Shown: positions 1-64,000 of the stretch, one piece after another
How positions within the stretch are numbered: position 1 is the first letter of the stretch
Layout of the letters: each line of letters opens with the position of its first letter
NCBI RefSeq assembly: GCF_056712565.1
Contig: NZ_CM160072.1
Length of the DNA: 64,000 nt
Direction: 5' to 3' (one strand)
The notes under the pieces: model-generated
Database searches by the model: none
What the model was told of the DNA's origin: nothing
The model's input: only the letters and a program-made list of their open reading frames with translations
Program-made: the position numbers and the translations under genes

Positions 1-2
1 AC

Positions 3-839
3 GCGTGGGGTAAAGCCTATGGCGTCCTGGCTAATGTATTTATCAATCGCGAGGCGGAAATCTATAACGAAAACGCCAGCAAAGCCGGTGGTTGGGAAGG
101 TACTCGCGATTTCCGCATTGTGGCTAAAACACCACGCAGCGCACTTATCACCAGCTTCGAACTGGAGCCGGTCGACGGTGGCGCAGTGGCAGAATACCGT
201 CCGGGGCAATATCTCGGCGTCTGGCTGAAGCCGGAAGGTTTCCCGCATCAGGAAATTCGTCAGTACTCTTTGACTCGCAAACCGGATGGCAAAGGCTATC
301 GTATTGCGGTGAAACGCGAAGAGGGTGGGCAGGTATCCAACTGGCTGCACAATCACGCCAATGTTGGCGATGTCGTGAAACTGGTCGCTCCGGCAGGTGA
401 TTTCTTTATGGCTGTCGCAGATGACACACCAGTGACGTTAATCTCTGCCGGTGTCGGTCAAACGCCAATGCTGGCAATGCTCGACACGCTGGCAAAAGCA
501 GGCCACACAGCACAAGTGAACTGGTTCCATGCGGCAGAAAATGGCGATGTTCACGCCTTTGCCGATGAAGTTAAGGAACTGGGTCAATCACTGCCACGCT
601 TTACCGCACACACCTGGTATCGTCAGCCGAATGAAGCCGATCGCGCTAAAGGTCAGTTTGATAGCGAAGGTCTGATGGATTTGAGCAAACTGGAAGGTGC
701 GTTCAGCGATCCGACAATGCAGTTCTATCTCTGCGGCCCGGTTGGCTTCATGCAGTTTGCCGCGAAACAGTTAGTGGATCTGGGCGTGAAACAGGAAAAC
801 ATTCATTACGAATGCTTTGGCCCGCATAAGGTGCTGTGA
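3..839 (+). CDS. hmp: Flavohemoprotein (nitric oxide dioxygenase), C-terminal part; 5' end lies outside the window
   Basis: Translation from base 3 matches the Hmp FAD/NAD-binding C-terminal domain as recalled (…GPVGFMQF…[11 protein letters not shown]); the ORF-track start at 120 is an internal GTG. Confidence 0.9.
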
Positions 840-845
840 TTTGAT

Positions 846-871
846 GTTGCCGGATGGAAACATCCGGCAAC
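846..871. terminator. Bidirectional hairpin between convergent hmp and glnB
   Basis: Inverted repeat gttgccggatg-gaaa-catccggcaac seen in sequence. Confidence 0.5.
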
Positions 872-883
872 CCTTGACGCGTT

Positions 884-1258
<375 letters not shown>

Positions 1259-1282
1259 CTAAACGTAACACATAACGCCAAT

Positions 1283-2617
1283 TCATTCCTTGAAATCGTT
1301 TGCATCCAGTTCGTGTCGGGAAAGCAGTTTATAAAATTCTGTCCGGTTGCGCCCCGCCATTCTCGCCGCGTGGGTGACGTTGCCTTTGGTGATTTGCAGC
1401 AGCTTACGCAAATAGTTGAGTTCAAACTGATTACGCGCCTCAACAAAGGTTGGCAGCGCCGTGTTTTCGCCCTCCAGCGCCTGCTCCACCAGCGCATCAC
1501 TAATTACCGGAGATGATGTCAGCGCCACGCACTGTTCAATCACGTTGACCAACTGGCGCACGTTGCCCGGCCAGCTCGCAGTCATCAGGCGTTTCATTGC
1601 ATCGGTGGAGAACGCGCGGACAAACGGTTTATGTCGCTCTGCCGCCTGGCGCAACAGGTGATTTGCCAGTAGCGGAATGTCTTCTGTGCGCTCCGCCAGT
1701 GCCGGAATTTTCAGGCTGACAACGTTGAGGCGGTAATAGAGGTCTTCACGGAATTCCCCGCGCGTCATCGCTTTTGGCAGGTCGCGGTGGGTCGCAGAAA
1801 TAATCCGCACGTCGATATCAATATCGCGGTTACTGCCCAGCGGGCGCACTTTACGCTCCTGCAACACGCGCAGCAGTTTGACCTGCAACGGTGCGGGCAT
1901 ATCGCCAATCTCATCGAGAAATAGCGTACCGCCTTCCGCCGCCTGGAATAAACCTTCGCGATTGCTGACAGCGCCAGTAAACGCGCCACGTGCATGACCA
2001 AACAGCTCCGACTCCAGCAATTGCTCGGGTAATGCGCCACAGTTAATAGCAATAAATGGCTTGCTGTTGCGCGGGCTGGCGTTGTGGATAGCCTGGGCGA
2101 AAATCTCTTTCCCGGTGCCGCTCTGGCCGTTAATCAAAACGCTAACGTCTGATTGTGCCACCAGCCGCGCCTGTTCCAGCAAGCGCAGCATCAGCGGGCT
2201 GCGGGTGACAATCGCCTCGCGCCAACGTTCGTCGGTGGCTGGCGCGGATTGTTCCAGCGCATCGTCAATTGCCTGATATAGCGCATCTTTATCGACAGGC
2301 TTGGTGAGAAAACTGAACACGCCCTGCTGTGTTGCAGCAACGGCATCAGGAATAGAACCATGCGCGGTAAGAATAATTACTGGCATTCCCGGCTGCACTT
2401 TCTGAATTTCAGCAAATAGCTGCATACCATCCATTTCATCCATCCGCAGGTCGCTGATGACTAAATCTACTTTTTCGCGATTCAGTACCCGTAATCCTTC
2501 AACGCCACTTTCCGCCGTGACCACGCTGTAGCCTTCGCTGGTCAGGCGCAGGCCAAGCAGTTTCAGCAATCCCGGATCATCATCGACCAGTAATAAATGC
2601 GCAGGTTTATGGCTCAT
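1283..2617 (-). CDS. glrR: Sigma-54-dependent response regulator GlrR (YfhA)
   Basis: Receiver + AAA+ (GAFTGA) + HTH; start placed at MSHKPAHLLLVDDD (444 aa); the ORF-track N-terminal extension overlaps the upstream gene. Confidence 0.9.
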   Translation of the reverse strand: MSHKPAHLLLVDDDPGLLKLLGLRLTSEGYSVVTAESGVEGLRVLNREKVDLVISDLRMDEMDGMQLFAEIQKVQPGMPVIILTAHGSIPDAVAATQQGVFSFLTKPVDKDALYQAIDDALEQSAPATDERWREAIVTRSPLMLRLLEQARLVAQSDVSVLINGQSGTGKEIFAQAIHNASPRNSKPFIAINCGALPEQLLESELFGHARGAFTGAVSNREGLFQAAEGGTLFLDEIGDMPAPLQVKLLRVLQERKVRPLGSNRDIDIDVRIISATHRDLPKAMTRGEFREDLYYRLNVVSLKIPALAERTEDIPLLANHLLRQAAERHKPFVRAFSTDAMKRLMTASWPGNVRQLVNVIEQCVALTSSPVISDALVEQALEGENTALPTFVEARNQFELNYLRKLLQITKGNVTHAARMAGRNRTEFYKLLSRHELDANDFKE

Positions 2618-3326
2618 CAGGAGTGACCTCATCGGTGGATGGCGCGGGCTTTTCACTCTCGTGCGGCGTATCCGGCGAGAAATTTCCAGCCGGTTTGCGG
2701 GTCGAGAGCTGGCGTTCAATATCGGTCAGGTTTTCCAGCTTGCGGGTAGTGAGTTCCAGTTGCTGTTGTAGAACGTGATGTTGCTGGCGCAAAGTATCCA
2801 GCTCGCTGTCGCTGGACTGCTGGAGTTTGCTGTAGCGTTGGCGCTCTTCCGCCAGTTGCAGTTGCAGCGCCTGACCGTCGCGCCAGAGTTGATACAGTGG
2901 GCGAACCTGTGCCGGGATCTCGGTACTTAGCGCATCAATGCGCGCGACCAGCTGGCGGCGCTCATACGGCGTAATTTTGGCGTCGGCGAGCAAAATCCCT
3001 TGTTTAAAGGTATTTTGCCAGTTGCCGTCGTCATATTGGCGGGCTTGCTGACGCGACTGCGCAGGCATTAAACGATCAGCACAATCCATCGCCCGCAGCC
3101 AGTAAAGCGGATTGGTTTCGGTTGATTTACCTTGCAGCGCCCAGATGTCGCTACATTCAGTAGAAAGATAGTCAGCCAGTTGATAAACCGGAATTTTTTC
3201 TTCTGCTGGCGTATCAATGGCTGGCTTATTGTGACTCTGCACGCAACCCAGCAATGCCAGACATGGCAGCCCTGCCAGCCACAGCCGTCGGGGCAATAAT
3301 CGTTGAAAAATGTGTCGCATATTCAC
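2607..3326 (-). CDS. qseG: Lipoprotein YfhG/QseG-like, between glrK and glrR
   Basis: 239-aa ORF with signal/lipobox-like N-terminus (…LALLGCVQ…) and Q-rich coiled-coil; conserved position in the glrK-yfhG-glrR operon. Confidence 0.8.
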   Translation of the reverse strand: MNMRHIFQRLLPRRLWLAGLPCLALLGCVQSHNKPAIDTPAEEKIPVYQLADYLSTECSDIWALQGKSTETNPLYWLRAMDCADRLMPAQSRQQARQYDDGNWQNTFKQGILLADAKITPYERRQLVARIDALSTEIPAQVRPLYQLWRDGQALQLQLAEERQRYSKLQQSSDSELDTLRQQHHVLQQQLELTTRKLENLTDIERQLSTRKPAGNFSPDTPHESEKPAPSTDEVTPDEP

Positions 3327-3484
3327 CAGACTTAAAGCCTATCCCAGTGGGCGTAATTGTTGCAGGCAGTTTGGACATGGACAGCGCGGAGAAACCAGAG
3401 CGTACATGTCGTACGTGAAGATTTCGAGCACTGCCCGGGGCCGAACTGACAAATAAAATAGCCTGATGGGATGGGCTGTTAGCA

Positions 3485-4912
3485 TTATTTCGTGTTTTTC
3501 GACGACGGTAATTCAATGCGGAAACAAACGTCTTGCCCGCTCTCGTCGACCAGATACAGTTCCCCTTGCATACGGCGAATACAATCCCTGGCAATGCTTA
3601 ATCCCAGACCGCTGCCCTTCACCGCCCCTTTTCGCTGGTGGCTTCCCTGAAAAAAGGGTTCGAAGATCATGGCGCGTTCCTCTTGCGGAATGGGCGTGCC
3701 TGTATTGATGACATCAATATAAACCCGCGCACCATGTAAACTGCTGCGAAGGCAAATGTTACCGGATTCAGCCCCGTAGTGCACCGCATTGGAGTAAAGA
3801 TTATCCAGTACGCTCATCAGCAGCATTGGCTCCGCCAGGCAAGCTGTTGCTTTGAGATCAACGTCGGTATGCATCATTTTAGCCCGTGCGGGCAGGCTAT
3901 GAGCAGAAACCACTGTCTCCACCAGCGGTGCTAACTCAACATTCTCCAGTTCCACCGCACTGTCCGCCTGTTTACGGTTGTAATCAAGCAGTTGTTCGAT
4001 CAGCTTTTGCAAATTGCGGCTGCTGCTATCAAGAATGCTCACCACCTCTTTTTGCTCTGGCGTAAGCGGCCCGACAACCTGATCAGCCAGTAATTCAGTG
4101 CCCTCGCGCATACTCGCCAGTGGCGTTTTTAATTCATGAGATAAATGTCTTAAAAATTGATGGCGTTGGGATTCCAGCCATGACAGGCGCTCACTTAACC
4201 AAAGAATACGTTGCCCAACCGAGCGTAACTCGCTCGGTCCACTGAACGAGACGCTATTGCCCAGAGAACGCCCTTCCCCCAGCCGGTTGATCATGCGCTC
4301 GATATTTTTCACCGGACCGATAATCATCCTCGTGAAAAGCAGTACCATCACCAGACTCACCAGAAATAGCACCAGCGATTGCCAACCAAAATATTGCCCA
4401 CGTTCGGCGATTTCACGCTGAAGTTGCTGCCCACGAGAGAACACCACTGTGCGCGTGGCCTGCACCATTTCGGTATTGGCACTGGCAAAGGCTTCCAGAC
4501 GCGCGGCGGCAGCAGCATCGGGACCGCTGTTGTTACACTGAAGTTGAGCCAGATTATTCAAATCCTGACGTAATGCCTGGTAGAGTTTATCGTCCGGCAG
4601 CACGCCTGCGTGGGCATCGAGCATTTCGCTGTAACGCTTGCGCTGGCTTTGATAAACCTTCGCAAGCGTAGGGTCGTCCAGCACGCAGTACTGACGGTAG
4701 CTGCGCTCCATCTCCAGTGCCGCGTTGGTCATCGCTTCACTGCGCCGGGCATCAATAAGCGTAGTGCGGTTAACCAGCGCCGCCTGATCGCTAAGTGCAT
4801 TCAGGCTTTGCCAGGCTTGCCATGCCAGCACCAACAGGGGCAGCAGAATCAGCAAAAATGCCAGCATTACCAGTTGTCGTAATGAGCGGGGAAAAACGGG
4901 CCAGCGGTTCAA
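3485..4912 (-). CDS. glrK: Sensor histidine kinase GlrK (YfhK)
   Basis: TM-HAMP-HisKA-HATPase architecture; start set at an internal TTG (…NRWPVFPRSL…, ~475 aa) because the ORF-track start at 4975 lies inside the glmY terminator. Start is uncertain. Confidence 0.8.
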   Translation of the reverse strand: MNRWPVFPRSLRQLVMLAFLLILLPLLVLAWQAWQSLNALSDQAALVNRTTLIDARRSEAMTNAALEMERSYRQYCVLDDPTLAKVYQSQRKRYSEMLDAHAGVLPDDKLYQALRQDLNNLAQLQCNNSGPDAAAAARLEAFASANTEMVQATRTVVFSRGQQLQREIAERGQYFGWQSLVLFLVSLVMVLLFTRMIIGPVKNIERMINRLGEGRSLGNSVSFSGPSELRSVGQRILWLSERLSWLESQRHQFLRHLSHELKTPLASMREGTELLADQVVGPLTPEQKEVVSILDSSSRNLQKLIEQLLDYNRKQADSAVELENVELAPLVETVVSAHSLPARAKMMHTDVDLKATACLAEPMLLMSVLDNLYSNAVHYGAESGNICLRSSLHGARVYIDVINTGTPIPQEERAMIFEPFFQGSHQRKGAVKGSGLGLSIARDCIRRMQGELYLVDESGQDVCFRIELPSSKNTK

Positions 4913-4964
4913 GGCGTTACTCTCGTCAGACGCGAATAGCCTGATGCTAACCGAGGGGAAGTTC

Positions 4965-5154
4965 AGATACAACAAAGCCGGGAATTACCCGGCTTTGTTA
5001 TGGAATAAGGCGGTGCCTAACTCGACGTTTCGCCCGATGGTTGATATAGCTACGCTGATATCAGAAGTTGGACGGCAGGCACCTTGTTGTGCGTCATTCG
5101 AATTTTATGTAGCACCTCCCGAAGGGGCTGACATAAGTCGGTGAATGAGCCACT
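4965..5154 (-). ncRNA. glmY: GlmY small RNA
   Basis: Minus-strand sequence AGTGGCTCATTCACCGACTTATGTCAGCCCCTTCGGGAGG…AAAGCCGGGTAATTCCCGGCTTTGTTGTATCT matches GlmY as recalled, including the terminator hairpin. Confidence 0.8.
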
Positions 5155-5164
5155 GCTTACTATT

Positions 5165-5181
5165 ATGCAGTAACTGTGCCA
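5165..5181 (-). promoter_or_regulatory. Sigma-54 promoter (-24/-12) of glmY
   Basis: Minus strand reads TGGCACagttaCTGCAT immediately upstream of the glmY 5' end. Confidence 0.6.
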
Positions 5182-5270
5182 ATAAAGAAAATAGTTTGGT
5201 AACGTACTGATTATAAACTGCTTTGAGGGGTTTATGGCTTCTCCACTATTTGAATGTAAATCAGCCACTG

Positions 5271-5288
5271 TGTCGCTAAAAAGAGACA
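5271..5288. promoter_or_regulatory. Putative GlrR (NtrC-type) binding site, TGTC-N10-GACA
   Basis: tgtcgctaaaaagagaca seen upstream of the glmY promoter. Confidence 0.5.
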
Positions 5289-5333
5289 ACTTAAGATAAA
5301 CTTATTAGATAATATTAAAATCAATGAGTTAAG

Positions 5334-5351
5334 TGTCACCAAAAAGCGACA
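5334..5351. promoter_or_regulatory. Putative GlrR binding site, TGTC-N10-GACA
   Basis: tgtcaccaaaaagcgaca seen upstream of the glmY promoter. Confidence 0.5.
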
Positions 5352-5487
5352 CGGCAAACCACCCATTGTCGTGATTTAAAGACACAAAAAAGCTCCCGAA
5401 GTTGGGAGCTCATAATAGCGGTTGGTGCTTAATGCCGGATGCGGCGTGAATGCCTCATCCGGGCTGCAATACCAATGGGTTGACGAC

Positions 5488-8400
5488 TTACCCCAACTGC
5501 TTACGTGCATTGCGGAAAATGCGCATCCATGGGCCATCCTCGCCCCAGTTTTCCGGATGCCAGGAGTTGCTGACAGTACGGAAAACACGTTCCGGGTGCG
5601 GCATCATAATGGTGACTCGACCACTTTCAGTCGTGACTGCCGTAATACCATTCGGAGAACCGTTCGGGTTAGCCGGGTAGGTTTCAGTGACTTTGCCGAA
5701 GTTATCGACATAGCGCAGTGCCACCAGCCCTTTGCTTTCCAGTGCCGCCAGATGCGCCGCATCACGCACTTCCACGCGCCCTTCACCGTGAGAGACAGCA
5801 ATCGGCATCTGCGAGCCCACCATCCCCTGCAACAGCAGCGACGGGCTTTGGGTTACTTCTACCAGACTGAAACGCGCTTCAAAGCGATCGGAGGTGTTAC
5901 GCACAAAACGTGGCCACAACTCGCTACCCGGGATCAGTTCACGCAGATTAGACATCATCTGGCAACCGTTACATACCCCCAGCGCCAGCGTTTGCGGACG
6001 ATGGAAGAAGGTTGCAAACTCATCGCGTACACGGTCATTGAACAGGATAGACTTCGCCCAACCTTCACCAGCGCCCAGCACATCACCGTAGGAAAAACCA
6101 CCGCACGCTACCAGGACGTGGAAACCCTCCAGGCCCGTGCGTCCAGCCAGCAGATCGCTCATATGCACGTCGATAGCATCGAAGCCCGCACGGTGGAAAG
6201 CTGCCGCCATTTCAACATGGGAGTTCACACCCTGCTCACGCAGTACGGCAACTTTCGGGCGCGCGCCAGTGGCAATAAACGGTGCTGCCACATCTTCGTT
6301 GATATCAAACGACAGTTTCACATTCAGGCCCGGATCGGCATCGTTTGATTTCGCCTGGTGCTCCTGATCGGCACACTCCGGGTTGTCACGCAGACGCTGC
6401 ATCTGCCAGGTCGTTTCTGCCCACCAGACACGCAACGTGGTGCGGCTTTCGCTAAATACAGTCTGCCCGTTGGCGGTAATCACAAAACGGTCACCGGAAA
6501 CCGCCTGCCCAACATAATGGACGCAATCAGCAAGCCCATGCTGTGCCAGTACCGCTTCAACGGCTTCACGGTCAGCGGCTCGCACCTGAATCACCGCACC
6601 CAGTTCTTCGTTAAACAACGCCGCCAGGCGATCGTCACCCAGAGTGGCGATATCCGCGTCAATGCCACAATGACCAGCAAAGGCCATTTCCGCCAGCGTT
6701 ACCAGCAGGCCGCCATCAGAGCGGTCGTGATACGCCAGCAGCTTACGCTGTGCAACCAGCGCCTGAATCGCGTCATAGAAGCCTTTCAGTTGGGCAACAT
6801 CGCGTACATCTGCCGGTTTGTCGCCAAGCTGACGATAAACCTGCGCCAGTGCCGTTGCGCCCAGCGCGTTATTGCCTTTGCCCAAATCAATCAGCAACAG
6901 TGCGTTATCTTCGGTAGAAAGCTGCGGCGTAATGGTGTGACGTACATCTTCCACGCGGGCAAATGCGGAAATCACCAGCGACAACGGCGACGTCATTTCG
7001 CGCTCTTCGTTACCTTCCTGCCAGCGGGTTTTCATCGACATAGAGTCTTTACCCACCGGTATCGTCAGGCCCAGCGCCGGACAAAGTTCTTCGCCCACAG
7101 CTTTAACGGCTTCATACAGGCCCGCATCTTCACCAGGGTGGCCTGCCGCCGCCATCCAGTTGGCGGAAAGTTTGATGCGTTTGATATCGCCAATCTGCGT
7201 TGCGGCGATGTTGGTTAACGCTTCACCGACCGCCAGACGGGCAGAAGCGGCGAAATCCAGCAGCGCAACTGGCGCACGTTCGCCAATTGCCATCGCTTCG
7301 CCATAGTAGCTGTCGAGGCTGGCGGTAGTGACCGCACAATTAGCGACCGGCACCTGCCACGGCCCCACCATCTGATCGCGCGCTACCATGCCGGTTACGC
7401 TGCGGTCACCGATGGTCACCAGGAAAGTTTTCTCCGCCACGGTCGGCAGATGCAGCACGCGTTTCACCGCGTCAGCGATGGTGATCCCTTCACGGGCCAG
7501 CGCGTCGCCTTTCGCTTTCAGCGTTTGTACATCGCGGGTCATCTTCGGCGTTTTGCCAAGCAGTACGTCCAGCGGTAGATCAATCGGCTGATTATCAAAA
7601 TGACGATCGTGCAAAGAAAGATGCAGTTCTTCGGTCGCTTCACCAATCACCGCGTATGGCGCGCGCTCACGCTTACACAGTTCGTCAAACAGCGGTAACT
7701 GATCGGCAGCAACCGCCAGCACGTAGCGTTCCTGGGATTCGTTACACCAGATTTCCAGCGGGCTCATGCCCGGTTCGTCGCTCAGGATATCGCGCAGTTC
7801 AAATTTACCGCCGCGCCCGCCGTCGCTCACCAGTTCCGGCATGGCGTTAGAAAGACCGCCTGCGCCAACGTCGTGGATAAACAGGATTGGGTTGGCATCA
7901 CCAAGCTGCCAGCAACGGTCGATCACTTCCTGGCAGCGACGCTCCATCTCCGGGTTGTCGCGCTGTACGGAAGCAAAGTCGAGGTCGGCATCAGACTGAC
8001 CAGATGCCATAGAAGACGCCGCGCCGCCGCCAAGACCGATGTTCATTGCCGGGCCGCCGAGAACGACCAGCTTCGCACCAACGTTGATCTCGCCTTTTTG
8101 TACGTGATCGGCGCGAATGTTGCCGATCCCACCCGCCAGCATGATCGGTTTGTGATAACCGCGCAGCTCTTCGCCATTGTGGCTGTTCACTTTTTCTTCA
8201 TAAGTACGGAAGTAGCCGTTCAGTGCCGGGCGACCAAATTCGTTGTTAAACGCCGCGCCGCCCAGCGGGCCTTCGGTCATGATGTCCAGCGCGGTAACAA
8301 TGCGCTCAGGTTTACCGAAATCTTCTTCCCACGGCTGTTCGAAGCCAGGAATTCGCAGGTTGGATACGGAGAAACCAACCAGACCAGCTTTCGGCTTTGC

Positions 8401-9375
8401 GCCACGTCCGGTGGCACCTTCATCGCGGATTTCACCGCCGGAACCGGTCGCCGCGCCCGGCCACGGAGAAATCGCCGTCGGGTGGTTGTGAGTTTCGACT
8501 TTCATCAGAATATGCGCCGGTTCCTGATGGAAATCGTAGCGGCCCGTTTCGTGGTCAGCAAAGTAGCGGCCCACTTCAGAACCTTCCATTACGGCGGCGT
8601 TATCTTTATAAGCAGAGAGAACGTGATCCGGCGTGGTTTCGAAGGTGTTTTTGATCATCTTAAATAGCGATTTCGGCTGCTGTTCACCATCGATAACCCA
8701 GTCGGCGTTAAAAATTTTGTGGCGGCAGTGCTCGGAGTTCGCCTGGGCAAACATATACAGTTCGATGTCGTTCGGATTACGACCAAGCCTTGTGAAAGCA
8801 TCCTGCAGATAGTCAATTTCATCTTCCGCCAGTGCCAGGCCAAGACGCAGGTTAGCGTCGATTAGCGCCTGACGGCCCTGCCCCAGCAAATCAACGCTGG
8901 TGACCGGAGTCGGTTGATGGTGTGCAAACAGCTGCTCTGCATCATCTAAAGCAAAAAAGACCGTTTCCATCATGCGGTCGTGCAGTTCAGCGGTAACCTG
9001 CTGCCATTGTTCATTGGTCAGCGTACCGGCTTCTATATAGTAAGCAACGCCGCGCTCAAGGCGGTTTACCTGTTGCAGCCCGCAGTTATGGGCAATATCG
9101 GTCGCTTTCGAAGACCAGGGAGAGATGGTGCCAGGACGCGGGGTCACCAGCAGGAGTTTGCCTTGCGGGGCGTGGCTGGCGAGTGCCGGGCCATATTTCA
9201 GCAGGCGTTCAAGTTGTGCGTGCTCATCATCGTTTAACGGCGCATTGAGGTCAGCAAAATGGACATACTCGGCGTAAATAGTGTGAACCAGGAGCCTGGC
9301 AGCCTGAAAACGTGCCAGCAGTTTGTTGATTCGGAATGCCGACAATGCAGGCGAACCACGCAGAATTTCCATCAT
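5488..9375 (-). CDS. purL: Phosphoribosylformylglycinamidine synthase
   Basis: Start at [14 protein letters not shown] (1295 aa); FGAM synthase with C-terminal glutamine amidotransferase domain. Confidence 0.95.
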
Positions 9376-9453
9376 AAGTCTCTCGTCTTCTAAGCTTTCG
9401 GTGTACCCAAGGGGGGGGGAAACGGGCGTCATTATAAAGAATCTGATGCGCTG

Positions 9454-9469
9454 ACGAAACCGTTTGCGT
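9454..9469. promoter_or_regulatory. Putative PurR operator in the purL leader
   Basis: acgaaaccgtttgcgt resembles the PurR box ACGCAAACGTTTGCGT. Confidence 0.45.
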
Positions 9470-9634
9470 GGAAATAAAATCACCATCGTGAATTAGCAAC
9501 GCGTGCCGCCAATGGCTGTAATAAGTTGCCATCTGGCGCAGGTTTACGCAAAATGCCGCTCATTTATGAGTAAACCTTTCACTATTATTACGTTTTTTCA
9601 AGCTGGGACGCGCACGACACAGAGAATTAACTAA

Positions 9635-11736
<2,102 letters not shown>

Positions 11737-11748
11737 CTATGCTTTACT

Positions 11749-12384
11749 CTATTCCAGTTGCTGGAGTTCACCGCGCGGAGTTACTCGCCAACGATGCTGA
11801 CAGAAATAAAGCAGCGGGTTGTCCTGATTACTGTCGCTATAGCCACTGTACAGCCGCAGCGGCGTGCCGATTTTGCGCTCCAGTTGCGCGACCTTTTCAT
11901 GTCCCAGACAACGCATCGTCAATACCCAACCACCATAGCCACGCTGAATCTGACTGGCGATAAGATTAACCCGCGGCAGCCAGGGCGTATCGAAATAAAC
12001 CGCTTCAACCAGCGGCTGCGGAGAGCCGGTAATCAACCAGATATCAGCATCGGAACTTAACAGGTAGGTGGTTAATCGCTCCTGAACCAGCGGAAAGGCG
12101 GTAACATTGTCACGAAACCAGCGTACGAAATCGGCCTGCAACGCCTGCAAACGCGCTTCATTGTGACCAAAAGTGCATCCCCACAGAAGCAGACTCATCG
12201 GCCAGCGTGCCGCACGACCTTTTATCAATAACGCAATGGCTATGATCGGCAACAGCGGCAGAACAAGTAACGCATTCAGCGGTTGGCGACGCAGTAAATA
12301 ACGCAAAAAACTGCCGAACATATCCTGCTGATGCAATGTTCCATCTAAGTCAAAAAACACCACACGACGCTCGTGAGTTGCCAA
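11749..12384 (-). CDS. pgpC: HAD-family phosphatidylglycerophosphatase C (YfhB)
   Basis: 211-aa ORF with DLDGTL HAD motif. Confidence 0.85.
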   Translation of the reverse strand: MATHERRVVFFDLDGTLHQQDMFGSFLRYLLRRQPLNALLVLPLLPIIAIALLIKGRAARWPMSLLLWGCTFGHNEARLQALQADFVRWFRDNVTAFPLVQERLTTYLLSSDADIWLITGSPQPLVEAVYFDTPWLPRVNLIASQIQRGYGGWVLTMRCLGHEKVAQLERKIGTPLRLYSGYSDSNQDNPLLYFCQHRWRVTPRGELQQLE

Positions 12385-12592
12385 ACCATACTCCTCTGGA
12401 CTGAAACATCCTGATTAATTTTCGCTACTACATAGCCTAACAGATAGATCATCACTTTTCCGGCAACAATCGACCGCATCATGGCTAACTGGAATTTTTA
12501 ATTCATGGCAATTAGCGGCAATGGAATATAAAATTCACTCGCGTGTGTCTCATATTGCCTGTTGTCGCCATTATTTCATCGCGAGGAAAGAT

Positions 12593-13441
12593 ATGAACGG
12601 CTTACTTCGTATCCGTCAGCGTTACCAGGGGCTTGCCCAGAGTGATAAAAAACTGGCGGATTATCTGCTGCTACAACCTGATACGGCGCGCCATTTAAGC
12701 TCTCAGCAACTGGCCAACGAAGCCGGAGTCAGTCAGTCCAGCGTCGTGAAGTTCGCGCAAAAACTCGGCTATAAAGGTTTTCCGGCACTAAAGTTGGCGT
12801 TGAGTGAAGCGCTGGCAAGCCAGCCGGAATCTCCCTCCGTGCCCATTCATAACCAAATCCGCGGTGATGATCCGTTACGGCTGGTCGGCGAAAAACTGAT
12901 TAAAGAAAATACTGCCGCTATGTACGCAACGCTAAACGTTAATACTGAAGAGAAACTGCATGAATGCGTAACAATGTTGCGCTCTGCGCGGCGGATAATT
13001 CTGACCGGTATTGGCGCTTCGGGTCTGGTGGCGCAAAACTTTGCCTGGAAGCTGATGAAGATTGGCTTCAATGCTGCCGCAGTGCGCGATATGCATGCGC
13101 TACTCGCTACAGTACAGGCGTCGTCCCCTGACGATCTGTTATTAGCCATTTCCTACACCGGTGTACGACGCGAGTTAAACCTGGCGGCAGATGAGATGCT
13201 GCGAGTGGGCGGAAAAGTGCTGGCTATTACCGGCTTTACTCCCAATGCCCTGCAACAGCGTGCTTCTCATTGCCTGTATACCATTGCCGAAGAACAAGCG
13301 ACAAACAGTGCTTCAATCTCTGCTTGTCACGCGCAGGGAATGTTAACGGATTTGCTGTTCATTGCGCTGATTCAGCAGGATCTGGAACTGGCACCAGAAC
13401 GTATTCGTCATAGCGAAGCGCTGGTGAAAAAACTGGTCTGA
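12593..13441 (+). CDS. yfhH: RpiR/MurR-family transcriptional regulator (HTH + SIS domain)
   Basis: Start placed at MNGLLRIRQRYQGL; HTH followed by sugar-isomerase (SIS) domain. Confidence 0.8.
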   Translation: MNGLLRIRQRYQGLAQSDKKLADYLLLQPDTARHLSSQQLANEAGVSQSSVVKFAQKLGYKGFPALKLALSEALASQPESPSVPIHNQIRGDDPLRLVGEKLIKENTAAMYATLNVNTEEKLHECVTMLRSARRIILTGIGASGLVAQNFAWKLMKIGFNAAAVRDMHALLATVQASSPDDLLLAISYTGVRRELNLAADEMLRVGGKVLAITGFTPNALQQRASHCLYTIAEEQATNSASISACHAQGMLTDLLFIALIQQDLELAPERIRHSEALVKKLV

Positions 13442-13460
13442 GTAAAGAATGCGCGTATAA

Positions 13461-13757
<297 letters not shown>

Positions 13758-13950
13758 TATTCTGCTCTGGAAGTAGAGTGTTAATTATTTTATAGAAAAA
13801 TCTTAACGCTATTATATTTATTTAAATGATGATATTAGCATAATCATTCACTAAGTTAATTTATATAGTATCTGCCCAGACACTTATTTATAGTTATTAA
13901 AGGCGCGTCCGATTGGTTCACCGGACGCACCTTAAGTACGTTTCCTTGTG

Positions 13951-14031
13951 TTATAAGAACAAAAGGAGCAGCTGTAAAACAGCAATGATGATTTTGATGA
14001 CCCGTTTAATCAGGTATCGGCAATCAGTCAT
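13951..14031 (-). CDS. shoB: Type I toxin ShoB (26-aa hydrophobic peptide)
   Basis: Minus-strand ORF translates to MTDCRYLIKRVIKIIIAVLQLLLLFL*; too short for the ORF track. Confidence 0.7.
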   Translation of the reverse strand: MTDCRYLIKRVIKIIIAVLQLLLLFL

Positions 14032-14393
14032 TCGTTTTTCCTTAAACAAGGAATGCAGCCGTTCAGATTAGCCCTTACATCTCCCCAAAACTGAACGTGC
14101 GAGTTATTGGAATCGAGTGCTGCACTCCACACCAGAGCTTTGACGACACCACTCGTTTCAATGGGGGAATTCAGTGGCATGGTGTAAAGCACAGCAAAAT
14201 TGCCAATAACGAAACCGATTTTAATGTACTTATCAAAAAGCGGTCACGTTAATCTTTTCATCAATGTCGATTTCTTCGTAAAGGCTCGCGTTTTTTATGT
14301 CAGAGATTGCAAGTTGCTTGTACAGGTCAACGAAATTGATCCATAATCATTTTCGTTGGAATCGTGTGCTGCACAAAATTAAAGTTAAAAAGT

Positions 14394-14426
14394 AAAACCC
14401 CCGTTCCTTACCAGTTCGGGGGTTTT
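14394..14426. terminator. Hairpin terminator downstream of acpS
   Basis: aaaacccccg…cgggggtttt followed by a T-rich tract. Confidence 0.5.
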
Positions 14427-14451
14427 ACTTTATAAAGAGAACGGTATTATT

Positions 14452-14832
14452 TTAACTTTCAATAATTACCGTGGCACAAGCATAGTGGCGCTCATCGGCA
14501 AGCGTTACATGCATATTTACAACGCCGAGCTTTTCCGCCAGTTTTAATGCCTCACCCCATAGCCGTAGCCGTGGTTTGCCGAGCTCATCATTGAATACTT
14601 CAAACTGATTAAACGCCAGACCATTGCGGATCCCTGTGCCAAATGCTTTTGCCGCCGCTTCTTTCACAGCAAAACGCTTCGCCAGAAAACGCACTGGCTG
14701 GTGGTGCGTTTTCCAGATTTCCCATTCGTTATCGCTTAATACGCGGCGTGCCAGGCGCTCACCGGATCGGGCGATCACCGCTTCTATGCGAGCGATCTCT
14801 ACAATATCCGTACCTAAACCTAATATTGCCAT
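14452..14832 (-). CDS. acpS: Holo-[acyl-carrier-protein] synthase
   Basis: 126-aa [20 protein letters not shown]…. Confidence 0.95.
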
Positions 14833-15563
14833 TAGCCACGCGCTTCCAGCATCAGACGTTTCATTTCTGCCACCGCATCTTTCAGTCCGGTCATCACTGC
14901 ACGACCAATAATGGCATGACCGATATTCAGTTCATGCATCTCAGGGATGGCGGCAATGGCTTTCACGTTGTGATAGGTCAGACCGTGTCCGGCGTTAACT
15001 TTCAGACCGAGACTAGTGGCAAAGGTCGCGGCTTTGGCGATACGCGCCAACTCTTGCGCCTGTTCGGCGTCAGTTTTGGCATCAGCATAGCAACCGGTGT
15101 GGATCTCGATAAACGGTGCGCCAACCTCTGCCGCAGCTTTGATCTGCTCTTCATCGGCGTCGATAAACAGAGAAACCTGGATCCCGGCATCTGCCAGACG
15201 TTTGCAGGCATCGCGCATTTTTTCACGCTGCCCTGCGACGTCCAGGCCGCCTTCGGTTGTGACTTCCTGACGCTTTTCCGGTACCAGACAGCAAAAATGT
15301 GGCTTCGTCTCAACGGCGATCGCCAGCATCTCTTCGGTCACCGCCATCTCCAGATTCATGCGGGTATCCAGCGTCTGGCGCAGGATGCACACATCGCGGT
15401 CGGTAATGTGGCGGCGATCTTCACGTAAATGCACGGTAATGCCGTCCGCTCCCGCCTGCTCAGCAATAAACGCCGCCTGCACCGGATCCGGGTAAGCAGT
15501 ACCGCGCGCGTTACGCAGCGTTGCAATATGGTCAATGTTGACGCCTAACAGTAATTCAGCCAT
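14832..15563 (-). CDS. pdxJ: Pyridoxine 5'-phosphate synthase
   Basis: Start at [21 protein letters not shown] (243 aa). Confidence 0.95.
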
Positions 15564-15574
15564 GACAATCCTCA

Positions 15575-16303
15575 TCATTCATAATGTGTTTTCACCGTTC
15601 GCTTAGGCATAAACTGCCGGAACAGTTCCCTGCTCTTTAATGGTTTACCGCCAAGATACGGCTTAAGCGCCATGCGGGTAAAGCGTTTCGCGGCGCGCAG
15701 TGTGTCTGCGTCAGGAAATTCCCGCGCGTTTAACGCTTTTAACTGCCTTCCGGTGAACGTTTTATTGTCGATAACGACGCTTGCGATAAACCCTTTTTCT
15801 TCGCGATAACGATACGTCATGGTGTCATCTACCGGCTCGCCGCTACCCGCACAATGGGTAAAATTGACGCCATAGCCCAGATGCCCGAGCAGTGCCAGTT
15901 CAAAGCGGCGCAACGCGGGTTCTGGCGTACCAGTGACCCCGGCAAGAGACTGAATGCAGTGCAAGTAATCGAAAAAGAGTTCAGAGAAGCGCGTCTCGTA
16001 TTCCAGTACGCGGGAGAGAAGTTCGTTGATGTACAGACCGCTGTAAAGCGTGATACCGCTTAATGGCAGCGCCAGCGAGACAGCTTCAGCACTGCGCAGC
16101 GTTTTGACTTCGCCACGCCCGCCAAAACGTAGCAAGAGAGGGGTGAAAGGCTGTAATGCCCCTTTCAGAGTAGAGCGTTTAGAGCGTGCGCCTTTGGCAA
16201 CCAGACGCACGCGACCCGATTCCTCCGTGAAGACGTCCAGCATCAGGCTGGTTTCGCTCCACGGGCGACTATGCAGGACAAAAGCGCGCTGCCAGCCTTC
16301 CAT
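15575..16303 (-). CDS. recO: DNA repair protein RecO
   Basis: 242-aa ORF; conserved rnc-era-recO-pdxJ-acpS order. Confidence 0.9.
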
Positions 16304-16314
16304 CGGAGTTACTC

Positions 16315-17927
<1,613 letters not shown>

Positions 17928-18163
17928 TCAGCACACGAAACAGACCTGATATACATAGCTCTGCTAACTGCTTCGCTGCAGTTTAGCGGTATATGGGGAC
18001 CAACGCTGTTTCGTGTGCCGTGGCAACCTGGAGGTGCCAACCTTAAACTTCGGGGGAATATTCTATACACAACGACGGGGGATGTCGTTAGCCACGGGAG
18101 ATTTATCTCATAAATAATTCACGTTGTCGCCATAACGGCGACAACGTGAACGAAGATGGGCTA

Positions 18164-19138
18164 TTAATGGATGCCGCCAATGCGACTTAAGCGCACACCT
18201 GTCGGCCATTCGCCTTCTTGCTTATCGAAACTCATCCAGATAGCCGTTGCCCGACCGACCAGATTCGCTTCCGGCACAAAGCCCCAGTAACGGCTGTCCG
18301 CGCTGTTGTCGCGGTTGTCGCCCATCATGAAGTATTGTCCCGGCGGAACAATCCAGGTTGCCAGTTGTTGCCCTGGCTGCTGGTAATACATCCCCACCTG
18401 GTCCTGCGCAATCGGCACTGTCAGAATGCGGTGCGTCACATCACCCAATGTCTCTTTACGCTCGGAAAGACGAATTCCATTTTCTTTGGTTTCGTTTTTC
18501 GGCACTTCAAAGAATCCGCTGGTCGCTTCCCCACCATTACGGCGTGAGAAGGTCTGAACGAAATCGCTCGGTTCCACGTTGGAGTAAGTGACCGGTAGCG
18601 CGTTTTCACACGCCTGGCCGGAACTGCATCCCGGTTGAATCGTCAGCTCTTTTGAGACCGGATCATAAGTGACTTTATCGCCCGGCAAACCCACCGCGCG
18701 CTTGATGTAATCAAGCTTTGGATCTTCCGGATATTTAAAGACCACGATATCGCCGCGTTTCGGATGACCGGTTTCGATCAGCGTTTTCTGGTAGATAGGA
18801 TCTTTAATGCCATAAGCAAACTTCTCTACCAGAATAAAATCACCGATTAACAGAGTCGGCATCATCGAACCTGACGGGATCTGGAACGGTTCATAAATAA
18901 ACGAACGCACAATCAATACGATAGCCAGTACCGGAAAAACAGAAGCACCGGTTTCCAGCCAGCCAGGCTTCGGCGCAACCTTTTTCAGCGTTGCTTTATC
19001 CAGTGAGTCACCGGCAGCCGCCTGCGCCGCTGCCTGACGTTCCCGCCGTTTAGGTGCGAAAAAGAATTTATCCACGCACCATAAAATGCCCGTCACCAGT
19101 GTGGCAATCACCAGAATCAGGGCAAACATATTCGCCAT
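18164..19138 (-). CDS. lepB: Signal peptidase I
   Basis: 324-aa ORF with SGSMMPTL catalytic serine motif. Confidence 0.95.
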   Translation of the reverse strand: MANMFALILVIATLVTGILWCVDKFFFAPKRRERQAAAQAAAGDSLDKATLKKVAPKPGWLETGASVFPVLAIVLIVRSFIYEPFQIPSGSMMPTLLIGDFILVEKFAYGIKDPIYQKTLIETGHPKRGDIVVFKYPEDPKLDYIKRAVGLPGDKVTYDPVSKELTIQPGCSSGQACENALPVTYSNVEPSDFVQTFSRRNGGEATSGFFEVPKNETKENGIRLSERKETLGDVTHRILTVPIAQDQVGMYYQQPGQQLATWIVPPGQYFMMGDNRDNSADSRYWGFVPEANLVGRATAIWMSFDKQEGEWPTGVRLSRIGGIH

Positions 19139-19153
19139 GCCAACTCCTAAGGG

Positions 19154-20953
19154 TTATTTGTTGTCTTTGCCGACGTGCAGAATGGCGAGGAACGCTTCCT
19201 GCGGCAGCTCGACGTTACCGATCTGCTTCATGCGTTTCTTACCTTCTTTCTGCTTCTGCAGCAGCTTTTTCTTACGACTGATATCGCCGCCATAACATTT
19301 AGCCAGTACGTTTTTACGCAGCTGTTTCACGGTGGAGCGCGCAATGATGTGCGTACCAATCGCTGCCTGAATGGCGATATCAAACTGCTGGCGCGGGATC
19401 AGATCTTTCATCTTCTCCACCAGCTCGCGACCGCGGTTTTGCGAATTACCACGATGGGTGATCAGCGCCAACGCATCAACACGTTCACCGTTGATTAATA
19501 CGTCTACACGTACCATGTCGGACGCCTGGAAGCGTTTGAAGTTGTAATCCAGAGACGCATAACCACGCGAGGTAGATTTCAGGCGATCGAAGAAATCGAG
19601 CACCACTTCCGCCATCGGGATCTCGTACGTCAGCGCCACCTGATTACCGTGGTAAACCATATTGGTCTGCACGCCGCGTTTTTCTACGCACAGCGTAATA
19701 ACGTTGCCGAGATATGCCTGCGGCAGCAGCATGTGACATTCTGCAATCGGCTCGCGCAGTTCGTAGATGTTATTTACCGCTGGCAGCTTGGATGGGCTGT
19801 CGACGTAGATAACTTCTCTTGACGTGGTTTCAACTTCATACACTACGGTCGGCGCAGTGGTGATCAGATCCAGATCGTATTCACGTTCCAGACGTTCCTG
19901 GATGATCTCCATGTGCAGCAGACCGAGGAAGCCGCAGCGGAAACCAAAGCCCAGCGCGCTTGAGCTTTCCGGCTCATAGAACAGTGAGGCATCGTTCAGG
20001 CTGAGTTTACCCAGCGCGTCACGGAAGGCTTCATAGTCGTCGGAACTTACCGGGAACAGACCGGCGTATACCTGCGGTTTGACTTTCTTAAAGCCAGGCA
20101 GCGCCTTTTCTGCCGGATTACGCGCCAGCGTTAAGGTATCGCCTACTGGAGCGCCGTGGATATCTTTAATCGCACATACCAGCCAGCCTACTTCGCCACA
20201 TTTCAGTTCAGTGCGGTCAACCTGTTTTGGCGTAAAAATACCCAGACGGTCGGCGTTATAGGTCTGCCCGGTACTCATGACTTTCACTTTGTCGCCCTTA
20301 CGCAGGGTGCCGTTTTTAATACGGATAAGTGAAACAACGCCCAGGTAGTTGTCGAACCAGGAGTCGATAATGAGTGCCTGTAACGGGCCTTCCGGATCGC
20401 CTTCCGGCGGCGGAATGTCGCGCACCAGACGTTCGAGAACGTCCTGCACGCCAACGCCGGTTTTCGCTGAACAGCGCACCGCGTCAGTGGCGTCGATGCC
20501 GACGATATCTTCAATTTCTTCCGCCACGCGTTCAGGATCAGCTGCCGGCAGGTCAATCTTGTTCAGTACCGGCACCACTTCGAGATCCATTTCCATGGCG
20601 GTGTAGCAGTTTGCCAGGGTTTGCGCTTCTACGCCCTGCCCGGCGTCGACCACCAGCAATGCACCTTCACATGCAGCCAGCGAACGAGAAACTTCATAGG
20701 AGAAGTCTACGTGGCCCGGGGTGTCGATAAAGTTAAGCTGATAGGTTTCGCCGTCAGACGCTTTGTAGTCCAGCGTCACGCTTTGCGCTTTGATGGTAAT
20801 GCCACGCTCACGCTCAAGATCCATGGAATCGAGAACCTGCGCCTCCATTTCACGGTCAGACAGGCCACCGCAGATCTGGATAATACGGTCAGACAGCGTC
20901 GATTTACCGTGGTCAATGTGAGCTATGATCGAAAAGTTACGTATATTCTTCAT
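19154..20953 (-). CDS. lepA: Elongation factor 4 (LepA)
   Basis: 599-aa translational GTPase (AHIDHGKST). Confidence 0.95.
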
Positions 20954-21150
20954 AAAGTATGATTATTGTGCCTTAATGCCCGGTTAACCAGGCTTTTAGA
21001 AGTCGCTGTTCTGAGCTTAACGTCTGTATTAATAGAAACGCCGCATTCTACACTACAACATTGAGGCGAGGAAATGTTCATACCGTATGGATTGTGGTAT
21101 CTGGAAACGTCCTCGCATTTGTTATGCAAAATGCAACAAAGCCAGTGAAA

Positions 21151-21630
21151 TCACTGGCTCGCGTCTTCCGAAGATGTTTCAAATCGCACAAGGCCAGGCG
21201 GCAAGGCCACGCTTAAGATGATCGGTTGCCATTCTGCCCGGGCAGCAAACTTACGCGAGTAGCCGCGCGCAATCAGGAACCCGCCAAAACCGCCGAGGAT
21301 CGCACCACATAATGCTGCGACGTCAGAAGCAAAGAGTAGCTGAAATAGCGAAGCGATGAGGAATAATCCCACCAGCGGCGACATATAAACCAGTAATGCG
21401 GAGCTAAGCAGGCTGCCTTCGGCGATTCCTAATTCTACTTTTTGCCCCGGCACTAACGGCTCATCACAGGGTACGACAATGGTATGCGTGGTTTGCGGGC
21501 CAAGTTTATTCAACACGCGGCTACCGCAACCGGCGCGTGAAGCGCAGCTGCTGCATGAGGCTTTAACATCACAACTGACCAGCGCCTGCCCGTTTTGCCA
21601 GGAGACGACGGTAGCCCACTCTTTGATCAT
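21151..21630 (-). CDS. rseC: SoxR-reducing system protein RseC
   Basis: 159 aa; last gene of the rpoE-rseABC operon. Confidence 0.9.
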   Translation of the reverse strand: MIKEWATVVSWQNGQALVSCDVKASCSSCASRAGCGSRVLNKLGPQTTHTIVVPCDEPLVPGQKVELGIAEGSLLSSALLVYMSPLVGLFLIASLFQLLFASDVAALCGAILGGFGGFLIARGYSRKFAARAEWQPIILSVALPPGLVRFETSSEDASQ

Positions 21631-22583
21631 TGCGCTGCCCCGAACTTAATATTCTCGGCAATGCGTTTCGCCGTTTGCGGCGGCAGTTCACCGACAATGG
21701 TGATTTCGGCGTTATCACGTACGCTTGTACTGACGGTTCTGCGTCCGGTGCGCAACATCTGATCGCTGCTCGATGGCGTAGCGCGGTTAACGTTTACCGA
21801 GAAGCTGAATAATCCGTCGGAATAGAGACGTGATTCGATAGGCATGTTGTCCATCGTCGGTAGCGGACGTCGACTACTGGAAACTTCGCTAAAACCCTGT
21901 GGCAACCAGGTTGGCGTCCAGCTGAATTTAGCTTTTTCACCTACAGGAACAGAAAGCAACGGCGGCAAATTTGCCTTCGCCAGCGTCTGCATACTGCTGC
22001 TGATATCCTGATTGACGTTAAAAGCAATCACGCGAAATTGTTCCAGCGTTTCACCATCGCGATCAAGGAGATCAACCCGCATCGGTAATTTCGATTCGGT
22101 GTCCATCCACACAATGTAGCTGTAGCGTGTGCCATCACGGGCGACTACGCGAATGACTTCGCAAAGACGATCAGCAATACGCGTGCGTCCCACGGAGATA
22201 AAGTCGTAGTAAGGAGAAAGGCGTTTGAAATCGGTATAAATGAGCGATGGCAGAGAATCAACAATGTAATCGCCATTAAGCGTGAACGGTTCAAGGCCCG
22301 GCTCAAAGTAGCTGATTTCATTGCCGCGCTGTACCACTTCCCGGCGCGGGCCATCCATTTGCAACAGCTGTGCAAGCGGACGGTTATCGAGGCGTGCATG
22401 TCGATAACGCAGAGACTCAACACCCTGTTTATTGATGCTGATGAATGACAGCTCGTAATTCAGTGACTGACTGGCCAGGTTCATCTGCTGTAATAACGCC
22501 CCGGACGCGGGAGTGGCCGAGGCGTTAGCAGAGAATAACAGGCTACCTGTCACTAATGACATGGCAAACCAAAGTTGCTTCAT
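21627..22583 (-). CDS. rseB: Sigma-E regulatory protein RseB
   Basis: 318 aa with signal peptide. Confidence 0.9.
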   Translation of the reverse strand: MKQLWFAMSLVTGSLLFSANASATPASGALLQQMNLASQSLNYELSFISINKQGVESLRYRHARLDNRPLAQLLQMDGPRREVVQRGNEISYFEPGLEPFTLNGDYIVDSLPSLIYTDFKRLSPYYDFISVGRTRIADRLCEVIRVVARDGTRYSYIVWMDTESKLPMRVDLLDRDGETLEQFRVIAFNVNQDISSSMQTLAKANLPPLLSVPVGEKAKFSWTPTWLPQGFSEVSSSRRPLPTMDNMPIESRLYSDGLFSFSVNVNRATPSSSDQMLRTGRRTVSTSVRDNAEITIVGELPPQTAKRIAENIKFGAAQ

Positions 22584-23233
22584 TACTGCGATTGCGTTCC
22601 TAAAGTTTGAATTCCTGGCACCTGTACAGCGGCTTGCTGAGTTTGTGCCTGCTCAAACTGAAGCTGTTCAGAGTGGAGTCGGCGTTGCAGTTCGTAATCC
22701 TGCAACATTGCATTAATGCGACGACGCTGCTCCTGTACCTGCTGCTGTTGACCATTATTTGCGGTCGCTTCAGAAGGTACTCCCAGACTAACCGGGCTGG
22801 CTTTACCCATCATCGGCAGTGTATTAAATACTGGCGTTTCGGGCTGCCGGGACGTTTCAGATTGCCCATTATAGTGCTGGACGCCAACGATAACTGCAAG
22901 CGATACGCATGCTGCTACGCCCATTTGGGTAAGCTGTGCCGCCCACGGACGTACTTTCTGCCAGAATGGCATTTTCTGCCATTGATGCGGCGCAGGCTGG
23001 GCTTCCGGGATCAATGTCGCCGGTTGACGTACTGGCTCTTCTTCAATGGCGGCCATCACGCGTGAAGAGATATCGAAATGGAGCACCTCGGGAGTATCAC
23101 CCCGCATTGAGTCACGGATCAAGTGATAGCTTTCCCAGGTTTTCTGCATTTCTGGGTTATGAGCCAGTTCGTTAAGCAGCTCACTATCCAGCGTTTCGCC
23201 ATCCATTAAAGCGGAAAGTTGTTCTTTCTGCAT
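22583..23233 (-). CDS. rseA: Anti-sigma-E factor RseA
   Basis: Start at MQKEQLSALMDGETLD (216 aa). Confidence 0.9.
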   Translation of the reverse strand: MQKEQLSALMDGETLDSELLNELAHNPEMQKTWESYHLIRDSMRGDTPEVLHFDISSRVMAAIEEEPVRQPATLIPEAQPAPHQWQKMPFWQKVRPWAAQLTQMGVAACVSLAVIVGVQHYNGQSETSRQPETPVFNTLPMMGKASPVSLGVPSEATANNGQQQQVQEQRRRINAMLQDYELQRRLHSEQLQFEQAQTQQAAVQVPGIQTLGTQSQ

Positions 23234-23265
23234 GCCTAATACCCTTATCCAGTATCCCGCTATCG

Positions 23266-23841
23266 TCAACGCCTGATAAGCGGTTGAACTTTGTTATCAA
23301 TAGCTTCCCTCGCTCGGAAGATACGTGAACGCACCGTACCTACCGGACAATCCATGATAGCGGCTATCTCTTCATAGCTCAGGCCATCCAGCTCCCGCAA
23401 GGTTATTGCCATGCGTAAATCTTCCGGGAGGGACTCAATAGTTCGGAAAACTATCTGTCTCAGTTCTTCTGACAACATTAAGTTCTCAGGGTTCGAAATT
23501 TCTTTCAACGCGCCGCCACTTTCGAAGTTTTCAGCTTCAATGGCATCCACATCACTGGAAGGTGGACGACGCCCCTGAGCAACCAGGTAATTTTTCGCTG
23601 TATTTACAGCAATCCGATACAGCCATGTATAAAAAGCGCTATCTCCCCGGAACGAATCCAGCGCACGATAGGCTTTAATAAAAGCTTCTTGTACCACATC
23701 GGGAACATCACCCGACGGCACATAGCGGGAAACCAGACTCGCCACTTTATGCTGATAGCGCACTACCAGTAAGTTAAAGGCTTTCTGATCTCCCTTCTGG
23801 ACCCGTTCAACCAGGACCTGGTCCGTTAACTGCTCGCTCAT
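23266..23841 (-). CDS. rpoE: ECF sigma factor sigma-E
   Basis: Start at MSEQLTDQVLVERVQKGD (191 aa). Confidence 0.95.
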   Translation of the reverse strand: MSEQLTDQVLVERVQKGDQKAFNLLVVRYQHKVASLVSRYVPSGDVPDVVQEAFIKAYRALDSFRGDSAFYTWLYRIAVNTAKNYLVAQGRRPPSSDVDAIEAENFESGGALKEISNPENLMLSEELRQIVFRTIESLPEDLRMAITLRELDGLSYEEIAAIMDCPVGTVRSRIFRAREAIDNKVQPLIRR

Positions 23842-23923
23842 CCGAGGTAAAGTCTCCCCAAACCAAATTTCCACGCGCTATCGAAACGCCACTCCATTAG
23901 CTGCAATTTGAGCAAGCAAAGGG

Positions 23924-23951
23924 TTAGAGTGTCTCGTTTTTGTAAAGTTCC
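23924..23951 (-). promoter_or_regulatory. Sigma-E-dependent rpoE promoter (GGAACTT-N16-TCTAA)
   Basis: Minus strand reads cGGAACTTtacaaaaacgagacacTCTAAcc upstream of rpoE. Confidence 0.6.
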
Positions 23952-24239
23952 GTAACGCATCTGTTTTTGTTTGTCATGCTGTAGACGGATCATTATCTAT
24001 CATTATAAGTCTACAGAATCTGAACATCGCATTATCTGTGTAGAAATGCCCATTTAACTGCCTGAAGAGTAACCCAACGGCCTTTTTATTTCACCACCTA
24101 ATCCTCCACCAGCCAGTAACTTCTCGTTTTCTCGCCGCCCTGAGGCAGCGTGTTTAGTCACTGTAACAAATATTAAAATAGCAGGTGTTTATTCGCACAA
24201 CATGATGTTATGCTGACCAAACCGTGTTTAGTAAATTAA

Positions 24240-26593
<2,354 letters not shown>

Positions 26594-26724
26594 GAAAATA
26601 AAACCTTGCAGGAAAAACGGCGATAGCACCGGGTGAGAACAATACCCGAGAAGCGATATCCATACAAACAGATGAAGATTGCAGCCGTAACGTCTATAAT
26701 CAGCGCCCCACACAGAGGTAGAAC

Positions 26725-28059
26725 ATGACTGTAACGACTTTTTCCGAACTTGAACTCGACGAAAGCCTGCTGGAAGCCCTCCAGGATAAAGGTTTCACTC
26801 GCCCGACCGCCATTCAGGCTGCCGCCATTCCGCCTGCGCTCGATGGCCGTGATGTACTCGGTTCTGCGCCGACAGGCACCGGTAAAACGGCGGCGTATCT
26901 GCTGCCAGCGTTGCAGCACCTGCTCGATTTCCCACGTAAGAAATCCGGTCCGCCGCGTATTTTGATCCTCACCCCAACTCGCGAGCTGGCGATGCAGGTG
27001 GCCGATCATGCCCGCGAACTGGCGAAACATACGCATCTGGATATTGCCACCATCACCGGCGGCGTGGCTTATATGAACCACGCAGAAGTGTTCAGCGAAA
27101 ACCAGGACATTGTGGTCGCCACGACCGGACGTCTGCTGCAATACATAAAAGAAGAGAACTTCGATTGCCGCGCGGTTGAAACGCTGATCCTCGACGAAGC
27201 AGACCGTATGCTGGATATGGGCTTCGCCCAGGATATCGAACATATTGCTGGCGAAACGCGCTGGCGTAAACAGACCCTGCTCTTTTCGGCAACGCTGGAA
27301 GGCGATGCGATTCAGGACTTTGCCGAGCGTCTGTTGGAAGATCCGGTGGAAGTTTCTGCCAATCCGTCCACCCGTGAGCGCAAAAAAATTCATCAGTGGT
27401 ATTACCGCGCCGATGATCTTGAGCATAAAACCGCGTTGCTGGTGCATCTGTTAAAACAGCCGGAAGCGACCCGCTCAATTGTGTTTGTGCGTAAGCGTGA
27501 GCGTGTGCATGAGCTGGCAAACTGGCTGCGCGAAGCAGGCATCAACAACTGCTATCTCGAAGGTGAGATGGTACAAGGCAAGCGTAACGAAGCGATTAAA
27601 CGCTTGACCGAAGGCCGCGTAAACGTACTGGTTGCTACCGATGTTGCCGCGCGCGGTATCGACATTCCGGATGTCAGCCACGTCTTTAACTTCGATATGC
27701 CGCGCAGTGGCGATACTTATTTGCACCGTATCGGACGTACCGCGCGCGCCGGTCGTAAAGGCACCGCGATTTCGCTGGTGGAAGCCCATGACCATCTGCT
27801 GCTGGGCAAAGTTGGCCGTTATATTGAAGAGCCAATTAAAGCTCGCGTAATTGATGAGTTACGTCCGAAAACGCGTGCGCCAAGCGAGAAGCAGACCGGC
27901 AAGCCATCGAAGAAAGTGTTGGCTAAACGTGCCGAGAAGAAAAAAGCTAAAGAGAAAGAGAAGCCGCGGGTGAAAAAACGCCATCGCGACACTAAAAATA
28001 TTGGTAAGCGCCGTAAACCAAGCGGAACGGGCGTGCCACCGCAAACGACAGAAGAGTAA
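26725..28059 (+). CDS. srmB: DEAD-box ATP-dependent RNA helicase SrmB
   Basis: 444 aa with DEAD, SAT and HRIGRTAR motifs and a basic tail. Confidence 0.95.
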
Positions 28060-28063
28060 TCTC

Positions 28064-28092
28064 AATGCCGGGTTTAAGCCCGGCATTGTTTT
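28064..28092. terminator. Hairpin between convergent srmB and yfiE
   Basis: aatgccgggtttaagcccggcatt followed by a T-run. Confidence 0.5.
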
Positions 28093-28973
28093 TATCCCGG
28101 CAAAAAACACTCTTCAACACACTGAATAAAAGTGTGCATCGCCGGGCTAACCGCTTTTCCGGCATGGTGAGCGCACATTGCCGTAATGGTCTGCGACTGT
28201 TCGCCAAAAGGCAATTCAATTAATTCTCCGCACTTCAACTCTTTTACCACCGCAAAACGCGGCAGGTAACTGACTCCGATATTTGCCGCGACACAACGCT
28301 TGATGCTTTCGATACTTATAAGCTCAATGGTGTTTTCCACCGTGATCCGCCGCTGGCGCAGCGTGCTCTCAAATATCTGCCGGAAGACACATTGTGGTTC
28401 GTTGATAATAAAGCTACAGGCGTTATGTCTTCCCGGCTCAGTAAAATCGACATCTGCAATTTGCGGTGAAGCCACCAGCGCCAGCGGTTGTTCACCCAAC
28501 TCTCGTCGGTTCAGAGCATCATCATTCCCTACGCGATAAAAAACCCCGACATCGGCCTCATCATTCAGTAGCGCATCACGGATCACGTAACAGTTCAGCG
28601 ACTGCAACGATAAACGCACTTTTGGAGCGCGTTGCCGAAAACGCTGCAACACCTGCGGCATTCGATAAGAGAGCAACGTTTCGCCTGAAATAACGCGTAG
28701 TTCCCCGTCCGGATCCGACTCTTTTTTAGCAGCCTCACGAAGCGTATCCATCACTCGGGTAAGTTCATAGATGTGCGGCAGCAGCTTTTTTCCTTCGCGG
28801 GTAAGGCACATTCGTCGACCAATTTTCTCAAACAATTGTACCGAGAACTCCTGCTCAAGCTGCTGAATATGAAAAGTCACCGTCGATTGTGTGCAGCACA
28901 ATTTTTGCGAAGCTCGCAAAAAGGAACCCTCTTCCACCACGGTTTTAAGTGTAATAAAACGGCGCAGATCCAT
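28092..28973 (-). CDS. yfiE: LysR-family transcriptional regulator
   Basis: Start at MDLRRFITLKTVVEEGSF (293 aa). Confidence 0.85.
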   Translation of the reverse strand: MDLRRFITLKTVVEEGSFLRASQKLCCTQSTVTFHIQQLEQEFSVQLFEKIGRRMCLTREGKKLLPHIYELTRVMDTLREAAKKESDPDGELRVISGETLLSYRMPQVLQRFRQRAPKVRLSLQSLNCYVIRDALLNDEADVGVFYRVGNDDALNRRELGEQPLALVASPQIADVDFTEPGRHNACSFIINEPQCVFRQIFESTLRQRRITVENTIELISIESIKRCVAANIGVSYLPRFAVVKELKCGELIELPFGEQSQTITAMCAHHAGKAVSPAMHTFIQCVEECFLPG

Positions 28974-29075
28974 AACCCCAAACCTATCGAAAATATCGAA
29001 TTTAGAATGTAAAAACATTCATTTTTTTAAATGTTCCGTGTCGGGTACTGTCTACCAAAACAGAGGAGATAACAA

Positions 29076-29663
29076 GTGACACCGACCCTTTTAAGTGCTT
29101 TTTGGACTTACACCCTGATTACCGCCATGACGCCAGGACCGAACAATATTCTCGCCCTTAGCTCTGCTACGTCGCATGGATTTCGTCAAAGTACCCGTGT
29201 GCTGGCAGGGATGAGTCTGGGATTTTTGATTGTGATGTTACTGTGTGCGGGCATTTCATTTTCACTGGCAGTGATTGACCCGGCAGCGGTACACCTTTTG
29301 AGTTGGGCGGGGGCGGCATATATTGTCTGGCTGGCGTGGAAAATCGCCACCAGCCCAACAAAGGAAGACGGACTTCAGACAAAACCAATCAGTTTTTGGG
29401 CCAGCTTTGCTTTGCAGTTTGTGAACGTCAAAATCATTTTGTACGGTGTTACGGCACTGTCGACGTTTGTTCTGCCGCAAACACAGGCGCTAAGTTGGGT
29501 AGTTGGCGTCAGCGTTTTGCTGGCGATGATTGGGACGTTTGGCAATGTGTGCTGGGCGCTGGCGGGGCATCTGTTTCAGCGATTGTTTCGCCAGTATGGT
29601 CGCCAGTTAAATATCGTGCTTGCCCTGTTGCTGGTCTATTGCGCGGTACGCATTTTCTATTAA
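29076..29663 (+). CDS. eamB: Cysteine/O-acetylserine exporter (LysE/RhtB family)
   Basis: 195-aa polytopic membrane protein. Confidence 0.85.
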   Translation: MTPTLLSAFWTYTLITAMTPGPNNILALSSATSHGFRQSTRVLAGMSLGFLIVMLLCAGISFSLAVIDPAAVHLLSWAGAAYIVWLAWKIATSPTKEDGLQTKPISFWASFALQFVNVKIILYGVTALSTFVLPQTQALSWVVGVSVLLAMIGTFGNVCWALAGHLFQRLFRQYGRQLNIVLALLLVYCAVRIFY

Positions 29664-29670
29664 CGAAAAA

Positions 29671-29698
29671 AAGCGGAAGAGGTCGCCCTCTTCCGCTT
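29671..29698. terminator. Bidirectional hairpin between eamB and grcA
   Basis: aagcggaagagg-tcgc-cctcttccgctt. Confidence 0.5.
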
Positions 29699-29718
29699 AG
29701 TAACTTGCTACTTAAGCC

Positions 29719-30102
29719 TTACAGGCTTTCAGTAAAGGTACGAGCGATAACGTCGCGCTGCTGTTCCGGAGTCAGAGAGTTAAAGCGAACTGCATAACCG
29801 GATACACGGATGGTCAGCTGCGGATATTTTTCCGGATGCTTAACTGCATCTTCCAGAGTTTCACGACGCAGAACGTTAACGTTCAGGTGTTGACCACCTT
29901 CAACGCGAACTTCTGGTTTCACTTCTACTGGAACTTCACGGTATTCAATGTCACCCAGTTTGCTTACTGCAACCACTTCGTCTTCTGCAAAACCTGCTTT
30001 CGCAACGATGCAACGCGCTTCGCCTTTTTCGCTGTCCAGCAACCAGAAAGAGTTCAGCAGATCGTCGTTAGCGGCTTTAGTAATCTGGATACCTGTAATC
30101 AT
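29719..30102 (-). CDS. grcA: Autonomous glycyl radical cofactor (YfiD)
   Basis: Start at [15 protein letters not shown]-terminal RVSGYAV glycyl-radical motif; 127 aa. Confidence 0.95.
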
Positions 30103-30209
30103 GTGATGCCTCCCCGGCAAAATTATTTGATTTGTTCAGCCTGTCGCGGCCAATTGGTAAAACCATTGTTGCTTGAGTGTATATATACTCCTCAAACACC
30201 CTTGATTCT

Positions 30210-30223
30210 TTGATTTAAATCAA
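30210..30223. promoter_or_regulatory. FNR-type site TTGAT-N4-ATCAA upstream of grcA
   Basis: Perfect ttgatttaaatcaa palindrome in the grcA upstream region. Confidence 0.55.
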
Positions 30224-30406
30224 CAAAAACCACATATCAAGTGTGGTCACAAATGGATTTTATTGTTTTACATCAACTTATGCAGATGTGAAATTTTACC
30301 AATTTACATTTTTTTGCATGTCTTTTTGTCTATAAAATGAGCATGATTTTGTTCTGTAGAAAGAAGCAGTTAAGCTAGGCGGATTAAAGATTCGCAGGAG
30401 AGCGAG

Positions 30407-31096
30407 ATGGCTAACGAATTAACCTGGCATGATGTGCTGGCTGAAGAGAAGCAGCAACCCTATTTTCTTAATACCCTTCAGACCGTCGCCAGCGAGCGGC
30501 AGTCCGGCGTCACTATCTATCCACCACAAAAAGATGTCTTTAACGCGTTCCGCTTTACGGAGTTGGGTGACGTTAAAGTGGTGATTCTCGGTCAGGATCC
30601 TTATCACGGACCAGGACAGGCGCATGGTCTGGCATTTTCCGTTCGCCCCGGCATTGCGACACCACCGTCACTGCTGAATATGTATAAAGAGCTGGAAAAT
30701 ACTATTCCCGGTTTCACCCGCCCTAATCATGGTTACCTTGAAAGCTGGGCGCGTCAGGGTGTTCTGCTGCTCAATACTGTCTTGACGGTTCGCGCTGGTC
30801 AGGCGCATTCCCACGCCAGCCTCGGCTGGGAGACGTTTACTGATAAAGTCATCAGCCTCATAAATCAGCATCGCGAAGGCGTGGTGTTTTTGTTGTGGGG
30901 ATCACATGCGCAAAAGAAAGGGGCGATTATAGATAAGCAACGCCATCATGTACTGAAAGCACCGCATCCGTCGCCGCTTTCGGCGCATCGTGGATTCTTT
31001 GGCTGCAACCATTTTGTGCTGGCAAATCAGTGGCTGGAACAACGTGGCGAGACGCCGATTGACTGGATGCCAGTATTACCGGCAGAGAGTGAGTAA
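30407..31096 (+). CDS. ung: Uracil-DNA glycosylase
   Basis: 229 aa with GQDPYH motif. Confidence 0.95.
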
Positions 31097-31143
31097 ATTT
31101 GCGGGAAAATGCCGGATGGCAGAGTTGCCACCCGGCTGATTTA

Positions 31144-32181
31144 TCAGGCTTTATTCTGACGCCACCATTCGCCAAGAAGAACGCCGGTTGCGACAGAGAT
31201 ATTCAGCCCGGCAACGTTGCCAGTACCATCAATCTTCACGCGCAGATCGTTCGGATCGCGTGCGGCATCCGGTAACCCTTCATATTCCTGACCCAGCACC
31301 AGTACCATTTTCGCTGGCAGACTGGTTTTGAACAGCGGTTTACCCTGCTCGCTGGAAGTTGTCACTACGGTGTAACCCGCCTGACGGAAATCATCCAGCA
31401 CGTTAACAATGTTGTCGCCAGTAATCGGCTGAACGTACTCTGCGCCGCCTTCTGCGGTACGGATAGCCGCCCCAGACTCCAGCAGTGCTGCATCCTGCAC
31501 CACAACACCTTTCACGCCGAAGTGCGCACAGCTACGCATCATGCCGCCCAGGTTATGCGGGTTAGATTCGTTTTCCAGGGCCAGTACACAATCCTGCGCG
31601 CCTGCCTGGCTTACCCACTGCTGCACGGTTGTACCGTTACGCTTTTTGATCAGGAAGCAAACGCCGCCGTGATGTTCCGTGCCTGACGCTTTTGTCAGTT
31701 CCGCTTCATCCACCACATGGTACGCTTTGCGGTTTGCCGCCATCCAGCGCAAGGCTTCTTTAAAACGTGGCGTTACGCTCTGGATAAACCAGGCGCGAAC
31801 AATCGCTTCCGGACGGCTCTGGAACAGTGCCTGACAGGCGTTTTCGCCGTAGACGCGGGTTTCTTCCGCACGCTGACGACGCAAAACTTCCGGATCAATA
31901 AAACTTTTACCACTGATGCCACCGTGATCGGCCTTTTCCGGCGTCTCATCACCCGGCGCGCGGGAAACCGTGCGCCACGGCGAATCTTCCCACTTGCGGT
32001 CACGGTGCTGACTCTGTTTGTCATCGCGGGCGGGGCGACGGCCACCGTCAGCACGAGATTTTCCTGGACGCCCGCCCCCTTTCCCGGTACGCGGGTTGTG
32101 GGTACGTTTATCAGAATCATCATCACTGCGGACATACATCACTTTGACCTTGCCGCTTTTACCTTTCATTTCATCGTTCAT
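31144..32181 (-). CDS. yfiF: SpoU/TrmH-family RNA methyltransferase with basic N-terminal region
   Basis: Start at [18 protein letters not shown] (345 aa). Confidence 0.85.
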
Positions 32182-32387
32182 GCTTTTCTCCACCAGCGCT
32201 GCGCGAAGCGCGCAGATTACCCGAAGTCCGCGCGGTTCGCCATGATTTCGTTCCAAAGCCTGTGTCTATCATACCCATTGAATAAAACAGATTGTTGTCT
32301 GGAACAATGTCCCCGATAATATGTAACATATTAGAAACATACCGGCGTCGTTGCCGATAAGTCTCCTTACTCATCCCGAGGTTAGTT

Positions 32388-32807
32388 ATGAATACCGTTT
32401 GTACCCATTGTCAGGCCATCAATCGCATTCCCGACGATCGGATCGAAGATGCGGCAAAATGCGGACGCTGCGGTCACGACTTGTTTGACGGAGAGGTGAT
32501 TAATGCGACCGGTGAAACGCTCGACAAATTGCTGAAAGATGATCTACCTGTGGTGATCGACTTCTGGGCACCGTGGTGCGGCCCCTGCCGTAATTTCGCA
32601 CCAATTTTTGAAGATGTCGCGCAAGAGCGTAGCGGTAAAGTGCGCTTTGTGAAAGTGAATACCGAAGCTGAACGTGAATTGAGCAGCCGCTTTGGTATTC
32701 GCAGTATTCCGACGATCATGATTTTCAAAAATGGTCAGGTTGTCGACATGCTTAATGGCGCAGTGCCGAAAGCGCCGTTCGATAGCTGGCTGAATGAATC
32801 TCTTTAA
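32388..32807 (+). CDS. trxC: Thioredoxin 2
   Basis: 139 aa; N-terminal zinc-finger CxxC pairs plus WCGPC active site. Confidence 0.95.
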
Positions 32808-32875
32808 TCTTACCGGGGCGCATCTTGTGCCCCGTTTTCTCCTCTGCGACAATGGCGTTTTTTCGACGCTCCCTT

Positions 32876-33574
32876 ATGACCGAAAACGCTGTTCTCCAGT
32901 TACGCGCCGAGCGTATTGCGCGTGCAACACGTCCTTTTCTTGCCCGCGGTAATCGCGTTCGTCGCTGCCAACGCTGTCTTTTGCCAGAGAAATTATGTCT
33001 CTGTTCGACAATTACCCCAGCACAAGCAAAAAGTCGCTTCTGTTTGCTGATGTTCGACACCGAGCCAATGAAGCCCAGTAATACCGGGCGTCTGATTGCT
33101 GATATTTTGCCTGATACCGTTGCGTTTCAATGGTCGCGTACCGAACCCTCGCAAGATTTGCTGGATCTGGTGCAAAACCCGGACTATCAGCCAATGGTGG
33201 TCTTTCCCGCTTCGTATGCTGATGAGCAACGGGAAGTGATCTTCACACCACCTGCCGGTAAGCCTCCGCTATTTATCATGCTCGATGGTACCTGGCCAGA
33301 AGCTCGCAAGATGTTTCGTAAAAGTCCGTATCTGGATAATCTTCCCGTCATTTCCGTCGATCTTTCTCGGCTTTCTGCCTATCGCCTGCGTGAAGCCCAG
33401 GCTGAAGGCCAATATTGTACTGCCGAGGTAGCCATCGCACTGTTAGATATGGCCGGCGATACCAGGGCGGCGACAGGGTTAGGCGAGCATTTTACCCGCT
33501 TTAAAACACGCTATCTGGCAGGAAAAACGCAACATCCGGGAAGCATCACAGCAGAACAGTTAGAAAGCGTTTAA
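32876..33574 (+). CDS. yfiP: DTW-domain protein (tRNA-uridine aminocarboxypropyltransferase)
   Basis: Start at MTENAVLQLRAERIARA (232 aa); DGTW motif. Confidence 0.8.
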   Translation: MTENAVLQLRAERIARATRPFLARGNRVRRCQRCLLPEKLCLCSTITPAQAKSRFCLLMFDTEPMKPSNTGRLIADILPDTVAFQWSRTEPSQDLLDLVQNPDYQPMVVFPASYADEQREVIFTPPAGKPPLFIMLDGTWPEARKMFRKSPYLDNLPVISVDLSRLSAYRLREAQAEGQYCTAEVAIALLDMAGDTRAATGLGEHFTRFKTRYLAGKTQHPGSITAEQLESV

Positions 33575-33605
33575 AATCATTCGGTCACTTCTGCGGGAGA
33601 CCGGT

Positions 33606-36266
33606 ATGAGTCAGCGAGGACTGGAAGCACTACTGCGACCAAAATCGATTGCGGTAATTGGCGCATCGATGAAACCCAATCGCGCAGGTTACCTGATGAT
33701 GCGTAACCTGCTGGCGGGAGGCTTTAACGGACCGGTACTCCCGGTGACGCCAGCCTGGAAAGCGGTGTTGGGTGTGTTGGCCTGGCCGGATATTGCCCGC
33801 TTGCCCTTTACACCCGACCTTGCGGTTTTATGTACCAATGCCAGCCGTAATCTTGCTCTTCTGGAAGAGCTCGGCGAGAAAGGCTGTAAAACCTGCATTA
33901 TTCTTTCCGCCCCGGCATCGCAACACGAAGATCTCCGCGCCTGCGCCCTGCGCCATAACATGCGCCTGCTAGGACCAAACAGTCTGGGCTTACTGGCTCC
34001 CTGGCAAGGTCTGAATGCCAGCTTTTCACCTGTGCCGATTAAACGCGGCAAGCTGGCGTTTATTTCGCAATCGGCTGCTGTCTCCAACACCATCCTCGAC
34101 TGGGCGCAACAGCGTGAGATGGGCTTTTCCTACTTTATTGCGCTCGGCGACAGCCTGGATATCGACGTTGATGAATTGCTCGACTATTTGGCGCGCGACA
34201 GTAAAACCAGCGCCATCCTGCTCTATCTCGAACAATTAAGTGATGCGCGACGTTTTGTTTCGGCGGCCCGTAGCGCCTCACGTAATAAACCGATTCTGGT
34301 GATTAAAAGCGGACGTAGCCCGGCGGCTCAACGTCTGTTGAACACCACGGCAGGAATGGATCCGGCGTGGGATGCAGCTATTCAGCGTGCCGGTTTGTTG
34401 CGGGTACAGGACACCCACGAACTGTTTTCGGCGGTGGAAACCCTTAGCCATATGCGCCCGCTGCGTGGCGACCGGTTGATGATTATCAGCAACGGTGCTG
34501 CGCCTGCCGCGCTGGCGCTGGATGCCTTATGGTCACGCAATGGCAAGCTGGCAACGCTAAGCGAAGAAACCTGCCAGAAACTGCGCGATGCACTGCCAGG
34601 GCATGTGGCAATCTCTAACCCGCTCGATCTGCGCGATGACGCCAGCAGCGAGCATTATGTCAAAACGCTGGACATTCTGCTCCACAGCCAGGATTTTGAT
34701 GCGCTGATGGTTATTCATTCGCCCAGCGCCGCTGCTCCCGCAACAGAAAGCGCGCAAGTATTAATTGAAGCGGTAAAGCATCATCCCCGCAGCAAATATG
34801 TCTCTTTGCTGACGAACTGGTGCGGCGAGCACTCCTCGCAAGAGGCACGACGTTTATTCAGCGAAGCCGGGCTGCCGACCTACCGTACTCCGGAAGGAAC
34901 CATCACTGCTTTTATGCATATGGTCGAGTACCGGCGTAATCAGAAGCAACTACGCGAAACGCCGGCGTTGCCCAGCAATCTGACTTCCAATACCGCAGAA
35001 GCGCATCTTCTGTTGCAACATGCGATTGCCGAAGGGGCTACGTCGCTCGATACCCATGAAGTTCAGCCCATCCTGCAAGCGTATGGTATGAATACTCTCC
35101 CTACCTGGATTGCCAGTAATAGCACCGAAGCGGTACATATTGCCAAACAGATTGGCTATCCGGTGGCACTGAAATTGCGCTCGCCGGATATTCCACATAA
35201 ATCGGAAGTTCAGGGCGTCATGCTCTACCTACGTACAGCCAATGAAGTCCAGCAAGCGGCAAACGCTATTTTCGATCGCGTAAAAATGGCCTGGCCGCAG
35301 GCGCGGGTCCACGGCCTGTTGGTGCAAAGTATGGCTAACCGTGCTGGCGCTCAGGAGTTGCGGGTTGTGGTTGAGCACGATCCGGTTTTCGGGCCGTTAA
35401 TCATGCTGGGTGAAGGCGGTGTGGAGTGGCGTCCTGAAGATCAAGCCGTCGTCGCACTGCCGCCGCTGAACATGAACCTGGCCCGCTATCTGGTTATTCA
35501 GGGGATCAAAAGTAAAAAGATTCGTGCACGCAGTGCGCTACGCCCATTGGATGTTGCAGGCTTGAGCCAGCTTCTGGTGCAGGTTTCCAACTTGATTGTC
35601 GATTGCCCGGAAATTCAGCGTCTGGATATTCATCCTTTGCTGGCTTCTGGCAGTGAATTTACCGCGCTGGATGTCACGCTGGATATCGCGCCGTTTGAAG
35701 GTGATAACGAGAGCCGGCTGGCTGTGCGCCCTTATCCGCATCAGCTGGAAGAATGGGTAGAATTGAAAAACGGTGAACGCTGCTTGTTCCGCCCGATTTT
35801 GCCAGAAGATGAGCCACAGCTTCAGCAATTCATTTCGCGAGTCACCAAAGAAGATCTTTATTACCGCTACTTTAGCGAGATCAACGAATTTACCCATGAA
35901 GATTTAGCCAACATGACGCAGATCGACTACGATCGGGAAATGGCATTTGTAGCGGTACGACGAATTGATCAAACGGAAGAGATCCTCGGCGTCACACGTG
36001 CGATCTCCGACCCTGATAACATCGATGCCGAATTTGCCGTGCTGGTTCGCTCGGATCTCAAAGGGTTAGGCTTAGGTCGACGCTTAATGGAAAAGTTGAT
36101 TACCTATACGCGAGATCACGGACTACAACGTCTGAATGGTATTACGATGCCAAACAATCGTGGCATGGTGGCGCTGGCCCGCAAGCTCGGGTTTAACGTT
36201 GATATCCAGCTCGAAGAGGGGATCGTTGGGCTTACGCTAAATCTTGCCCAGCGCGAGGAATCATGA
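33606..36266 (+). CDS. patZ: Protein lysine acetyltransferase (Pat/YfiQ): CoA-binding, NDP-forming acyl-CoA synthetase-like and GNAT domains
   Basis: 886-aa ORF, three-domain architecture. Confidence 0.9.
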   Translation: MSQRGLEALLRPKSIAVIGASMKPNRAGYLMMRNLLAGGFNGPVLPVTPAWKAVLGVLAWPDIARLPFTPDLAVLCTNASRNLALLEELGEKGCKTCIILSAPASQHEDLRACALRHNMRLLGPNSLGLLAPWQGLNASFSPVPIKRGKLAFISQSAAVSNTILDWAQQREMGFSYFIALGDSLDIDVDELLDYLARDSKTSAILLYLEQLSDARRFVSAARSASRNKPILVIKSGRSPAAQRLLNTTAGMDPAWDAAIQRAGLLRVQDTHELFSAVETLSHMRPLRGDRLMIISNGAAPAALALDALWSRNGKLATLSEETCQKLRDALPGHVAISNPLDLRDDASSEHYVKTLDILLHSQDFDALMVIHSPSAAAPATESAQVLIEAVKHHPRSKYVSLLTNWCGEHSSQEARRLFSEAGLPTYRTPEGTITAFMHMVEYRRNQKQLRETPALPSNLTSNTAEAHLLLQHAIAEGATSLDTHEVQPILQAYGMNTLPTWIASNSTEAVHIAKQIGYPVALKLRSPDIPHKSEVQGVMLYLRTANEVQQAANAIFDRVKMAWPQARVHGLLVQSMANRAGAQELRVVVEHDPVFGPLIMLGEGGVEWRPEDQAVVALPPLNMNLARYLVIQGIKSKKIRARSALRPLDVAGLSQLLVQVSNLIVDCPEIQRLDIHPLLASGSEFTALDVTLDIAPFEGDNESRLAVRPYPHQLEEWVELKNGERCLFRPILPEDEPQLQQFISRVTKEDLYYRYFSEINEFTHEDLANMTQIDYDREMAFVAVRRIDQTEEILGVTRAISDPDNIDAEFAVLVRSDLKGLGLGRRLMEKLITYTRDHGLQRLNGITMPNNRGMVALARKLGFNVDIQLEEGIVGLTLNLAQREES

Positions 36267-36379
36267 GTAAGGTACTGGAAATGTTGACCACTTAATCGGG
36301 ACTGGTGTTATTATTGCCCGCTTATGTCGTCTGCATTGCACAGAGGACCCTTCAATGAACAGAGAAGAAATGCACTGTG

Positions 36380-37735
36380 ATGTTGTCAAAATTTAAGCGT
36401 AATAAACATCAACAACACCTTGCCCAACTACCCAAGATTTCTCAATCAGTTGATGATGTCGATTTCTTTTACGCTCCCGCCGACTTCCGGGAGACGCTGC
36501 TGGAAAAAATAGCCAGCGCGAAGCAGCGCATTTGCATTGTCGCCCTGTATCTCGAACAGGATGACGGTGGCAAAGGCATTCTGAACGCGTTGTATGAGGC
36601 TAAAAGGCAGCGTCCGGAACTGGATGTGCGGGTGCTGGTCGACTGGCATCGTGCACAACGTGGACGCATTGGCGCTGCGGCATCTAACACTAACGCTGAC
36701 TGGTACTGCCGCATGGCGCAGGAAAATCCGGGCGTAGATGTTCCGGTTTATGGCGTTCCAATCAATACCCGTGAAGCCCTTGGTGTTCTGCACTTTAAAG
36801 GCTTTATCATCGACGATAGCGTACTTTATAGCGGTGCCAGCCTGAACGATGTTTACCTGCATCAGCACGATAAATATCGCTACGACCGTTATCATCTGAT
36901 CCGTAACCGTAAGATGTCAGACATTATGTTTGAATGGGTTACACAGAATATTATGAATGGCCGCGGCGTTAATCGTCTGGATGATGTTAATCGGCCAAAA
37001 AGCCCGGAAATCAAGAACGATATTCGTCTGTTCCGCCAGGAGCTGCGTGATGCCGCTTATCATTTCCAGGGCGATGCCGACAACGATCAGCTTTCCGTAA
37101 CGCCGCTAGTGGGGCTGGGGAAATCGAGTCTGTTGAACAAGACCATTTTCCATCTTATGCCTTGTGCCGAGCAGAAACTAACCATCTGTACGCCATACTT
37201 CAACCTGCCAGCAATCCTTGTGCGCAATATTATCCAGTTGCTGCGCGAAGGGAAAAAGGTCGAAATTATTGTTGGTGATAAAACCGCGAATGACTTCTAC
37301 ATTCCGGAAGATGAACCTTTCAAGATAATTGGCGCATTGCCTTATCTCTATGAGATCAATCTGCGTCGTTTCCTGAGCCGTTTGCAGTATTACGTCAATA
37401 CTGACCAGCTAGTGGTTCGGTTATGGAAAGATGACGACAACACCTATCACCTGAAAGGGATGTGGGTTGATGATAAGTGGATGTTGATCACCGGTAATAA
37501 CCTGAACCCACGCGCCTGGCGTCTGGATCTGGAAAACGCCATTTTGATCCACGATCCACAACTGGAGCTTGCGCCGCAGCGAGAGAAAGAACTGGAGCTG
37601 ATCCGCGAGCATACCACCATCGTTAAGCACTATCGCGATCTGCAAAGTATTGCCGATTATCCGGTGAAGGTTCGTAAACTCATCCGCCGTTTGCGCCGTA
37701 TCCGCATCGACCGATTAATTAGCCGCATCCTGTAA
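36380..37735 (+). CDS. pssA: CDP-diacylglycerol--serine O-phosphatidyltransferase
   Basis: Start at MLSKFKRNKHQQHL (451 aa); two PLD-like HKD motifs. Confidence 0.9.
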   Translation: MLSKFKRNKHQQHLAQLPKISQSVDDVDFFYAPADFRETLLEKIASAKQRICIVALYLEQDDGGKGILNALYEAKRQRPELDVRVLVDWHRAQRGRIGAAASNTNADWYCRMAQENPGVDVPVYGVPINTREALGVLHFKGFIIDDSVLYSGASLNDVYLHQHDKYRYDRYHLIRNRKMSDIMFEWVTQNIMNGRGVNRLDDVNRPKSPEIKNDIRLFRQELRDAAYHFQGDADNDQLSVTPLVGLGKSSLLNKTIFHLMPCAEQKLTICTPYFNLPAILVRNIIQLLREGKKVEIIVGDKTANDFYIPEDEPFKIIGALPYLYEINLRRFLSRLQYYVNTDQLVVRLWKDDDNTYHLKGMWVDDKWMLITGNNLNPRAWRLDLENAILIHDPQLELAPQREKELELIREHTTIVKHYRDLQSIADYPVKVRKLIRRLRRIRIDRLISRIL

Positions 37736-37740
37736 TCACA

Positions 37741-37768
37741 ACCCCGTCCTGTACGGGGTTTGTTTTTT
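37741..37768 (+). terminator. Hairpin terminator after pssA
   Basis: accccgt-cctgt-acggggt followed by ttgtttttt. Confidence 0.5.
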
Positions 37769-37780
37769 GGAGGCCACGTT

Positions 37781-38104
37781 TTGCGTATTCTTTTTGTCTG
37801 TTCGCTATTGTTACTTTCTGGATGCAGCCATATGGCTAACGATAGCTGGAGCGGGCAGGATAAAGCTCAACACTTTATCGCCTCGGCGATGCTTTCCGCC
37901 GCCGGAAATGAATATTCACAGCATCAGGGGATGAGCCGGGATCGCAGTGCCATGTTTGGATTGATGTTCTCTGTCAGTCTGGGGGCGTCAAAAGAGCTTT
38001 GGGATAGCCGCCCTGAGGGGAGCGGCTGGAGCTGGAAGGATTTTGCCTGGGATATCGCCGGTGCAAGCACCGGCTATACCGTCTGGCAACTGACCCGTCA
38101 CTAA
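37781..38104 (+). CDS. yfiM: Small lipoprotein YfiM
   Basis: Start at (TTG)[14 protein letters not shown] with lipobox; 107 aa. Confidence 0.75.
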
Positions 38105-39399
38105 AGCCGCATCCCTTTTCCTTTACGGTGCAATGTTAGTGAAACCAGAAACGCCACCACGGCCATCAAGGTCACATACCAGAAGAAGGCTGTTTCCATT
38201 CCTATTGATTTCAGCGACAACGCTACGTACTCCGCCGAACCACCAAATATAGCATTGGCGACCGCATATGACAGACCAACGCCTAATGCGCGAACCTGTG
38301 CCGGGAACATCTCAGCCTTCAGTATTCCACTGATTGAAGTATAAAAACTCACTATCAGCAGGGCGCACATCACCAGACCAAAAGCGGCATAAGGCGAGGA
38401 AACGTTCTGCAATGCTGAGAGAATAGGAACGGTAAAAATGGTTGCCAGAGAACCGAAACATAACATTGAGGTACGGCGACCAATCTTATCCGACAGCGCG
38501 CCAATAAGTGGTTGAATAAGCATGAATACAAACAATGCGGCAGTCATAATGCCACTCGCCACGTTGGCATGCATTCCCGCAGTATTTACCAGATACTTCT
38601 GCATATAAGTGGTGAAGGTATAGAAACAAAGGGAGGCCGCAGCGGTAAAACCGAGAACCATGATGAATGCACGGCGATTGCGCCATAATCCTTTCAGAGA
38701 TCCAGCTTCTTTTAAAGCGCGTGTTTCTTGTTGTGAAGTTTCATCTAACTGACGACGTAACCACAACGCCACAACAGCTAACACAGCCCCTAACGCGAAA
38801 GGAATACGCCATCCCCACTCTCTGAGTACAGCGTCTTCCATGGTGTGTTGTAAAACCACGACAACCAGTAGAGCTAGCAGTTGCCCGCCGATCAACGTCA
38901 CATACTGAAATGATGCGTAAAAACCTTTGCGCCCTTCAACGGCAACTTCACTCATATAGGTGGCGCTGGTGCCATATTCTCCGCCAACGGATAATCCCTG
39001 GAATAAACGAGCAAGAAGCAATAATGCCGGAGCCCAGGTACCGATTGTTTCGTAGCCTGGCAAACAGGCGATAACCAGTGAGCCGAAACACATCATACAC
39101 ACCGATAATAGCATCGATTTTTTGCGACCATGTTTATCGGCTATGCGGCCAAATAGCCAACCGCCTATTGGGCGCATCAGAAATCCCGCAGCAAAAACAC
39201 CTGCTGTTTGCAGTAGTTGAGTCGTCGTGTTCCCGGAAGGGAAGAAGATGTGGGCGAAGTAGAGTGAACAGAACGAGTAGACATAGAAATCGAACCACTC
39301 GATCAGATTACCTGAAGAGGCCCCAACAATTGCCCAAATACGGCGACGAGTATCACTACTTGTCAGTTTGCTGTCTGCCGTTACAGTACTTTCAGCCAT
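38101..39399 (-). CDS. kgtP: Alpha-ketoglutarate permease (MFS)
   Basis: Start at [15 protein letters not shown] (432 aa). Confidence 0.9.
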
Positions 39400-39741
39400 G
39401 CCATTATGTCTCCTGCCGTAATCCGATGCTTTTGTCGGTCGCTTTTGTTTATTTTTTGGTAAGAAAAATGTTATACATTTGTTGCATATCATTATGCAAC
39501 CTTAACCATGAATTTAGTTAGCAGGAAAATGGTTATTAAGGAGCTTAAGGATAGATTTCTGGTAAGGAGGAAGTATGGAAGTGGGCAATTTGGGGAAGAC
39601 GTATTCGCTGTTGAATCTGGCTTATGTGGGAGCGTAGATACTGTTACGGCCAGCAAGTTTTTTCCTGGTCCAGTCTCCCGGATTGCAGGCATGCCAGACA
39701 CAGCGCCGTCAGGCGCTGTTGTTTCATCCCTTCCGCGATTT

Positions 39742-40902
<1,161 letters not shown>

Positions 40903-40918
40903 TCGGATAAGATGCGGC

Positions 40919-41674
<756 letters not shown>

Positions 41675-41778
41675 ATCAGCATACTTGTCCTTAGCCTTCT
41701 GCAGTGACAGCTGGTAGTACAGCGTGCTTCTGGCCAGCCCTGCGGCCTTTAACAGGTCAGACTGGCAGTGTCCGTACC

Positions 41779-42299
41779 TCAGGCTCTGGATGACTTTCGT
41801 TTTTTCTCCAGCTCCTGGCGCTTTTTTTCCAGAAGATGCTCCTGCATGGCTTTCAGATATGCATTTTCTGCGCGAAGATAACGCAGCTCATTCTTCATCT
41901 CTTCCGGCGTCATGTTTGCCTCGTTTTCATGGGTATCATCAGAACGGGTCATGCTTTTCTCCTTCCTGCGCCTGATAAAGGCCTCATTACCAGATTTGCG
42001 GTAGCCTTTTATCCAGTTTTTAACCGTGTTGTGGCTGGGAATGTTAAACCGGGCAGCTACCCGGGGTAGAGACTCAGAATGCCCGAGAGCATAAAGAACC
42101 ACGCAAAGTTTATCTTCAGGAGAATAGCTACGCTTGTGTCTGCAATCCAGTGCCGAGGACCGTGAAGAAGAAAAAGATTAATCCAGTGTGAGAGGCTGGT
42201 GTGAGAAAGTTGAAAGAGTTTTGCCGTAGAAATGATGCCTGCATGACCAGCCAGGTAATGATTTACAGCGGCAAGTTTTATTTCAAATGAATGTTTCAT
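41779..42299 (-). pseudogene. IS3-family OrfA (two-HTH, IS150 InsJ-like), interrupted by a frameshift near 42100-42157
   Basis: N-terminal part (MKHSFEIKLAAVNHYLAGH…) and C-terminal part (…SLPRVAARFNIPSHNTVKNWIKGYRKSGNEAF…leucine zipper) are in different frames. Confidence 0.55.
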
Positions 42300-42427
42300 A
42301 AACTGCACCTTCAGATGTCAGATTATGTCCAACATTTGGGGTGCAGTTCAGCAGCGTCGCATCCGGCATTTATTCCGCACCAACGCAAAAAAGCCCAGTC
42401 TTCCGACTGGGCTCTTCGCTTAATTTG

Positions 42428-42547
42428 ATGCCTGGCAGTTCCCTACTCTCGCATGGGGAGACCCCACACTACCATCGGCGCTACGGCGTTTCACTTCTGA
42501 GTTCGGCATGGGGTCAGGTGGGACCACCGCGCTAAGGCCGCCAGGCA
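42428..42547 (-). rRNA. rrf: 5S ribosomal RNA
   Basis: Reverse complement matches E. coli 5S rRNA (TGCCTGGCGGCC…GGGAACTGCCAGGCAT). Confidence 0.95.
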
Positions 42548-42640
42548 AATTCTGTTTCATTAACCCGCTTGTCGCCGGTTAATCTAATCTGTATCAGGCT
42601 GAAAATCTTCTCTCATCCGCCAAAACATCTTCGGCGTTGT

Positions 42641-45544
<2,904 letters not shown>

Positions 45545-45737
45545 TCACAACCCGAAGATGTTTCTTGCGATTCATCATCGTGTTGCGAAAATTTGAGAGA
45601 CTCACGAACAACTCTCGTTGTTCAGTGTTTCAATTTTCAGCTTGATCCAGATTTTTAAAGAGCAAATATCTCAAACATCACCCGAAGATGAGTTTTGAGA
45701 TATTAAGGCAGGTGACTTTCACTCACAAACCAGCAAG

Positions 45738-45813
45738 TGGCGTCCCCTAGGGGATTCGAACCCCTGTTACCGCCGTGAAAGGGCGGTGTCCTGGGCCTCT
45801 AGACGAAGGGGAC
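45738..45813 (-). tRNA. gltW: tRNA-Glu (UUC) in the 16S-23S spacer
   Basis: Reverse complement reads GTCCCCTTCGTCTAGAGGCCCAGGACACCGCCCTTTCACGGCGGTAACAGGGGTTCGAATCCCCTAGGGGACGCCA. Confidence 0.95.
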
Positions 45814-45898
45814 GTATCAGTCTGCTTCGCAAGACGCCTTGCTTTTCACTTTCTATCAGACAATCTGTGTGAGCACTGCAAAGTACGCTTCTTTAAGG

Positions 45899-47440
<1,542 letters not shown>

Positions 47441-47621
47441 AAAAGTTTGATGCTCAAAGAATTAAACTTCGTAATGAATTACGTGTTCACTCTTGAGACT
47501 TGGTATTCATTTTTCGTCTTGCGACGTTAAGAATCCGTATCTTCGAGTGCCCACACAGATTGTCTGATAAATTGTTAAAGAGCAGTGCCGCTTCGCTTTT
47601 TCTCAGCGGCGCGGGGTGTGC

Positions 47622-47649
47622 ATGATACGCTTTCCCGCTACAGAGTCAA
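47622..47649 (-). promoter_or_regulatory. rrn P2 promoter
   Basis: Minus strand TTGACT-N17-TATCAT upstream of the 16S leader. Confidence 0.6.
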
Positions 47650-47740
47650 GCATTTATTTTTGCTTTCTCTGCCGAAGTTCTCAGGAGAACCCCGCTGACC
47701 CGGCGGCGTGTTTGCCGTTGTTCCGTGTCAGTGGTGGCGC

Positions 47741-47768
47741 ATTATAGGGAGTTATTCCGGCCTGACAA
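47741..47768 (-). promoter_or_regulatory. rrn P1 promoter with AT-rich UP element just upstream
   Basis: Minus strand cTTGTCAggccggaataactcccTATAATgcgccaccactg, the classic rrn P1 arrangement. Confidence 0.75.
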
Positions 47769-47852
47769 GCAAAAAATATAAAAACTTTATTGTTCGCTCA
47801 TTTTTCAGGCAAAACATCTTTAATATAGTCTTTTCCGTCTAACTTATAGACA

Positions 47853-47877
47853 AAAACGAGCCCCGAAGGCTCGTTTT
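47853..47877. terminator. Hairpin terminator downstream of clpB
   Basis: aaaacgagcc-ccgaa-ggctcgtttt. Confidence 0.6.
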
Positions 47878-47881
47878 ATCA

Positions 47882-50455
47882 TTACTGGACGGCGACGATC
47901 CGGTCTTCATTAACTTCCAGGCGAATAACTTTACCCGGAACCAATTCACCAGACAGTATTTGCTGTGCCAGCGGGTTTTCGATCTGCTGCTGGATAGCAC
48001 GCTTCAGAGGACGTGCACCATAGACCGGATCGTAACCGTTCTCGCTCAGCAGTTTCAGCACCTCGTCAGAAATGTGGATTTCATAACCACGTTCTTCCAG
48101 ACGTTTGTACAGACGTTTCAACTGAATCTGCGCAATCGACGCAATGTGTTGTTCACCCAGCGGATGGAAGACGACGACTTCATCGATACGGTTAATGAAT
48201 TCCGGACGGAAGTTATGGCTTACCACACCGAGCACCAGCTCTTTCATGTGCGCATAATCCAGTTCACCAAAACGTTCCTGAATCAGATCAGAACCGAGGT
48301 TAGAGGTCATAATGACGACCGTATTACGGAAGTCGACCGTTCTCCCCTGCCCGTCAGTCAGACGCCCATCATCCAGTACCTGCAACAGAATGTTGAAGAC
48401 ATCCGGATGCGCTTTTTCCACTTCATCCAGCAGGATGACGGAATACGGACGACGACGCACCGCTTCGGTCAGATAGCCACCTTCTTCATAACCAACATAT
48501 CCCGGAGGCGCACCAACCAGACGAGACACCGAGTGTTTCTCCATAAACTCGGACATATCAATACGGACCATCGCCTCGTCGCTATCAAACATAAAGTTCG
48601 CCAGCGCCTTACAAAGCTCTGTTTTCCCCACACCCGTTGGGCCGAGGAACAGGAATGAACCAATCGGGCGATTTGGATCCGCCAGCCCCGCACGGCTACG
48701 ACGAATAGCGTTAGATACCGCATCAACCGCTTCGTTCTGACCAATAACGCGATGATGCAGTTCTTGCTCCATACGCAGCAGTTTTTCGCGCTCGCTTTCC
48801 ATCATGCGAGAAACCGGAATTCCCGTCCAACGCGCCAGCACTTCAGCAATTTCGGCATCGGTCACTTTATTACGCAACAGACGCATAGTTTTGCCTTCGA
48901 GCTGCGTTGCGGCTTCCAGTTGCTTTTCCAGTTCCGGGATTTTGCCGTATTGCAGTTCAGACATCCGCGCCAGGTCACCCACACGGCGAGCCTGTTCAAT
49001 AGCGATTTTCGCCTGTTCCAGTTCCGCTTTAATGGTCTGCGTACCAGAAAGCGAGGCTTTCTCTGCTTTCCACTCTTCTTCTAACTCGGAGTACTGACGT
49101 TCTTTGTCGCTCAGTTCTTCGTTGAGCATATCCAGGCGTTTTTTACTGGCTTCATCAGACTCTTTCATTAACGCCTGTTGTTCCAGTTTGAGCTGGATGA
49201 TACGACGATCGAGTCGGTCGAGTTCTTCTGGTTTTGAGTCAATCTGCATACGAATGCTGGATGCTGCTTCATCGATCAGGTCGATGGCTTTATCCGGCAG
49301 CTGACGGTCAGCAATGTAGCGATGAGACAACGTCGCCGCTGCAACAATTGCCGGGTCAGTAATTTGCACATGGTGGTGCAGCTCGTAACGTTCTTTCAGG
49401 CCACGCAGAATCGCAATGGTATCTTCAACAGAAGGCTCGGCAACAAACACTTTCTGGAAACGACGTTCCAGCGCAGCATCTTTTTCGATGTACTGGCGAT
49501 ATTCGTCAAGCGTCGTGGCACCTACGCAGTGCAATTCACCACGCGCCAGCGCCGGTTTCAGCATGTTTCCGGCGTCCATTGCGCCATCGGCTTTACCCGC
49601 GCCGACCATGGTATGTAATTCGTCGATAAACAGGATGACGTTGCCTTCCTGTTTGGCAAGATCGTTAAGTACGCCTTTTAAACGTTCTTCAAACTCACCG
49701 CGATATTTCGCCCCAGCCACCAGCGCGCCCATATCCAGCGCCAGTACGCGGCGGCCTTTCAACCCTTCGGGCACTTCGCCGTTGATAATACGCTGCGCCA
49801 GACCTTCAACGATGGCAGTCTTACCGACGCCTGGTTCACCAATCAGTACCGGGTTATTTTTAGTACGACGTTGCAGCACCTGAATGGTACGGCGAATTTC
49901 TTCATCACGACCAATCACCGGATCGAGTTTACCCTGTTCGGCTCGTTCGGTAAGGTCGATGGTATATTTTTTCAAAGCCTGACGTTGGTCTTCAGCACCT
50001 TGATCGTTCACGCTTTCACCTCCACGCATTTGTTCAATCGCTTGAGTAATGTTGGCGGTGGTCGCCCCTGCTGCTTTCAGGATGTCGGCCAGCGTGCCGC
50101 GAGACTCAAGTGCCGCCAGAACGAACAGTTCTGACGAGATAAAGTTATCACCACGTTTTTGCGCCAGCTTGTCGCAAAGATTAAGAACGCGCACCAGATC
50201 CTGTGATGGCTGGACATCACCACCAGTACCTTCAACCTGCGGTAAACGATTTAATGCCTGATTGATATCTGTGCGCAACTGGCCAGCATTTATGCCAGCG
50301 GATGTTAATAAAGGACTAACCGAACCCCCTTCCTGATTCAGCAGGGCGCTCATTAAATGAAGTGGTTCGATGAATTGGTTGTCGTGCCCGAGTGCAAGTG
50401 ATTGGGCATCGGCAAGAGCAAGCTGGAATTTATTAGTAAGACGATCCAGACGCAT
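47882..50455 (-). CDS. clpB: Chaperone/disaggregase ClpB
   Basis: Start at [18 protein letters not shown] (857 aa); two AAA+ modules. Confidence 0.95.
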
Positions 50456-50489
50456 AACTCCTCCCATAACGGATCAAAGTTGCTACTGG

Positions 50490-50525
50490 AGATTAAATGA
50501 GGTCATCCCTCAATTATTCAAGGTT
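50490..50525 (-). promoter_or_regulatory. Sigma-32 heat-shock promoter of clpB (approximate)
   Basis: Minus strand CTTGAAtaattgagggatgacCTCATTTAat resembles the sigma-32 consensus CTTGAAA…CCCCATnT. Confidence 0.5.
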
Positions 50526-50584
50526 ATTGACCAGATTAATGTGAAAAGAAAATCACGCGTACCGGATCGTCTTGATTCTTTAGG

Positions 50585-51316
50585 TTATATCAGCCAAATG
50601 AAACTTGCCATACGACCGGTGGTCTTGTCGCGACGATAAGAGAAGAAAGTCTCATTTTCCGTATATGTACAACGGTCGCCGCCGAAAATTTGTTCAACAC
50701 CAACGCTCGCCAGACGCTGCCGGGCAAGCTGATAAATATCCGCCAGATACTTATCACCATGCTGAATGAAAGCTGTACTCGCTTCGGCGTCTACTGCCAT
50801 AAACGCCTCGCGAACCTCCGCCCCCACTTCAAACGCGCGTGGACCAATTGCCGGCCCTAACCAGGCGAGAATATTTTCTGGATTATCAGCAAAACAGGAA
50901 ACTGTCTCTTCCAGCACGCCTGCGCACAGTCCACGCCAGCCAGCATGAGCGGCGGCGACTTCCGTTCCCGCACGATTGCAAAACAGCACGGGCAGGCAGT
51001 CGGCAGTCATCACAGCGCAAACCGTGCCAGGCGTATTGCTATAAGAGGCATCTGCTCGTTTTGAGGCATAAGGTTCGCCAATAAGCTTAAGCACGTCTTT
51101 GCCGTGTACCTGCTCAAGCCAGACCGGTTTAGAAGGCAAATTGCCCGCAGCAAAAAGTCGCTTGCGATTCTCCTCAACGTGATCCGGGTTATCGCCACAA
51201 TGGGCACCGAGGTTGAGCGAGTCATACGGGGGTAAGCTCACGCCGCCGATACGGGTAGAGCTACAGGCCGCAACACCTTTTGGCAGCGGCCACTGCGGGA
51301 CAATCAGCTTACTCAT
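50585..51316 (-). CDS. yfiH: YfiH-family purine nucleoside phosphorylase / multicopper oxidoreductase
   Basis: 243-aa ORF. Confidence 0.85.
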   Translation of the reverse strand: MSKLIVPQWPLPKGVAACSSTRIGGVSLPPYDSLNLGAHCGDNPDHVEENRKRLFAAGNLPSKPVWLEQVHGKDVLKLIGEPYASKRADASYSNTPGTVCAVMTADCLPVLFCNRAGTEVAAAHAGWRGLCAGVLEETVSCFADNPENILAWLGPAIGPRAFEVGAEVREAFMAVDAEASTAFIQHGDKYLADIYQLARQRLASVGVEQIFGGDRCTYTENETFFSYRRDKTTGRMASFIWLI

Positions 51317-52293
51317 AACCAGTCCACTTCATCCTTATGCTCTTCGAAATCGGCGCGCATCACCTCAATCAGCTCCACCATATCTTGTGGAATAGGCGCA
51401 TGCCATTCCATTTCGATACCGGAGATCGGGTGATAAAGACGCAGCATGGTTGCATGAAGCGACTGGCGGTCAAACTTACGCAGCGTGGAGATAAACGCTT
51501 CCGAAGCACCTTTTGGCGGACGCGGACGGCCACCATAAACCGGATCGCCCACCAGCGGATGAGTGATATGGGCCATATGCACGCGGATCTGGTGCGTACG
51601 TCCAGTTTCCAGACGCAACCGCAGACGCGTGTGCACACGGAAGTGTTCCATGATGCGATAGTGAGTGACCGCCGGTTTACCCATCGGATGCACCGCCATG
51701 TGAGTACGTTTGGTCGGGTGGCGGCTGATTGGTTCATCTACTGTACCGCCAGCGGTCATATGACCAATTGCCACCGCTTCATACTCACGAGTAATTTCAC
51801 GCCGTTGCAAAGATTCGACTAAACGCGTCTGAGCCGGAACGGTTTTTGCCACAACCATCAGGCCGGTGGTGTCTTTATCCAGACGATGGACGATGCCCGC
51901 ACGCGGTACATCGGCAATGGGCGGATAGTAATGAAGCAACGCATTCAGTACCGTACCATCCGGGTTACCCGCGCCAGGATGTACCACCAGGTCGCGTGGT
52001 TTATTAATGACGATGATATCTTCATCTTCATAGACGATATCCAGCGGGATATCCTGCGGTTCAAAACGCGCTTCTTCTTCAATCTCAGCGTTGATGGCCA
52101 TCTGCTCGCCACCCAATACTTTTTCTTTCGGCTTATCACAAACTTTGCCGTTAACCAGCACGCGCTGGTCGAGGATCCATTCTTTTATTCGCGAACGTGA
52201 ATAATCCGGGAACATTTCGGCCAAAGCCTGATCTAAGCGTTGACCGAGTTGGTTTTCGGACACCGTTGCAGTGAGCTGTACTCGTTGTGCCAT
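51313..52293 (-). CDS. rluD: 23S rRNA pseudouridine synthase D
   Basis: 326 aa with S4 domain and HRLDKDTTG catalytic motif. Confidence 0.95.
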   Translation of the reverse strand: MAQRVQLTATVSENQLGQRLDQALAEMFPDYSRSRIKEWILDQRVLVNGKVCDKPKEKVLGGEQMAINAEIEEEARFEPQDIPLDIVYEDEDIIVINKPRDLVVHPGAGNPDGTVLNALLHYYPPIADVPRAGIVHRLDKDTTGLMVVAKTVPAQTRLVESLQRREITREYEAVAIGHMTAGGTVDEPISRHPTKRTHMAVHPMGKPAVTHYRIMEHFRVHTRLRLRLETGRTHQIRVHMAHITHPLVGDPVYGGRPRPPKGASEAFISTLRKFDRQSLHATMLRLYHPISGIEMEWHAPIPQDMVELIEVMRADFEEHKDEVDWL

Positions 52294-52427
52294 ATATACT
52301 GCTTCTTCGTTTATCGTTGGGGTTTTACGGCTTTGCCGTTTAATATAGTGTGCTATTGTAGCTGGTCTTAACCGGGAGCAGGAACAGAGAATCTCCCGTA
52401 TTACATTTTGAGGAAAGTCAAAACGTC

Positions 52428-53165
52428 ATGACGCGCATGAAATATCTGGTGGCAGCCGCCACACTAAGCCTGTTTTTGGCGGGTTGCTCGGGGTCAAAGG
52501 AAGAAGTACCTGATAATCCGCCAAATGAAATTTACGCGACTGCACAACAAAAGCTGCAGGACGGTAACTGGAGACAGGCAATAACGCAACTGGAAGCGTT
52601 AGATAATCGCTATCCGTTTGGTCCGTATTCGCAGCAGGTGCAGCTGGATCTCATCTACGCCTACTATAAAAACGCCGATTTGCCGTTAGCACAGGCTGCC
52701 ATCGATCGTTTTATTCGCCTTAACCCGACCCATCCGAATATCGATTATGTCATGTACATGCGTGGCCTGACCAATATGGCGCTGGATGACAGTGCGCTGC
52801 AAGGGTTCTTTGGCGTTGACCGTAGCGATCGCGATCCTCAACATGCACGAGCTGCGTTTAGTGACTTTTCCAAACTGGTGCGCGGCTATCCGAACAGTCA
52901 GTACACCACCGATGCCACCAAACGTCTGGTATTCCTGAAAGATCGTCTGGCGAAATATGAATACTCCGTTGCCGAGTATTATACAGAACGTGGTGCATGG
53001 GTTGCTGTCGTTAACCGCGTAGAAGGCATGTTGCGCGACTATCCGGATACCCAGGCTACGCGTGATGCGCTGCCGCTGATGGAAAATGCATACCGTCAGA
53101 TGCAGATGAATGCGCAAGCTGAAAAAGTAGCGAAAATCATCGCCGCAAACAGCAGCAATACATAA
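52428..53165 (+). CDS. bamD: Outer-membrane protein assembly factor BamD (TPR lipoprotein)
   Basis: 245 aa with lipobox LAGCSG. Confidence 0.95.
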
Positions 53166-53188
53166 CAGAAACCTGAAACACAAAACGG

Positions 53189-53201
53189 CAGCCTTGAGCT
53201 G
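53189..53201. repeat. IS4 target-site duplication, left copy
   Basis: cagccttgagctg is repeated exactly at 54628..54640 immediately outside the IS4 ends. Confidence 0.8.
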
Positions 53202-54627
53202 TAATGCCGATCAGTTAAGGATCAGTTGACCGATCCAGTGGCTGTGTAAGAATCCGGAAACGCTCACTTGTTTCCGGATTTTTTTATGCACATTGGACAG
53301 GCTCTTGATCTGGTATCCCGTTACGATTCTCTGCGTAACCCACTGACTTCTCTGGGGGATTACCTCGACCCCGAACTCATCTCTCGTTGCCTTGCCGAAT
53401 CAGGTACTGTAACGCTACGCAAGCGCCGTCTTCCCCTCGAAATGATGGTCTGGTGTATTGTTGGCATGGCGCTTGAGCGTAAAGAACCTCTTCACCAGAT
53501 TGTGAATCGCCTGGACATCATGCTGCCGGGCAATCGCCCCTTCGTTGCCCCCAGTGCCGTTATTCAGGCCCGCCAGCGCCTGGGAAGTGAGGCTGTCCGC
53601 CGCGTGTTCACGAAAACAGCGCAGCTCTGGCATAACGCCACGCCGCATCCGCACTGGTGCGGCCTGACCCTGCTGGCCATCGATGGTGTGTTCTGGCGCA
53701 CACCGGATACACCAGAGAACGATGCAGCCTTCCCCCGCCAGACACATGCCGGGAACCCGGCGCTCTACCCGCAGGTCAAAATGGTCTGCCAGATGGAACT
53801 GACCAGCCATCTGCTGACGGCTGCAGCCTTCGGCACGATGAAGAACAGCGAAAATGAGCTTGCTGAGCAACTTATAGAACAAACCGGCGATAACACTCTG
53901 ACGTTAATGGATAAAGGTTATTACTCACTGGGACTGTTAAATGCCTGGAGCCTGGCGGGAGAACACCGCCACTGGATGATACCTCTCAGAAAGGGAGCGC
54001 AATATGAAGAGATCAGAAAACTGGGTAAAGGCGATCATCTGGTGAAGCTGAAAACCAGCCCGCAGGCACGAAAAAAGTGGCCGGGACTGGGAAATGAAGT
54101 GACTGCCCGCCTGCTGACCGTGACGCGCAAAGGAAAAGTCTGCCATCTGCTGACGTCGATGACGGACGCCATGCGCTTCCCCGGAGGAGAAATGGGGGAT
54201 CTGTACAGTCATCGCTGGGAAATCGAACTGGGATACAGGGAGATAAAACAGACGATGCAACGGAGCAGGCTGACGCTGAGAAGTAAAAAGCCGGAGCTTG
54301 TGGAGCAAGAGCTGTGGGGTGTCTTACTGGCTTATAATCTGGTGAGATATCAGATGATTAAAATGGCGGAACATCTGAAAGGTTACTGGCCGAATCAACT
54401 GAGTTTCTCAGAATCATGCGGAATGGTGATGAGAATGCTGATAACATTGCAGGGCGCTTCACCGGGACGTATACCGGAGCTGATGCGCGATCTTGCAAGT
54501 ATGGGACAACTTGTGAAATTACCGACAAGAAGGGAAAGGGCCTTCCCGAGAGTGGTAAAGGAGAGGCCCTGGAAATACCCCACAGCCCCGAAAAAGAGCC
54601 AGTCAGTTGCTTAACTGACTGGCATTA
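53202..54627 (+). mobile_element. IS4 insertion sequence, 1426 bp
   Basis: 18-bp terminal inverted repeats TAATGCCGATCAGTTAAG / CTTAACTGACTGGCATTA (16 of 18 match), 442-aa IS4-type transposase, 13-bp direct repeats. Confidence 0.9.
53286..54614 (+). CDS. insG: IS4 transposase (DDE)
   Basis: Start at [22 protein letters not shown] (442 aa). Confidence 0.9.
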
Positions 54628-54640
54628 CAGCCTTGAGCTG
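54628..54640. repeat. IS4 target-site duplication, right copy
   Basis: cagccttgagctg. Confidence 0.8.
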
Positions 54641-54819
54641 CCGTTTTTTTATTCTGTTAGTTGTGAAACTGAAGCGATTTAGTCACTATCGATCTCATCA
54701 AATATGGCTCGCTTTGAGATATTCCTCAAGTAAAAAAACACCTCTTCCTGCGATTTCTCACAAAAAAGATTCGTTGACAAAAAGTGACAAAATTATGAGA
54801 TTTCCATCACACATTTTGA

Positions 54820-55215
<396 letters not shown>

Positions 55216-55238
55216 TCCTTTATATTGAGTGTATCGCC

Positions 55239-55264
55239 AACGCGCCTTCGGGCGCGTTTTTTGT
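55239..55264 (+). terminator. raiA terminator
   Basis: aacgcgcc-ttcg-ggcgcgtt followed by tttttt. Confidence 0.6.
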
Positions 55265-55318
55265 TGACAGCGTGAAAACAGTACGGGTACTGTACTAAAG
55301 TCACTTAAGGAAACAAAC

Positions 55319-55366
55319 ATGAAACACACACCGTTTTTCTTCGCATTCTTTTTTACCTTCCCCTGA
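55319..55366 (+). CDS. pheL: pheA leader peptide (Phe-rich attenuation peptide)
   Basis: atg…tga encodes MKHTPFFFAFFFTFP*, seven Phe in 15 aa. Confidence 0.85.
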   Translation: MKHTPFFFAFFFTFP

Positions 55367-55414
55367 ATGGGAGGCGTTTCGTCGTGTGAAACAGAATGCG
55401 AAGACGAACAATAA

Positions 55415-55444
55415 GGCCTCCCAAATCGGGGGGCCTTTTTTATT
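55415..55444 (+). terminator. pheA attenuator terminator
   Basis: aggcctccc-aaatc-ggggggcct followed by ttttttt, between pheL and pheA. Confidence 0.7.
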
Positions 55445-55464
55445 GATAACAAAAAGGCAACACT

Positions 55465-56625
55465 ATGACATCGGAAAACCCGTTACTGGCGCTGCGAGAG
55501 AAAATCAGCGCGCTGGATGAAAAATTATTAGCATTACTGGCAGAGCGACGCGAACTGGCCGTCGAGGTGGGAAAAGCCAAACTGCTCTCGCATCGCCCGG
55601 TACGTGATATTGATCGTGAACGCGATTTGCTGGAAAGATTAATTACGCTCGGTAAAGCGCACCATCTGGACGCCCATTACATTACTCGCCTGTTCCAGCT
55701 CATCATTGAAGATTCCGTATTAACTCAGCAGGCTTTGCTCCAGCAACATCTCAATAAAATTAATCCGCACTCAGCACGCATCGCTTTTCTCGGCCCCAAA
55801 GGTTCTTATTCCCATCTTGCGGCGCGCCAGTATGCTGCCCGTCACTTTGAGCAATTCATTGAAAGTGGCTGCGCCAAATTTGCCGATATTTTTAATCAGG
55901 TGGAAACCGGCCAGGCCGACTATGCCGTCGTACCGATTGAAAATACCAGCTCCGGTGCCATAAACGACGTTTACGATCTGCTGCAACATACCAGTTTGTC
56001 GATTGTTGGCGAGATGACGTTAACTATCGATCATTGTTTGTTGGTCTCCGGCACTACTGATTTATCCGCCATCAATACGGTCTACAGCCATCCGCAGCCA
56101 TTCCAGCAATGCAGCAAATTCCTTAATCGTTATCCGCACTGGAAGATTGAATATACCGAAAGTACGTCTGCGGCAATGGAAAAGGTTGCACAGGCAAAAT
56201 CACCGCATGTTGCTGCGTTGGGAAGCGAAGCTGGCGGCACTTTGTACGGTTTGCAGGTACTGGAGCGTATTGAAGCGAATCAGCGACAAAACTTCACCCG
56301 ATTTGTGGTGTTGGCACGTAAAGCCATTAACGTTTCTGACCAGGTTCCGGCGAAAACGACGTTGTTAATGGCGACCGGACAACAAGCTGGTGCACTGGTT
56401 GAAGCGTTGCTGGTACTGCGCAATCACAGTCTGATTATGACCCGTCTGGAATCACGTCCGATTCACGGTAATCCGTGGGAAGAGATGTTTTATCTGGATA
56501 TTCAGGCCAATCTTGAATCAGCGGAAATGCAAAAAGCATTGAAAGAGTTAGGGGAAATCACCCGTTCGATGAAGGTATTGGGCTGTTACCCAAGTGAGAA
56601 CGTAGTGCCTGTTGATCCAACCTGA
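55465..56625 (+). CDS. pheA: Chorismate mutase / prephenate dehydratase
   Basis: 386 aa. Confidence 0.95.
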
Positions 56626-56667
56626 TGAAAAAGTGCCGGATGATGTGAATCATCCGGCACTGGATTA

Positions 56668-57789
56668 TTACTGGCGATTGTCATTCGCCTGACGCAATAA
56701 CACGCGGCTTTCACTCTGAAAACGCTGTGCGTAATCGCCGAACCAGTGCTCCACCTTGCGGAAACTGTCAATAAACGCCTGCTTATCGCCCTGCTCCAGC
56801 AGCTCAATCGCCTCGCCGAAACGCTTATAGTAACGTTTGATTAACGCCAGATTACGCTCTGACGACATAATAATGTCGGCATAAAGCTGCGGATCCTGAG
56901 CAAACAGTCGCCCGACCATCGCCAGCTCAAGGCGGTAAATCGGCGAAGAGAGCGCCAGTAGTTGCTCAAGCTGAACATTTTCTTCTGCCAGGTGCAGCCC
57001 ATAAGCAAAAGTAGCAAAGTGGCGCAGAGCCTGAATAAACGCCATATTCTGATCGTGCTCGACAGCGCTAATACGATGCAACCGAGCGCCCCAGACCTGA
57101 ATTTGCTCCAGAAACCATTGGTATGCTTCCGGCTTACGTCCATCACACCAGACCACAACTTGCTTTGCCAGGCTACCGCTGTCCGGGCCGAACATCGGGT
57201 GTAACCCCAGCACCGGGCCATCGTGCGCCGCCAGCATGGCCTGTAATGGTCCATTTTTCACCGATGCCAGATCAACCAGAATACAATCTTTCGGTAAAGG
57301 CGGTAATTTGCCGATAACTTGCTCAGTAACGTGGATGGGCACACTAACAATCACCATTCCGGCATCGGAAACAATATCAGCCGCTCGATCCCAGTCATGT
57401 TGCTCCAGAATCCGCACCTGATAACCCGAGAGTGTCAGCATCTTCTCGAACAGACGTCCCATCTGACCGCCACCACCGACGATAACCACCGGGCGCAGTG
57501 ACGGACAAAGCGTTTTAAATCCTTTGTCGTTTTCACTGGAGTAAGATTCACGCATCACCCGACGCAAAACATCCTCAATCAGATCTGGCGGTACACCCAG
57601 AGCTTCCGCCTCTGCACGACGCGAGGCCAACATAGATGCCTCGCGCTCCGGAACATAAATAGGCAGTCCAAAGCGGCTTTTCACCTCGCCCACTTCAGCA
57701 ACCAGTTCCAGACGCTTCGCTAATAAATTCAGCAGCGCTTTATCGACTTCATCAATTTGATCGCGTAATGCGGTCAATTCAGCAACCAT
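56668..57789 (-). CDS. tyrA: Chorismate mutase / prephenate dehydrogenase
   Basis: 373 aa. Confidence 0.95.
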
Positions 57790-57799
57790 AATAAACCTC

Positions 57800-58870
57800 T
57801 TAAGCCACGCGAGCCGTCAGCTGCCCGTTCAGATCCTGATGAATTTCACGCAGCAAGGCATCGGTCATTTCCCAGCTAATGCAGGCATCGGTTACGGATA
57901 CACCGTATTTCATTTCACTGCGCGGTTGCTCGGAAGACTGATTGCCCTCGTGGATATTACTTTCGATCATCAGACCAATAATTGAGCGATTGCCATCTTT
58001 GATTTGAGCAACCACGGATTCTGCCACCGCAGGCTGACGGCGATAATCTTTATTGGAATTACCGTGGCTGCAATCTACCATCAGAGACGGGCGCAGTCCC
58101 GCCTGTTCCATCTCTTTTTCACATTGCGCAACATCCGCAGGGCTATAGTTTGGCGCTTTACCACCGCGCAGGATCACATGCCCGTCCGGATTCCCCTGAG
58201 TTTGTAGCAACGCAACCTGCCCTGCCTGGTTAATGCCAACAAAACGGTGCGGCTGGGCGGCGGCACGCATAGCGTTAATTGCCGTTGCCAGACTGCCATC
58301 GGTGCCGTTTTTAAAACCAACCGGCATGGAAAGCCCGGAGGCCATTTCACGGTGAGTTTGCGATTCCGTTGTACGAGCACCAATTGCTGACCAGCTAAAC
58401 AGATCGCCCAGGTATTGCGGGCTATTCGGATCTAACGCTTCCGTCGCCAGTGGCAGTCCCATATTCACCAGCTCAAGCAGCAATTTACGCGCGATCTGCA
58501 GCCCGGCTTCTACATCAAAAGAGCCATCCATATGGGGATCGTTAATTAACCCTTTCCAGCCGACAGTGGTACGGGGTTTTTCAAAATAGACGCGCATTAC
58601 CAGATAGAGGCTATCGCTGACCTCTGCGGCAAGGGCTTTAAATCGACGAGCATATTCCAGAGCAGTTTCCGGATCATGAATGGAACAAGGACCACATACT
58701 ACCAGCAGACGAGGATCGCGCCCGGCGATAATATCTGAAATGGTTTTACGCGAGTCAGCAATCTGGGCTTCTTGTTGCAGGCTTAATGGAAAAGCGGCCT
58801 TCAGTTGTTCCGGAGTCATTAAAACCTGTTCGGCGGTAATATGTACGTTATTCAGCGCGTCTTTCTGCAT
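57800..58870 (-). CDS. aroF: Tyrosine-sensitive DAHP synthase
   Basis: Start at [15 protein letters not shown] (356 aa). Confidence 0.95.
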
Positions 58871-59016
58871 GATGGCGATCCTGTTTATGCTCGTTTGCGA
58901 TAGTTGATCCTCAGCGAGGATGACGTAACGATAACACATAAAGTAAAGTTTTCAATCCATATTTCGTACACATTTCTTTACATAAGCAATTTATTCGCGC
59001 TTTTTCCCCTTATTTC

Positions 59017-59034
59017 TGTATAAATAAATTTACA
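59017..59034. promoter_or_regulatory. TyrR box (TGTAAA-N6-TTTACA-like) in the aroF upstream region
   Basis: tgtataaataaatttaca; a second, weaker box lies near 58955-58975. Confidence 0.5.
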
Positions 59035-59079
59035 CCAGCTTTAAAAACAATCCGCTATGCTTTGAAAAAGGAGAAAGAA

Positions 59080-59445
59080 ATGATGAAAAAATTTATCGCC
59101 CCCTTGTTGGCTTTACTGGTTAGCGGATGTCAGATTGATCCTTATACTCACGCGCCAACCTTGACCAGCACCGACTGGTATGATGTTGGTATGGAAGATG
59201 CGATATCGGGCAGCGCCATTAAAGATGACGATGCATTTAGCGATTCACAGGCGGATCGCGGTCTATACCTTAAAGGATATGCCGAAGGGCAAAAGAAAAC
59301 TTGCCAGACCGATTTTACTTATGCCCGGGGACTTTCTGGTAAAAGCTTTCCTGCCAGCTGCAATAATGTTGAAAATGCCAGCCAACTGCATGAAGTATGG
59401 CGAAAAGGGGCTGATGAAAATGCCAGCACAATACGATTAAATTAA
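59080..59445 (+). CDS. yfiL: Lipoprotein YfiL
   Basis: Start at MMKKFIAPLLALLVSGCQ with lipobox (121 aa). Confidence 0.8.
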   Translation: MMKKFIAPLLALLVSGCQIDPYTHAPTLTSTDWYDVGMEDAISGSAIKDDDAFSDSQADRGLYLKGYAEGQKKTCQTDFTYARGLSGKSFPASCNNVENASQLHEVWRKGADENASTIRLN

Positions 59446-59593
59446 TTACCCCCCCAAAATCAATTAAGCATGAGATTTTACTCATTATGTTTTATTTTTC
59501 ACATTGATGACGACCGCATGAAAGGATGATATTTTAATGAGCATTCTGAAAAAATATCGATGCATTTCGAGCGAAGATGGTGAGGATCCCTGA

Positions 59594-60112
59594 ATGCGTT
59601 TTTCTCACCGACTGTTCTTACTGCTGATTCTCCTGCTGACGGGAGCACCAATACTCGCTCAGGAACCTTCTGACGTTGCGAAAAACGTGCGTATGATGGT
59701 TTCCGGTATTGTCAGTTACACCCGCTGGCCTGGGCTATCAGGGCCACCAAAGTTATGTATCTTTTCATCTTCACGTTTTAGTACCGCCTTACAAGAAAAT
59801 GCTGCTACATCTTTGCCTTATCTGCCTGTCATCATTCATACTCAACAAGAGGCGATAATTTCAGGCTGCAATGGTTTTTATTTTGGCAACGAGTCACCGA
59901 CATTCCAGATGGAATTAACCGAACAATATCCGTCAAAGGCGTTATTATTAATTGCCGAACAAAATACCGAGTGCATTATTGGTAGCGCCTTTTGTCTGAT
60001 CATCCACAATAATGACGTCAGATTTGCCGTAAACCTGGATGCTTTATCTCGTAGCGGTGTAAAAGTCAACCCGGATGTCTTAATGCTCGCACGGAAGAAA
60101 AATGATGGATAA
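59594..60112 (+). CDS. yfiR: Periplasmic repressor YfiR of the YfiN diguanylate cyclase
   Basis: 172 aa with signal peptide; conserved yfiRNB operon. Confidence 0.85.
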
Positions 60113-61328
60113 CGATAATTCTCTTAATAAGCGCCCCACGTTTAAAAGAGCATTACGCAACATCAGTATGACCAGCATATTTATCACTATGATGCTGATC
60201 TGGCTGCTGCTTTCCGTGACGTCAGTGCTGACCCTGAAACAGTACGCGCAAAAAAACCTGGCACTGACAGCAGCAACAATGACTTACAGTCTGGAAGCAG
60301 CTGTCGTTTTTGCCGATGGCCCTGCAGCAACTGAAACACTGGCAGCGCTGGGCCAGCAAGGCCAATTTTCAACTGCAGAAGTGCGTGATAAGCAGCAAAA
60401 TATTCTGGCATCCTGGCATTACACCCATAAGGAACCAGGCGATACTTTCAGCAATTTCATAAGCCACTGGCTCTTCCCTGCCCCCATCATTCAGCCGATT
60501 CGCCACAATGGTGAAACTATTGGCGAAGTACGCTTAACTGCTCGCGACAGTTCAATCAGCCATTTTATCTGGTTTTCGCTCGCTGTCCTGACCGGTTGTA
60601 TTCTGCTGGCATCAGGCATCGCAATTACCCTCACCCGCCATTTGCACAATGGCCTGGTGGAAGCGCTGAAAAATATCACCGATGTCGTACATGATGTGCG
60701 TTCTAACCGCAATTTTTCCCGACGAGTTTCGGAAGAACGTATCGCTGAGTTTCACCGCTTCGCTCTCGACTTCAACAGTCTGCTGGATGAAATGGAAGAG
60801 TGGCAGCTTCGTTTACAGGCCAAAAATGCGCAGCTTCTACGTACCGCGCTACATGACCCATTAACCGGGCTGGCTAACCGCGCAGCGTTTCGTAGCGGCA
60901 TCAACACGTTGATGAACAATTCCGATGCCCGAAAAACGTCGGCGTTACTATTTCTTGATGGCGATAATTTCAAATATATCAATGATACCTGGGGTCATGC
61001 GACGGGCGATAGAGTCTTGATTGAAATAGCAAAACGGTTAGCTGAATTTGGCGGGCTGCGACATAAAGCATACCGCCTGGGCGGCGATGAATTCGCTATG
61101 GTGCTCTATGATGTACAGTCGGAATCTGAAGTGCAGCAGATATGCTCAGCACTGACACAAATTTTTAATCTCCCGTTTGATCTTCATAATGGCCATCAAA
61201 CTACCATGACATTAAGCATTGGTTACGCGATGACTATTGAGCACGCCTCTGCGGAAAATTTACAAGAGCTTGCCGATCACAATATGTATCAGGCCAAACA
61301 CCAGCGTGCCGAAAAGCTGGTGAGATAA
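60102..61328 (+). CDS. dgcN: Diguanylate cyclase YfiN/DgcN (TM-HAMP-GGDEF)
   Basis: 408 aa; GGDEF-domain active-site motif present as RLGGDEF. Confidence 0.9.
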
Positions 61329-61343
61329 CAAGGATATATCGAT

Positions 61344-61826
61344 ATGATAAAGCACCTGCTAGCACCCCTGATTTTCACCTCGCTAATACTTACTGGCTGC
61401 CAGTCCCCTCAGGGAAAGTTTACTCCTGAGCAAGTCGCCGCTATGCAATCTTATGGATTTACTGAATCCGCCGGCGACTGGTCGCTGGGCTTATCAGATG
61501 CCATTCTGTTTGCAAAAAATGACTACAAATTGCTCCCGGAAAGCCAGCAACAGATCCAAACCATGGCAGCCAAATTGGCCTCGACAGGGCTAACACATGC
61601 CCGTATGGATGGACACACCGACAACTATGGTGAAGACAGTTACAACGAAGTCTTATCATTGAAACGGGCGAATGTCGTGGCCGATGCATGGGCTATGGGT
61701 GGACAAATTCCGCGCAGCAATCTCACCACACAGGGTTTAGGAAAAAAATATCCCATAGCCAGTAACAAGACCGCCCAGGGCCGCGCCGAGAACCGCCGCG
61801 TCGCAGTGGTGATTACAACCCCTTAA
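61344..61826 (+). CDS. yfiB: OmpA-family outer-membrane lipoprotein YfiB
   Basis: 160 aa; lipobox LTGCQS; OmpA-like C-terminus. Confidence 0.9.
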   Translation: MIKHLLAPLIFTSLILTGCQSPQGKFTPEQVAAMQSYGFTESAGDWSLGLSDAILFAKNDYKLLPESQQQIQTMAAKLASTGLTHARMDGHTDNYGEDSYNEVLSLKRANVVADAWAMGGQIPRSNLTTQGLGKKYPIASNKTAQGRAENRRVAVVITTP

Positions 61827-61998
61827 AACACGAGCAAACAGACAAAAAAAGGGCCAGCCAATTGGCCAGCCCTTCTTAACAGGATGTCGCTTAAGCGAAA
61901 TCTTAGTTAAGACGCTCCTATTAACACCCCGCAACAAACAAACGCTTACCATATAAAACAATTAGTTAAAGTAATTTTTAATGCAATGAATTGCAGTG

Positions 61999-63048
61999 TT
62001 ATGCAACCTCTGCCGCCATATTGTCGCCAACATACAGCGATAACGGATTAAGGGTTACAGCTTGTTCAAGGTGGTCAGGAGCAAAGTGTGCATACTTCAT
62101 TGTTTCTCGAATATTGGCATGCCCGAGAATTTTCTGCAGTACCAGTATATTCCCGCCGTTCATCATAAAATGCGCACCAAAAGTATGACGCAAAACGTGC
62201 GTCTTCTGCCCTTCCGTCAATTCAATATTCGTTAGTTTGAGCATCTTCTTAAACTCCTGATAGCAGGGTTTAAACATTCTGCCTTGACGTACGGACAACT
62301 CGTCGTACAGCCATTTAGGAATAGGAACTGTGCGATTCTTCTTACCTTTGGTTTTGGTGAACGTCAGTTTATATGGAGAAAGTTGAGGGCGGGTCAATCT
62401 CTCCGCTTCCCCCCATCGAGCGCCGGTTGCAAGGCACACCTTAACAATCATGGTGAGGTCTTCTTTGCCGTATTGCTCGCAGGCTCGAAACAGCTCCGGG
62501 AGCTGAGACAAAGTTAGCCAGGACATTTCTTTCTCAGCCTCTTTGAATACTCGGATCCCATCAAGTGGATTGGGTAGGCTCCACTCCCCTAACCGGCGGA
62601 GCTCATTAAACACTGCTTCTAGGTATTGTTGTTCGCGATTGACGGTTATAGGTTTGGCGATCCATTTCGAGGGGTCTTTATGATAACCGTTGTCTATTTC
62701 ACCACGTAATCGACGGTCACGATAATGAGCCCAGTCTTTCGCGGTAAGGCGAGATGCAATCGGGTCACCAAGCCCATTACATACGATTTGAAGCTTTGCT
62801 AACCTCGACTTACTGGCGACTAACGCTTGACCGTGCAAATTGTGCCAAAGCTGAATAATCTCGCTTAAGCGTCGGCGGTCTTCTTTCTTGCCAAGCCACG
62901 GCTTATCTTCACTCTCGCTTTTGGTAAATGCTTCGAATGCCTCGGCCTCACCTTTGGTATTGAATTGCCGACGTATACGCCGCCCTTCTCGACCATTTGG
63001 ATAGAGCTCGCATAACCATTTGCCATTTTTTTGCTTACTTACAGTCAT
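61999..63048 (-). CDS. int: Tyrosine integrase, phage 186/P2 type
   Basis: 349 aa; MTVSKQKNGKWLCELYPNGREGRRIRRQF…, …CLATGARWGEAERL…, …HVLRHTFGAHFMMNGGNILVLQKILGH…YAHFAP… closely parallels 186/P2 Int as recalled. Confidence 0.85.
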   Translation of the reverse strand: MTVSKQKNGKWLCELYPNGREGRRIRRQFNTKGEAEAFEAFTKSESEDKPWLGKKEDRRRLSEIIQLWHNLHGQALVASKSRLAKLQIVCNGLGDPIASRLTAKDWAHYRDRRLRGEIDNGYHKDPSKWIAKPITVNREQQYLEAVFNELRRLGEWSLPNPLDGIRVFKEAEKEMSWLTLSQLPELFRACEQYGKEDLTMIVKVCLATGARWGEAERLTRPQLSPYKLTFTKTKGKKNRTVPIPKWLYDELSVRQGRMFKPCYQEFKKMLKLTNIELTEGQKTHVLRHTFGAHFMMNGGNILVLQKILGHANIRETMKYAHFAPDHLEQAVTLNPLSLYVGDNMAAEVA

Positions 63049-63070
63049 AATGTCACCGAGGCAACTCTAA

Positions 63071-63409
63071 TTATTCGCAAAGTGCTGTTGCGGCATCCAT
63101 TACAGGATCCAAAGGAATTTTTACACCTGCATACTCTGGACTGTCTTTCCAAACAGCATCAATATTGCTCCCCTCAAGCTTTCCAGACTTTACTCCATCA
63201 ATAGCAAAACCATTTAATGGGTATCGGTCATCAGTTGCTTTGTCGTATACAAAGGCATACTTACCGTTAACGCAAGACACCGTAGCTTTTTCAAAAGTTA
63301 ACGGCCAATCCTCACCAAACTTAGCGCCATCTAAATCCTGTGTTTTTTCAGCGGCTAAGGAGCCAAAAGAAAAGGTAAGAAGCATAGCTAAAAAGAGTTT
63401 ACGTTTCAT
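63071..63409 (-). CDS. Small exported protein of unknown function (prophage cargo between int and repressor)
   Basis: Start taken at MKRKLFLAMLLTFSFGSLAA (signal peptide, no lipobox); mature ~90 aa with two Cys; sits in the int-cI lysogenic transcription unit. Start codon is inferred; the track ORF extends further upstream. Confidence 0.55.
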   Translation of the reverse strand: MKRKLFLAMLLTFSFGSLAAEKTQDLDGAKFGEDWPLTFEKATVSCVNGKYAFVYDKATDDRYPLNGFAIDGVKSGKLEGSNIDAVWKDSPEYAGVKIPLDPVMDAATALCE

Positions 63410-63417
63410 AATTTCCC

Positions 63418-63984
63418 TTATACGTGTTTTTCCAATGTGAAAACTACAACCCCGGCAGGCGTAATGTCGGTAATGTTGCATTCAAACTCAGCAGACTTAT
63501 TTGACAACCTGACTTTTCCACCAGGTAAACGAATTACATCAAAAACATCAAGAGCGCCGTCGATATCAATTAACCAGCGACCATTACTTATATTCGAAGC
63601 AGAACAGTCGACAAGCCAAGAGGCAGCTACACCGTCAACAAAAATCAATTCCCCTGAGTTAGAAGGAATCATTGAGGGGTCAGGATGCCACGTTCCTGCA
63701 TCCTTAAGCTCACCAGATTCAAGACGAGATTTTTTAATAGAAAAACCAGATGTGACATCTTCCCTGTTAGCTCGCATTTGCCCCTTGCCTGTTGCTAACC
63801 ATTCCAGTGACGTATCGGTATCAAGAGCGCATGTAACAACAACATCACCAGGGAAAAAATCTCGCCTTACCCATGTGCTAATTGTGCCAGAGGAAATGCC
63901 GAGCAAATCACCGAGCTCCTTTTGCATGGTAAAGCCATACGCATCAAGAATCCTACGCAAAACGGTTTTACCACCATTCGTCAT
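63418..63984 (-). CDS. Phage CI-type repressor (N-terminal HTH, C-terminal oligomerisation domain), 186 CI-like
   Basis: 188 aa; N-terminus LRRILDAYGFTMQKELGDLLGISSGTISTWV is an HTH; size and position match 186 cI. Confidence 0.7.
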   Translation of the reverse strand: MTNGGKTVLRRILDAYGFTMQKELGDLLGISSGTISTWVRRDFFPGDVVVTCALDTDTSLEWLATGKGQMRANREDVTSGFSIKKSRLESGELKDAGTWHPDPSMIPSNSGELIFVDGVAASWLVDCSASNISNGRWLIDIDGALDVFDVIRLPGGKVRLSNKSAEFECNITDITPAGVVVFTLEKHV

Positions 63985-64000
63985 AATCTCGTCATAAAGC

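What the first reader, a model, noticed from the sequence alone, without database searches (positions are those of the whole stretch)
4912..5351. glmY sRNA with sigma-54 promoter and GlrR sites; the ORF-track glrK N-terminus overlaps the sRNA terminator
GlmY (minus strand) is followed directly by glrK. The longest ORF in the track starts glrK at 4975, inside the GlmY terminator hairpin, so the true start is more likely the internal TTG at about 4912. Upstream of glmY there is a TGGCAC-N5-CTGCAT sigma-54 element and two TGTC-N10-GACA palindromes, consistent with the known GlrK/GlrR–GlmY circuit. This is known biology, noted as a caution for gene calling.
Basis: partly seen in the sequence, partly recalled or inferred. 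Interest (0 to 1): 0.25.

Follow-up and report, generated by a model that had tools for sequence, protein, structure and literature searches.

The report
glmY sRNA locus and true glrK start

Summary
The window is E. coli (100% identical to strain HS13-1). The finding is real, correctly interpreted and already known.

On the minus strand lie:
- glmY, 5154..4971 (Rfam RF00128, 146 bits; same 184-nt extent as the K-12 annotation);
- a sigma-54 -24/-12 box, TGGCAC-N5-CTGCAT, 5181..5165;
- an overlapping sigma-70 -10 box, CATAAT;
- two IHF-consensus sites;
- three TGTC-N10-GACA GlrR sites, not two.

The longest glrK ORF does start at TTG 4975, in the 3' arm of the glmY terminator hairpin (-23.4 kcal/mol).

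Four lines of evidence place the real start at TTG 4912:
1. RefSeq and K-12 annotate a 475-aa protein from there.
2. The literature maps the qseE mRNA 5' end 25 nt upstream of that codon (about 4937), downstream of 4975.
3. In 76 Enterobacteriaceae loci this codon is always TTG or GTG. Codon periodicity begins right after it. The upstream spacer varies in length in all three mod-3 classes, and half the loci have an in-frame stop there.
4. The terminator shows compensatory base-pair changes.

A third candidate, ATG 4867, chosen by many automatic callers, is also rejected. Both wrong versions exist in public databases. Interest is low.

The parts
5385..5411 (-). purL intrinsic terminator (GAGCTCCCAACTTCGGGAGCTTTTTTG). 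Its T-run abuts ABS1.
   Evidence: Terminator scan; sequence.
5367..5384 (-). GlrR/QseF activator binding site ABS1 (TGTCTTTAAATCACGACA), -230..-213 relative to glmY +1.
   Evidence: Pattern search. Three sites are reported in PMC3045617, where ABS1 is said to be dispensable and less conserved.
5334..5351 (-). GlrR/QseF binding site ABS2 (TGTCGCTTTTTGGTGACA), -197..-180.
   Evidence: Conserved at the same distance in orthologous loci. Reported as essential for the sigma-54 promoter in PMC3045617.
5319..5331 (+). IHF-consensus site (AATCAATGAGTTA, WATCARNNNNTTR) between ABS2 and ABS3.
   Evidence: Two IHF sites flanking ABS3 are described in PMC3045617.
5271..5288 (-). GlrR/QseF binding site ABS3 (TGTCTCTTTTTAGCGACA), -134..-117.
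   Evidence: PMC3045617.
5200..5212 (-). IHF-consensus site (AATCAGTACGTTA) between ABS3 and the sigma-54 promoter, -58..-46.
   Evidence: PMC3045617.
5165..5181 (-). Sigma-54 -24/-12 promoter element TGGCAC-N5-CTGCAT, -27..-11 relative to glmY +1.
   Evidence: A strict match is present at the same distance in 53 of 76 orthologous loci. Literature: PMC3045617.
5162..5167 (-). Sigma-70 -10 hexamer CATAAT, overlapping the sigma-54 -12 element.
   Evidence: Sequence. Named as the characterised -10 box in PMC3045617.
4971..5154 (-). glmY, full-length 184-nt sRNA. It starts AGTGGCTCAT. The processed ~148-nt form ends near 5007, within the GCCUUAU motif at 5011..5005.
   Evidence: Rfam; K-12 ncRNA annotation b4441 mapped by alignment; fold z-score -5.5. 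The processing motif is mentioned in PMC8745638.
4969..5001 (-). glmY intrinsic terminator hairpin (14-bp stem, 5-nt loop, -23.4 kcal/mol). The loop holds the in-frame stop TAA 4987..4985. The 3' arm holds TTG 4975, the start of the spurious 496-aa ORF.
   Evidence: Across 41 sequences, 9 of 14 pairs show compensatory changes.
4944..4972 (-). glrK/qseE sigma-70 promoter, inferred: -35 TTGTAT (4972..4967, overlapping the terminator tail), 17-nt spacer, -10 TAGCAT (4949..4944).
   Evidence: [quoted passage not shown] The hexamers are my assignment from the sequence. TAGCAT is present in 59 of 76 loci, and in 58 of those it lies 30-33 nt from the start codon.
4937..4937 (-). Transcription start of the qseEGF mRNA (an A), placed by applying the published '25 bp upstream of the start codon' to TTG 4912.
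   Evidence: PMC6075780. Position arithmetic.
4920..4924 (-). Weak Shine-Dalgarno sequence GAGAG, 7 nt before TTG 4912.
   Evidence: The only conserved block upstream of the start (low entropy at -12..-9). A purine-rich SD-like tetramer (GAGA in 54 loci, AAGA/GGGA/GAGG in 16) lies 7-10 nt from the start in 70 of 76 loci.
3485..4912 (-). glrK (qseE), 475 aa, TTG start at 4912..4910, stop TAA 3487..3485.
   Evidence: RefSeq CDS WP_001350885.1 maps to these coordinates. K-12 b2556 is 475 aa. Comparative evidence.

Best explanation
The region is the E. coli purL-glmY-glrK intergenic control region, and it works as already described in the literature.

Activation of glmY. Phosphorylated GlrR (QseF) binds three TGTC-N10-GACA sites 117-230 bp upstream of glmY. 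IHF bends the DNA at two sites flanking ABS3. GlrR then activates sigma-54 RNA polymerase sitting on TGGCAC-N5-CTGCAT. [quoted passage not shown]

The sRNA. The 184-nt GlmY ends at a strong intrinsic terminator and is processed to about 148 nt. GlmY acts as a decoy for RapZ, which spares GlmZ and raises glmS expression. This step is established knowledge and was not tested here.

glrK expression. glrK-qseG-glrR is a separate, weakly expressed transcription unit.
- Its sigma-70 promoter lies in the 58-nt spacer. The -35 box overlaps the terminator tail and the -10 box is TAGCAT.
- The mRNA starts about 25 nt before TTG 4912.
- Translation starts at that TTG, behind a weak GAGAG Shine-Dalgarno sequence, and gives the 475-aa kinase.

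The spurious ORF. The 21-codon upstream extension to TTG 4975 is not coding. It exists only because no stop codon happens to fall between the terminator loop (TAA 4987) and the real start.
For: Shown here:
- Rfam match and fold for GlmY.
- Motif searches with shuffle controls.
- RefSeq and K-12 annotations give a 475-aa GlrK from the TTG and a 184-nt glmY.
- In 76 orthologous Enterobacteriaceae loci the 4912-equivalent codon is TTG in 70, GTG in 6 and ATG in none.
- Per-position entropy shows codon periodicity (positions 1 and 2 near 0, position 3 high) beginning at codon 2 and running through codons 7-15. Upstream, only the GAGA block is conserved.
- The terminator-to-start spacer is 55-97 nt, with mod-3 classes of 35, 25 and 14 loci. 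An in-frame stop lies in the spacer in 38 of 74 loci.
- TAGCAT sits 30-33 nt from the start in 58 of the 59 loci (out of 76) that have it.
- Terminator covariation is seen in 9 of 14 pairs.
- TTG 4975 is paired with probability above 0.997 in any RNA that contains it. TTG 4912 is 83-97% unpaired in the mapped mRNA.

From the literature:
- Three GlrR sites, IHF sites, overlapping sigma-54 and sigma-70 promoters, and glrK transcribed independently (PMC3045617).
[quoted passage not shown] Read-through from glmY is virtually absent. QseE is very weakly expressed (PMC6075780).
Against: - I found no direct N-terminal protein evidence (Edman sequencing, N-terminomics or initiation-site ribosome profiling) for GlrK. 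PMC6075780 notes that QseE was undetectable in global proteomics.
- The primary paper that mapped the TSS (Reichenbach 2009) is not in the library, so the TSS rests on a secondary citation.
- My -35 and -10 assignment matches only 8 of 12 consensus positions and fell below the promoter scanner's threshold.
- The SD is weak (-3.4 kcal/mol).
- Low-level extra initiation at ATG 4867 in E. coli cannot be excluded by comparative data alone.
Confidence: 0.95

Rival explanations
1. GlrK is the 496-aa product of the longest ORF. Translation would start at TTG 4975 inside the glmY terminator, presumably on glmY-glrK read-through transcripts.
For: The ORF is open from 4975. Exactly this 496-aa protein has been deposited for several E. 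coli genomes, e.g. EIG70376.1, and for UTI89 ABE08336.1 / UniRef100_Q1R8H8. In Escherichia and Citrobacter the extension translates to a partly similar peptide, LYLxFPSVSI.
Against: - The mapped mRNA 5' end (about 4937) is downstream of 4975, and read-through from glmY is reported as virtually absent (PMC6075780).
- TTG 4975 is buried in a -23.4 kcal/mol hairpin, with P(unpaired) at most 0.003.
- In 38 of 74 orthologous loci an in-frame stop lies in the spacer, and spacer lengths fall in all mod-3 classes.
- There is no codon periodicity upstream of 4912.
- The partial peptide similarity is explained by conserved DNA elements: the terminator tail with the -35 box, and GTTAGCAT containing the -10 box.
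- The hairpin shows RNA-type compensatory changes.
Confidence: 0.01
2. GlrK starts at the in-frame ATG 4867 (codon 16 of the annotated protein), giving a 460-aa kinase. Many automatic gene callers predict this.
For: ATG is the canonical start. Calls of 460-463 aa are frequent among metagenome and Logan gene predictions, accounting for 36 of the 120 best database clusters.
Against: - Codons 2-15 (KRWxxFPRSLRQLV) are conserved at the amino-acid level with free third positions across 76 loci.
- Codon 16 is Thr, Ile or Val, with no ATG at that position, in several Citrobacter, Kluyvera, Pseudescherichia, Atlantibacter and related loci.
- Starting at 4867 would remove the three N-terminal arginines that precede the first hydrophobic segment. 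This conflicts with the positive-inside rule, which is my inference.
- No SD-like sequence lies upstream of 4867 (-2.8 kcal/mol).
Confidence: 0.03
3. glmY and glrK-qseG-glrR form one operon driven by the GlrR-activated sigma-54 promoter, as reported for Proteus mirabilis. This would give positive autoregulation through terminator read-through.
For: Synteny is conserved in all 76 loci. Co-transcription has been demonstrated in P. mirabilis, where GlmY is reported to lack a terminator (PMC8745638).
Against: - E. coli has a strong, covarying terminator.
- lacZ fusions with or without the complete glmY locus gave indistinguishable qseE expression, and there was no autoregulation.
- RT-PCR showed virtually no read-through (PMC6075780).
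- A conserved -10 box sits at a fixed distance from the start codon in most Enterobacteriaceae.
Confidence: 0.04

Closest known systems
E. coli K-12 glmY (b4441) with its GlrR/IHF/sigma-54 plus sigma-70 promoter (Reichenbach 2009; Goepel 2011, PMC3045617)
   Same: - Same gene order, purL-glmY-glrK.
- Same 184-nt extent.
- Identical sigma-54 box, CATAAT -10 box, terminator and ABS3.
- Three ABS and two IHF sites at the same positions.
   Different: Only strain-level differences:
- two substitutions in GlmY (+39 G for C, +54 T for A) and one at -2;
- single-base changes within the N10 spacers of ABS1 and ABS2;
- an 18-nt indel in a REP-like hairpin upstream of the purL terminator.
E. coli K-12 GlrK/QseE/YfhK (b2556, NP_417051.2, 475 aa) and RefSeq WP_001350885.1
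   Same: - Same TTG start and the same 58-nt spacer to glmY.
- The window protein is identical to WP_001350885.1.
   Different: Residue 2 is Asn (AAC) in the window and Lys (AAA) in K-12.
Proteus mirabilis glmY-qseEGF operon (PMC8745638)
   Same: Same gene order, and the same overlapping sigma-54/sigma-70 promoter architecture with three QseF sites and two IHF sites.
   Different: In Proteus the four genes are reported as co-transcribed, with no terminator after glmY and no promoter in the spacer. Here there is a strong terminator plus a separate glrK promoter.

Membership tests
GlmY sRNA (Rfam RF00128, clan CL00011) | Covariance-model score above the gathering threshold, and better than the sibling family GlmZ. 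| tested here: met
   146.4 bits against a gathering score of 33, covering model positions 1-163 of 163. The overlapping lower-scoring clan member was discarded.
GlmY sRNA (Rfam RF00128, clan CL00011) | Conserved synteny: between purL and glrK-qseG-glrR. | tested here: met
   Annotation of the identical RefSeq region and of K-12. The terminator lies upstream of glrK in 74 of 76 loci. Literature: PMC3045617.
GlmY sRNA (Rfam RF00128, clan CL00011) | Acts as a RapZ decoy that stabilises GlmZ. | not testable with these tools
   Known for K-12 GlmY (PMC7073468 and PMC4152352 abstracts). The window RNA differs from K-12 at 2 of 184 nt.
Sigma-54-dependent, bEBP-activated promoter | A -24 GG and -12 GC element with the TGGCAC-N5-TTGCW spacing, just upstream of the RNA 5' end. 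| tested here: met
   TGGCACAGTTACTGCAT at -27..-11. It is the single match in 64 kb and is conserved in 53 of 76 loci.
Sigma-54-dependent, bEBP-activated promoter | Upstream activator sites more than 100 bp away, plus IHF site(s) in between. | tested here: met
   Three TGTC-N10-GACA sites at -117..-230. IHF-consensus matches at -46..-58 and -165..-177.
Sigma-54-dependent, bEBP-activated promoter | Transcription depends on rpoN and on the activator. | not testable with these tools
   Reported for E. coli glmY in PMC3045617.
Intrinsic (Rho-independent) terminator | G+C-rich hairpin followed by a U-tract at the mapped RNA 3' end. | tested here: met
   A 14-bp stem of -23.4 kcal/mol ending in UUUGUUGU at the annotated 3' end; covariation in 9 of 14 pairs. 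Caveat: the simple scanner did not call it, because the U-tract is itself paired with an upstream A-tract.
QseE/GlrK sensor histidine kinase | HAMP, HisKA and HATPase_c domains, and identity to named QseE/GlrK proteins. | tested here: met
   100% identical to cluster P0001, named QseE/GlrK, with PF00672, PF00512 and PF02518 on cluster relatives. RefSeq names it qseE. NCBIfam has no dedicated QseE model; only generic kinase hits below their cut-offs appeared.
Protein-coding N-terminal extension (4975..4913) | Reading frame preserved, no stops, and third-position-biased substitution among orthologues. | tested here: not met
   In-frame stops lie in the spacer in 38 of 74 loci. Spacer lengths fall in all three mod-3 classes. 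There is no periodicity upstream of the TTG.

The most novel reading that the evidence does not exclude
The most novel reading not excluded is that the invariably non-AUG start of glrK is a selected translational throttle. The codon is TTG in 70 and GTG in 6 of 76 Enterobacteriaceae loci, and never ATG. Together with a weak SD and a weak promoter whose -35 box overlaps the glmY terminator, it would hold the kinase at a very low copy number. Terminator-promoter overlap could also let heavy glmY transcription transiently occlude the glrK promoter. The conservation of the start codon is shown here. Any regulatory meaning is inference. The published lacZ fusions, which were unaffected by the upstream glmY locus (PMC6075780), argue against the occlusion part.
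Probability: 0.15. Interest if true: 0.3.

Novelty: already known. Interest (0 to 1): 0.1.

Why it matters
Biologically nothing new is revealed. The GlrK/GlrR-sigma54-GlmY-RapZ-GlmZ-glmS circuit and the separate qseEGF promoter are published.

The practical value is for annotation.
- At this locus a longest-ORF rule makes a protein gene overlap an sRNA terminator. In Citrobacter and related genera it even translates the whole sRNA gene, giving 497-539-aa entries.
- ATG-preferring callers instead truncate the kinase by 15 conserved residues.
- All three versions coexist in public protein databases.

The locus is therefore a clean test case for start-codon prediction around non-coding RNA genes and non-AUG starts.

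Tried and rejected
- I looked for direct N-terminal or initiation-site evidence for GlrK in the paper library and found nothing relevant.
- I tried to read the primary TSS-mapping paper, Reichenbach 2009, by DOI. It is not held, so the TSS is cited through PMC6075780.
- An NCBIfam scan of the 496-aa ORF, meant to show where a family profile begins, was uninformative. There is no QseE-specific model, only generic histidine-kinase hits to the C-terminal half.
- The generic sigma-70 promoter scan did not report the glrK promoter, which matches 8 of 12 positions, one short of the scanner's threshold of 9. It also did not report the glmY sigma-70 promoter. Its only promoter-like hits (5339..5311) overlap ABS2 and the IHF site and have no support.
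- The terminator scan missed the glmY terminator because its U-tract is inside the extended stem.
- A loosened sigma-54 search with 2 mismatches gave 22 hits against 25.6 expected, which is noise.
- A loosened TGT-N12-ACA search gave 19 hits against 14.2 expected, also mostly noise.
- The idea that the extension peptide similarity between Escherichia and Citrobacter reflects coding was rejected. The conserved stretches coincide with the terminator tail/-35 box and the GTTAGCAT -10 block.
Full report
**Identity of the window.** An 801-nt query spanning the finding (window 4700-5500) matches 5,425 of 5,426 complete E. coli genomes and is 100% identical to strain HS13-1. In that RefSeq record the features, mapped to window coordinates on the minus strand, are glrR, qseG, qseE (3485..4912) and purL (from 5488). 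In K-12 MG1655 the same layout is annotated. glrK (b2556) is 475 aa, glmY (b4441) is a 184-nt ncRNA, and 58 nt lie between them. Base-by-base alignment with K-12 places glmY at window 5154..4971. PGAP does not annotate glmY in HS13-1, so the RefSeq record itself gives no warning that an sRNA lies there.

**Checking the observation.**
- Rfam's GlmY model matches 5007..5154 (-) at 146.4 bits (gathering score 33), over the full model. This corresponds to the processed ~148-nt form.
- The 190-nt RNA folds at -69.8 kcal/mol, z = -5.5 against shuffles, with a 14-bp terminal hairpin.
- TGGCAC-N5-CTGCAT is at 5181..5165, i.e. -27..-11 of glmY +1, and is the only such match in 64 kb.
- TGTC-N10-GACA occurs three times in the window, at 5384..5367, 5351..5334 and 5288..5271, against 0.82 expected in 64 kb. 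All three lie within 114 bp.
- Two matches to the IHF consensus WATCARNNNNTTR flank the proximal site, at 5331..5319 and 5212..5200.
- All of this agrees with Goepel et al. 2011. That paper describes three TGTCN10GACA GlrR sites more than 100 bp upstream, two IHF sites flanking ABS3, and a sigma-70 -10 box CATAAT (here 5167..5162) overlapping the sigma-54 -12 element (PMC3045617).
- The longest ORF is indeed 3485..4975 (-), 496 aa, with a TTG start. TTG 4975 lies in the 3' arm of the terminator hairpin 5001..4969, and the in-frame stop that bounds the ORF is the TAA in the hairpin loop (4987..4985).

**Which start is real?** There are three in-frame candidates: TTG 4975 (496 aa), TTG 4912 (475 aa) and ATG 4867 (460 aa). 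A search of the protein database with the long ORF shows that all three kinds of call exist in public data. The 120 best clusters include lengths of 475-478, 460-463 and 497-539 aa. The 497-539-aa entries, from Citrobacter and some others, begin with peptides such as MTHNKVPAVQ...HNKAG...LLYL, which is the glmY gene translated. The exact 496-aa E. coli product has been deposited, e.g. EIG70376.1 and UTI89 ABE08336.1 / UniRef100_Q1R8H8.

**Experimental evidence from the literature.** Goepel and Goerke 2018 state four things, citing Reichenbach 2009 for the mapping (PMC6075780):
- lacZ fusions with or without the whole glmY locus give the same low activity.
- Read-through from glmY virtually does not occur.
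- QseE is barely detectable.

Applied to TTG 4912, the mRNA starts at about 4937 (an A). TTG 4975 is then not on the message. No other in-frame start-capable codon lies between 4937 and 4912.

The sequence offers a plausible promoter at the right place: -35 TTGTAT (4972..4967, overlapping the terminator tail), a 17-nt spacer, and -10 TAGCAT (4949..4944) ending 7 nt before 4937. This hexamer assignment is mine. It matches 8 of 12 consensus positions and was below the scanner's threshold.

**Comparative evidence.** A scan of one genome per species with a GlrK alignment returned 80 loci from Escherichia, Citrobacter, Salmonella, Enterobacter, Kosakonia, Lelliottia, Trabulsiella, Buttiauxella, Kluyvera, Cedecea, Atlantibacter and others. 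Seventy-six had enough upstream sequence.
- The codon equivalent to 4912 is TTG in 70 loci, GTG in 6 and ATG in none.
- Column entropies show the coding signature (positions 1 and 2 near zero, position 3 high) switching on at codon 2. It continues through codons 7-15, which lie upstream of the ATG candidate.
- Upstream of the TTG all three positions vary freely, except a GAGA block at -12..-9. This is the Shine-Dalgarno region, found 7-10 nt from the start in 70 of 76 loci.
- Codon 16 is not ATG in several genera, where it is Thr, Ile or Val. The 460-aa form therefore cannot be the conserved product.
- The distance from the terminator stem to the start codon ranges from 55 to 97 nt, falling into mod-3 classes of 35, 25 and 14 loci.
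- In 38 of 74 loci an in-frame stop lies within the spacer. In 16 it lies in the terminator, and in 20 it lies further upstream. Those 20 are the loci that generate ORFs running through glmY.
- The one strongly conserved spacer element is GTTAGCAT. TAGCAT is present in 59 of 76 loci, and in 58 of those it sits 30-33 nt from the start codon. The length variation therefore lies between the terminator and the -10 box, as expected for a promoter with a fixed 5' UTR.
- The terminator hairpin itself shows compensatory double substitutions in 9 of 14 pairs across 41 distinct sequences. That is RNA-structure constraint, not coding constraint.

**Thermodynamics.** The hairpin is -23.4 kcal/mol. In any transcript containing it, TTG 4975 is unpaired with probability at most 0.003. 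In the mRNA starting at 4937, TTG 4912 is 83-97% unpaired.

**Conclusion on mechanism.** The region works as published.
- GlrK/QseG-controlled GlrR~P binds ABS1-3, and IHF bends the DNA.
- Sigma-54 polymerase fires at 5154, with a weak sigma-70 promoter sharing the start site.
- GlmY is terminated at 4971 and trimmed near 5007.
- glrK-qseG-glrR is expressed separately and weakly from the spacer promoter, with translation from TTG 4912.
- The downstream action of GlmY as a RapZ decoy is established knowledge (PMC4152352, PMC7073468) and was not tested here.

I put 0.95 on this account, about 0.01 on the 4975 start, about 0.03 on ATG 4867 as the main start, and about 0.04 on meaningful glmY-glrK co-transcription in E. 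coli. Co-transcription is reported for Proteus mirabilis, where the terminator and spacer promoter are said to be absent (PMC8745638).

**What remains unproven.** I found no direct N-terminal or initiation-site data for GlrK, and the primary TSS paper was not readable. The universal non-AUG start is an observation made here. Whether it is a selected throttle on kinase abundance is inference.

**Novelty and interest.** The residual value is as an annotation caution and a benchmark case. At this locus, longest-ORF and ATG-preferring gene calling fail in opposite directions next to an sRNA gene.

Noticed in passing
window 9375-9486 (-): purL shows the same kind of overshoot. The longest ORF starts at ATG 9486 (1332 aa), but the RefSeq/K-12 protein (1295 aa) corresponds to ATG 9375 ([12 protein letters not shown]...), which is 37 codons shorter.
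   Followed up: partly
window 5430-5462 (-): There is a REP-like inverted repeat (CCGGATGAGGCATTCACGCCGCATCCGG) between the purL stop and the purL terminator. K-12 lacks 18 nt of it, so this is a strain-level indel in a palindromic element.
   Followed up: no
L006:900-1510 (Escherichia albertii): glmY and the glmY-glrK spacer are nearly identical to E. coli, but the promoter region upstream of about -40 is strongly diverged. The GlrR half-sites read GACG instead of GACA, the sigma-54 box is TGGCAT-N5-CTGCA, and the sequence upstream differs from the E. coli purL end. There is a sharp boundary of divergence at the promoter.
   Followed up: partly
Proteins P0007-P0011, P0036, P0044; loci L007, L008, L012, L044: Public protein entries of 497-539 aa for QseE/GlrK in Citrobacter and related genera translate through the glmY terminator or the whole glmY gene. 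In those species no stop codon interrupts the frame, and one cluster alone has 707 member sequences.
   Followed up: yes
window 24151-24168 and 24225-24242 (rpoE-nadB intergenic region; rpoE about 23841..23266, -): rpoE, the other published QseF/sigma-54 target, is in this window. No strict TGTC-N10-GACA site occurs there. Two loose TGT-N12-ACA matches that share TGTTTAGT lie in the intergenic region. The loose pattern is near chance level overall (19 found, 14.2 expected).
   Followed up: partly
window 5116, 5101, 5156 (-): GlmY of this strain differs from K-12 at +39 (G for C, in the apical part of stem-loop 1) and at +54 (T for A). Position -2 of the promoter is G instead of C. GlrK residue 2 is Asn rather than Lys.
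   Followed up: no
window 14355-14431, 17843-18051, 20835-21666, 42430-47440, 50436-50574, 55318-55443: Other Rfam hits in the window are ohsC, rncO, AsrC (antisense to rseC), an rRNA operon with a spacer tRNA and StyR-44, RyfD, and the Phe leader. All are expected for this stretch of the E. coli chromosome.
   Followed up: no

What the first reader, a model, noticed from the sequence alone, without database searches (positions are those of the whole stretch)
13760..14450. shoB type I toxin locus with two near-identical 19-bp direct repeats in the flanking non-coding region
The 26-codon ShoB toxin ORF (13951..14031, minus strand) is present with a downstream hairpin (about 13905–13935). In the region where the OhsC antitoxin sRNA is expected there are two copies of ttggaatcg(a/t)gtgctgcac, at 14107–14125 and 14356–14374, about 250 bp apart. 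I cannot place ohsC precisely from memory. The repeats could be promoter or operator elements, or the base-pairing region of the toxin–antitoxin RNA pair.
Basis: partly seen in the sequence, partly recalled or inferred. Interest (0 to 1): 0.35.

Follow-up and report, generated by a model that had tools for sequence, protein, structure and literature searches.

The report
OhsC antitoxin seed and shoB target
The two 19-bp repeats are the already described matching sequences through which the small RNA OhsC pairs with the shoB toxin mRNA in E. coli; this is a textbook feature, though the pair exists as two co-varying versions shared by E. coli and E. albertii.

Summary
The window is E. coli (100% identical to ATCC 11775). 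shoB lies at 13951..14031 (-). The 19-mers lie at 14107-14125 and 14356-14374 and match at 18 of 19 positions, where chance predicts about 0.01 matches. Copy 2 is nt 2-20 of the antitoxin sRNA OhsC (14355..14431 +; Rfam RF02495, 101 bits against a threshold of 50; K-12 gene b4608 by alignment). Copy 1 lies in the shoB 5' UTR, 75-94 nt upstream of the AUG. The two genes are transcribed divergently, so a direct DNA repeat gives complementary RNAs. This is the published 19-nt OhsC/shoB complementarity (Fozo 2008), so the finding is already known. Added here: E. coli has two allele classes that differ at the same 7 positions in both copies. The window-type class is in 1694 genomes (copy 1) and 1696 (copy 2); K-12-type copy 1 is in 3722. 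Across 7 haplotypes, 98.6% of intermolecular pair cells are standard pairs. Same-class duplexes are predicted at -33.5 to -42.2 kcal/mol and cross-class ones at -19.0 to -27.7. Both classes also occur in E. albertii. The window class keeps a central U·U mismatch.

The parts
13951..14031 (-). shoB CDS, a 26-aa hydrophobic type I toxin (MTDCRYLIKRVIKIIIAVLQLLLLFL)
   Evidence: ORF. Annotated shoB (WP_000128777.1) in the 100%-identical record NZ_CP033092.2. The ORF is an intact 26 aa in every sampled locus that carries shoB.
13895..13938 (-). shoB 3' terminator-like hairpin
   Evidence: Inverted repeat I3. It forms a 14-bp stem in the mRNA minimum-free-energy fold. The U-tract that follows is weak (UUUAAU).
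14038..14053 (-). shoB RBS (AAGGAA, 14043-14038), sequestered in a local hairpin with UUCCUU (14053-14048)
   Evidence: Sequence. Predicted unpaired probability of the RBS is 0.08-0.38 in all 5'-truncation forms of the window allele. AAGGAA is named as the RBS in PMC11264685 Table 2.
14107..14125 (-). Repeat copy 1: the OhsC target site in the shoB 5' UTR (mRNA sense GUGCAGCACUCGAUUCCAA). It lies 75-94 nt upstream of the AUG, and pairing extends to 14106 through a G·U
   Evidence: duplexfold maps the duplex to window 14125-14106. Co-variation with copy 2.
14218..14247 (-). shoB promoter (-35 GTGACC 14247-14242; -10 TAAAAT 14223-14218). The inferred TSS is about 14210-14211, giving a 319-nt transcript
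   Evidence: Promoter scan. The hexamers are identical to those listed for shoB in PMC11264685 Table 2. The length fits the ~320-nt full-length transcript reported in PMC5668327 and PMC5397157. The TSS is inferred, not mapped.
14318..14347 (+). ohsC promoter (-35 TTGTAC 14318-14323; -10 CATAAT 14342-14347)
   Evidence: TTGTAC is the 33.1% variant and CATAAT the 100%-conserved -10 in PMC11264685 Table 2. G14355 lies 8 nt after the last base of the -10 hexamer (7 bases between them).
14355..14431 (+). OhsC antitoxin sRNA (not annotated in the RefSeq record of this strain)
   Evidence: Rfam RF02495, 101.3 bits against a gathering score of 50, full-length 1-77. The K-12 ncRNA ohsC b4608 (NC_000913.3 2700520..2700598) aligns to window 14355..14433. 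Fold: free 5' end, weak hairpin at nt 10-20, A-rich linker, strong terminator.
14356..14374 (+). Repeat copy 2: the OhsC 5' seed (nt 2-20 of the sRNA)
14385..14435 (.). Near-palindromic terminator hairpin of OhsC. It also faces the 3' end of convergent acpS (14452..14832 -)
   Evidence: Inverted repeat I2, 19-nt arms, 95% complementary. The minus-strand sub-threshold RF02495 hit of 35 bits is explained by this palindrome, which PMC11264685 also notes.

Best explanation
The two 19-bp direct repeats are the two halves of the RNA-RNA recognition element of the shoB/ohsC type I toxin-antitoxin locus. shoB is transcribed leftward and ohsC rightward from back-to-back promoters that lie between the copies. 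A sequence repeated in direct orientation in the DNA therefore appears in sense in OhsC (nt 2-20) and in antisense in the shoB 5' UTR (about nt 87-105 of the mRNA). The two RNAs can form a 20-bp duplex: 18 Watson-Crick pairs, one terminal G·U and one central U·U mismatch in this strain. Pairing occurs far upstream of the hairpin-sequestered RBS. In K-12 the mRNA is reported to be translated only after about 40 nt are removed from its 5' end. The most likely mechanism is that OhsC binds the processed, active mRNA, blocks a ribosome standby or loading region, and creates an RNase III substrate, which keeps ShoB synthesis off. Shown here: the coordinates, the identity of OhsC, the complementarity, and the co-variation of the two sites. 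Taken from the literature for K-12: repression by OhsC, activation by processing, and RNase III cleavage in the duplex region. Inferred: the TSS in this strain, the standby mechanism, and the non-cross-reactivity of the two allele classes.
For: OhsC is placed by Rfam at 101 bits and by transfer of the K-12 annotation. The promoters lie between the copies and have hexamers identical to the published ones. Duplexfold puts OhsC nt 1-20 on window 14125-14106 at -36.2 kcal/mol, against -18.7 ± 2.4 for 1000 shuffles (z = -7.2, none as low). Co-variation: K-12 differs from the window at the same 7 positions in both copies. Over 7 distinct haplotypes, 138 of 140 intermolecular cells are standard pairs, 6 pairs change on both sides, and sliding the register drops pairing to 26-53%. 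Position 11 runs A-U (K-12), then G·U (L004, L007, L008, L011, L014), then G-C (E. albertii L021, L022, L025). All 5 transition differences between copy 1 and copy 2 are in the direction that gives G·U for this strand assignment, never A·C. Linkage: the window allele is in 1694 genomes at copy 1 and 1696 at copy 2, and K-type copy 1 is in 3722; the two copy-1 counts sum to 5416 of 5425. Literature: 19-nt complementarity of the OhsC 5' end with the shoB 5' UTR (PMC3919570); ~320-nt and ~280-nt ('+40') transcripts with only the processed one translated (PMC5668327, PMC5397157, PMC7708055); RNase III cleavage sites in the shoB/OhsC duplex region in vivo (PMC6212723). Removing 30-40 nt from the 5' end raises the predicted unpaired probability of the target from 0.16 to 0.34 (window allele) and from 0.22 to 0.45 (K-12).
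Against: No expression or interaction data exist for this strain, and the shoB TSS is inferred from a promoter match. The window allele carries a central U·U mismatch, so its duplex is weaker than K-12's (-34.2 against -41.4 kcal/mol). The pairing requirements of OhsC have not been determined experimentally (PMC11264685). The gain in predicted accessibility after processing is modest. The K-versus-window co-variation is one linked block and counts as one evolutionary event, not seven. The primary paper (Fozo 2008) could not be read here, so its content is cited through later papers.
Confidence: 0.93

Rival explanations
1. The repeats are DNA operators, that is, binding sites for a transcription factor such as CpxR that controls the divergent promoters.
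For: CpxR binds the shoB-ohsC intergenic region at two predicted boxes and regulates both genes (PMC9600279; PMC11264685). Two direct repeats 249 bp apart that flank a divergent promoter pair could in principle be operators.
Against: Both copies lie inside the transcribed regions, at about +87 of shoB and +2 of ohsC, not at the promoters. The 19-mers contain no GTAAA half-site. The published CB2 box overlaps the ohsC -35, which lies elsewhere. A factor's operator should be conserved, but the core is replaced at 7 of 8 positions between alleles while copy-to-copy identity is kept. All transition differences between the copies are in the G·U-compatible direction, a constraint that applies only to RNA pairing.
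Confidence: 0.02
2. The repeats are a chance match or a functionless remnant of a small duplication, possibly kept alike by gene conversion.
For: Short two-copy repeats are often chance matches. Gene conversion between direct repeats could in principle keep two copies alike.
Against: The expected number of such matches in the whole window is 0.01. Similarity stops sharply at the 19-mer edges. The copies are kept alike across 5,400 genomes and two species while the 143-bp spacer between them diverges by 15-20%. A 19-bp tract is, from general knowledge, below the usual minimum for efficient RecA-dependent conversion. Copy 2 coincides exactly with the 5' end of a validated sRNA.
Confidence: 0.02
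3. Same pairing, different downstream mechanism, as in hok/mok/sok. OhsC would block translation of a leader ORF (14180..14028, 50 codons) whose stop overlaps the shoB AUG (ATGA), and shoB translation would be coupled to that ORF.
For: The ORF exists, contains the OhsC target (codons 19-25) and ends in ATGA on the shoB start codon. It stays open in both allele classes in E. coli.
Against: No Shine-Dalgarno sequence precedes its ATG. The ATG (mRNA nt 32) would be removed in the translationally active +40 mRNA (PMC7708055). The ATG is ATA in L013 and in L023, L024 and L026. The frame is broken by a 1-nt deletion in L019 and L020. Every difference seen in the translations changes an amino acid.
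Confidence: 0.03
4. Same pairing, but repression is mainly through RNase III-dependent mRNA decay and not through blocking of a standby or loading site.
For: RNase III cleavage sites were detected in the shoB/OhsC duplex region in vivo (PMC6212723). RNase III is required for OrzO to suppress ZorO toxicity in the analogous system (PMC4147584).
Against: For tisB/IstR-1 and zorO/OrzO, competition with standby ribosomes is the demonstrated or proposed primary step and cleavage follows (PMC5668327, PMC4147584). No experiment on shoB separates the two. The tools here cannot discriminate them.
Confidence: 0.25

Closest known systems
shoB/ohsC type I toxin-antitoxin locus of E. coli K-12 (Fozo et al. 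2008; ohsC = b4608, Rfam RF02495)
   Same: The synteny is the same (yfhL - shoB - ohsC - acpS). The toxin is a 26-aa protein with one substitution relative to K-12. The promoters match the published ones, the OhsC body and terminator are identical, and the position and length of the complementarity are the same (19 nt, OhsC 5' end against the shoB 5' UTR).
   Different: The 8-nt core of the pairing block is GAATCG(A/U)G here and AGGGUGCA in K-12, in both partners. The duplex here has a central U·U mismatch, whereas K-12's is perfect. The promoter spacer differs by about 20%. RefSeq does not annotate ohsC in this strain.
tisB/istR-1 (E. coli)
   Same: The sRNA is encoded divergently next to the toxin gene. 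A short complementarity of about 18-21 nt joins the sRNA 5' end to the toxin 5' UTR far upstream of a sequestered RBS. The primary transcript is inert and a 5'-processed form is active. The duplex is cleaved by RNase III.
   Different: The sequences are not homologous. tisB is controlled by LexA, and a standby site and pseudoknot have been demonstrated for it. For shoB these are only hypothesised (PMC7708055).
zorO/orzO and zorP/orzP (E. coli O157:H7)
   Same: The layout is divergent, with 18-nt 5'-end seed pairing to the 5' UTR. The pairing block varies between copies and gives specificity. Seventeen discontinuous pairs with one internal mismatch are enough for repression, which is comparable to the 18/19 pairing here.
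   Different: In zor/orz the variant specificities are paralogous copies within one genome, which is thought to avoid cross-talk. In shoB/ohsC the two specificities are alleles of a single-copy locus.
ibs/sib and hok/sok (cis-antisense type I systems)
   Same: A small hydrophobic toxin is repressed by an sRNA through RNA pairing. Sib RNAs discriminate their cognate targets through variable recognition domains.
   Different: In those systems the sRNA is encoded on the opposite strand of the toxin gene, so complementarity is automatic and extensive (at least 60 nt). Here complementarity has to be maintained between two separate DNA sites, which is why it shows up as a direct repeat. The mok-like leader ORF test failed here.

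Membership tests
shoB/ohsC type I toxin-antitoxin locus | 26-aa hydrophobic ShoB ORF | tested here: met
   ORF at 13951..14031 (-). It is annotated shoB, WP_000128777.1, in the identical RefSeq record. NCBIfam has no HMM that hits it, so membership rests on annotation and on near-identity to K-12 ShoB.
shoB/ohsC type I toxin-antitoxin locus | OhsC sRNA matching the curated covariance model | tested here: met
   RF02495 scores 101.3 bits against a gathering score of 50, E = 7e-17, model positions 1-77 of 77, at 14355..14431 +.
shoB/ohsC type I toxin-antitoxin locus | Divergent, non-overlapping gene arrangement between yfhL and acpS | tested here: met
   The same order is seen in 5342 of 5426 complete E. 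coli genomes that cover at least 80% of the query.
shoB/ohsC type I toxin-antitoxin locus | About 19 nt of complementarity between the OhsC 5' end and the shoB 5' UTR | tested here: met
   18 of 19 Watson-Crick pairs plus a terminal G·U. Co-variation.
shoB/ohsC type I toxin-antitoxin locus | OhsC represses ShoB synthesis or toxicity, and ShoB depolarises the membrane | not testable with these tools
   Reported for K-12 (Fozo 2008, as cited in PMC5668327 and PMC8309996). Not tested for this allele.
Divergent 5'-UTR-targeting type I systems (tisB/istR-1, zorO/orzO, dinQ/agrB, shoB/ohsC) | The sRNA pairs distal to the RBS in a long 5' UTR | tested here: met
   The target at 14107-14125 lies 75-94 nt upstream of the AUG at 14031.
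Divergent 5'-UTR-targeting type I systems (tisB/istR-1, zorO/orzO, dinQ/agrB, shoB/ohsC) | Inert primary transcript activated by 5' processing, with a standby site occluded by the sRNA | tested here: inconclusive
   In silico, removing 30-40 nt roughly doubles target accessibility while the RBS stays paired. Processing to +40 is reported for K-12. A standby site has not been shown for shoB.
hok/mok/sok-type translational coupling through a leader ORF | A conserved, translated leader ORF that overlaps the toxin start codon | tested here: not met
   An ORF with an ATGA overlap exists. However, its start codon is lost in L013 and in L023, L024 and L026, its frame is broken in L019 and L020, and the substitutions seen are nonsynonymous.
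CpxR box (operator) | GTAAA-N5-GTAAA-like tandem half-sites in the promoter region | tested here: not met
   Neither 19-mer contains GTAAA (sequence). Both lie in transcribed sequence downstream of the promoters. The published boxes CB1 and CB2 are separate elements, and CB2 overlaps the ohsC -35.

The most novel reading that the evidence does not exclude
shoB/ohsC is a single-copy locus that carries two old RNA-recognition alleles, core GAAUCG(U/A)G and core AGGGUGC(A/G). They are predicted not to cross-react and each is changed in concert in the toxin mRNA and the antitoxin. Both classes occur in E. coli (about 31% and 69% of complete genomes) and in E. albertii. The allele classes are more diverged from each other (15-20% in the promoter spacer) than either class is between the two species (4-9%). 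That pattern suggests a trans-species polymorphism, possibly under balancing selection, or repeated exchange between the species. A mismatched recombinant, with the toxin target of one class and the antitoxin of the other, would be self-poisoning, which would explain the near-complete linkage. I found no description of this in the papers I could read. PMC11264685 noted 'large variation' in the pairing region and left pairing potential unassessed. Fozo 2008 and Fozo 2012 could not be read and may already show strain alignments.
Probability: 0.4. Interest if true: 0.45.

Novelty: already known. Interest (0 to 1): 0.22.

Why it matters
The repeat itself adds nothing new. It is the published OhsC-shoB pairing element, correctly spotted from raw sequence. 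The comparison across strains has modest value. It gives natural co-variation evidence, including an A-U, G·U, G-C series and strict G·U-compatible asymmetry, for an interaction whose pairing requirements have not been mapped experimentally. It shows that the O157/B2-type allele works, if it works, with one internal mismatch. It also defines two natural and presumably orthogonal seed-target pairs that could be swapped in simple experiments to test specificity and the cost of mismatched toxin-antitoxin recombinants. Finally, RefSeq annotation omits ohsC in this strain although Rfam finds it easily.

Tried and rejected
- **The search for related loci with the 26-aa ShoB protein.** I replaced it with a degenerate DNA pattern for MTDCRYLIKR on the species-representative genomes. 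That scan found only six Escherichia loci. It cannot see homologues whose N-terminus differs.
- **NCBIfam scan of ShoB.** No family matched.
- **Primary papers.** Fozo 2008 (PMC2597788), Fozo 2012 (doi 10.4161/rna.22568) and Kawano 2005 (PMC549416) are not held. A RyfB/RyfC search gave nothing. Mapped transcript ends and the original pairing figure therefore come second-hand.
- **Literature search for co-variation.** The search was badly specified and uninformative. 'OhsC' plus 'albertii' found only a reference-list mention.
- **Leader-ORF (mok-like) hypothesis.** Tested and rejected.
- **Operator and promoter readings.** Rejected on position and on the pattern of co-variation.
- **Other Rfam hits.** The sub-threshold hits over 14310-14497 (Thr and His leaders, STnc370, mir-5, plastid psbA, and minus-strand ohsC at 35 bits) are all explained by the palindromic terminator and were rejected.
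- **The one terminator-like hit of the simple scan.** The site at 13983-13971 (-) lies inside the shoB CDS and is not the terminator.
- **A third co-varying element.** I considered pairing between the shoB mRNA 5' end and the target. K-type haplotypes carry either G or A at the relevant position (G·U or A-U), so it is compatible with pairing but not diagnostic.
- **Metagenome scan for further allele classes.** Not run. In E. coli the two copy-1 classes already account for 5416 of 5425 genomes.

Full report
**1. The observation**

The window around 13500-14800 reads yfhL (+), shoB (-), an unannotated gap, then acpS, pdxJ and recO (-). The segment 13700-14500 is 100% identical to E. coli ATCC 11775 (NZ_CP033092.2). 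The locus is present in 5425 of 5426 complete E. coli genomes, always on the chromosome. RefSeq annotates shoB at the position that corresponds to window 13951..14031 (-).

The repeat finder returns the pair as its top direct repeat. The copies are at 14107-14125 (TTGGAATCGAGTGCTGCAC) and 14356-14374 (TTGGAATCGTGTGCTGCAC), 18/19 identical and 249 bp apart. In the whole 64-kb window, on both strands and with up to 3 mismatches, only these two sites match. Shuffles give an expectation of 0.01.

**2. What the two copies are**

Rfam's ohsC_RNA model (RF02495) matches 14355..14431 (+) over its full length, at 101.3 bits against a gathering score of 50. The K-12 record annotates ncRNA ohsC (b4608), and its first base aligns to window G14355. 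Copy 2 is therefore nt 2-20 of OhsC.

A sigma-70-like promoter lies just upstream on the + strand (TTGTAC, spacer, CATAAT, 14318-14347). Another lies on the - strand (GTGACC, 18 nt, TAAAAT, 14247-14218). These are the same hexamers that a 2,000-genome survey lists for ohsC and shoB (PMC11264685).

A shoB start near 14210-14211 gives a 319-nt transcript up to the terminator hairpin. That fits the reported full-length RNA of about 320 nt (PMC5668327, PMC5397157). Copy 1 then lies in the shoB 5' UTR, about nt 87-105 of the mRNA and 75-94 nt upstream of the AUG.

The two genes are transcribed in opposite directions, so a direct repeat in the DNA gives complementary RNAs. [quoted passage not shown]

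**3. Energetics and structure**

RNAduplex places OhsC nt 1-20 on window 14125-14106. The duplex has 18 Watson-Crick pairs, a terminal G·U and a central U·U.
- With the first 34 nt of OhsC the energy is -36.2 kcal/mol, against -18.7 ± 2.4 for 1000 dinucleotide shuffles (z = -7.2).
- OhsC folds with a free 5' end, a weak 4-bp hairpin, an A-rich linker and a strong terminator (z = -4.1).
- In the full-length shoB leader the target is predicted to be mostly paired with the first 32 nt or so of the transcript (mean unpaired probability 0.16).
- Removing 30-40 nt raises that probability to 0.34, and from 0.22 to 0.45 in K-12. The RBS (AAGGAA) stays in a local hairpin with UUCCUU.

This fits the published picture. 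Only the '+40' processed mRNA is translated, and OhsC pairs far upstream of the RBS, as in tisB/IstR-1 and zorO/OrzO, where a ribosome standby site is occluded (PMC7708055, PMC5397157, PMC4147584). RNase III cleavage sites have been mapped in vivo within the shoB/OhsC duplex region (PMC6212723). The standby step is an inference for shoB.

**4. Comparative evidence**

K-12 differs from the window at 7 of 19 positions in copy 1 and at the same 7 offsets in copy 2 (14110-14114 and 14116-14117; 14359-14363 and 14365-14366). The K-12 pair is a perfect TTGAGGGTGCATGCTGCAC at both sites.

Divergence between the two haplotypes is concentrated as follows:

| Segment | Divergence |
|---|---|
| Copy 1 | 37% |
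| Copy 2 | 35% |
| Promoter spacer | 19.6% |
| shoB, rest of the UTR, OhsC body | 0-5% |

Allele-specific megablast queries, with flanks shorter than the 28-nt word, gave these counts:
- Window-type copy 1: 1694 genomes.
- Window-type copy 2: 1696 genomes.
- K-type copy 1: 3722 genomes.

The two copy-1 classes sum to 5416 of 5425. Two classes in near-complete linkage therefore cover essentially all E. coli. The K-type copy-2 query found 3086 genomes. That lower count is expected, because a common A-to-G variant breaks the seed word.

Minor variants are informative.
- Many K-type strains have G at OhsC nt 11 opposite U, a G·U pair (L004, L007, L008, L011, L014).
- E. albertii K-type loci have G opposite C, a G-C pair. 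This completes an A-U, G·U, G-C path.
- The other differences between copy 1 and copy 2 are L013 position 9, E. albertii K-type position 7, E. albertii window-type position 15 and the -1 position. All are transitions in the one direction that gives G·U and not A·C for this strand assignment.

A formal count on 7 distinct haplotypes gives 98.6% standard pairs and 6 pairs with changes on both sides. Shifted registers give 26-53%. The K-versus-window block should be counted as one event.

**5. Two specificity classes shared by two species**

I used the E. albertii YfhL protein to fetch complete loci. Their flanking yfhH gene is 99.3-99.9% identical to the E. albertii type strain and about 88% identical to the window. 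Five of these eight loci carry the window-type core, with the same U·U mismatch, and three carry the K-type core.

In the promoter spacer, window-type and K-type differ by 19.6% within E. coli and 15.5% within E. albertii. The same class compared across species differs by 9.1% (window-type) and 4.2% (K-type). Flanking genes differ by about 9% between the species. The dimorphism is therefore either older than the species split or has been exchanged between the species.

Predicted duplex energies are -33.5 to -42.2 kcal/mol within a class and -19.0 to -27.7 across classes. The cross-class values are close to the shuffle background. By analogy with OrzO, which needs 15 continuous pairs or 17 pairs with one mismatch (PMC11264685), the classes should not cross-repress. 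This is untested.

[quoted passage not shown] I could not read Fozo 2008 or Fozo 2012, which may already show strain alignments.

**6. Rivals**

- **Operator or promoter element.** Rejected. Both copies are transcribed, neither overlaps a hexamer or carries a CpxR half-site, and the core is replaced between alleles while copy-to-copy identity and G·U-compatible asymmetry are kept.
- **Chance or inert duplication.** Rejected on the shuffle statistics and on the maintenance of the pair.
- **Leader ORF.** An ORF at 14180..14028 contains the target and ends in ATGA on the shoB start codon, which suggested hok/mok-like coupling. It has no SD, and its ATG would be removed in the +40 mRNA. The ATG is lost in L013 and in three E. 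albertii loci, and the frame is broken in two others. The substitutions seen are nonsynonymous. Rejected.
- **RNase III decay against standby occlusion as the main repressive step.** This cannot be resolved with these tools.

**7. Verdict**

The finding is real and correctly located. Its explanation is the already known OhsC-shoB base-pairing element, so novelty is 'already known' and interest is low. The side result is a linked, co-varying, two-species dimorphism of the recognition core, with a conserved internal mismatch in the window class. It is modestly interesting and cheap to test.

Noticed in passing
window 14028-14192 (-), ATG at 14180: The shoB leader holds an ORF of 50 codons from its ATG. 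It contains the OhsC target and its stop overlaps the shoB start codon (ATGA), a layout like mok/hok. It is not conserved as a gene: the ATG is lost in L013 and in L023, L024 and L026, the frame is broken in L019 and L020, and the substitutions seen are nonsynonymous.
   Followed up: yes
window 14116 / 14365: The only mismatch between the two copies (A against T, giving U·U in the RNA duplex) is kept in every window-type locus sampled, in both E. coli and E. albertii. A perfect match would add about 4.4 kcal/mol. U11 pairs with A19 in the weak OhsC 5' hairpin, which may be why it is kept.
   Followed up: partly
window 14212-14354: The 143-bp spacer that holds both promoters differs by about 20% between the two allele classes, while the flanking transcribed parts differ by 0-5%. 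The published CpxR box CB2 overlaps the ohsC -35, which is TTGTAC here and TTGTAA in K-12, so CpxR control of ohsC may differ between the classes.
   Followed up: partly
window 14385-14435: The OhsC terminator is a near-perfect palindrome that also faces the 3' end of convergent acpS (stop at 14452), so it may act as a bidirectional terminator. It produces a sub-threshold minus-strand ohsC hit and several spurious leader and miRNA hits in Rfam.
   Followed up: partly
window 14355-14431; L001 (NZ_CP033092.2): RefSeq/PGAP does not annotate ohsC in ATCC 11775 or in any of the other non-K-12 E. coli records inspected, although the Rfam model scores twice its threshold. Only the curated K-12 record carries it.
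   Followed up: yes
L009 (NZ_CP144930.1, E. coli SCPM-O-B-9504): An IS5-family element (ISKpn26-like transposase) sits between yfhL and ohsC. No shoB is annotated and copy 1 is absent, while ohsC remains with a K-type seed. This is an antitoxin-only strain of the kind mentioned in PMC11264685.
   Followed up: partly
L019, L020 (E. albertii, window-type class): A 1-nt deletion in the A-run between the shoB RBS and the AUG (AAGGAAAACGAATG instead of AAGGAAAAACGAATG) shortens the SD-AUG spacing.
   Followed up: no
L010 (E. albertii type strain, NZ_BBMY01000043.1): The contig ends inside the shoB-ohsC promoter spacer, so ohsC is on another contig of that draft assembly. Complete E. albertii genomes had to be used instead.
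   Followed up: yes
window 14201-14210 against 14098-14109 (shoB mRNA nt 2-14 against nt 98-109): The extreme 5' end of the predicted primary shoB transcript (GUUAUUGGCAAUU) resembles the OhsC 5' end. It is predicted to pair with the same part of the target site that the OhsC seed uses. This would be an intramolecular mimic that masks the site until the first 40 nt or so are removed.
   Followed up: partly

Follow-up and report, generated by a model that had tools for sequence, protein, structure and literature searches.

The perfect FNR palindrome upstream of grcA (yfiD) in Escherichia coli and its upstream partner

The spacer between the divergent genes grcA and ung carries a perfect match to the FNR consensus, TTGAT-N4-ATCAA. 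Such a position raises the question of which of the two genes the site serves, and whether it acts alone. The sequences, the coordinates, the exact correspondences with K-12 sites and peaks and the conservation reported below come from the present analysis; FNR occupancy, FNR dependence, the transcription start and the effect of removing the second site come from the K-12 literature.

The grcA–ung spacer and its perfect palindrome

The window, the whole 64,000-nucleotide stretch of DNA that was analysed, is from E. coli. In a genome comparison, a 721-bp stretch around the site was 100% identical to the sequence of E. coli ATCC 11775 and of several other strains, and was matched with at least 80% coverage in 5,425 of 5,426 complete E. 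coli genomes. The RefSeq annotation at the matched stretch gives grcA and ung, and the layout around the spacer is as follows.

29719–30102, minus strand: grcA (yfiD) coding sequence (open reading frame and RefSeq), 127 amino acids, autonomous glycyl-radical cofactor, the regulated gene; annotated ATG at 30102
30407–31096, plus strand: ung open reading frame (open reading frame list and RefSeq annotation)
29671–29698, minus strand: intrinsic-terminator-like hairpin and T-run just past the grcA stop (12-pair stem with 7 G-C pairs, then TTTTTCGTTA)

The hairpin is terminator-like and may mark the end of a single-gene grcA unit. The divergent spacer measures 304 bp with 36% GC, and is also 304 bp long in K-12 MG1655 (NC_000913.3), where grcA occupies 2,716,066–2,716,449 and ung starts at 2,716,754. 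No indel separates the two spacers, and both FNR 14-mers described below are unchanged. The K-12 SNPs are found at 30224 and 30206, flanking the palindrome, at three positions between the FNR sites, and elsewhere toward ung. Other Rfam matches at the gathering score in the window were GlmY (5007–5154), ohsC (14355–14431), rncO (17843–18051), AsrC (20835–21666), an rRNA operon with 5S, 23S, tRNA and 16S (42430–47440), RyfD (50436–50574) and the Phe leader (55318–55443), all of them expected for this region of the E. coli chromosome.

30210–30223, centre 30216.5: FNR I, perfect TTGAT-N4-ATCAA, class II activator site, TTGATTTAAATCAA, at −40.5 from the grcA start
30263–30276, centre 30269.5: FNR II, one mismatch, expression-lowering site, TTGTTTTACATCAA (minus strand TTGATGTAAAACAA), at −93.5

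The sequence ttgatttaaatcaa was read at exactly 30210–30223, and a pattern search returned this position as the sole perfect TTGATNNNNATCAA in the window. The site matches the consensus at 10 of 10 specified positions. Dinucleotide shuffles of the window contained a mean of 0.08 perfect matches, with at least one match in 8 of 100 shuffles; taken alone, the uniqueness of the match was only modestly unlikely by chance. The centre of FNR I lies 114.5 bp from the A of the grcA ATG. The original prediction had announced a perfect palindrome here, about 110 bp upstream of the start codon, and both the motif and the distance were borne out.

Adding 2,684,369 to a window coordinate converts it to the older K-12 numbering of Myers et al. 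(2013, PMC3688515), an offset that was adopted because the sequences and the 53-bp offset between the two sites match Table S6 of that work exactly. The table places TTGATTTAAATCAA at 2,714,579 (window 30210) with a PatSer score of 17.25, the highest among the matches listed from it (narK and nirB have 17.06), and flags both FNR I and FNR II as lying under an FNR ChIP-seq peak. The peak centre is given as 2,714,605 in Table 1 and 2,714,607 in Table S5, corresponding to window positions 30236–30238. Once mapped from K-12 it fell between the two FNR sites, so that the ChIP comparison agreed with the predicted role. Three ChIP-seq algorithms and ChIP-chip detected the yfiD peak (PMC3688515), as did an earlier ChIP-chip study, that of Grainger et al. 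(2007), who list it at yfiD/ung. Table 1 of Myers et al. puts the top-scoring site at −40.5 and describes yfiD as directly FNR-activated, with higher anaerobic expression. The gene is a Category 1 operon and is "Activated" in Table S8; its wild-type aerobic-versus-anaerobic value in Table S12 is 0.11, taken here as aerobic/anaerobic. Both FNR sites also overlap IHF ChIP-chip enrichment (PMC3688515).

Conservation was followed in a set of one genome per species, which supplied 80 grcA loci of Enterobacterales and Pasteurellaceae. In 77 of the 80 species, the 250 bp upstream of grcA contained a site with no more than one mismatch, compared with a background, in the rest of the same loci, of 7 such sites in 190 kb (0.037 per kb). 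Because 77 of 80 species keep the site, the palindrome is, to judge from the comparison of sequences, more than chance. The spacing of paired sites was 53 bp for 55 pairs and 52 bp for 6 (61 in total). A profile over 39 other Enterobacteriaceae species showed five conserved islands: FNR II, FNR I, the −10 element, a block at approximately 30146–30169, and the Shine-Dalgarno sequence. Among seven E. coli strains (93–100% identity in the promoter core), FNR I, FNR II and the −10 element were invariant and the leader was mostly unchanged, including a PdhR-type box; SNPs and one 1-bp insertion were found mainly in the spacers.

Taking these data together with those on the promoter and on the second site, we put at roughly 95% the probability that the palindrome at 30210–30223 is the published FNR I class II activator site of the sigma-70-dependent grcA (yfiD) promoter and that the two-site model holds as a whole.

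The Pasteurellaceae loci (L043–L066 and L073) were without the 53-bp pair upstream of grcA, at locus positions of approximately 1060–1120. Several of them (L045, L048, L055, L060 and L066) showed two FNR-like sites 42–44 bp apart, the perfect site usually being the upstream one of the two. This looks like a rearranged tandem FNR architecture.

The grcA promoter, its leader and FNR II

The features between the palindrome and the start codon are as follows.

30176, minus strand: published grcA (yfiD) transcription start, transferred from K-12 position 2,714,545
30182–30187, minus strand: −10 hexamer TATATA, a conserved block beginning 22 nt past the end of FNR I
30103–30176, minus strand: 5' leader of the grcA mRNA, 74 nt, deduced from the positions of the start (30176) and the ATG (30102)
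30109–30115, minus strand: Shine-Dalgarno sequence GGGGAGG, within the leader
30155–30186, plus strand: ArcA binding site with three direct repeats, −10 to +22 (Park et al. 2013)
30150–30169: putative PdhR-type operator, ACAATGGTTTTACCAATTGG on the minus strand, approximately +8 to +27, proposed from conservation and operator likeness

The start was back-calculated from two independent secondary sources, both reporting K-12 data. Since Myers et al. (2013) place the site at −40.5, transcription begins at 2,714,545, which is window position 30176; Park et al. (2013, PMC3798270) give the ArcA site at 2,714,524–2,714,555 as −10/+22, which therefore leads to the same start. The centre of a sigma-70 ChIP-seq peak lies at 2,714,546, or window 30177 (PMC3688515). 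The published start thus gives the palindrome a canonical class II position rather than a non-functional distance, and the predicted role stands. On the RNA-like strand, position 30176 carries a T, an unusual first base for a transcript, and for this reason the true start could be 1–2 nt away. The sigma-70 signal at the peak is 323 aerobically versus 224 in Table S2 of Myers et al. and is marked as higher anaerobically in Table 1, which is inconsistent (PMC3688515). Neither this discrepancy, nor the T at the start, nor the disagreement on the sign of ArcA regulation described below changes the classification of the site.

In every one of the 59 loci measured that have a site pair with 52- or 53-bp spacing, a TATAnA hexamer pointing toward grcA was found at this 22-nt distance. 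In most genera it is preceded by TGn, the extended −10 motif; E. coli has AG there (window 30188–30190), and E. coli, E. albertii and some Citrobacter show AG or GG where the other genera carry TGn. It is possible that the E. coli grcA promoter, having no extended −10, is more FNR-dependent. A scan for consensus sigma-70 promoters between 29600 and 30500 found none. This negative result is uninformative because the rule asks for both a −35 match and a T as the sixth base of the −10, neither of which a class II promoter with TATATA offers. In E. coli strain 214-4 a 1-bp insertion (an extra G) was observed at approximately 30195–30203, between FNR I and the −10 element; it would shift FNR I from −40.5 to the canonical −41.5. 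In the leader, Rfam gave no match at E ≤ 1 within 29000–31500 and none at the gathering score inside the region, and thus no known RNA element explains its conservation.

Allowing one mismatch in the search added TTGTTTTACATCAA, located 53 bp farther from grcA than FNR I, a site that the original prediction had omitted. Its centre at 30269.5 lies 93.5 bp upstream of the start at 30176. The same sequence is listed in Table S6 of Myers et al. at 2,714,632 (window 30263) with a PatSer score of 13.87 (PMC3688515), and the titles of the primary papers, as cited by later ones, state that an FNR site at −93.5 downregulates yfiD. Boecker et al. (2023, PMC10208419) provide the link between this effect and the sequence. 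Their oligonucleotide m097 turns TTGATGTAAAACAA into TTTATGTAAAAAAA to make the promoter yfiD-m, mutating the G and the C of an FNR II motif that coincides exactly with window 30263–30276; because the oligonucleotide sequences fix the identity of the site, the motif mutated in yfiD-m is FNR II of the window. Oligonucleotides m098 and m099 produce the 78-bp yfiD-P1, corresponding to window 30236–30159, without FNR II. Both yfiD-m and yfiD-P1 show an anaerobic output far above that of the wild type, and the wild-type yfiD promoter is more active microaerobically than under full anaerobiosis (PMC10208419, citing Marshall 2001). The second FNR site is the published FNR II, at 30263–30276 and −93.5. 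The anaerobic, FNR-dependent induction of grcA that had been predicted stands as far as activation by FNR is concerned, on published ChIP and expression data; it does not stand as plain anaerobic induction, the published regulation peaking microaerobically.

A hairpin resembling a terminator (CCACA...TGTGG and then a T-run) occupies minus-strand positions 30228–30248, between the two FNR sites and ahead of the grcA start. All seven E. coli strains retain the stem, K-12 with a single G-U wobble, and the loop varies; across genera, the conservation profile showed no conservation of this hairpin.

The most conserved part of the intergenic region was the block ACAATGGTTTTACCAATTGGCCG, at approximately 30146–30169, which was near-invariant in the 39 other Enterobacteriaceae species and overlaps the published ArcA repeats. 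Papers citing Wyborn 2002 state that PdhR directly represses yfiD and that pyruvate relieves the repression. When an operator of the type AATTGGT-N3-ACCAATT was sought at the promoter and in the early leader, ACAATGGTTTTACCAATTGG was found at 30150–30169; it shares a TGGT-N3-ACCAATT core with AATTGGTCTTACCAATT, the pdhR operator used in gel shifts by Göhler et al. (2011). We infer that the conserved box at 30150–30169 is the PdhR site of grcA. The ArcA site was located directly, as TGGTAAAACCATTGTTGCTTGAGTGTATATAT, reported by Park et al. (2013, PMC3798270) at 2,714,524–2,714,555 under ArcA ChIP peaks at 2,714,537 and 2,714,570, is present in the window. The sign of the ArcA effect on yfiD differs between sources: it is a repressor in Park et al. 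(2013, PMC3798270), who cite Wyborn 2002 for activation.

The ung side and other FNR-like sequences

The palindrome had also been said to lie in the ung upstream region. As a matter of position this holds, both FNR sites being within the shared 304-bp spacer, and the ChIP papers label the peak "yfiD/ung". It is conceivable that the FNR sites also, or instead, control ung and link uracil excision repair to oxygen. The divergent order is found in 78 of the 80 species, but since ung is the divergent neighbour in so many of them, synteny cannot separate the two genes; the assignment of the sites was judged instead by the variance of their distances and by the fixed distance to the −10 element. In the 59 measurable paired loci, the distance from the site to the grcA ATG had a standard deviation of 11.6 bp, against 29.1 bp for the far more variable distance to the ung ATG, and the 22 nt to the −10 element pointing toward grcA are fixed. 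As for regulation, ung (b2580) is absent from the differential-expression tables of Myers et al., and in fact appears in none of the supplementary tables, including the lists of FNR- and O2-dependent expression (PMC3688515). On the plus strand upstream of ung, the conserved blocks were ATTTTG (30346–30351) and GAAGCAGTTAAGCTA, which contains TAAGCT (30371–30376). The ung core promoter is probably TTGTTC-16-TAAGCT at 30349–30376. With such a promoter the FNR sites would lie more than 110 bp upstream of the putative ung start, FNR II near −114 and FNR I near −167, which are not usual activating or repressing positions. Control of ung by these sites is therefore improbable, and nothing in the evidence ties them to its regulation. 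We give equally little credence to the idea that the tandem sites act both ways, also tuning ung so that uracil-DNA repair follows the oxygen supply. If this were true, the divergent pairing in 78 of 80 species would fit a coupling of grcA and ung; it had no other support.

The original prediction placed a second half-site, TTGAT, at about 30127. The pentamer does exist, at 30127–30131, and shows weak to moderate conservation in Enterobacteriaceae. As a functional half-site cooperating with the palindrome it is nevertheless very improbable, even more so than a role in ung control. It lacks a partner half-site in both registers in which a 14-mer could include it, with 5 and 7 mismatches over 10 positions, and it occupies +46 to +50, within the transcribed grcA leader. 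The pentamer is also frequent, with 183 occurrences in the window (approximately one per 350 bp) and six in the AT-rich grcA–ung spacer, and for this region Table S6 of Myers et al. lists the sites at 30210 and 30263 only (PMC3688515). The second FNR site is thus the one at 30263–30276. Two other orphan pentamers were rejected as FNR elements, both without a partner half-site: TTGAT at 30202, which reads TTGAA in K-12, and TTGAT at 30236, which is TCGAT in 5 of 6 other E. coli strains.

TTGAT is the half-site form of FNR, and sites of its paralogue CRP have a GTGA core. That the palindrome arose by chance in an AT-rich spacer, or is a CRP rather than an FNR site, has the slimmest probability of all: shuffled windows do yield perfect matches at the rate given above and CRP and FNR sites are related, but both half-sites are TTGAT without the GTGA core, and this reading is ruled out by the retention of the site in 77 of 80 species over the low background together with the published FNR ChIP-seq, ChIP-chip and FNR-dependent expression, which contradict it.

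FNR-like sequences were also observed elsewhere in the window. The yfiF/trxC spacer, at approximately 32200–32340, corresponds to a second published K-12 FNR ChIP peak, at 2,716,583 (approximately window 32214; PMC3688515), and to an ArcA peak with a predicted site at 2,716,648–2,716,706 (approximately window 32279–32337; PMC3798270). The best FNR-like matches near yfiF/trxC, at 32107 and 32242, had 2–3 mismatches. At 22432–22445, TTGATGCTGATGAA has one mismatch to the FNR consensus, and the same 14-mer is given by Myers et al. (PMC3688515) as "within rseB", a predicted site without a ChIP-seq peak. At this position the coordinate offset used for grcA misses by 176 bp, indicating an indel between K-12 and the window somewhere between this site and grcA.

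Proposed mechanism and relation to known systems

We propose the following scheme for grcA, with FNR I as the activating site and FNR II as its damping partner. At low oxygen, dimeric [4Fe-4S] FNR would bind FNR I at −40.5 and activate sigma-70 RNA polymerase in the class II manner; the −10 of the promoter (TATATA) is weak and a usable −35 is lacking. Transcription would then run from 30176 on the minus strand through the 74-nt leader into grcA. FNR II, 53 bp upstream, is about five helical turns away and would thus lie on the same face of the DNA as FNR I. Under full anaerobiosis, with abundant active FNR, FNR II would also be filled and expression lowered. The output would therefore be highest in microaerobiosis, the condition in which pyruvate formate-lyase suffers oxygen damage and requires GrcA as a spare part. 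PdhR, which pyruvate releases, and ArcA would add metabolic and redox inputs by binding over the start and early leader (30150–30186).

The perfect site at −40.5 is said to fill first, and the weaker one at −93.5 only when active FNR is abundant; FNR bound upstream reportedly interferes through its AR1 face. Such an affinity hierarchy would account for the microaerobic peak.

The reading made from the sequence only had picked out a real regulatory element. FNR I is among the best-characterised FNR targets, having been footprinted, mutated, detected by ChIP-chip and ChIP-seq, and taken up in metabolic engineering as an oxygen-responsive part. What changes is the arrangement around the promoter: the second site lies upstream, at −93.5, instead of in the leader, expression peaks at intermediate oxygen, and the ArcA and putative PdhR elements lie over the start.

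FNR I and FNR II of grcA are already known biology and not a discovery. The locus is that of the K-12 yfiD promoter (Green, Baldwin & Richardson 1998; Marshall et al. 2001; Wyborn et al. 2002). Both 14-mers, the −10 element, the leader and the region of the PdhR-type and ArcA elements are identical to K-12 base for base, and the two sequences differ by strain-level SNPs outside the elements.

The grcA promoter resembles the class II FNR promoters of narG, nirB, dmsA, pykA and focA-pflB in being sigma-70-dependent and in having a site near −41.5 that replaces the −35. In Myers et al. (PMC3688515), the start is known for 23 directly activated promoters, and in 19 of these the site falls at −41.5 ± 4 nt. 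It differs from the canonical class II promoters in the position of its centre (−40.5), its perfect consensus and its PatSer score, the top one among the matches listed, and also in having a paired upstream damping site and a microaerobic rather than an anaerobic peak. In layout it resembles cydA and ompW, which like grcA have two FNR sites separated by whole helical turns (52 bp and 45 bp apart, respectively) under one ChIP peak. Operons like cydAB, as grcA, show their highest expression at intermediate oxygen (PMC3688515). However, cydA and ompW are directly FNR-repressed in Myers et al. (PMC3688515), whereas in grcA activation comes from the downstream site and damping from the upstream one alone.

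Follow-up and report, generated by a model that had tools for sequence, protein, structure and literature searches.

A complete IS4 in the terminator-like hairpin between bamD and raiA of Escherichia coli

The bamD-raiA locus and its IS4 copy

In the window that we analysed, a stretch of 64,000 nucleotides (NCBI RefSeq assembly GCF_056712565.1, contig NZ_CM160072.1), the genes bamD and raiA are separated by an insertion sequence, its target duplication and the outer remnants of a predicted terminator. The features of this interval and of its two neighbours are as follows.

52428-53165, plus strand: bamD coding sequence, 245 aa, the upstream neighbour (open reading frame list and RefSeq annotation of identical sequence)
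53182-53188, plus strand: left outer remnant of the predicted bamD terminator, A-run AAAA and outer stem CGG (sequence and empty-site reconstruction)
53189-53201, no strand: target duplication, left copy, CAGCCTTGAGCTG, inner stem and loop of the predicted terminator (repeat finder)
53202-54627, plus strand: complete IS4, 1426 bp (identity to insG-annotated copies and to K-12 IS4)
53202-53219, plus strand: left inverted repeat (IRL), TAATGCCGATCAGTTAAG
53226-53253, plus strand: promoter-like TTGACC-16-AAGAAT (TG-extended), the presumed transposase promoter
53248-53285, plus strand: IS4-internal terminator-like hairpin with U7 (inverted repeat, fold and covariation)
53286-54614, plus strand: insG transposase gene, 442 aa (open reading frame, Pfam and YREK motif)
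54588-54623, minus strand: right-end hairpin, terminator-like and inward-facing (scan and fold)
54610-54627, minus strand: right inverted repeat (IRR), TAATGCCAGTCAGTTAAG in the minus-strand reading, i.e. the reverse complement of the plus strand
54628-54640, no strand: target duplication, right copy (repeat finder)
54641-54650, plus strand: right outer remnant of the predicted bamD terminator, outer stem CCG and T7 (sequence and fold of 54590-54655)
54796-54837, plus strand: retained raiA promoter region, as read from the sequence
54874-55215, plus strand: raiA coding sequence, 113 aa, the downstream neighbour (open reading frame list and RefSeq annotation of identical sequence)

The element at 53202-54627 is a complete IS4 of 1426 bp on the plus strand, with its transposase gene co-directional with bamD and raiA. 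Many complete E. coli genomes hold copies, annotated as insG or as "IS4-like element IS4 family transposase", that are 100% identical to it, and the annotated IS4 of K-12 MG1655 matches it at 1425 of 1426 positions, the sole mismatch being at IS position 1242. IS4, with its 18-bp ends and duplications of about one helical turn, is long established. In keeping with this description, the ends of the window element are of ~18 bp and start with TAATGCC, and the direct repeats CAGCCTTGAGCTG at 53189-53201 and 54628-54640, given by the repeat finder and read in the sequence, form an exact duplication of 13 bp, within the 10-13 bp that make up about one helical turn. The only long open reading frame of the element (53286-54614) is intact and encodes 442 aa, with Pfam matches to Nterm_IS4 (3e-33) and DDE_Tnp_1 (3e-31), and carries at residue 307 the YREK motif, Y(2)R(3)E(6)K, as defined in PMC2266710. 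The near-identity to K-12 IS4 and the intact transposase bear out the initial annotation of a complete 1426-bp IS4 between bamD and raiA, and both the 13-bp target duplication that it reported and the limits that it gave to the whole interval (53189-54640) are exact. The 18-bp inverted repeats that it described are indeed present, but they are imperfect, IRL and IRR matching at 16 of 18 positions. An assembly artefact is ruled out by the perfect duplication and by the presence of the insertion in ~400 complete genomes. As to the surroundings, the gene order of the window is that of the usual E. coli rluD-bamD-raiA-pheLA region, and the window flanks are identical to those of B2/ST95-type strains, e.g. 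APEC O1, S88 and UM146.

The interrupted site and its occupation in other genomes

Removal of the IS together with one copy of the repeat gave a rebuilt empty site reading AAAACGGCAG-CCTTGAG-CTGCCGTTTTTTT or, in wider context, ACACAAAACGGCAG-CCTTGAG-CTGCCGTTTTTTTATT, with the target laid out as AAAA-CGG-[ CAGCCTTGAGCTG ]-CCG-TTTTTTT, where the bracketed part is the inner stem and loop. Over 600 bp, this reconstruction matches, with 100% identity, the region found between bamD and raiA in many E. coli genomes, and the uninterrupted site is present in 5016 of 5426 complete genomes of this species. The terminator scan found the empty site of APEC O1 to be terminator-like, with an 11-pair stem (6 GC), a 5-nt loop and a T-run, 17 nt past the bamD stop codon; the fold of the empty site has an energy of -19.3 kcal/mol (z = -4.9), well outside what chance would give. 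In K-12, the loop of this hairpin is longer by one C (CCCTTGAG); we term this version the 8-nt-loop allele. The GC-rich stem-loop, the U-tract and the nearness of the stop codon support the assignment of the pre-insertion bamD site as a putative rho-independent terminator; our literature searches found no paper that maps an RNA 3' end or measures termination at this site. It had initially been proposed that the duplicated target corresponds to the loop and inner stem of a bamD terminator palindrome, and that a comparison with the empty site would be informative: once run, this comparison came out in favour of the proposal, in that the IS-free site does carry the hairpin and the rebuilt sequence folds as a terminator-like structure. 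The proposed loss of the bamD-side hairpin upon insertion also held, the left junction keeping only a 5-bp stem (z = -0.75).

A junction query identified IS4 at exactly this site, in the orientation of the window, in 335-336 complete E. coli genomes, and in the opposite orientation in 69 further genomes. The 405 occupied genomes represent 7.5% of all 5426 and ~16% of the 2479 genomes with a full IS4 copy, and they correspond to nearly all of the 409 matched genomes covering less than 80% of the uninterrupted 600-bp site. What the initial annotation had treated as a one-off insertion is, at this frequency and in both orientations, a recurrent hot-spot polymorphism. For scale, IS4 is found next to nanX, its site in K-12, in 967 genomes, and at the mug/rpoD site in 38, both counts being for a single orientation. 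Clonal expansion or selection could underlie the orientation bias at the bamD site (336:69, or 4.9:1).

The duplications were determined from both junctions in 11 loci, namely ten genomes and the window. Compilation of these data revealed that (i) the 7-nt-loop allele has a duplication of 13 bp in both orientations, (ii) the 8-nt-loop allele has one of 14 bp, again in both orientations, or of 12 bp in strain VR50, and (iii) both loop alleles exist as empty sites. From the two orientations and the duplication lengths of 12, 13 and 14 bp tied to the loop allele, with both alleles existing as empty sites, we infer at least five independent classes of insertion event, a count drawn from this sample of 11 loci and not based on a phylogeny. 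Occupancy differs even among close relatives, the site being filled in ST95-32 and empty in APEC O1, S88 and UM146; such polymorphism suggests recent mobility, and the open reading frame and both ends of the window copy are intact. An IS4-like element also lies in the orthologous terminator upstream of raiA (CAGCCCGCGGGCTG / CCGTTTTTTT) on contig L031, whose 82% nucleotide identity to E. coli indicates that it belongs to another enterobacterial genus.

Target sites of IS4 and of elements sharing its ends

Three other IS4 sites of E. coli, one adjoining nanX (aaacac[ CAGAACCAAGAT ]gcctattt; 12-bp duplication in K-12), one within yicI (aaatgg[ CAGCCAGGTCTG ]gcgattt) and one in the convergent mug/rpoD terminator (aaaaaacgc[ CACCGAAAAGGTG ]gcgttt), all fit the pattern AAA-N3-[CAS...]-N3-TTT. 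The duplication ends in STG at two of these three sites, while the nanX-side end is GAT, then ATTT. Mayaux et al. are said to have derived, in 1984, an IS4 consensus of AAA-N20-TTT from an insertion in the pheST attenuator, and the target of IS231A is GGG-N5-CCC flanked by A/T tracts. For the IS4 subgroup, De Palmenaer, Siguier and Mahillon (2008; PMC2266710) described conserved A-rich and T-rich arms around a duplication of variable length. Beyond this, our literature search on IS4 target specificity turned up nothing but general work on IS elements and on REP sequences.

A scan of metagenome contigs for the IS4 terminal 18-mer recovered 120 loci, with 127 unique flanks reading outward from the element. 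Nucleotide similarity to IS4 was limited to 31 of these loci, and transposase similarity to 11. Most flanks stem from relatives or MITE-like elements, and the profile given here applies to this broader set with IS4 ends, which also includes contigs that break off within the IS, rather than to IS4 itself. Counted outward from the IS end, the 127 flanks are G/C-rich at positions 1-4, A/T-rich at positions 5-8 and G/C-rich at positions 9-14, and T accounts for 50-77% of the bases at positions 15-19 and for 73-77% at positions 16-18. Four or more consecutive T, starting at positions 11-25, occur in 63% of the flanks versus 8% of the controls, and a mini-hairpin of at least 3 bp from position 1 in 74% versus 12%, the controls being random positions of the same contigs and not intergenic positions. 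Five two-ended MITE-like copies with exact duplications of 10-12 bp rebuild, when emptied, into perfect bidirectional terminators made of an A-run, a stem-loop and a T-run, as in aaaaaaCCG[ GCTTACAAGGC ]CGGtttttttt. The strict motif was counted 3 times in the IS-free window versus 0.05 expected, a count to which we give little weight because the motif was partly derived from the bamD site itself.

The rule read from these sites (A-run, ~3 bp, duplicated inner stem and loop, ~3 bp, T-run) is, to judge by its sequence layout, the shape of an intrinsic terminator, and the predicted bamD terminator, AAAA-CGG-[13 bp]-CCG-T7, appears as a near-ideal instance of it. This close fit would explain why the bamD terminator is a recurrent hot spot. 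Since the cut points would follow the A and T tracts, the length of the duplication would track the size of the hairpin, which in turn would explain the range of 12-14 bp observed at the bamD site.

Terminator-like hairpins, neighbouring transcription and known systems

IS4 itself carries a terminator-like hairpin at each end. At the left end, arms at 53248-53261 and 53270-53283 and a U7 at 53279-53285, which ends directly at the transposase ATG, make up a hairpin with a 14-15-bp stem, lying 47-84 nt inside the IS (-26.3 kcal/mol, z = -5.9). In 30 diverged left ends from the metagenome loci, this layout of hairpin, U-run and ATG is found again with stems of differing sequence, and RNAalifold, applied to 23 sequences (the window copy and 22 others), showed double compensatory changes in 8 of 13 pairs. 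This covariation across relatives argues that the left-end hairpin works, termination being its predicted effect. A simple consensus terminator scan of the plus strand did not list this hairpin, probably owing to the extension of its stem into the T-run. A promoter-like TTGACC-16-(C/A)A(A/G)AAT is found at a fixed distance in 26 of 32 left ends, including the window IS4 and near-identical copies, and its -10 hexamer doubles as the 5' base of the hairpin. The right-end hairpin, at 54598-54623, includes part of IRR and runs, on the minus strand, into TCTTTTTC; it ranks first among the minus-strand terminator-like hits of the scan (fold of -18.7 kcal/mol, z = -5.4), and an equivalent aaaaaTGCCAGTCAG-CTTAA-CTGACTGGCA hairpin is present in many right ends of relatives, which were not counted. 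As both hairpins face inward, IS4 would replace the terminator that it destroys in either orientation. A preprint (10.1101/2025.07.22.666184) reports an enrichment of terminator-like sequences within ISs and immediately upstream of them, and interprets these sequences as limiting transposase expression.

The initial suggestion that bamD transcripts may read into IS4 stands for ~85 nt, but beyond this point the conserved hairpin and U7 at 53248-53285 most likely replace the lost terminator, and the concern about read-through is probably overstated. Past the transposase stop codon, all that the plus strand holds is a stem of 4 bp, set apart from U7 by CCG; this is predicted to be a weak stop for transcripts leaving IS4. 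Given that no good plus-strand terminator follows the transposase gene, weak transcription out of IS4 toward raiA may occur. In the classical description, IS4 exerts polarity in either orientation. The proximal promoter of raiA appears intact, as had been anticipated: 246 bp of native DNA are retained between IS4 and the raiA ATG, including CRP-like half-sites TGAGA-N6-TCACA at 54796-54811 and a -10-like TATGCT at 54832-54837. Contig L031, from the other genus, has an aligned and better CRP-like site, TGTGA-N6-TCACG, and the CRP site upstream of raiA is a putative one, assigned from sequence. raiA has been reported to be under cAMP-CRP control and to be induced by cAMP-CRP and ppGpp (PMC8778775).

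Overall, we consider it probable that a canonical, intact IS4 inserted by a cut-and-paste mechanism into a terminator-shaped hot spot, where its own hairpins replace the lost terminator, and that the outcome is a near-neutral polymorphism. IS4-type transposases would pick an A-run, ~3 bp, a short GC-rich palindrome with an AT-rich centre, ~3 bp and a T-run, and strand transfer ~3 bp inside each A/T tract would leave the inner stem and loop as the duplicated segment, 10-14 bp long depending on hairpin size. Insertion destroys the bamD hairpin, but IS4 supplies inward-facing terminator-like hairpins at both ends; bamD transcripts would then stop at 53248-53285, ~85 nt into IS4, and the bamD 3' UTR would be ~70-80 nt longer. 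The left hairpin would also shield the transposase gene from outside transcription, in that incoming transcripts would contain both arms and terminate, whereas IS4's own transcripts would start within the hairpin, the promoter -10 lying at its base, and so escape termination. raiA keeps a promoter of its own, of the cAMP-CRP type, and only a small net effect on either gene would be expected. In this account the element is a known one, its target preference is broadly known, and the insertion is a common, already annotated polymorphism. It is conceivable, though we put it forward as a tentative idea only, that IS4-subgroup transposases recognise terminators by structure (a cruciform, or bent DNA made of an A-tract, a palindrome and a T-tract), and that IS4 acts as a self-insulated "terminator-replacement cassette" in a genomic safe harbour. 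The transfer points would then sit ~3 bp inside the A/T tracts regardless of how large the hairpin is, and their being set by these tracts would explain the unusual 10-14-bp range of duplications, which follows the loop allele.

The same observations may be read otherwise. Loss of bamD termination, with transcription running through IS4, driving the transposase, maybe reaching raiA and altering the expression of both genes, would agree with a left junction that has only a 5-bp stem and no U-tract, with the sense orientation of IS4, and with the lack of a canonical plus-strand terminator from the transposase stop codon to raiA, where only the 4-bp stem, CCG and U7 are seen. We nevertheless find this unlikely, since the 14-15-bp hairpin with U7, conserved by covariation, sits 47-84 nt inside the IS, and since bamD is essential, yet ~400 complete genomes carry the insertion, in both orientations, so that it cannot be very harmful. 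Recurrence could also be the mark of selection, if the insertion beneficially changed the expression of raiA (ribosome hibernation) or of bamD through insulation or outward transcription; the high frequency (7.5% of genomes), the 4.9:1 orientation bias and the genomes in which the copy at this site is the only IS4 would all suit such an adaptive role. Against it, the target rule alone predicts the site, both orientations occur, the raiA promoter region is untouched, and the transposase is frameshifted in several copies at this site, as expected for a decaying neutral passenger; furthermore, our literature search found no paper on an insertion, a hot spot or phenotypes involving IS4 together with bamD or raiA. 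We accordingly hold an adaptive insertion to be quite improbable.

One ancient insertion that was then passed on vertically, or spread by recombination, would account for the identical junctions that are common to many carriers (e.g. 11-14 genomes at 100% identity). It is hardly credible in view of the close relatives that are devoid of the insertion (APEC O1, S88 and UM146, as opposed to the filled ST95-32), of the occupied orthologous site in another genus (L031), and of the match between each duplication (12, 13 or 14 bp) and the loop allele of its host; a strictly single origin is refuted by the two orientations and the three duplication lengths.

For the window, the consequence is little: the insertion, which hundreds of RefSeq genomes carry as an annotated feature, is a common and probably near-neutral polymorphism, and its neighbours look unharmed. 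It may serve as a strain or lineage marker, and it is a possible substrate for rearrangement. In Shigella sonnei, a ~45-kb inversion from raiA to bamE is flanked by IS4-family copies (PMC12795559, 2026), which is consistent with an IS4 copy at the bamD-raiA site acting as substrate for recombination. The insertion is also a caution that an IS in a terminator need not mean loss of termination. The wider pattern, in which IS4-type ends nearly always lie in terminator hairpins and replacement terminators apparently come from the element itself, would be that of a transposon limiting its own cost.

The closest known counterpart is the IS4 of K-12 (insG, b4278; "insertion sequence:IS4", NC_000913.3), which has the same length, ends and 442-aa transposase, is identical at 1425 of 1426 positions, and has a duplication of the same size class (12 bp next to nanX versus 13 bp at the window site). 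It differs only in location, next to nanX as opposed to the bamD terminator. In IS10 and IS50, fold-back inhibition insulates the transposase genes from outside transcription. The likeness to these elements, and to IS200, whose left-end terminator is cited in preprint 10.1101/2025.07.22.666184, would lie in a hairpin near the IS end that forms only in outside transcripts, the element's own promoter starting inside or after it. Unlike them, IS4 has a full hairpin with U7 abutting the ATG and a second, inward-facing hairpin at the other end, with their function being predicted. The bamD site, which reads AAA-N19/20-TTT, resembles the target arms of the IS4 subgroup (PMC2266710); that paper is devoid of the word "terminator" (0 occurrences), whereas here the target is an intrinsic-terminator hairpin, with cuts ~3 bp inside the A/T tracts. 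Finally, the REP-targeting elements IS621 and IS1397 (PMC1525189, PMC3184786) share with IS4 the insertion into intergenic stem-loops and the recurrent occupation of a site, but they rely on other transposase types or on sequence-specific REP recognition, while IS4, a DDE element of the IS4 family, would target terminators in general and leaves duplications of varying length.

Variant and interrupted copies of IS4 in E. coli

In the bamD-raiA IS4 variants of strains RM14723 (locus L001), 2014C-3338 (L004) and APEC O2-211 (L005), a sequence of IRL type (CTTAACTGATCGGCATTA) stands at the right end of IS4, so that the terminal repeats agree at 18/18 positions; this change would leave the right-end hairpin weaker. 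The copies of 2014C-3338 and APEC O2-211 are 1427 bp long and are annotated as frameshifted. In E. coli LR-58-1 (L139, NZ_AP027553.1), an IS200C is nested in IS4 at IS4 positions 46-48; the insertion point is exactly the 5' foot of the left-end terminator-like hairpin, whose start at window 53248 corresponds to IS4 position 47, so that a second IS has landed beside the same structure. The observation also covers hit H15.

IS4-ended elements in environmental contigs and another genus

Environmental contigs contain elements of 154-239 bp that carry the IS4 terminal 18-mers, exact and inverted, at both ends but have no transposase between them. Their appearance is that of MITE-like derivatives; several enclose a Pseudomonas-REP-like sequence, and they are located in perfect bidirectional terminators with duplications of 10-12 bp.

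Short IS4-ended elements (locus, coordinates)
L032, 623-777
L038, 3091-3244
L095, 4318-4477
L070, 1277-1472
L092, 1615-1853
L123, 2974-3139
L100, 1323-1477

The orthologous bamD-raiA terminator on a metagenome contig from a different enterobacterial genus (L031 1-420, Ga0160473_100742; 82% nucleotide identity to the window) is likewise the site of an IS4-like element, oriented as in the window. The CRP-like site aligned upstream of raiA on this contig is the better of the two, reading TGTGA-N6-TCACG.

Target motifs and RNA features in the window

The strict IS4 target motif, AAA-N3-CAS-N6-8-STG-N3-TTT, has two more matches in the window, both unoccupied, at 23884-23909 and at 54733-54756, the latter in the raiA upstream region only ~100 bp downstream of IS4. 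The three matches in the IS-free window compare with 0.05 expected from first-order Markov shuffles, the motif being partly derived from the bamD site itself.

The K-12 annotation includes RaiZ (b4805), a 3'-UTR-derived small RNA overlapping the end of raiA (L140 2882-3043). The equivalent region of the window, ~55101-55262, comprising the 3' part of raiA and the terminator, is present together with its terminator hairpin; Rfam returned no family there. The Rfam features elsewhere in the window are ordinary ones, expected for this chromosomal region, and none is unusual.

Window features (all from Rfam except the hairpin)
5007-5154, GlmY
14355-14431, ohsC
17843-18051, rncO
20835-21666, AsrC
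42430-47440, rRNA operon with tRNA-Glu
50436-50574, RyfD
55239-55258, terminator hairpin 3' of raiA
55318-55443, Phe leader

An inversion in Shigella sonnei

Genomes of Shigella sonnei lineages 2 and 3 are reported to carry a ~45-kb inversion across raiA...bamE with IS4-family transposases flanking it (PMC12795559), which suggests that an IS4 copy at the same bamD-raiA site serves as a recombination substrate in this species.

What the first reader, a model, noticed from the sequence alone, without database searches (positions are those of the whole stretch)
58871..59061. TyrR boxes in the aroF–yfiL divergent intergenic region
tgtataaataaatttaca (59017–59034) fits TGTAAA-N6-TTTACA, and a weaker box lies near 58955–58975. 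This is consistent with TyrR repression of the aroF-tyrA operon.
Basis: partly seen in the sequence, partly recalled or inferred. Interest (0 to 1): 0.15.

Follow-up and report, generated by a model that had tools for sequence, protein, structure and literature searches.

The report
TyrR operator of the aroF promoter

Summary
The window is E. coli. The 601 bases around the finding are 100% identical to strain ATCC 11775 and 96% identical to K-12. The 209-bp gap at 58871-59079 lies between aroF (minus strand, ATG at 58870) and yfiL (plus strand, ATG at 59080).

The box at 59017-59034 is real and matches the TyrR consensus at 11 of 12 positions. The "weaker box near 58955-58975" is not a box: no 18-mer inside that range scores above 5/12. 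That range straddles two real boxes, 58965-58982 (10/12) and 58942-58959 (8/12). The second of these covers the predicted -35 hexamer. All three keep the G-N14-C pair.

The two strong boxes are the only such sites in the 64 kb. Shuffles of the spacer give two or more with P = 5e-5. In 70 aroF loci from gammaproteobacteria, strong boxes are 55-fold denser upstream of aroF than elsewhere in the loci. In Enterobacteriaceae the box arms are conserved while their spacers and flanks drift. The distance between the two strong boxes takes values of 51-53, 61-62 or 107-108 bp, roughly whole helical turns.

Best reading: tyrosine and ATP turn TyrR into a hexamer that fills all three boxes and blocks RNA polymerase. 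This is already known, and I score its interest low.

The parts
59017..59034 (-). Upstream strong TyrR box ('box 3' in the K-12 naming as I recall it). Reads TGTAAATTTATTTATACA on the aroF strand. It scores 11/12 with G-N14-C, and its centre is about 156 bp upstream of the aroF ATG.
   Evidence: K-12 has TGTAAATTTATCTATACA at the same place; the single difference is in N6. A >=9/12 box sits at -151 to -166 from the ATG in 18 Enterobacterales loci (16 Enterobacteriaceae and two Rosenbergiella), including genera with no yfiL neighbour.
58965..58982 (-). Promoter-proximal strong TyrR box ('box 1'). Reads TGTAAAGAAATGTGTACG on the aroF strand. It scores 10/12 with G-N14-C, and its centre is about 104 bp upstream of the ATG and 52 bp from the upstream box.
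   Evidence: K-12 has TGTAAATAAAAATGTACG; all three differences lie in N6 and the arms are identical. The box is conserved at about -100 to -106 (-113 in Escherichia sp. ESNIH1) across Enterobacteriaceae.
58942..58959 (-). Weak TyrR box ('box 2'). Reads TGGATTGAAAACTTTACT on the aroF strand. It scores 8/12 with G-N14-C, lies 5 bp from box 1 (centres 23 bp apart), and covers the predicted -35 hexamer.
   Evidence: It is identical in K-12 and in all 10 E. coli alleles compared. TGGATTGAAAnCTTTAC is nearly invariant in Enterobacteriaceae, with mean column conservation 0.95.
58950..58955 (-). Predicted aroF promoter -35 hexamer TTGAAA, inside the weak box.
   Evidence: Consensus scan: 9 of 12 matches, 16-nt spacer, TG before the -10. 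It is a prediction only; the start site was not mapped here.
58928..58933 (-). Predicted aroF promoter -10 hexamer TATCGT, preceded by TG (extended -10). The implied transcription start is near 58921.
   Evidence: Invariant within E. coli; mean conservation 0.82 in Enterobacteriaceae.
57800..58870 (-). aroF coding sequence (Tyr-sensitive DAHP synthase), the first gene of the regulated operon.
56668..57789 (-). tyrA coding sequence (chorismate mutase/prephenate dehydrogenase), the second gene of the operon.
59080..59445 (+). yfiL (DUF2799 lipoprotein), the divergent neighbour. It is not shown to be part of the TyrR circuit.
   Evidence: The upstream box is kept at the same distance from aroF in genera without yfiL.

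Best explanation
The spacer holds the tripartite TyrR operator of the aroF-tyrA promoter. TyrR dimers occupy the two strong boxes (58965-58982 and 59017-59034), which lie 52 bp apart on roughly the same face of the helix. When tyrosine and ATP are bound, TyrR self-associates into a hexamer. The hexamer bridges the two strong boxes and also fills the adjacent weak box (58942-58959). That box covers the -35 hexamer, so RNA polymerase is kept off the promoter and synthesis of AroF and TyrA falls when tyrosine is plentiful.

Shown here: the three boxes, their statistical excess, their overlap with a consensus promoter, their collinearity with K-12, and their conservation and phased spacing across genera.

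Inferred from published work on K-12, not tested here: TyrR binding itself, hexamer formation, and promoter occlusion.
For: - Two sites with >=10/12 and G-N14-C are the only ones in 64 kb, and both lie in this 209-bp spacer. Local shuffles give P(>=2) = 5e-5.
- The weak box sits 5 bp from a strong box and covers the predicted -35 TTGAAA.
- Against K-12, the arms of all three boxes are identical and all four in-box differences lie in N6.
- Among 10 diverse E. coli alleles, 3 of 36 arm columns vary against 20 of 52 N6 and inter-box columns (Fisher p = 0.0014).
- In 70 gammaproteobacterial aroF loci, 54 have at least one strong box within 250 bp upstream. Density is 5.03 per kb upstream against 0.091 per kb in the rest of the loci.
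- In an 18-sequence Enterobacteriaceae alignment, mean column conservation is 0.87-0.95 for arms, 0.74 for N6 and 0.62 for the rest of the spacer.
- The spacing between the strong boxes is 51-53 bp (15 loci, two of them Rosenbergiella), 61-62 bp (3 loci) or 107-108 bp (3 loci). That is about 5, 6 and 10 turns, as expected if one protein complex contacts both.
- tyrR is present in 5415 of 5426 complete E. coli genomes.
- Literature: the box definition and G-N14-C (PMC4374768); dimers bind strong boxes and the Tyr/ATP hexamer binds strong plus weak boxes (PMC6524683); the hexamer blocks RNA polymerase at aroF-tyrA (PMC10170061); the aroF promoter is regulated by TyrR with Tyr as corepressor (PMC11878033); aroF-tyrA is one of the most conserved TyrR regulon members (PMC5343134); a Y. 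pestis tyrR deletion raises aroF 39.5-fold (PMC4325908).
Against: - No binding or expression experiment exists for this particular allele. Its box 1 spacer (GAAATG) differs from K-12 (TAAAAA) at 3 of 6 positions.
- The promoter is a consensus match only. The region yielded 1 promoter-like site against 1.3 expected in shuffles, so the -35 overlap rests on prediction plus my recollection of the K-12 mapping.
- The primary papers that footprinted or mutated the K-12 boxes (Cobbett 1988; Andrews et al. 1991; Pittard and Davidson 1991; Pittard et al. 2005) were not held in the library. The box numbering and the K-12 box sequences are therefore from memory, checked only against the K-12 DNA.
- The weak box is also the -35 region, so its conservation cannot be credited to TyrR alone.
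- The 10 E. coli alleles were chosen for diversity and are related to one another, so the Fisher test is only indicative.
Confidence: 0.93

Rival explanations
1. The upstream box (59017-59034) also, or instead, serves the divergent gene. TyrR bound there would repress or activate yfiL, and possibly yfiR-dgcN-yfiB downstream.
For: The box centre is only about 54 bp upstream of the yfiL ATG. The yfiL-proximal part of the spacer, including a TATGCT that could be a -10, is invariant in E. coli and partly kept in genera that have yfiL. TyrR is known to control divergent promoters from shared boxes elsewhere, as at akr-ipdC in Enterobacter (PMC4374768).
Against: The box keeps its distance from aroF (-151 to -166) in ten Enterobacteriaceae loci that have no yfiL within the 1.5 kb upstream, so it travels with aroF. 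No sigma-70-like promoter was found on the plus strand. No held paper links yfiL to TyrR.
Confidence: 0.05
2. The matches are chance A+T-rich near-palindromes in an A+T-rich spacer and bind no regulator.
For: The spacer is 35% G+C. A whole-window search allowing 2 mismatches finds 3 hits against 2.15 expected. Weak 8/12 sites are common, with 85 in the window.
Against: Two strong sites in 209 bp have P = 5e-5 under local shuffles. The arms are conserved while N6 and the flanks drift, both within E. coli and across genera. Strong boxes are enriched 55-fold upstream of aroF orthologues.
Confidence: 0.01
3. The sites belong to another regulator of aromatic amino acid genes, such as TrpR, which is predicted to control aroF-tyrA in Shewanellaceae.
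For: PMC5343134 predicts TrpR control of aroF-tyrA in Shewanellaceae. The Shewanella aroF loci here have no TyrR-like box.
Against: The spacer contains no CTAG, the core of the TrpR operator half-site as I recall it (read directly). The boxes fit the TyrR consensus, including G-N14-C. One paper states that aroF expression in E. coli is controlled only by TyrR (PMC6143558).
Confidence: 0.01

Closest known systems
E. coli K-12 aroF-tyrA operator (TyrR boxes 1, 2 and 3)
   Same: Same locus, same gene order and same three boxes at the same alignment columns. The box arms, the weak box, the -35/-10 and the whole 5' leader are identical.
   Different: This is an allelic variant. Box 1 N6 is GAAATG instead of TAAAAA, and box 3 N6 ends in T instead of C. 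The 34-bp stretch between boxes 3 and 1 and the bases just upstream of box 3 also differ. Over the 106-bp operator the two alleles are only 88% identical, against 96% for the surrounding 601 bp.
Other TyrR-repressed promoters with a strong box next to a weak box over the promoter (tyrP, aroL; from Pittard et al. 2005 as summarised in PMC4374768 and PMC6524683)
   Same: A strong box nucleates TyrR. A weak box is filled only by the Tyr/ATP hexamer and overlaps core promoter elements.
   Different: aroF adds a second strong box about five helical turns upstream. This was not compared base by base here.
TyrR-controlled divergent akr-ipdC spacer of Enterobacter cloacae UW5 (PMC4374768)
   Same: TyrR boxes lie in a spacer between divergent genes, with one strong and one weak site.
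   Different: There both genes are shown to respond to TyrR, and the weak box has atypical arm spacing. Here all three boxes have canonical spacing, and only aroF has evidence for control.

Membership tests
TyrR box (TyrR binding site) | 18-bp dyad TGTAAA-N6-TTTACA; >=10 of 12 matches counts as strong, fewer as weak (definition quoted in PMC4374768) | tested here: met
   59017-59034 scores 11/12, 58965-58982 scores 10/12 and 58942-58959 scores 8/12.
TyrR box (TyrR binding site) | Invariant G and C spaced 14 bp apart (G-N14-C) | tested here: met
   All three boxes have G at position 2 and C at position 17. This is kept in every E. coli allele examined except SCU-152, where a 4-bp A-run insertion makes it G-N18-C in box 1.
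TyrR box (TyrR binding site) | A weak box lies next to a strong box, which is needed for cooperative filling | tested here: met
   The gap between 58959 and 58965 is 5 bp and the centres are 23 bp apart. The same 22-23 bp spacing is seen in Superficieibacter, Klebsiella, Yersinia and Serratia loci.
TyrR box (TyrR binding site) | Physical binding by TyrR (footprint, EMSA, ChIP) | not testable with these tools
The primary K-12 footprint and mutant papers were not held.
aroF-tyrA TyrR operator (K-12 type) | Located upstream of an aroF-tyrA operon, with a box over the promoter -35 | tested here: met
   aroF and tyrA are identified by annotation of identical records. The consensus -35 TTGAAA at 58955..58950 lies inside the weak box. 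The promoter is predicted, not mapped.
aroF-tyrA TyrR operator (K-12 type) | Positional correspondence with the K-12 boxes | tested here: met
   The pairwise alignment has no gap within the spacer, and the K-12 18-mers TGTAAATTTATCTATACA, TGTAAATAAAAATGTACG and TGGATTGAAAACTTTACT fall in the same columns. That these K-12 18-mers are the published boxes is from my memory of Pittard and Davidson 1991 and Pittard et al. 2005.
aroF-tyrA TyrR operator (K-12 type) | The cognate regulator gene tyrR is present in the genome | tested here: inconclusive
   tyrR is outside the window. It is present in 5415 of 5426 complete E. coli genomes, so presence is very likely, but it was not checked for the source strain.
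aroF-tyrA TyrR operator (K-12 type) | Conservation of the boxes upstream of orthologous aroF genes | tested here: met
   54 of 70 loci have a strong box within 250 bp, a 55-fold enrichment. Arms are more conserved than N6 and the flanks.

The most novel reading that the evidence does not exclude
The upstream strong box, about 54 bp from the yfiL start codon, could do double duty. It could let TyrR modulate yfiL and the downstream yfiR-dgcN-yfiB genes, tying tyrosine supply to c-di-GMP signalling. Nothing seen here requires this, and the box follows aroF in genera that lack yfiL.
Probability: 0.04. Interest if true: 0.4.

Novelty: already known. Interest (0 to 1): 0.07.

Why it matters
It matters little for discovery. 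The aroF-tyrA operator is one of the classic TyrR targets, and the mechanism has been in reviews for decades.

Two modest points have practical value. First, the exact coordinates of the three boxes and the predicted promoter in this non-K-12 allele are useful for annotation and for strain engineering of aromatic amino acid pathways. Second, the comparative data give an independent, purely computational confirmation of the operator architecture. The arms are conserved, the N6 spacers and the inter-box DNA drift at near-neutral rates, and the inter-box distance changes roughly in whole helical turns.

Tried and rejected
- **Primary K-12 papers.** I tried to read the mapping papers and reviews (PMC208198, PMC1952039, PMC212103, PubMed 15612913 and 26443741). 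None is held.
- **Full-text search for the K-12 18-mers.** It found only an unrelated yeast paper.
- **Supplement of PMC5343134.** It lists regulon members but no site sequences.
- **Metabolic engineering papers.** They mention TyrR boxes but give no aroF coordinates.
- **MG1655 RefSeq record.** It annotates no binding sites in the spacer.
- **A possible fourth box at 58882-58899.** It scores 8/12 with G-N14-C and lies in the 5' leader. I rejected it because only its promoter-proximal half (CGCAAACGAG) is conserved and the other arm shifts register in other genera.
- **An RNA element in the leader.** The fold is no better than shuffles (z = 0.0). Rfam gives only a sub-threshold chance hit, freshwater-2, at 21.5 bits against a gathering score of 49.9 and E = 0.82.
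- **The 9/12 18-mer at 58937-58954.** It lacks G-N14-C, so I did not count it.
- **A link between yfiL and TyrR.** None was found in the library.

Full report
**What is in the sequence**

The window around the finding is E. coli. Bases 58700-59300 are 100% identical to E. coli ATCC 11775, 96% identical to K-12 derivatives, and present once in 5425 of 5426 complete genomes. RefSeq annotation of those records, together with the ORF list, gives this gene map:

| Gene | Strand | Coordinates |
|---|---|---|
| pheA | + | 55465-56625 |
| tyrA | - | 56668-57789 |
| aroF | - | 57800-58870 |
| yfiL | + | 59080-59445 |
| yfiR, dgcN, yfiB | + | further downstream |

The divergent spacer is therefore 58871-59079, 209 bp at 35% G+C. 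The finding's end at 59061 follows a TTG ORF start, not the annotated ATG.

**Checking the observation**

The string tgtataaataaatttaca is at 59017-59034, as stated, and matches TGTAAA-N6-TTTACA at 11 of 12 positions.

The second claim, a weaker box near 58955-58975, does not hold as located. The 18-mers that fit in that range score 2-5 of 12 and lack the G-N14-C pair. The range straddles the 5-bp gap between two real boxes:
- 58965-58982 reads TGTAAAGAAATGTGTACG on the aroF strand and scores 10/12. That is a strong box by the >=10/12 rule quoted in PMC4374768.
- 58942-58959 reads TGGATTGAAAACTTTACT on the aroF strand and scores 8/12, a weak box.

All three boxes have G-N14-C.

**Is it more than chance?**

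A plain search allowing two mismatches gives 3 hits in the window against 2.15 expected, which is unimpressive on its own. But two of those three hits lie within 70 bp of each other in this spacer. With G-N14-C required, they are the only sites at >=10/12 in 64 kb. Dinucleotide-preserving shuffles of the spacer itself give a mean of 0.012 such sites and P(>=2) = 5e-5.

The weak box cannot be told from background by score, since 85 sites in the window reach >=8/12. It is supported by its position and its conservation.

**Anatomy relative to the promoter**

The only sigma-70-like match in 58700-59250 is on the aroF strand: -35 TTGAAA (58955..58950), a 16-nt spacer, and TG followed by -10 TATCGT (58933..58928). 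This is a consensus match, not a mapped promoter. It agrees with my recollection of the K-12 aroF promoter.

If transcription starts near 58921, the boxes span these positions:

| Box | Span relative to the predicted start | Note |
|---|---|---|
| Weak box (box 2) | about -38 to -21 | covers the whole -35 hexamer |
| Proximal strong box (box 1) | about -61 to -44 | |
| Distal strong box (box 3) | about -113 to -96 | |

The centres are 23 bp apart (weak to proximal strong) and 52 bp apart (proximal to distal strong).

**Comparison with K-12 and other E. coli**

The spacer aligns with K-12 with no gap inside it. K-12 carries TGTAAATTTATCTATACA, TGTAAATAAAAATGTACG and TGGATTGAAAACTTTACT in the same columns. 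From memory these are the published boxes 3, 1 and 2; I could not open the primary papers.

All four in-box differences between the window and K-12 lie in the N6 spacers, and the arms are identical.

The 106-bp operator segment is unusually polymorphic in the species. Only 261 genomes are >=99% identical to the window allele, and 3475 fall in the 80-90% band; K-12 is at 88%.

Among ten alleles taken across that range, variable columns concentrate in three places: between the two strong boxes (16 of 34 columns), just upstream of the distal box, and in the N6 of box 1. Only 3 of 36 arm columns vary, and nothing varies from the box 1/box 2 gap down to the end of the aligned segment, 5 nt before the aroF ATG. 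The contrast of arms against N6 plus inter-box gives Fisher p = 0.0014. This is only indicative, because the alleles were picked for diversity and are related.

**Comparison across genera**

A scan of one genome per species returned 80 aroF loci. In the 70 loci with a complete 5' end:
- 54 have at least one strong box within 250 bp upstream of aroF.
- Density is 5.03 per kb upstream against 0.091 per kb in the rest of the loci, a 55-fold difference.

In Enterobacteriaceae there are two boxes of >=9/12, at about -155 and -104 from the ATG, and a nearly invariant TGGATTGAAAnCTTTAC. Mean column conservation in the 18-sequence alignment is 0.87-0.95 for the arms, 0.74 for N6 and 0.62 for the rest of the spacer.

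The distance between the strong boxes falls into three classes:

| Spacing (bp) | Loci | Approximate helical turns |
|---|---|---|
| 51-53 | 15 (13 Enterobacteriaceae, 2 Rosenbergiella) | 5 |
| 61-62 | 3 | 6 |
| 107-108 | 3 (Erwinia/Pantoea) | 10 |

This is the pattern expected if one protein complex contacts both boxes from one face of the DNA.

Yersinia, Serratia and their relatives keep a strong-plus-weak pair at -112/-90. Vibrionaceae have boxes near -128 and -21. Shewanella and Halomonadaceae loci have none, in line with the regulon reconstruction in PMC5343134.

**Mechanism**

Established knowledge, cited from papers I could read:
- Unliganded TyrR dimers bind strong boxes only, and the hexamer formed with tyrosine and ATP binds strong and weak boxes together (PMC6524683).
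- At aroF-tyrA the hexamer blocks access of RNA polymerase (PMC10170061).
- The aroF promoter is regulated by TyrR with tyrosine as corepressor (PMC11878033).
- In Y. pestis, deleting tyrR raises aroF 39.5-fold and tyrA 19.4-fold (PMC4325908).
- tyrR is in 5415 of 5426 E. coli genomes.

The anatomy found here fits that model point for point: two nucleating strong boxes in helical phase and a weak box over the -35. The binding, the hexamer bridge and the occlusion are inferred for this allele, not shown.

**The yfiL side**

The distal box is about 54 bp from the yfiL ATG, so a second role cannot be excluded. Three results argue against it:
- The box sits at the same distance from aroF in ten Enterobacteriaceae loci that lack a yfiL neighbour.
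- No plus-strand promoter match was found.
- No held paper connects yfiL with TyrR.

**Other rivals**

Chance is excluded. A TrpR site is unlikely because the spacer contains no CTAG and the boxes fit TyrR.

**Verdict**

The feature is the already known TyrR operator of aroF-tyrA in a non-K-12 allele, and its interest is low.

Noticed in passing
window 61999-64000: An integrase ORF (minus strand, 61999-63048), a CI-type repressor and a DUF2511 gene directly follow yfiB. The 2.3-kb stretch is found in full in only 65 of 5425 E. coli genomes (for example SF-468 and APEC E18055). ATCC 11775 has rplS at this place. This is probably a prophage or island inserted between yfiB and rplS.
   Followed up: partly
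window 58889-58903 (minus strand: CTATCGCAAACGAGC): This 15-nt element in the aroF 5' leader is invariant in the E. coli alleles and nearly invariant across Enterobacteriaceae, and it is more conserved than the -10 hexamer. It overlaps an 8/12 TyrR-like 18-mer (58882-58899) whose other arm is not kept in register elsewhere, so it is probably not a TyrR box. Its function is unexplained. PMC11878033 lists a strong predicted GcvB-aroF pairing (-28.3 kcal/mol) but found no regulation.
   Followed up: partly
window 58906-58922: An inverted repeat (CATCCTCGCTGAGGATC on the aroF strand) lies at the predicted 5' end of the aroF mRNA, and the CCTC...GAGG arms recur in other genera. The whole leader folds no better than shuffles (z = 0.0).
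   Followed up: partly
window 58935-59040 versus E. coli genomes: The operator segment is far more polymorphic within E. coli (88% identity between the window and K-12 alleles) than the surrounding 601 bp (96%). The changes are concentrated between the two strong boxes.
   Followed up: yes
L089 (E. coli SCU-152), aligned to window 58965-58982: Four extra A bases inside the N6 of box 1 would change G-N14-C to G-N18-C. The same record has three extra T bases in a T-run near yfiL. This is either a natural operator-spacing variant or a homopolymer assembly error.
   Followed up: no
L018, L019, L060 (Erwinia/Pantoea); L015-L017: The distance between the two strong boxes changes in steps close to whole helical turns between genera: 51-53, 61-62 and 107-108 bp.
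   Followed up: yes
L038, L039, L042, L044, L051, L052, L055 (Vibrionaceae): A different arrangement appears upstream of aroF. There is a strong box near -128 (often with a weaker one about 20 bp downstream) and another strong box about 20 bp before the start codon.
   Followed up: no
H3, NZ_CM138820.1 (E. coli GIMC1409): An IS1 transposase interrupts yfiL next to the aroF spacer in this strain.
   Followed up: no
aroF/yfiL spacer, K-12 coordinate 2739338 in PMC5493296: A genomic SELEX peak for a minor sigma factor (in the section on heat-shock sigma promoters) is listed in the aroF<>yfiL spacer.
   Followed up: no

What the first reader, a model, noticed from the sequence alone, without database searches (positions are those of the whole stretch)
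61827..64000. 186/P2-family prophage integrated directly downstream of yfiB, at a non-tRNA site
After the yfiB terminator the sequence enters a phage lysogeny module (186-like Int, cargo ORF, CI-like repressor) where I recall K-12 continuing into rplS. Only ~2 kb of the element is inside the window. The remainder is where P2-family accessory hotspots, often carrying anti-phage systems, would lie.
Basis: partly seen in the sequence, partly recalled or inferred. Interest (0 to 1): 0.6.

Follow-up and report, generated by a model that had tools for sequence, protein, structure and literature searches.

The report
PSP3-like P2-family prophage in rplS end
The last 2 kb of the window is the left end of an ordinary PSP3/186-type (P2-family) prophage that has inserted into the last codons of the ribosomal protein gene rplS, next to yfiB, bringing its own replacement gene end and terminator.

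Summary
After yfiB (61344-61826) the host sequence runs to 61917. From 61918 the window holds phage DNA: a tyrosine integrase (61999-63048, minus), a periplasmic DUF2511/YebY-like gene (63071-63409, minus), and a 186-type CI repressor cut by the window end (63418-64000, minus).

Int is 91% and CI 98% identical to Salmonella phage PSP3, and 51% and 32% to phage 186.

The site is not merely "downstream of yfiB". The 13-bp core AGTTAAGACGCTC (61905-61917) is the last four codons of rplS plus one base of its stop codon. A 15-bp rplS remnant stays at attL. The phage supplies a new stop codon (TAA to TGA) and a new terminator at attR, so the L19 protein is unchanged.

The site is empty in 5297 of 5425 complete E. 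coli genomes. Four genomes with flanks identical to the window carry one identical, complete 31.4-kb prophage ending at rplS.

A PsP3-like prophage at "yfiN-rplS" is already reported in Salmonella, so this is a new member of a known kind.

The accessory genes in the proxy prophage match no known defence model. They include an uncharacterised, widely conserved membrane-protein plus HIT-enzyme gene pair.

The parts
61344..61826 (+). yfiB (OmpA-family lipoprotein). This is the host gene on the left flank and is not part of the element.
   Evidence: ORF. RefSeq annotation of the identical sequence.
61846..61877 (-). Original host terminator of the rpsP-rimM-trmD-rplS operon. It is a 14-bp stem followed by a T-run on the minus strand. 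Integration has separated it from rplS, and it now lies downstream of the phage int gene.
   Evidence: Terminator scan. The same hairpin sits between yfiB and rplS at the empty site.
61903..61917 (-). Remnant of the rplS 3' end left at attL: TTAGTTAAGACGCTC, which on the minus strand reads GAG CGT CTT AAC TAA (E R L N stop). The 13-bp core shared by attL, attR, attB and PSP3 attP is 61905-61917.
   Evidence: Sequences. Exact-match search: the core occurs once in the window, twice in L001 (attL and attR), once at the empty site and once in PSP3 attP.
61918..62032 (.). Phage arm of attL. It carries two 186-type Int arm-binding repeats, TGCCGCCAT (62011-62019) and TGTCGCCAA (62022-62030), which overlap the last codons of int.
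   Evidence: Motif scan found 5 sites in the 303-bp reconstructed attP, against 0.8 per kb in the whole prophage. The 3-left plus 2-right layout matches the phage 186 annotation and the published consensus tgccGCCActt (PMC3448106).
61999..63048 (-). Tyrosine integrase, 349 aa.
   Evidence: 91% identical to PSP3 Int and 51% to 186 Int, including the conserved ATGARW, HVLRHTF and LGH...Y catalytic-region motifs. NCBIfam tyrosine-recombinase hits.
63071..63409 (-). DUF2511/YebY-like secreted protein, 112 aa, with an N-terminal signal-like sequence MKRKLFLAMLLTFSFGSLA. It lies between cI and int in the lysogenic operon.
   Evidence: Pfam PF10709 at E=2.7e-17. PDB 7n0j YebY at E=3.7e-7 with both cysteines aligned. 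Conserved at this position in PSP3, Midge and RCIP0057.
63418..64000 (-). 186-type CI immunity repressor. Only the C-terminal 194 of 286 codons are inside the window; the N-terminal 92 codons lie beyond 64000.
   Evidence: The full-length protein in L001 is 98% identical to PSP3 CI and 32% to 186 CI over its whole length.

Best explanation
Window 61918-64000 is the attL end of a temperate P2-family phage of the 186/PSP3 subgroup (Peduoviridae, Eganvirus-like).

Integration. The phage's tyrosine integrase recombined the phage attP with a bacterial attB that consists of the last 13 nt of the rplS (ribosomal protein L19) reading frame: four codons plus the first base of the stop codon. The phage attP carries its own copy of the rplS end, encoding ...E-R-L-N-stop, followed by a diverged copy of the rplS 3' untranslated region with a terminator hairpin.

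Consequences for the host. After integration rplS still encodes an identical L19 protein. It now ends in a phage-derived TGA stop codon and phage terminator at attR. The original TAA stop, a 15-bp rplS remnant and the original terminator are stranded at attL, next to yfiB. There they lie just downstream of int and probably terminate the cI-orf-int lysogenic transcript.

Genes in the window. In the lysogen CI represses lytic genes. The small DUF2511 periplasmic protein is probably co-expressed with it.

Shown versus inferred.
- Shown: the junction, the core, the arm sites, homology to PSP3 and 186, the empty site in most strains, and unchanged L19 in lysogens.
- Inferred by proxy: that the window's own genome continues into the same complete 31.4-kb prophage. 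This is taken from four genomes with identical flanks.
- Inferred only: activity of Int, the terminator swap, inducibility, and any function of DUF2511 or the accessory genes.
For: 1. Junction mapped to the base. Genomes with an empty site match the window only up to 61917. PSP3 matches from 61901 onward.

2. Core and stop codon.
- attL reads aatcTT-AGTTAAGACGCTC-ctatt.
- attR reads ttatc-AGTTAAGACGCTC-tttgat.
- attB reads aatcTT-AGTTAAGACGCTC-tttgat.
- The stop codon is TAA at the empty site and TGA in the lysogen.
- The L19 accession WP_000065253.1 is the same in the lysogen and in a non-lysogen.

3. Coding constraint on attP. The attP sites of three phages all encode E-R-L-N-stop despite nucleotide differences: PSP3 has TTAGTTAAGACGCTC, Midge has TTAGTTCAGACGCTC, and this prophage has TCAGTTAAGACGCTC.

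4. The phage arm to the left of the core resembles the host rplS downstream region. The alignment score is 16.5 against 4.4 +/- 1.9 in 1000 shuffles (maximum 12). This arm contains a terminator-like hairpin at L001 32428-32454, minus strand.

5. Five TG(C/T)CGCCA arm-type repeats are arranged three to the left and two to the right of the core, as annotated for 186.

6. Protein identities: Int 91% to PSP3 and 51% to 186; CI 98% to PSP3 and 32% to 186.

7. Completeness by proxy.
- Four genomes with flanks identical to the window (SF-468, MS15052, APEC E18055, 10035004-3) have 100% identical prophage DNA over the 25 kb tested.
- In MS15052 the prophage is a complete P2-type gene set ending at rplS.
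- It has a cos site identical to that of 186 and PSP3, and about 24.9 kb aligns to PSP3 at 80-93% identity.

8. Occupancy. The site is intact in 5297 of 5425 complete E. coli genomes with a match. The attL arm seen here is present in 65-67 genomes.

9. Literature. A PsP3-like 31.1-kb prophage, phiSPU2, is listed with insertion site 'yfiN-rplS' in Salmonella Pullorum (PMC6449608, Table 1).
Against: - Only 2.1 kb of the element is inside the window, so the rest is inferred from other genomes.
- No complete genome in the collection matches the whole window. The four prophage-bearing relatives lack a 1.4-kb insertion that the window has at 53202-54627. The window's strain is therefore not one of them, and its prophage could differ or be truncated.
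- The exact core is only 13 bp, which is short compared with the 36 bp that 186 shares with ileY.
- Nothing here tests recombination, excision, transcription termination or induction experimentally.
Confidence: 0.9

Rival explanations
1. In the window's own genome the int-DUF2511-cI module is only a cryptic remnant. The structural and replication genes have been deleted, so it is no longer a functional prophage.
For: The window ends at 64000, so nothing beyond cI can be seen. The window's strain is not among the complete genomes searched, because it has an extra 1.4 kb at 53202-54627. At least one other genome (C51) has a rearranged or partial P2-like element abutting rplS.
Against: All four genomes with identical flanks carry the same complete prophage at 100% identity. 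int, DUF2511 and the visible part of cI are intact ORFs with 0 mismatches to those genomes. No pseudogene flags appear in the proxy annotation.
Confidence: 0.07
2. The element inserted in neutral intergenic DNA between yfiB and rplS. The overlap with rplS is a coincidence of a short repeat and has no functional meaning.
For: The shared exact core is only 13 bp. The repeat finder at default-like settings did not flag it.
Against: The core is the last four sense codons of rplS plus one stop-codon base. The stop codon itself changes from host TAA to phage TGA. Three different phage attP sequences preserve the E-R-L-N-stop reading despite synonymous or stop-codon changes. The phage arm also mimics the rplS 3' UTR and terminator beyond chance. 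This is the pattern expected when attP must regenerate the target gene's end.
Confidence: 0.03
3. The module belongs to a satellite or integrative island, such as a P4-like or PICI-like element, that merely borrows a P2-type integrase and is not a P2-family phage.
For: Integrase-proximal modules of satellites and phages can look alike when only 2 kb is visible.
Against: The gene order int-orf28-cI and the nucleotide sequence are colinear with phage PSP3 at 87% identity. They are 100% identical to full-length prophages and to the GenBank record Escherichia phage vB_EcoM-613R3. No satellite hallmark genes are present.
Confidence: 0.01

Closest known systems
Salmonella phage PSP3 (PsP3; NC_005340; Peduoviridae, Eganvirus)
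   Same: - Same order: attP, int, DUF2511 gene (orf28), cI, then a divergent early operon.
- Int is 91% identical and CI 98% identical, which implies the same immunity.
- The attP carries the same core TTAGTTAAGACGCTC.
- The cos site is identical, and about 24.9 kb aligns at 80-93% nucleotide identity.
   Different: - The host here is E. coli (ExPEC/ST95-like background).
- The stop codon in the attP core is TGA rather than TAA.
- Tail-fibre genes differ and all accessory loci differ.
- The proxy prophage has a 313-aa HEPN-like gene in place of PSP3 gp38, a 334-aa zincin-like gene between cos and Q, and a membrane-protein plus HIT pair between S and V.
- The PSP3 integration site was not listed in the 2011 survey of P2-like phages (PMC3448106, Table 1).
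Coliphage 186 (NC_001317)
   Same: - Same family architecture: 186-type Int (51% identity) and CI (32% identity).
- Int arm-site repeats are arranged three to the left and two to the right of the core.
- A lysogenic-operon terminator lies beside attP.
- attP duplicates the 3' end of the target gene.
- Tum/DinI-type SOS module and an identical 19-nt cos.
   Different: - 186 integrates into the 3' end of tRNA-Ile genes (ileY/ileX) with a 36-bp common sequence. This phage targets a protein-coding gene with a 13-17-bp core.
- 186 has orf69 between int and attP and no DUF2511 gene.
- 186 CI has one N-terminal DNA-binding domain; the PSP3-type CI has two in tandem.
phiSPU2, a PsP3-like prophage of Salmonella Gallinarum biovar Pullorum (PMC6449608)
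   Same: It is a 31.1-kb P2-type prophage, 90% identical to PsP3, with insertion site reported as 'yfiN-rplS'. That is the same chromosomal locus.
   Different: - It is in a different species.
- The paper gives the site only at the level of flanking genes.
- It describes neither the overlap with the rplS reading frame, nor the core, nor the terminator exchange.
Prophages that insert into the 3' end of a protein-coding gene and carry a replacement end, such as e14 and phage 21 in icd (from general knowledge; not tested here)
   Same: The logic is the same: attP holds a copy of the target gene's 3' end, so the host protein is preserved after insertion.
   Different: The target gene differs (rplS, the last gene of an essential ribosomal operon). 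The duplicated coding part is much shorter (4 codons). The phage family is unrelated.

Membership tests
P2-family temperate phage, 186/PSP3 subgroup (Peduoviridae, Eganvirus-like) | A 186-type tyrosine integrase lies next to the attachment site. | tested here: met
   51% identity to 186 Int over 337 aa and 91% to PSP3 Int. The int stop codon is 81 bp from the core.
P2-family temperate phage, 186/PSP3 subgroup (Peduoviridae, Eganvirus-like) | The repressor is of the 186 CI type (not the P2 C type) and is co-oriented with int. | tested here: met
   32% identity to 186 CI across its length and 98% to PSP3 CI. Both genes are on the minus strand.
P2-family temperate phage, 186/PSP3 subgroup (Peduoviridae, Eganvirus-like) | 186-type arm-binding repeats (consensus tgccGCCActt / YAYCGCCAYTY) flank the core. 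| tested here: met
   Three sites left and two sites right of the core, all in the same orientation. The consensus comes and the 186 annotation. Only the two right-hand sites are inside the window.
P2-family temperate phage, 186/PSP3 subgroup (Peduoviridae, Eganvirus-like) | P2-type late gene order (Q-P / O-N-M-L-X-Y-K ... FI-FII-E-T-U-D-ogr), the A replicase and cos. | not testable with these tools
   These lie outside the window. They are met in all four genomes with identical flanks, and cos is identical to that of 186 and PSP3 at L001 9986.
P2-family temperate phage, 186/PSP3 subgroup (Peduoviridae, Eganvirus-like) | Produces infectious myovirus particles and is SOS-inducible via Tum. | not testable with these tools
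   TumA-like and DinI/TumB-like genes are present in the proxy.
Site-specific integration into the 3' end of a host gene with an attP-borne replacement end | An identical core is present at both prophage ends and at the empty site. | tested here: met
   AGTTAAGACGCTC is found at attL, attR, attB and PSP3 attP. The empty site is present in 5297 of 5425 genomes.
Site-specific integration into the 3' end of a host gene with an attP-borne replacement end | The core overlaps the gene's end and the gene product is preserved. | tested here: met
   The core is the last 4 codons of rplS plus the first base of the stop codon. The L19 accession is identical in a lysogen and a non-lysogen, and the stop codon changes from TAA to TGA.
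DUF2511 / YebY family | Match to the Pfam PF10709 profile and to the YebY sequence. | tested here: met
   Pfam E=2.7e-17. 7n0j YebY E=3.7e-7. Function is unknown.
Known anti-phage defence systems (PADLOC-DB v2.0.0) | Any accessory protein of the proxy prophage matches a defence-system profile. | tested here: not met
   Eight accessory proteins gave no match at E<=0.01. Five distant homologues of the membrane-protein/HIT pair gave no match at E<=0.1.
HEPN ribonuclease superfamily (for the 313-aa hotspot protein; outside the window) | A conserved Rx4-6H motif in an all-helical domain. | tested here: inconclusive
   - R246-N-D-x-F-H251 is invariant in 30 homologues.
- The motif region has low model confidence.
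- No member gives a Pfam hit.
Zincin metallopeptidases (for the 334-aa protein next to cos; outside the window) | An HExxH motif plus a further glutamate, on a thermolysin/M1-like fold. | tested here: met
   - H138-E-x-x-H142 and E145 are invariant in 25 homologues.
- The AlphaFold model has pLDDT 90.
- Catalysis is untested.
HIT (histidine triad) superfamily (for the 214-aa protein between S and V; outside the window) | The HxHxHxx motif and profile matches. | tested here: met
   The motif is HAHIHCV. Pfam hits are CwfJ_C_1 at 2.3e-6, DcpS_C at 4.8e-6 and HIT at 2.5e-4.

The most novel reading that the evidence does not exclude
The most novel reading concerns the part of the prophage that lies just outside the window and is inferred from identical relatives. 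Its accessory loci may hold anti-phage systems that no current catalogue recognises.

The strongest candidate is a tightly coupled two-gene operon: a roughly 170-aa four-helix membrane protein followed by a 214-aa HIT-family nucleotide hydrolase or transferase. This pair is conserved from E. coli to Vibrio, Burkholderia, Halomonas and Pantoea. It is found in the S-V site and in the gpA-gpQ defence hotspot of P2-like prophages, and also next to a Wadjet system.

Within the window itself, the DUF2511/YebY-like periplasmic protein, co-transcribed with CI, could be a lysogenic-conversion or exclusion factor.
Probability: 0.3. Interest if true: 0.55.

Novelty: new member of a known kind. Interest (0 to 1): 0.2.

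Why it matters
For genome annotation, this fixes the boundaries and attachment chemistry of a recurrent E. coli/Salmonella prophage site. About 2% of complete E. coli genomes have the yfiB-rplS site occupied.

It also shows that a 186-type integrase, a group usually associated with tRNA targets, here uses the end of an essential ribosomal protein gene. In doing so it swaps the operon's stop codon and terminator for phage copies. That is a tidy example of a known strategy, not a new principle.

The practical leads are the uncharacterised accessory genes of this prophage lineage: the membrane-protein plus HIT pair, a HEPN-like protein and a zincin-like protein beside cos. All sit in positions where P2-like phages are known to carry defence systems, and they could be tested directly.

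Tried and rejected
- The repeat finder with a 12-nt seed and 14-nt minimum did not report the att core, because the core is only 13 bp. It was found by reading the two junctions and confirmed by exact search.
- Literature searches for rplS + 'P2-like' + 'integration site' and for rplS + prophage + yfiB returned nothing. One search failed on a term that was too short.
- The site was finally found in a table of PMC6449608.
- PADLOC, NCBIfam and Pfam gave nothing useful for the 313-aa and 334-aa proteins or for the membrane partner.
- Profile searches of PDB sequences gave only chance-level hits: ribonucleotide reductase R2 at E about 0.02, and FliD and galactokinase. I discount these.
- tblastn of the HIT protein against 50,697 phage records found nothing.
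- A search for 'HIT domain' + 'anti-phage' + 'defense system' found no paper.
- I considered whether the 313-aa and 334-aa genes form one system. I rejected that because cos lies between them and distant homologues of each occur alone.
- I tried to identify the window's source genome. No complete genome in the collection has both the insertion at 53202-54627 and the prophage.
Full report
**What is in the window**

The ORF list and sequence show the following, left to right:
- yfiB at 61344-61826 (+);
- a hairpin whose T-run is on the minus strand at 61846-61877;
- three co-oriented minus-strand genes:
  - a 349-aa integrase (61999-63048);
  - a 112-aa ORF (63071-63409) that matches Pfam DUF2511 at E=2.7e-17 and the solved E. 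coli YebY structure 7n0j at E=3.7e-7;
  - a CI-type repressor that begins at 63418 and runs off the window end.

ARAGORN finds no tRNA or tmRNA in 55000-64000.

**Identity of the element**

- Megablast against phage records finds ten hits. A 100% match is 'Escherichia phage vB_EcoM-613R3'. This is a partial-genome record that still includes dgcN and yfiB, so it is a prophage-derived entry. PSP3 and SEN1 match at 87%.
- Int is 91% identical to PSP3 Int and 51% to 186 Int.
- The full-length CI, taken from an identical genome, is 98% identical to PSP3 CI and 32% to 186 CI. The prophage should therefore share immunity with PSP3.
- The DUF2511 gene sits between cI and int in PSP3, Midge and Klebsiella phage RCIP0057 as well. 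It is a conserved gene of this lineage rather than variable cargo. Phage 186 lacks it.

**The attachment site**

- K-12-type genomes have yfiB followed, after 75 bp, by the end of rplS on the opposite strand (L002).
- Genomes with an empty site align with the window only up to 61917. PSP3 homology starts at 61901.
- The junctions read as follows:
  - attL: ...aatcTTAGTTAAGACGCTC|ctattaac...
  - attR in E. coli MS15052: ...gttatcAGTTAAGACGCTC|tttgatacg...
  - empty site: ...aatcTTAGTTAAGACGCTCtttgatacg...
- The shared 13-bp core AGTTAAGACGCTC occurs once in the window (61905-61917), at both ends of the prophage in L001, once at the empty site and once in PSP3 attP.
- On the minus strand, TTAGTTAAGACGCTC reads GAG CGT CTT AAC TAA, the last four codons and stop of rplS.
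- In the lysogen rplS ends ...AARIKERLN-TGA, so the stop codon is phage-derived. The L19 protein accession is the same in lysogen and non-lysogen.
- Phage Midge carries TTAGTTCAGACGCTC in its attP. This is a synonymous Leu change that still encodes E-R-L-N-stop.
- Together with the TAA (PSP3) and TGA (this prophage) variants, this shows that attP is constrained to regenerate the end of rplS.

**Arms and terminators**

- The reconstructed attP has five TG(C/T)CGCCA repeats in one orientation: three to the left of the core and two to the right. In the window the right-hand pair is at 62011-62019 and 62022-62030, inside the last codons of int.
- This matches the published 186-type arm consensus (PMC3448106) and the 3+2 arrangement annotated for 186.
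- The background frequency of the motif in the prophage is 0.8 per kb on both strands.
- The phage DNA to the left of the core resembles the host region downstream of rplS more than chance allows: score 16.5 against 4.4 +/- 1.9 in 1000 shuffles, none reaching it. It contains a terminator-like hairpin on the rplS strand at L001 32428-32454.
- After integration rplS is therefore followed by a phage stop codon and phage terminator. The original rplS terminator (window 61846-61877) now lies just downstream of int.
- That these hairpins actually terminate the respective transcripts is inference.

**The rest of the prophage (by proxy)**

- Window 61300-64000 is 100% identical to four complete genomes: SF-468, MS15052, APEC E18055 and 10035004-3. 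Window 61344-64000 has 0 mismatches in 2657 bases against MS15052.
- In MS15052 the element runs from the attL core to an attR core 31,360 bp away and ends at rplS.
- It contains an apl/cox-position gene, cII, fil, the A replicase, TumA and DinI-like genes, portal, terminase, capsid, lysis, tail and baseplate genes and ogr. No pseudogene flags are present.
- The 19-nt cos is identical to that of 186 and PSP3, and about 24.9 kb aligns to PSP3 at 80-93% identity.
- All four genomes are 100% identical over the 25 kb of prophage tested.
- However, none of them is the window's own strain. The window has an extra 1,426 bp at 53202-54627, between bamD and raiA, that they lack. Genomes that do have that insertion have an empty rplS site.
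- The continuation of the prophage in the source genome is thus highly likely but not shown.

**How common is it, and is it known?**

- The yfiB-rplS junction is intact in 5297 of 5425 complete E. coli genomes with a match. About 128 genomes have it split, and 65-67 of those carry this attL arm.
- Other occupants of the site include a variant with a 269-aa gene between attL and int and a rearranged P2-like element.
- The 2011 survey of P2-like phages gives no integration site for PsP3. It notes that 186-type integrases tend to use tRNA genes (PMC3448106).
- A 2019 study lists a PsP3-like prophage of Salmonella Pullorum at 'yfiN-rplS' (PMC6449608, Table 1).
- The locus is therefore already reported. 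I did not find the base-level anatomy described: the core inside rplS, the stop-codon exchange and the terminator exchange.

**Accessory genes (outside the window; proxy only)**

- No protein from the variable regions matches PADLOC v2.
- The exact gpA-gpQ locus is catalogued as all 'hypothetical' in the supplement of Rousset et al. 2022 (PMC9122126). That paper defines this region as a defence hotspot. A 2026 preprint adds further P2 hotspots.
- cos lies between two of these genes.
- Upstream of cos is a 313-aa protein.
  - It has an invariant RNDxFH motif.
  - The HEPN assignment is suggestive, not secure.
- Between cos and Q is a 334-aa protein.
  - It has an invariant HExxH..E motif and a confident model with pLDDT 90.
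- Distant homologues of both proteins occur as single genes in variable islands.
- Between S and V lies an overlapping two-gene operon: a four-helix membrane protein plus a HIT-family protein with the HAHIH motif.
- The same pair, with the same overlap, occurs in several other settings:
  - in Vibrio, Burkholderia and Halomonas, in the last case beside JetABCD/Wadjet;
  - in the gpA-gpQ hotspot of a Pantoea P2-like prophage.
- The membrane partner is 56-58% identical across these genera.
- The pair is present in only 7 of 5426 complete E. coli genomes and in no sequenced phage record.
- This distribution is what one expects of a mobile defence cassette, but no function has been tested.

**Verdict**

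It is an ordinary, probably intact PSP3-like P2-family prophage at a locus already noted in the literature.

Interest is low for the prophage itself. The only leads of wider interest are the uncharacterised accessory genes, which lie beyond the window.

Noticed in passing
L001 20110-21229 (minus strand; proxy prophage, between P2 genes S and V). Homologous pairs at L009 5463-6642, L011 5396-6642, L013 5493-6633 and L024 5487-6645.: This is a conserved overlapping two-gene operon. It encodes a roughly 160-200-aa protein with four hydrophobic helices, followed by a 214-aa HIT-family protein with the HAHIH motif and an N-terminal CxxC. It occurs in P2-like prophages of E. coli (S-V site) and Pantoea (gpA-gpQ hotspot), next to Wadjet in Halomonas, and in Vibrio and Burkholderia. 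There is no PADLOC match, and no paper linking HIT domains to anti-phage defence was found. It is present in 7 of 5426 E. coli genomes.
   Followed up: partly
[not shown]
   Followed up: partly
[not shown]
   Followed up: partly
window 63418-64000, continuing to L001 3508 (the cI gene): The PSP3-type CI (286 aa) contains two tandem copies of the 186-CI N-terminal helix-turn-helix domain. Residues 17-76 and 106-165 both align to 186 CI residues 13-72. 186 CI (192 aa) has only one. Only the second copy is inside the window.
   Followed up: no
window 53202-54627: A 1,426-bp insertion lies between bamD and raiA, flanked by a roughly 13-bp duplication. It is annotated as an IS4-family element in other genomes. 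It is absent from all four genomes that share the window's prophage junction, and present in related genomes whose rplS site is empty. No complete genome in the collection matches the whole window.
   Followed up: partly
L007 700-735 (Escherichia phage Midge attP): The Midge attP core is TTAGTTCAGACGCTC. It differs from the E. coli rplS end by a synonymous Leu codon change (CTT to CTG). This suggests that its usual host has that rplS allele, or that one mismatch in the core is tolerated.
   Followed up: no
L023 5049-5858 (E. coli FDAARGOS_1253, same rplS site): A related prophage carries an extra 269-aa hypothetical gene between attL and int. This is the minor 'att-int' cargo position described for P2-like phages. 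The window's prophage has only 81 bp there.
   Followed up: no
L022 3349-4135 (E. coli C51): At the same site, P2-like tail-fibre genes and a degraded helix-turn-helix pseudogene directly abut rplS. This indicates a rearranged or partly deleted relative of the prophage.
   Followed up: no
window 63071-63481: The mechanical ORF for the DUF2511 gene extends to an upstream ATG (136 aa) and overlaps the end of cI. The 112-aa form starting MKRKLF..., used by RefSeq and by the PSP3 and Midge annotations, begins with a signal-peptide-like sequence and is the likelier start.
   Followed up: partly
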